Of a DNA stretch of 7,405 bases, positions 1 through 7,405 are shown piece by piece. Source of the DNA: a virus (lineage: Duplodnaviria > Heunggongvirae > Uroviricota > Caudoviricetes). Made by a program: the position numbers and the translations under genes. The stretch is taken from IMG/VR virus record IMGVR_UViG_2734482598_000002, one strand, 5' to 3'. Under the pieces are notes generated by a model. It saw only the letters and a program-made list of their open reading frames with translations. It was not told the origin of the DNA and made no database searches. The stretch's first letter is position 1. Each line of letters opens with the position of its first letter.

Positions 1-66
1 GAGAACCTTAAGGAAACAACATGTTGGGTGGAGCGGACAATCCAAATGGCGAATTACCGTCTTATA

Positions 67-393
67 TCACTGGCGCTGACACTTCATCACCTCCGGACGT
101 AAATCACCATCCTTTGGTGCATTCAGAAACGCGTTCAGTGTCCCCGGTGCATCAGTCGGTGCCACATCAATATCCCCGACACGGGTTGGCTGCCAGCCGT
201 TACAGTGAAGCGCAACCTCGTAATACCCCGGCTCAGCCTCAATCACATAAGCACCGTTATTGTCCGTCACGCAAGTGGCAACAACGTGTGCCACAACGGT
301 CGGACTGGTTCTTCTGGCCCGCAGTTCAATCGCACAATTTACGACAGGTTTACCCGCCCCATCTTTCAGTACACCTGAAATCTTTACTGCCAT
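67..393 (-). CDS. stf: Side tail fibre protein, N-terminal domain only (truncated Stf-like ORF, about 108 aa)
   Basis: Minus-strand ORF whose product from the internal Met (MAVKISGVLKDGAGKPV...) matches the N-terminus of lambda Stf as I recall it (MAVKISGVLKDGTGKPVQNC...). ATG at 393-391 preferred over the track's ATG at 435 because a terminator hairpin lies at 405-429 and homology begins at 393. The ORF stops at 69-67 (TGA) right after a conserved RPEV motif, where a full-length Stf would continue for several hundred residues. Confidence 0.6.
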   Translation of the reverse strand: MAVKISGVLKDGAGKPVVNCAIELRARRTSPTVVAHVVATCVTDNNGAYVIEAEPGYYEVALHCNGWQPTRVGDIDVAPTDAPGTLNAFLNAPKDGDLRPEVMKCQRQ

Positions 394-404
394 ATTCACC
401 CCAC

Positions 405-429
405 AAAAAGCCCGCCTGAACCAGCGGGC
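405..429 (-). terminator. Rho-independent terminator downstream of lom
   Basis: Minus-strand sequence GCCCGC-TGGTTCAG-GCGGGC followed by TTTTTGTGG: 6-bp GC-rich stem (plus 410-415 pairing with 424-429), 8-nt loop, T-tract at plus 405-409. Lies between the lom stop (459-457) and the stf start (393). Confidence 0.6.
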
Positions 430-456
430 AGTCATAACACTGTGTTACCTGGCTAA

Positions 457-1092
457 TCAGAACTTATAACCGACACCCACGATGAAACCGTCAGTGCGCC
501 AGTCACCACTGCCGGAACCTTCATAAGCAAGGTCAATGGCCACGGATTCGGTCGGGTTAAACTGCACGCCAGCCCCCCACGCCAGAGACGTGTTGCTGTG
601 GCGACCGTCATCACTTCCGGTCAGCACATCGTGCGTTTTCCCCTTGTTGNNNNNNNNNNNNNNNNNNNNNNNNNNNNNNNNNNNNNNNNNNNNNNNNNNN
701 NNNNNNNNNNNNNAGGTCGACACACGGCTGTAAGCCACGCCCGCCATCGCATACGCGCTGAACCATTCATTCACGCGCACAGACGGCCCCGCCATCACGC
801 TGAACCAGCGGTTACGCACGGAATCCTCATGCCAGCGGGTATCGCTGTAACGGGTCAGCTGGCGATTCTTGTCTCCTGCATAGCTGAATGACGTCACCAG
901 CCCCAGCGTATCCGTAAACTCATAACGGTATTTCACGTTAATGCCCTTCAGGTCATCGCTGCCTGGCATATCAGTATGGGTCTGAAGATACCCGGCGCTC
1001 AGCGTGGACTGATGTTCAGACGCCCATGCAGGCGCACCGGATACGGCCAGACAGATGGCTGCGGACAAAATGGCTGCACAAACTTTACGCAT
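457..1092 (-). CDS. lom: Lom outer-membrane protein (Ail/Lom/PagC family beta-barrel), 211 aa, interrupted by a 64-nt N run
   Basis: N-terminal signal peptide MRKVCAAILSAAICLAVSGAPAWA with an AxA cleavage motif; C-terminus ...AYEGSGSGDWRTDGFIVGVGYKF with terminal Phe typical of OMP barrels and matching lambda Lom as I recall it; conserved KGINVKYRYE block; SD GAGAGGT 5 nt upstream of the ATG at 1092; position immediately after J as in lambda. Frame is maintained across the N run at 650-713. Confidence 0.9.
   Translation of the reverse strand: MRKVCAAILSAAICLAVSGAPAWASEHQSTLSAGYLQTHTDMPGSDDLKGINVKYRYEFTDTLGLVTSFSYAGDKNRQLTRYSDTRWHEDSVRNRWFSVMAGPSVRVNEWFSAYAMAGVAYSRVSTXXXXXXXXXXXXXXXXXXXXXXNKGKTHDVLTGSDDGRHSNTSLAWGAGVQFNPTESVAIDLAYEGSGSGDWRTDGFIVGVGYKF
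650..713. other. Run of 64 undetermined bases (N), masked or assembly gap inside lom
   Basis: Directly visible in the sequence; the lom reading frame is the same on both sides of the run. Confidence 0.99.
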
Positions 1093-1113
1093 AATTACCT
1101 CTCGCTTTTCTGC

Positions 1114-1140
1114 AATAAAAAAGGCACCATTTCTGGTGCC
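1114..1140 (-). terminator. Rho-independent terminator between J and lom
   Basis: Minus-strand sequence GGCACCA-GAAA-TGGTGCC (7-bp perfect stem, 4-nt loop; plus 1123-1140) followed immediately by TTTTTTATT (plus 1114-1122). Located 20 nt after the J stop and upstream of the lom RBS. Confidence 0.7.
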
Positions 1141-1159
1141 CGTATCTGGGTTATAAAAT

Positions 1160-4100
1160 TCAGCTAATCGTGATGCCTGCAGTGGCTTTCTTCATCACCA
1201 CAACCAGCAAATCGCTGATACTTGCTGTGGGATACCAGCCATTTACCAGCCATGCCGATACAGAAAACTCCAGCGTCATGTGACCGTGACCGGCAGGCAT
1301 ATCAATAACACCCGTATATATCAGCGTATTATCCAGGGTCGTTCGGTTATAAATTTCAGCACCGTTTTTCTTCACTATCAGGCGGCATGACGAATAAATA
1401 TTGTTATTCTTCCGCTCATGTTTAGCACCGCGAAACGCCACCGCGGGAATAACAATTTGCCGATCAAACGGCTGATCGTCATAAACCCTGACGGTAATGG
1501 TCCCTGATGGCCACCTCTCCGGTGCCCGGGAGTCCCGTGGGAAAGGTTTGCCCACTGTTTTAACGAGATCGCCTTCAATCTGGTTCGCGGACAATTTTCC
1601 CAGAACCCGACAGTTCTTATTAATCGTGACGTTGTTGAGCGTCCCGGAGTTCGCGTTCACGTTACCGCTGATATCGGCATTTTTCGCCGTCAGCCGTCCG
1701 CCAGGTGTCAGGGAAAATGCCGGAGGATTACCGCCGCTGGTAATGGTCGGAGCCGTCAGGCATTTCAGGAACACGTCGTTCATGAATATCTGATCGCCCT
1801 GACCAACAAACATCGGCTTTGTGTTGCCATTCGCAGGATTAATCATCGCAATCCTGTCTGCCGCCAGCAGCACCTGACTCTGCATTCCTGCTGGCGTATT
1901 CTCAATACCGGCACCGATACCCGCAATATAAAGGCGTCCGTCCTTCATCTGTTGCAGCTTCACAGCCCACATGCTGTTCAGGTTATTATTTGTATCAACC
2001 TGAACTTTCTGTATCTGCTGGATTGCAGCACTCTGATTTTCCAGTTTTTTATTGACGGTTTGCGTGATTTCATTGCTGACATTCGTAATGGACGTCCTGA
2101 TTTCAGTCAGGTCCGGCGCAAGCTGACCGTTATCAATCTGCGTCCACAACTCCTTGCCGAGATGCGTTTTATTGATCAACCCTTTATAAAAATTCAGATA
2201 ACCTTCTGCATCATCGCTCGCCCGACCGATGGCCTCCACAAATGCCGATTTGCCAACGGTGTTCACACTGCGAACGTAAAAATAATAATCATGGCCCGGC
2301 CTGATATTGATACTGGCGGCTATCCAGTACAGCGCCGTGCCAAGATAGCGGGCGCTGGTTTCAACCTGCCTGATATCCGCAATCCGCTTTTCCGAAAACC
2401 AGAACTCAAACTGCACCGTCGGGTCATATACAGCCAGTTTCGGGACCGCCGTTATCTGAAAATACCCCGGTATCAGTTCAATAGTGACAGGCGCTGCCGG
2501 TGCCGCAATCCGGAACGATACCGACGCCGGATCGCCCTGCTGCCCCCGGGCATTTACCGCCCGGACTGTCAGACTGTAATTCCCCAGCGCCAGCTGCCTG
2601 AAGCGGTATGTGGTTTCCGTCGTCCTGGCTGTGCTGACCAGCCGCTCACTGCCGTCGTCCGCTGCCACGGTCAGGCGAAGCAGGAAGCTCACACCCTTCA
2701 CCACCTTCGGCGTGTCCCATCGCGCCAGCACCTGATATTCCCCGCTGTCTGCGGTGACTTCGGCGGTCAGATGCTGCACCGCTGGCGGCGTGACACCATT
2801 CACCGTGCCGCGCCGGTCACCGTCAAAGTGTGCCCCGTTATCCACGATGGCCTCTTTTTCCGGCACATGCTGCACGGCGGTGATGGCATACGTGCCGTCG
2901 TCGTTCTCACGGATACTCACGCAGCGGAACAGACGCTGGCGCAGCGTCGGCAGCTTCAGCCCCCACACGCTGTATTCTGCAACGCCGTCAGGAACCCGGC
3001 TCACTTTCACCTTCACGCCGTCGGTGACGGACTGGACCTCCACGCTGACCGGATTGCCACTTCCGTCAACCAGGCTTATCAGCGTGGTACCGGAGGACGG
3101 CAGCGTGATTTCACGGTCGAGCGTCAGCGTCCGGGTCTGGCTGTTCACCGCCAGTACGCGACCACCGGTGCTGATACCGGCATAATCATCATCGCAGATT
3201 TCAATGACATCACCCGGTACATGGCGAAGCCCTTCTGCGCCCACGCTGAAGTCCACGGTCTGCGTTTCCAGCAGTTCCGTTTTAATCAGCCACAGCCCGG
3301 CTCGGTGTGCCTGCCCCCGGCTGGTACAGCCAAAGGCATCCATCTTCGTGACATTACGACCGTAACGGGCAATGGCCTGCGTATCCTCCACAAGCTCTGT
3401 CGCCGTCTCCCAGCCGTTATCTGGGTCAATCCAGTTCACCTCAACGGCATTATGGCGGTCCTTCAGGGCGCTGAAGCTGTAGCGGAACGGCGCGCCATCG
3501 TCCGGCATCACCACATTACTGCGGTTATAGGTCCACACCTTATCCGACGGTCGGTCCTGCACGAACGTCAGCATCTGTCCGTTCCATACCGGCATACAGC
3601 GCATCGCCGAGCAGAAATCACTGAGAACATCCCACGCCTTACGCTGTGTGGTCAGGTAAGAGTTACAGGTGATGCGCGGCTCCGTGCCGCCAAATCCGTC
3701 CGTCACTGACTGGTCGCAGTACTGGCCGATGACATACAGCGCCCATTTGTCCACATCTGCCGCACCAAGACGTTTCCCCATGCCGTAGCGCGGATGAGTG
3801 AGCATGTCCCACAGACACCAGGCCATGTTGTTGCTGTATGCTGGCTTAAGCGTTCCGTCCCAGATACCGCTGTATTGCCGCGTCTGCGGGTTATAGTTCG
3901 ACGGCACCTGCAGAATGCGCCCGCGAAGATGATAATTGCGACTCACCTGCTGGTTACCGAACTGCTCTGAATCCACCTGCACGCCGACCAGCGCCGTGTT
4001 CGGGTAGCACTGTTTCACATCGATGATTTCGGTGTACGACGACCAGAGCGTTTTGTTCTGCAGCTGGTCTGTGGTGCTGTCCGGTGTCATCCTGCGCATC

Positions 4101-4639
4101 CGGATATTAAACGGGCGCGGCGGCAGGTTACCCACCACCACCGAGGCCAGATACTGCGAAGTGGTTTTGCCCTTAATGGTGATGTCTTTTTCCGTCACCC
4201 AGCCACCGTTACGCTGTATCTGAACCAGCAGGCGGACTTCCGACGGATTCCGGTCACCCTTTGAGGTGGTTTCCACCAGTGCCTGCACACCGAAGGTCAG
4301 GCGCAGACGGTCGATGTTTGCCGACGTGATGGTCCGGGTGATCGGCGTGTCATATTTCACTTCCGTACCCAGCACCGTCTCGGAGCCGGAGGATTCAAAA
4401 CCCTCCGGCGGTGTCTGCTCCTGCTCACCTGCACGGAACACCACCGTAACACCGGAAAAGTTTGTCTTCCCCTCGCTGTCCAGGACCGGCGTACCGTTCA
4501 GCAGCACGCTTTTTAATCCATCCACCGGACCGTCAACCGGCCCTTCGCTGATGGCATCAATCACACTCAGCAACTGCGTGGATTTCAGGTTGTCCTTCGC
4601 TTCGCGCGGGGTATGCCCCTTACTGCTGCCTTTACCCAT
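1160..4639 (-). CDS. J: Tail tip / central tail fibre host-specificity protein J, 1159 aa
   Basis: Single long minus-strand ORF. N-terminus [34 protein letters not shown]... and most of the first 800 residues are near-colinear with lambda J as I recall it. SD GAGGA immediately upstream of the ATG at 4639; stop TGA at 1162-1160. Size and position (after I, before lom) match lambda gene order. Confidence 0.95.
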
Positions 4640-4660
4640 TCCTCACGCTCCATAAACGAC

Positions 4661-4681
4661 AAAACCGCCCGCAGGCGGTTT
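4661..4681 (-). promoter_or_regulatory. Conserved I-J intergenic stem-loop (possible attenuator or RNA processing/stability element)
   Basis: Minus-strand AAACCGCC-TGCG-GGCGGTTT (8-bp stem, 4-nt loop) followed by TGTCGTTTATGGAGCGTGAGGAATG, i.e. the hairpin sits 20 nt upstream of the J SD/ATG in the 60-nt I-J spacer. I recall essentially the same element at this position in lambda. Confidence 0.4.
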
Positions 4682-4699
4682 CACATAAAACATTTTGCA

Positions 4700-5341
4700 T
4701 CAGCGACCAATCACCACAACCTGACCACCATCCCCTTCGTCTGCCGTGCTGATCTCCTGAGAAACCACACGTGACCCCACGCGCATTTCACCGTACAGAA
4801 CGGGCAGAACATTGCCCTGGGCAACCATGTTATCCAGTGACGAGAAATACGTGTTCTGCTTACCGTTATCCGTTGTCTGTGTACGGGGAGTTCTGGCTTT
4901 CGGTGCCAGCATCTGTGCAACACCGCCAAGCGTCATACTGGCACCGAGAGAAAACAGCAGATTACTCGCCATAATTCCTACCCCCGGCATCCATATAGCA
5001 ACCGCCATAACAGCCGCCCCCAGCACCGCCTGAAACACACCGCCACTTTTAGCTCCCACCAGACGCGGTACTATGTGGATCACTGCACCATTTGCCAGCG
5101 GCTCATTAAGACGGGCAGACAATTCGGTTTCACCTGCATCACGCCCGGCAATGCGCACCTGATACCAGCCGTCACTCAGTTTCTGACGAAACGCCGGGAG
5201 CTGTGTGGCCAGTGCCCGGATGGCTTCAGCCCCCGTTTTCACACGAAGGTCGATGCGGCGACCAAATCGTTGTAAATCCCCGTAAAGGCAGATGCGCGCC
5301 ATGCCCGGTGACGCCAGAGGGAGTGTGTGCGTCGCTGCCAT
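4700..5341 (-). CDS. I: Tail tip assembly protein I, 213 aa
   Basis: Minus-strand ORF. N-terminus MAATHTLPLASPGMARICLYGDLQRFGRRIDLRVKTGAEAIRALATQLPAFRQKLSDGWYQVRIAGRD and C-terminus ...KARTPRTQTTDNGKQNTYFSSLDNMVAQGNVLPVLYGEMRVGSRVVSQEISTADEGDGGQVVVIGR match lambda gpI as I recall it; the middle hydrophobic segment differs. Start could alternatively be the internal ATG at 5302. Stop TGA at 4702-4700. Confidence 0.9.
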   Translation of the reverse strand: MAATHTLPLASPGMARICLYGDLQRFGRRIDLRVKTGAEAIRALATQLPAFRQKLSDGWYQVRIAGRDAGETELSARLNEPLANGAVIHIVPRLVGAKSGGVFQAVLGAAVMAVAIWMPGVGIMASNLLFSLGASMTLGGVAQMLAPKARTPRTQTTDNGKQNTYFSSLDNMVAQGNVLPVLYGEMRVGSRVVSQEISTADEGDGGQVVVIGR

Positions 5342-5948
5342 TTGTCGGTGTACCTCTCTCGTTTGCTCAGTTGTTCAGGAATATGGTGCAGCAGCCCGCC
5401 GTCACCGCAGTAAATGGCGGCATGATTCGGCACCGATGAACCAAAACAGCACAGCAGCACATCGCCCGGCTGTGCCTCTGTCAGTGCGACACGGTAAAAA
5501 CCCGTCACCTCCATATTGTCAAGATAGAGATTCTGACCGTTACGCCACCAGTCATCCCCGCGATGAAAATCCGGCATCTCAATCCCTGCCAGATGATAAG
5601 CATCCCGGAACAGCGTGTAACAGTCCGTCACCCCGTGCTCAAAGCNNNNNNNNNNNNNNNNNNNNNNNNNNNNNNNNNNNNNNNNNNNNNNNNNNNNNNN
5701 NNNNNNNNNNNNNNNNNNNNNNNNNNNNNNNNNNNNNNNNNNNNNNNNNNNNNNNNNNNNNNNNNNNNNNNNNNNNNNNNNNNNNNNNNNNNNNNNNNNN
5801 NNNNNNNNNNNNNNNNNNNNNNNNNNNNNNNNNNNNNNNNNNNNNNNNNNNNNNNNNNTCCCTCCGGCGTTCTTACCACGAAGCCACACGACTCCGCTGG
5901 CGCACATCGCCGGGCGTGCGCCAGAATCGCTGATTCTGTCTGTGTCAT
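5239..5948 (-). CDS. K: Tail tip assembly protein K (JAB/MPN N-terminal motif plus NlpC/P60-like C-terminal domain); frame discontinuity across a 213-nt N run
   Basis: ATG at 5948-5946, 4 nt after the L stop, encodes MTQTESAILAHARRCAPAESCGFVVRTPEG, a JAB/MPN-like start typical of lambda K. After the N run a different frame encodes ...DCYTLFRDAYHLAGIEMPDF...SSVPNHAAIYCGDGGLLHH..., with Cys/His/His spacing typical of NlpC/P60 peptidases, ending at TGA 5241-5239. The two halves are in different frames (5948 and 5907 differ by 41 nt), so the gene is either frameshifted inside the masked region or the N run has an inexact length. Confidence 0.7.
5646..5858. other. Run of 213 undetermined bases (N), masked or assembly gap inside K
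   Basis: Directly visible in the sequence. Confidence 0.99.
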
Positions 5949-5952
5949 GGAT

Positions 5953-6651
5953 TTACTGAGAAAGTTTATTGATGGAAAGGAAACCGCCGAAATTACCGGT
6001 ATTGTTGCGCAACTCACACCCGCGCATACACTTGCTGCATTTGTCCTTCCGGATATCCGTCGTTGGTTTGTCGAACTCGTCAGCCACTGCCCTGCCCGTG
6101 TAACCACACTCATCAGAACGGTAAGTCCACATACAGGTATTCGCCAGCATGATACGCCCCGGGAAAACCGCGCCATCCGTCTCCGTTGGTGTGGCCAGCA
6201 CAAAAGAGGCACTGACCGCGCTCAGTTCGCTGCACTGCTCGATGCGCCAGCGGCTGATCACCTCCTGTTCCGGATCGGCGTCGCTGTTTCCGTTGACGAA
6301 GTTCACCGCATCCAGAAAACGGGCGTAAACCTTACGCCTGACCACCGTTCCGCCGACCAGACTCTGCAGGTCTTCCGCCATCCCCGTGACCATGCCGTGC
6401 AGGTTAGAAACCGTCAGTGTCGGACGGGCAGCACTGCCCTTGCCGTTCAGTTCAAATCCCGTCCCCTGAATGGGGTATGCCTGATACTGCCGCCCCTGCC
6501 AGGTAACCGGCTCACCTTTTTCGTTCTGCTCATTACAGAAAAAATAACGTTCACCACCGACCTCTGTCAGATCGATTTCCCAGAGCACCACCTGGGCTGA
6601 CTGAGTGAGGCGTGTCGTCTCATGATGTGTTTCCTGTGGAATATCCTGCAT
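5953..6651 (-). CDS. L: Minor tail protein L (tail tip complex; Cys-rich C-terminus consistent with an Fe-S cluster site), 232 aa
   Basis: Minus-strand ORF of 232 aa, the same length as lambda gpL, immediately after M. SD GAGG in the 9-nt M-L spacer. C-terminal cysteines (...CMWTYRSDECGYTG...CSKCMRGCE...) fit the reported iron-sulfur cluster of gpL. Confidence 0.9.
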   Translation of the reverse strand: MQDIPQETHHETTRLTQSAQVVLWEIDLTEVGGERYFFCNEQNEKGEPVTWQGRQYQAYPIQGTGFELNGKGSAARPTLTVSNLHGMVTGMAEDLQSLVGGTVVRRKVYARFLDAVNFVNGNSDADPEQEVISRWRIEQCSELSAVSASFVLATPTETDGAVFPGRIMLANTCMWTYRSDECGYTGRAVADEFDKPTTDIRKDKCSKCMRGCELRNNTGNFGGFLSINKLSQ

Positions 6652-6660
6652 CAGAGCCTC

Positions 6661-6990
6661 CTATGCCACGACCTGTTCAAAATCTGCCGTTATGGTTACC
6701 CACAACGCCCCCACGCTTGCCGACCATTTACGACAAACCACCCTGATCGGCTTCCAGTCATAAGGTGGCGTCCACTGAAATGCGCGGACGCCACCGTGCC
6801 GTTCCAGAAAGGCTTTTAAAGATGGGTGTTCACATTTACGAACACGTATCGTCACGCTGTAAGTCGACAACTGGTTATTCAGTCCCGCCGCACGACGCTG
6901 TTCATAACCATCGCCCAGCTTCACTGTCACCACTTTCGGCTCTGATACCACATTCATATCCGGGCGCACTTTCCAGTGAAACGTCTCCAT
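6661..6990 (-). CDS. M: Minor tail protein M, 109 aa
   Basis: 109-aa minus-strand ORF, METFHWKVRPDMNVVSEPKVV...FLERHGGVRAFQWTPPYDWKPIRVVCRKWSA...FEQVVA, same length and similar to lambda gpM as I recall it (MKTFRWKVKPGMDV...EFEQVVN). Its ATG overlaps the upstream stop by 1 nt (TAATG). Confidence 0.9.
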   Translation of the reverse strand: METFHWKVRPDMNVVSEPKVVTVKLGDGYEQRRAAGLNNQLSTYSVTIRVRKCEHPSLKAFLERHGGVRAFQWTPPYDWKPIRVVCRKWSASVGALWVTITADFEQVVA

Positions 6991-7405
6991 TACCGGTATG
7001 CTCCACTTAACCGGCCACCATCACGGGCCTGCTGTTGCATAAAGTCCGCGGCCGCTTTTTTCCCGAGGTCATAAACCACCTTCAGGGCAGCCGGACCTAT
7101 CTGCCCGTTCGTGCCATCGTTATTGATCTCAATGTTGTACTGCGGGGCAAACATCACCATGCCTGAACCACCAGTATCCGCCACACCCCCCAGCTTACCA
7201 TCAGCACCGCGACGCAGTGGCAGAATGGCTTCAGGTCCCGCTTCCCCCATCACACCCGCGCCTTTTGCAAAAGCAAAAAACGTCGGACGGTTAACCACCG
7301 TGCCACTGTAGCGACTCAAATCAGCAGACTGAGGTAGCCTGAGTTTAACGGACACTCCTTCCTGAAATAGAATGGCATCAGAAGGAGCTAATAATGAGCA
7401 GAAAA
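6990..7405 (-). CDS. H: Tail tape-measure protein H, C-terminal fragment (partial; 5' end lies beyond the right edge)
   Basis: Minus-strand frame is open from the window edge (7405) to TAA at 6992-6990 with no in-frame stop between 7356 and 7405, so the track's start at 7355 (a GTG) is not the true start. Gly/Ala-rich C-terminal sequence and position immediately upstream of M match the lambda H-M junction. Confidence 0.75.
   Translation of the reverse strand, partial: FCSLLAPSDAILFQEGVSVKLRLPQSADLSRYSGTVVNRPTFFAFAKGAGVMGEAGPEAILPLRRGADGKLGGVADTGGSGMVMFAPQYNIEINNDGTNGQIGPAALKVVYDLGKKAAADFMQQQARDGGRLSGAYR

Follow-up and report, generated by a model that had tools for sequence, protein, structure and literature searches.

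The side tail fibre gene of a lambda-like prophage remnant ends in the left terminus of IS21

IS21, the prototype of the IS21 family, is an insertion sequence of about 2.13 kb that encodes a transposase/cointegrase, IstA, and an AAA+ helper, IstB. In phage lambda, the side tail fibre gene (stf) lies after J and lom, and in the laboratory phage it is inactive as well: the record of lambda PaPa holds it as two ORFs (orf-401 and orf-314), the result of a frameshift that Hendrix and Duda are said to have described in 1992. In the fibre inversion systems of Mu, P1 and e14 (the Gin/Hin/Pin/Cin systems), the tail-fibre gene has a constant N-terminal part that ends abruptly. Prophages and genes of Shigella decay through the expansion of insertion sequences (IS1, IS2, IS4, IS600 and IS911); IS21 is a minor element in S. 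sonnei, and for strain 53G it appears in a list of twelve IS types (PMC7373316). Members of the IS21 family are described as having a terminal CA and terminal inverted repeats made up of multiple repeats (PMC10122671).

The DNA analysed here (“the window”) is the whole 7,405-nt stretch of a Caudoviricetes sequence, IMG/VR record IMGVR_UViG_2734482598_000002, and the locus under study lies at its left edge. It resembles lambda stf in its position directly after J and lom, in an N-terminal region that is 51% identical to lambda orf-401 through the RPEV motif, and in its match to PF08400. Unlike laboratory lambda stf, it is interrupted by an IS after codon 104 and not by a frameshift; the intact 470-aa relative in EIEC differs from lambda Stf in both shaft and tip. 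The likeness to IS21 consists of an identical 81-nt end, a terminal CA at the junction, a terminal inverted repeat resembling the right end of the element and, in the S. sonnei FORC_011 chromosome, the N-terminal part of istA as the next sequence, although the window, unlike a full IS21, holds only the terminal 81 nt. With IS21 and IS600 at its two edges and nested insertion sequences in FORC_011, the region matches the pattern of IS-driven decay in Shigella (PMC7373316). All that it has in common with the Gin/Hin/Pin/Cin systems is the abrupt end of the constant N-terminal part of a tail-fibre gene; unlike them, it shows crossover-site similarity at background level only, and it lacks both an invertase gene and alternative tips.

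The leftmost sequence, in which the first-pass annotation saw no resemblance to the lambda stf continuation, is the left end of IS21. The reverse complement of positions 1–81 is identical at 81 of 81 nt to IS21 nt 1–81 in the copy on pPK8217-MCR1 (L003 952–3081, 2130 bp), the two ends of which start TGTCAGCGCCAG... and TGTCAACGCCAC.... Full copies sharing the window's end are 2130 bp long, carry istA (390 aa) and istB, and have TGTCAACGCCACG... as their right end, giving terminal repeats of the form TGTCA(G/A)CGCCA. Target duplications of 4 bp, GCAT and TTCT, surround the two full copies examined. Among 5426 complete E. coli genomes, 2698 contain matches to window positions 1–90, at 4031 places in all (1504 chromosomal, 2527 plasmid); in annotated records the match lies directly upstream of istA (“IS21-like element IS21 family transposase”), with istB as the next gene. 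Membership in IS21 is supported both by the TG...CA terminal repeat at the boundary with the flank and by the multicopy, mobile spread across replicons. The istA start codon would lie 21 nt past the left edge of the window, and istA is co-oriented with stf.

When the window was aligned to two copies of IS21 and to the intact stf of EIEC ST99 CFSAN029787, the junction fell between positions 81 and 82. As far as ...GGCGCTGACA (position 81) the window equals IS21; from CTTCATCACC (position 82) onwards it equals stf, and the three IS21 copies, the window's included, part from one another exactly after ...GCTGACA. The breakpoint therefore lies two codons (MK) past RPEV, neither at RPEV itself nor at the stop codon. 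Earlier reading of the sequence had noted an abrupt loss of stf homology near the left edge; the loss is real, but its position is 81|82. The expected 4-bp target duplication at this junction would be CTTC (82–85, plus strand).

Megablast of positions 1–460 against the same 5426 genomes showed about 10 that match positions 82–460 at 97.4–99.7% identity, where the annotated features are “prophage tail fiber N-terminal domain-containing protein” and Ail/Lom, besides thousands of short matches, many of them on plasmids. None of the 5426 genomes covers the junction in this search. An exact-match scan of a species-representative genome collection with the 44-nt junction returned no matches, and megablast of 1–460 against phage records gave matches to 305–460 only (the region of lom and the start of stf), none of them across the junction. 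The lineage is accordingly assigned from FORC_011 and from draft contigs that share an accession series with the S. sonnei assemblies of Holt et al.

The truncated ORF (minus strand 393..67, MAVKISGVLKDG...DGDLRPEVMKCQRQ, MAVKISG...RPEVMKCQRQ) consists of 104 Stf codons followed by four codons and a stop supplied by IS21 (Table 1). Stf residues 1–104 are 100% identical to those of the intact 470-aa protein WP_046880233.1 of EIEC CFSAN029787. The ORF matches PF08400 (phage_tail_N, the prophage tail fibre N-terminal family) with E=1e-36 over profile positions 1–104 of 134, and it stops at Stf residue 104, inside this domain, and so falls short of a complete Stf. Since its last four codons derive from IS21 and the domain is cut at 104/134, the 108-aa ORF is not a conserved complete product; it is a pseudogene product. 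The first description of this ORF, with its RPEV motif, CQRQ end, stop at 69–67 and nearby palindrome at 6–13, was accurate in each respect, and its two main suspicions, that a genuine structural breakpoint cuts Stf after the N-terminal domain and that the 108-aa protein is no natural complete protein, are borne out by the domain match that ends at 104/134 and by the origin of the last codons.

The program-made ORF list starts the gene at ATG 435, giving a 122-aa ORF, but this extension overlaps a terminator-like hairpin at 429–410, so the true start of stf is ATG 393. In the record of phage mEp460, a “terminator” is annotated at the equivalent place between lom and stf. A second terminator-like hairpin with a T-run, at 1122–1141 on the minus strand between J and lom, mirrors the first. 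No sigma-70 promoter was found by a scan of window positions 1–1200, and Rfam and tRNA scans of the window gave nothing.

Table 1. Features of the window and, in order along the FORC_011 chromosome (locus L004, stf oriented forward), of the segments around the same junction.
Sequence	Feature	Position	Strand	Remarks
Window	IS21 left end (IS21 nt 81 to 1 on the + strand)	1..81	-	Terminal inverted repeat TGTCAGCGCCAGTG... and partial istA leader; 81/81 identity
Window	stf::IS21 fusion ORF	67..393	-	108 aa; exact protein in S. sonnei FORC_011 and 7 draft contigs
Window	IS21-derived TGA stop	69..67	-	IS21 nt 13-15
Window	IS21-derived codons 105-108 (CQRQ)	81..70	-	IS21 nt 1-12
Window	IS21/stf junction	81..82	.	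Terminal CA of IS21 (position 81, +) abuts stf codon 104
Window	Stf codons 1-104	393..82	-	End ...RPEVMK
Window	Terminator-like hairpin, GCCCGC-loop-GCGGGC then TTTTT	410..429	-	Between lom and stf, downstream of lom
Window	lom (Ail/Lom outer-membrane protein)	457..1092	-	Broken by N run 650-713
Window	gpJ central tail fibre / tip attachment protein	1160..4639	-	Intact, 1159 aa; seven Pfam J domains including the C-terminal receptor-binding domain
Window	Tail genes I, K, L, M and last 112 codons of tape-measure H	4700..7329	-	K broken by N run 5646-5858
Window	IS600, first 76 nt	7330..7405	+	TGAGGTAGCCTGAG...; orfA ATG 7394; cuts gene H short; right edge of the window
FORC_011, 1	stf	stf nt 1-312		
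FORC_011, 2	IS21	IS21 nt 1-438		
FORC_011, 3	Complete IS600			1264 bp; opposite orientation to the second IS600; 3-bp GTT duplication
FORC_011, 4	IS21 resumes	to about IS21 nt 1098		
FORC_011, 5	Truncated IS600			Without its first 87 nt
FORC_011, 6	stf	from stf nt 746		Open frame for the C-terminal 222 residues
FORC_011, 7	DUF4376 gene			tfa-like
FORC_011, 8	sitABCD-type transporter genes			ABC-3/ZnuA Pfam families

The exact fusion protein is encoded by the finished FORC_011 chromosome (CP010829.1), the organism being Shigella sonnei (PMC5447701), and by seven NCBI draft contigs, all seven of which end inside IS21. The junction is also present in six IMG/VR contigs, one of which continues through IS21 into the same IS600 insertion as in FORC_011; this makes 13 further contigs, although at least two of the IMG/VR ones equal an NCBI contig in length. 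Window and FORC_011 differ at 27 positions, only six of them outside a 60-nt patch in lom. This recurrence bears on the possibility that the junction is an assembly artefact, either a chimeric contig end joining stf to IS21 or a sequencing error that hides an intact stf. The window is clearly a draft scaffold, with N runs that are off in length and a lom patch of clustered differences, as such an artefact might lead one to expect. A chimera would nevertheless have to recur in the finished chromosome and in the 13 further contigs, and a random one would not be expected to join exactly at the terminal CA of IS21, which is what transposition predicts. An assembly chimera is thus effectively excluded, and with it the suggestion that an error conceals an intact gene.

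On the evidence of the junction, stf was almost certainly truncated by IS21 transposition after codon 104 of the stf gene of a lambda-like prophage. The finished chromosome shows what follows the same junction in FORC_011. Past the junction, FORC_011 has istA codons 1–109 (the HTH region), IS600 and more of istA; istB is deleted. This IS21 copy is dead, because IS600 splits it and because istB, the right end and the 3′ part of istA are gone. About 433 bp of stf are missing. The distal stf, followed by a tfa-like gene, comes 3.5 kb further on; it is disconnected from the proximal part but keeps the orientation and order of the intact gene. The fibre tip is therefore disconnected from the gene and not removed, contrary to the first interpretation that shaft and tip had been lost: 222 C-terminal codons and the tfa-like gene survive downstream.

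The same layout bears on a variant of this history, in which intramolecular transposition of a nearby IS21, with an adjacent deletion or inversion, put its left end at codon 104 and removed the distal fibre. In line with such a rearrangement, the target-site duplication cannot be shown, FORC_011 lacks the 3′ half of IS21 together with 433 bp of stf, and the predicted intact distal junction (stf...CTTC followed by the IS21 right end) had no match in the IMG/VR scan. On the other hand, the distal stf, from nt 746, still stands downstream in the orientation and order of the intact gene, and the deletion in FORC_011 ends in IS21 at about nt 1098 and in the 5′-truncated IS600 at nt 88, not at an IS21 terminus, so that the loss looks like a later, separate event. 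We consider this rearrangement improbable. Simple transposition as the founding event is what we infer from the single junction, because the second junction and the target duplication are absent from the window and deleted in FORC_011.

What lies across the breakpoint also decides the fate of a more elaborate proposal, that stf is joined here to a cargo gene (a moron or effector) or to an invertible tip segment with a Gin/Pin-type site at positions 1–20. The idea of cargo next to tail fibres is reasonable in general, given that in EIEC CFSAN029787 an ipaHe pseudogene and a methyltransferase gene come after the fibre genes; but it is unrelated to this breakpoint, where positions 1–81 are IS21 base for base. 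A cargo gene across the breakpoint was ruled out, IS21 and then IS600 being found there, and the ipaHe pseudogene, present in the EIEC relative only, lies beyond intact fibre and tfa-like genes. The palindrome CCTTAAGG at 6–13, which had been pointed out earlier, is an invariant piece of the IS21 leader, and perfect 8-nt palindromes are no commoner in the window than expected (22 observed versus about 28).

The resemblance of the first 20 nt to invertase crossover sites likewise dissolved on comparison. Against hixL, hixR and gixL, the best candidates in positions 1–60 scored 11–13 of 26, and other 60-nt stretches of the window gave means of 11.4–11.9 and maxima of 15–16 against the same sites, placing the similarity at background level. 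No gene within 10 kb on either side in FORC_011 (L004) carries a resolvase/invertase-family Pfam domain. FORC_011 has one distal stf remnant and one tfa-like DUF4376 gene, and hence no inverted alternative fibre C-termini. The search of the flank that had been recommended for an invertase, alternative C-termini or an effector at the breakpoint accordingly came back empty in FORC_011 (over 10 kb for the invertase). A cargo or invertase junction is, like the chimera, effectively excluded.

In FORC_011, the sequence directly beyond the tfa-like gene is a sitABCD-like metal ABC transporter operon (ABC-3 twice, ABC_tran and ZnuA; L004 15300–18749). At that place the homologous prophage of EIEC has instead the methyltransferase gene and the ipaHe pseudogene, followed by DinI and btsS.

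The transposition history favoured here would run as follows. IS21, by means of its DDE transposase IstA and the AAA+ helper IstB, would have inserted into stf with istA oriented as stf, and insertion catalysed by these proteins would be expected to have duplicated GAAG on the stf sense strand. Translation of stf now reads four codons of the IS21 terminal repeat before it meets the TGA, and the product is a 108-aa stub that ends within the N-terminal tail-attachment domain and lacks shaft and receptor-binding tip. In the lineage of FORC_011, IS600 would subsequently have hit IS21, and a later deletion would have taken the remainder of istA, istB and the right end of IS21, along with 433 bp of stf and the first 87 nt of a second IS600. 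Overall, the steps would amount to continued IS-driven decay of the region.

The prophage is a defective, IS-riddled remnant of a kind typical of Shigella sonnei, so that the disruption of stf is without consequence other than the continuing decay of a dead prophage. The stf stop codon and the istA start codon are 87 nt apart, and the two frames are co-oriented. It is conceivable, though very unlikely, that read-through from the late/tail operon across stf and istA expresses an IS21 transposase fragment, or that the 108-aa stub binds residual tails, with a regulatory or dominant-negative effect; the junction would then have some effect rather than being inert decay.

The locus is a textbook IS-insertion pseudogene in a Shigella-type prophage remnant, already known and present in public genomes. 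It matters mainly for annotation: the 66–81 nt at the left edge belong to an end of IS21, the 108-aa ORF represents a pseudogene, and both edges of the window look like assembly breaks induced by repeats. The identity of the sequence with IS21 also removes the grounds for seeking an effector locus or an invertible switch of the fibre here, and leaves one more case of the well-documented decay of prophages through insertion sequences in the Shigella/EIEC lineage.

The window has the look of a contig or scaffold assembled from short reads and broken at multicopy repeats, IS21 on the left and IS600 on the right, and such a break would explain why it ends 81 nt into IS21. Short-read assemblers typically yield contigs of this sort, flanked at either end by some 80 nt of a multicopy IS. 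The abrupt left end would thus be an assembly boundary on top of a real IS junction, and the genome from which the window comes presumably continues to the left as FORC_011 does. The two N runs disagree in length with FORC_011 (650–713, 64 versus 28 nt; 5646–5858, 213 versus 247 nt) and look like scaffold gaps of estimated size. Because of this mismatch, the 211-aa lom ORF and the broken K ORF are artefacts; the real lom product, as in the FORC_011 orthologue, has 199 aa (PF06316, E=4e-129). Near the right edge, the H remnant aligns to residues 788–850 of the 853 of lambda H, and a listed 121-aa ORF at 6990–7355 has its start inside IS600.

Several minor observations concern the neighbouring genes. 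A 585-aa ORF at 1952–3709 on the plus strand, antisense to gpJ and without independent support, is most likely a by-product of the codon composition of J. The lom patch at 851–910 (60 nt) contains 21 of the 27 differences from FORC_011, whereas the 4.7 kb at 911–5645 contain none, which suggests either that a paralogous lom of another lambdoid prophage was involved, by collapse or by gene conversion, or that the patch is a local misassembly. In FORC_011, the Q antiterminator region follows almost at once upstream of the IS600 in gene H, and the genes for head, terminase and lysis thus appear to have been deleted. Among the draft and IMG/VR contigs with the junction, L005–L008, L013, L014 and L016 carry duplicated or shuffled J segments with 85–95% identity, apparently because paralogous lambdoid prophages were wrongly joined when short reads were scaffolded.

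Follow-up and report, generated by a model that had tools for sequence, protein, structure and literature searches.

The window, by which we mean the whole 7,405-nucleotide stretch of DNA analysed here, contains an intact J gene of the lambda tail-tip type, with its neighbors in the order H-M-L-K-I-J-lom-stf that is also the gene context of lambda gpJ (Table 1). Both outer genes are damaged by insertion sequences. An IS600 copy interrupts H and leaves only its last ~113 codons beside M, a fragment that was aligned with residues 788-850 of lambda H. At the other end, stf is truncated by an IS66-family element, which matches window positions 1-85, and homology to related prophages ends at position ~82. 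The IS600/H junction was also found in Shigella chromosomes L009-L011. Shigella chromosomes with an identical J carry the Q antiterminator gene, then IS600, then H'-M-L-K-I-J, with none of the genes for lysis, terminase, the head, or the major tail proteins in between, and the window and these chromosomes are 99.6-99.8% identical over the locus. The prophage around J is a remnant: its head genes and most of its tail genes are missing, and it cannot build a tail or a virion alone. In phage 21 a terminator is annotated where this J is followed by the hairpin, and sit iron-transporter genes lie downstream of the tail-fibre genes, as they also do in Shigella chromosomes with this J, there beyond intervening IS copies. 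A 585-aa ORF antisense to J (1952-3709) had no family match and was taken as a shadow of the J frame.

Table 1. Coordinates and supporting evidence for the features of the window, including the domains of J
Feature	Position	Strand	Basis or remark
J gene (tail tip / central fibre protein)	1160..4639	-	ORF; 1159 codons + stop, intact
J aa 1-813, hub and two FNIII/Ig domains	2201..4639	-	Lambda / phage 21 type
J aa ~809-889, alpha-helical shaft (AHS)	1973..2215	-	Phage-21 type; 28 aa longer than lambda AHS
J aa 836-866, containing 21 + 7 = 28 residues absent from lambda J	2042..2134	-	MAFFT and BLASTP gaps
J aa ~890-1010, beta-sheet prism (central straight fibre)	1610..1972	-	PF09327; names after Ge et al. 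2024
J aa 941-1002, conserved island at prism base	1634..1819	-	83-96% nt identity, five references
J aa 1011-1159, Ig-like receptor-binding domain, '1A2 / PPompW' allele class	1163..1609	-	Identities, AF2, fold matches
J aa 1075-1080 (ERKNNN), hypervariable loop, predicted receptor-contact loop L2	1400..1417	-	Variability and model
Terminator-like hairpin directly after J stop codon	1122..1141	-	8-bp stem, then T-run
lom (Ail/Lom outer-membrane protein), partly N-masked	457..1092	-	PF06316
stf', N-terminal ~108 codons of side tail fibre gene, truncated	67..393	-	PF08400, only positions 1-104 of 134
I, K (N-masked), L, M, and last ~113 codons of tape-measure gene H	4700..7330	-	ORFs, Pfam, H alignment
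End of IS600 (IS3 family) copy interrupting H	7331..7405	+	100% match to annotated IS600 transposase loci

Domain organization and mosaic structure of J

The J product has the parts of a lambda-type gpJ: hub domains, two FNIII/Ig domains followed by the fibre, a C-terminal Ig-like domain, and a position within the tail-tip module. From the N-terminus, Pfam models matched FNIII-A_GpJ (PF24801) at aa 86-207, Phage-tail_3 (PF13550) at 330-498, Ig_J (PF24421) at 611-714, Ig_J_second (PF24489) at 716-818, Phage_Tail_Tip (PF09327) at 872-1000, and Ig_GpJ_C (PF12421) at 1030-1159 (E = 3e-36), while no Pfam model matched aa 819-871. In lambda gpJ (UniProt P03749; PDB 8IYK, 8XCG, 8XCI-8XCK), which has the same architecture, the proximal residues 1-807 have been resolved inside the tail tip complex by cryo-EM (PMC12617516), and the published map places the AHS at residues 809-861, followed by the CSF and by an RBD with loops L1-L4 (PMC11101478). 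By analogy with this map, the central segment in which J diverges from lambda corresponds to the alpha-helical shaft and the upper beta-prism.

J is 82% identical to lambda J (1132 aa) overall by BLASTP, and its segments differ widely, with 95.8% identity at aa 1-813, 38.6% at aa 814-940, 85.7% at aa 941-1010, and 39.3% at aa 1011-1159. Residue 814 starts at window position 2200, and positions 1163-2200 encode aa 814-1159. The original prediction had placed a close likeness to lambda in the first ~800 residues and a departure near residue 814; both are borne out, with the best-fitting breakpoint after codon ~831. The extra length of J (1159 versus 1132 aa) had been assigned to the central segment, and that is where both MAFFT and BLASTP put it: 28 aa are gained at aa 836-866 and one is lost near the C-terminus, for a net gain of 27. 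Nucleotide identity to lambda is 93.9% across gene nt 1-2439 versus 56.7% across nt 3031-3477, a contrast much larger than chance would give (Fisher p = 2e-81). Maximum chi-square analysis gave best-fitting breakpoints against lambda after codons ~831 and ~1002, with the conserved island beginning at ~941, while similarity to phage 21 stops near codon ~1023 and similarity to PPompW starts near codon ~738. Given these segment identities and the breakpoints near codons ~738, ~831, and ~1023, the mosaic junction proposed within J is real.

The intact gene is made of modules of different parentage. Over aa 1-813, J is about as close to phage 21 (95.4% aa identity) as to lambda, and just 74.9% identical to PPompW. 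Its shaft is unrelated to that of lambda at the DNA level (11-45% nt identity) and 80-98% identical to those of phage 21 and PPompW by 60-nt sliding identity. The upper beta-prism is likewise of the phage-21/PPompW type (53-60% to lambda), and the lower prism is conserved across all references; the same 60-nt sliding measure gave the range listed in Table 1 for aa 941-1002 in all five. The J of phage 21 (OL657228, annotated as central tail fibre) is collinear with this J at ~93% nt identity from codon 1 to codon ~1023, the long shaft included. At the conserved stretch, Brödel et al. put foreign C-termini on gpJ, at lambda aa 964 (PMC11338833). We consider aa 941-1002 a likely recombination joint ahead of the receptor-binding domain.

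Four modules can be distinguished. The first, aa 1-813, of lambda/phage-21 type, comprises the hub and FNIII domains, which dock into the tail tip. The second, aa ~814-940, forms the phage-21-type shaft and upper beta-prism. The third, the prism base at aa 941-1002, is conserved in all relatives and would serve as a natural crossover point. The fourth, aa ~1011-1159, is the Ig-like receptor-binding domain, of the class found in the E. coli O157 prophage PPompW and in an engineered gpJ, '1A2'.

Allele class of the receptor-binding domain

The comparisons made here establish the domain assignments of J and the allele class of its receptor-binding domain. Across aa 1011-1159, identity was 94.6% to vB_EcoS-640R1, 92.6% to PPompW, 91.9% to PhiR55_1, and 63% to phage 21. 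Measured over the last 150 aa, vB_EcoS-640R1, PPompW, and a large number of long-tailed Stx phages share 92-95% identity with J, whereas phage 21 shares 63% and lambda 40%. No gaps were needed against PPompW, 640R1, or PhiR55_1, so the four variable loops have equal lengths in all of them. By contrast, one variable loop of phage 21 is 4 aa shorter and another is 5 aa longer, the longer one being the loop at aa 1075-1080, where A8 also has a 5-aa insertion. The domain therefore lies outside the LamB-specific lambda class, at 39.3% identity (40% by tblastn), and outside the phage 21/A8 class, given 63% identity, two indels, and DNA similarity that ends at codon ~1023. It had been predicted that the last ~150 residues would be homologous to the lambda domain yet strongly diverged, and this is what was found: PF12421 is recognizable at aa 1030-1159, and the 39-40% identity is far below the 90% that would have spoken for a lambda-like domain.

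Within its own class, J differs from the 1A2/PPompW domain at 11 of 149 residues (P1032A, R1070S, R1076K, K1077E, N1078H, N1079T, N1080D, K1090R, T1101A, T1109S, and G1134N). Five of these fall in the ERKNNN loop, and R1070S is found shortly ahead of it; others are in or adjoin the other variable loops. The ERKNNN loop is the most variable stretch inside the class, reading ERENND in 640R1 and EREHTD in PhiR55_1 with the rest of the domain more than 90% identical, and it sits between two strands of the AF2 model. It probably corresponds to L2; the matching of loops to L1-L4 draws on the monomer model and on the way loops alternate in a beta-sandwich. A scan of species-representative genomes found the exact DNA of this loop in S. 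flexneri SFBU1023 (identity 97.3%) and E. coli ECMA0423 (92.1%).

The AF2 monomer model of aa 800-1159 predicts a continuous helix at aa 842-887 and a receptor-binding domain with pLDDT of 80-96. The prism was modelled poorly (pLDDT under 50 at aa ~883-972), which is no surprise for an intertwined trimer, so we relied on the shaft helix and the receptor-binding domain alone. The best four Foldseek matches to the model (9wca, 8xck, 8xcj, and 9wcb) were all gpJ structures, and a PDB sequence search returned A8 gpJ713 (9wca/9wcb; E = 1.5e-127) and lambda gpJ713 (8xcj/8xck; E = 1.7e-105). A8, captured closed (9wca) and open with OmpC G17 of E. coli EDL933 bound (9wcb), is the solved structure that this J resembles most in both sequence and fold, and it shows the OmpC binding mode for this type of tip. 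Its domain is nevertheless phage-21-like, at 81% identity to phage 21 and ~65% to this J, with different loop lengths.

PhiR55_1 (PV340571), vB_EcoS-640R1 (ON470612), and PhiR46_1 carry the mosaic over its full length, with 93-95% identity from one end to the other; PhiR55_1 and vB_EcoS-640R1, at ~95% aa identity, match J even in length (1159 aa). Most of their point differences from this J fall in the predicted L2 loop or near aa 721-740 and aa 811-835. Unlike the remnant in the window, these are isolated temperate phages, one with a complete genome record; the PhiR phage paper contains no receptor data. NCBI/RefSeq lists the exact J protein under the name Shigella host specificity protein J, and at least 999 contigs named Shigella carry it. 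A comparison of the last 1041 nt of J with the complete E. coli collection gave 3157 matching records at 90-95% identity, and a match covering at least 80% of that stretch was present in 2797 of 5426 complete genomes.

Candidate receptors and the present role of J

The link to a receptor comes through 1A2, a chimera whose tail is the J C-terminus of the O157 prophage PPompW and whose domain makes lambda particles use OmpC in place of LamB (Brödel et al. 2024, Nature 632:877; PMC11338833). DNA delivery by 1A2 particles into a lamB/ompC double deletion strain requires a suitable supplied OmpC, and with the 1A2 gpJ, EDL933 OmpC is functional as a receptor while K-12 OmpC is not (PMC11338833). We reconstructed the 1A2 sequence from the machine-read supplement PDF of that paper, which contains frame errors. 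Plain tblastn on this text gave frame-shifted fragments and served as a lead only, and assigning the 1A2 and A8 tails to classes by DNA was abandoned, 1A2 having only ~67% DNA identity to its closest protein relatives. Because the DNA comparison gives no usable class, a frame-error-tolerant protein-to-DNA alignment was used, in which the PPompW domain and the 1A2 tail agree in 137 of the 142 codons that could be read; the other five fall at three sites that resemble text-recognition damage, one of them reading as a stop codon. This J has an identical C-terminal tail and the same conserved grafting joint, although the N-terminal two thirds of the PPompW J are only 75% identical to it.

Since the PPompW-class domain matches the OmpC-using 1A2 graft, OmpC rather than LamB is the likeliest receptor of the J domain, judging from the allele match. 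OmpC use was shown for 1A2 itself, and J is linked to it by sequence across 11 substitutions, six of which lie in or beside the predicted tip loop; by analogy, the J allele would probably keep the specificity of 1A2. Our main reading, to which we give a probability of roughly 0.7, is that J is a mosaic of modules whose tip, if built into a tail, would most likely dock on OmpC. In a lambdoid tail, the four bottom loops of the J trimer would then dock onto the trimeric porin OmpC instead of LamB, and binding would set off the relay of prism twist and shaft flip described for lambda. The original prediction that this prophage probably recognizes another outer-membrane receptor, or a different LamB variant, is supported as regards the domain: a different receptor is suggested by ~93% identity to the OmpC-directing 1A2 allele, but recognition by the prophage itself was overstated, as the remnant cannot assemble a tail alone.

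It is in fact rather probable that J has no current function here, its ORF being intact but left behind in a remnant, where recent clonal descent and not selection has preserved it, and that it counts solely as raw material for recombination with incoming lambdoid phages. The main reading, which covers what J would do if used, does not conflict with this one. The interrupted H, the truncated stf, the modules missing from the Shigella chromosomes, and the near-identity of the locus between those chromosomes and the window all favor it. Against it stands a 3.5-kb ORF that has acquired neither stops nor frameshifts across at least 999 contigs. Shigella sonnei is a recent clone, and because the carriers are named as that species, the integrity of the ORF is weak counter-evidence. 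The realistic present role of J may be that of a relic with which an incoming lambdoid phage could recombine.

Receptor choice is labile across the gpJ family. Phage 21 natively uses LamB, and a single J mutation adds OmpC use (PMC11336670); A8 is an OmpC user despite being 81% identical to phage 21 in the receptor-binding domain. With 11 differences from 1A2/PPompW, many in variable loops, the OmpC variant that J prefers, or even the porin it uses, could differ from that of 1A2. We consider it doubtful, though worth stating, that this Shigella-borne allele has a receptor range beyond 1A2 and A8, tuned by its ERKNNN loop and ten or so further tip substitutions to a Shigella/EIEC OmpC variant or to a second porin. 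If that were true, the stranded J would offer an existing module with which lambda-type particles could be retargeted to Shigella, and would be a natural case of one loop finely tuning receptor use.

The proposal that the domain recognizes another outer-membrane protein, such as OmpF or a different porin, or that its ERKNNN loop limits it to an OmpC variant outside the 1A2 range, appears unlikely. Six of the 11 differences do cluster in or just before one hypervariable loop, natural OmpC variants are already told apart by 1A2 and A8, and OmpF can be reached by evolved lambda and phage 21. However, 640R1 and PhiR55_1 vary in the same loop against an otherwise conserved domain, which looks like fine-tuning within one receptor, and there is no direct evidence for a different one. 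Continued use of LamB, possibly a Shigella-type variant, with the divergence due to drift or to an arms race over that one receptor, is improbable even though phage 21 natively uses LamB, the lambda domain shares the fold, and single mutations shift such domains between LamB and OmpC, because the nearest tested allele, 1A2, works in delta-lamB and needs OmpC, while identity to both LamB users is far lower (63% and 39%).

J belongs to the lambda family of tail-tip genes, is ordinary and already catalogued, and lies in a Shigella-type prophage that has decayed. Its arrangement is not new; that lambdoid phages swap the C-terminus of J as a module is textbook knowledge. As a discovery it matters little, given that the allele class has been exploited experimentally, the structure of a related OmpC-binding tip is solved, and the exact protein is in RefSeq. 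It is useful as a worked example, in which breakpoints coincide with the borders of structural domains, namely where FNIII-2 ends and at the prism base, and the conserved prism base is a natural crossover site at the same place where engineers made their grafts. It also illustrates how modules survive in dead prophages, which keep intact receptor-binding modules that incoming phages could pick up.

Mosaic structure of the J gene

The largest ORF in the window (1160–4639, minus strand) encodes a 1159-aa protein in which Pfam recovered the complete lambda gpJ architecture, as listed in the table below. A tail-tip module of the usual kind surrounds it, likewise on the minus strand, with H' (truncated tape-measure gene), M, L, K, and I upstream, and lom and stf' (truncated side tail fibre gene) downstream. 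Terminator-like hairpins with T-runs were found on the minus strand at 1122–1141, directly 3' of J, and at 410–429, after lom; phage 21 likewise has a terminator annotated after J. A plus-strand ORF of 585 aa at 1952–3709, antisense to J, matched nothing in Pfam; it is best explained as a shadow of the GC-rich coding region.

Domains of the window J (Pfam) and segment identities to lambda J (six-sequence alignment)
Feature	J residues (aa)	Identity to lambda J
FNIII-A_GpJ	86–207	
Phage-tail_3	330–498	
Ig_J	611–714	
Ig_J_second	716–818	
Phage_Tail_Tip	872–1000	
Ig_GpJ_C, 'C-terminal receptor binding domain'	1030–1159	
Segment	1–813	95.8%
Segment	814–940	38.6%
Segment	941–1010	85.7%
Segment	1011–1159	39.3%

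Overall identity to lambda J (NC_001416, 1132 aa) was 82% by BLASTP. The original prediction described a J that tracks lambda for about 800 residues, departs from it near residue 814 (window position 2200 is the first nucleotide of this residue, and 1163–2200 is exactly aa 814–1159), is longer than lambda's, and ends in a strongly diverged domain of about 150 aa, and this description was confirmed in every element. The length difference arises because 28 residues (21 + 7) at aa 836–866 have no counterpart in lambda J, while lambda has one additional residue near the C-terminus. In nucleotide terms, the gene was 93.9% identical to lambda over nt 1–2439 and 56.7% over nt 3031–3477 (Fisher p = 2e-81).

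The mosaic junction implied within J was located by sliding-window identity and a maximum chi-square scan. Similarity to lambda stops after codon ~831, returns at ~941, and stops again after ~1002; similarity to phage 21 stops after ~1023; and PPompW, an E. coli O157 prophage, is only ~74% identical up to codon ~738, then ~92% up to the end. J thus resembles lambda and phage 21 over its first two thirds and phage 21 and PPompW in its middle, and its tip resembles PPompW and not phage 21. In a megablast search of phage genomes, gene nt 1–3100 were matched at ~93% by phage 21 and many lambda-like phages, while end-to-end matches were limited to a few (PhiR55_1, vB_EcoS-640R1, PhiR46_1, and 500465-3). 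The DNA of aa 721–740 (window ~2420–2479) and aa 811–835 (~2135–2209) was only 73–88% identical to all five reference J genes. For one patch, the window has its own sequence where vB_EcoS-640R1, PPompW, and PhiR55_1 share YLDFFKGEIGKTHLAQELW, and an 18-residue stretch at aa 718–735 is a further divergent example. Both patches are lineage-specific micro-mosaics.

Cryo-EM has resolved the proximal gpJ residues 1–807 within the lambda tail tip complex (PMC12617516), and on the lambda domain map of Ge et al. (PMC11101478), which places the alpha-helical shaft at residues 809–861, the first junction therefore falls where FNIII-2 ends and the shaft starts, the 28 additional residues giving a longer shaft. 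An AF2 model of aa 800–1159 predicted a single continuous helix at aa 842–887, with hydrophobic periodicity near 3.6 residues (a value reached by 118 of 5000 shuffles), as would be expected of an amphipathic helix. Once lambda has bound its receptor, the shaft flips and is partly refolded (Ge et al., PMC11101478). The conserved island at aa 941–1002 is the prism base, and foreign C-termini were grafted in this same stretch, at lambda residue 964, by Brödel et al. (PMC11338833); the island may be a natural crossover site, with which the graft choice is consistent.

Relatives and candidate receptor of the tip

Over the last 150 aa, identity was 92–95% to the J proteins of vB_EcoS-640R1, of PPompW prophages, and of many long-tailed Stx1a/Stx2a phages, compared to ~60–63% for phage 21 and its relatives and ~40% for lambda, far short of the 90% at which the original prediction would have failed. 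The top PDB sequence match was 'A8 gpJ 713' (9wca/9wcb, E = 1.5e-127), with lambda gpJ713 ranking below. The C-terminal domain was modelled confidently (pLDDT 80–96), and its top four Foldseek matches were all gpJ structures (9wca, 8xck, 8xcj, and 9wcb), of which 9wcb is A8 gpJ in complex with OmpC of E. coli EDL933.

Brödel et al. (Nature 2024, PMC11338833) fused lambda J to C-termini from natural gpJ variants. [quoted passage not shown] Because the 1A2 gene came from machine-read supplement text with frame errors (PMC11338833), and its tail has only ~67% DNA identity to natural J genes, it was aligned to proteins with frame shifts tolerated. Of its 142 readable codons, 137 agreed with the PPompW domain and 127 with that of the window. 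The five disagreements with PPompW are confined to three sites, one of them read as a stop codon, where text recognition appears to have damaged the sequence. Since 1A2 belongs to the PPompW class, the window tip is closely related (~93%) to an allele with demonstrated OmpC specificity, which supports the proposal of a receptor other than lambda's. Isolated PhiR phages whose tips fall in this class had E. coli C or ECOR13 as propagation host, and K-12 was the host of none of those listed; anecdotally, this agrees with the failure of 1A2 to recognise K-12 OmpC.

Phage 21 uses LamB, and a single J mutation confers OmpC use (PMC11336670), yet OmpC is the receptor of A8, whose domain shares 81% identity with that of phage 21 and is of its type; belonging to a class at 60–80% identity is therefore insufficient to fix the receptor. 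At ~93% such a relationship is more informative, and we are moderately sure that the window tip uses OmpC, with a probability of about 0.7. Use of a different porin, or of a more restricted set of OmpC variants, is unlikely. The tip differs from PPompW/1A2 at 11 positions (P1032A, R1070S, R1076K, K1077E, N1078H, N1079T, N1080D, K1090R, T1101A, T1109S, and G1134N) that are not randomly placed: five lie in the loop at aa 1075–1080, R1070S immediately before it, and others in or beside the remaining variable loops. In the AF2 model, the variable stretches (aa 1032–1045, 1075–1080, 1102–1105, and 1132–1139) alternate with conserved loops, as would the bottom loops of a beta-sandwich, and we infer only that they may correspond to L1–L4, the receptor-contact loops of the lambda domain. 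LamB use is improbable given the low identity to the tips of lambda and phage 21, even though the latter, a LamB user, is one mutation from OmpC use (PMC11336670).

A stranded J in a prophage remnant

An IS600 (IS3 family) end at window 7331–7405 adjoins the last ~113 codons of H (6993–7330), which is thus interrupted; the fragment aligns with lambda H residues 788–850. An IS66-family element end occupies 1–81 and cuts stf (67–393) after ~108 codons, so that stf matches only positions 1–104 of 134 in PF08400. N runs at 650–713 and 5646–5858 obscure, respectively, a portion of lom and the bulk of gene K. Three Shigella-type chromosomes that encode the identical J protein align collinearly with the window at 99.6–99.8% identity, with one nucleotide different in J. 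Along these chromosomes the Q antiterminator gene is followed by IS600, then by H'-M-L-K-I-J-lom-stf', several IS copies, and finally the sitABCD operon. The far side of IS600 is the Q antiterminator region (4298–7616 in L009, one of the three), and no lysis, terminase, head, or major tail genes were found at the locus in these chromosomes. At lom, window 851–910 has ~20 clustered substitutions and small indels against the otherwise near-identical L009–L011, which looks like a short exchange with another lom/ail copy.

In these chromosomes the tail-fibre genes are followed, past IS copies, by the sitABCD-type metal ABC transporter operon (L009:19511–22960). In phage 21, sit genes are also downstream of the tail-fibre genes, soon after stf (L004:6748–7453). 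This arrangement is consistent with a phage-21-like ancestor and suggests a sit-carrying prophage of that type as the source of the remnant.

The feature is already on record: a public entry identical over all 1159 aa, 'MULTISPECIES: host specificity protein J [Shigella]', occurs on at least 999 contigs, 4.8–4.9 Mb chromosomes among them, and the full-length mosaic is also carried by isolated phages. In the complete E. coli collection, the last 1041 nt of J had nine records at ≥99% identity and 3157 at 90–95%, with a match spanning at least 80% of this length in 2797 of 5426 genomes.

The original prediction is thus supported and made more precise: OmpC is the probable receptor, the junctions within J coincide with domain boundaries, and J is an intact but stranded module of a dead prophage, the remnant that hosts it.
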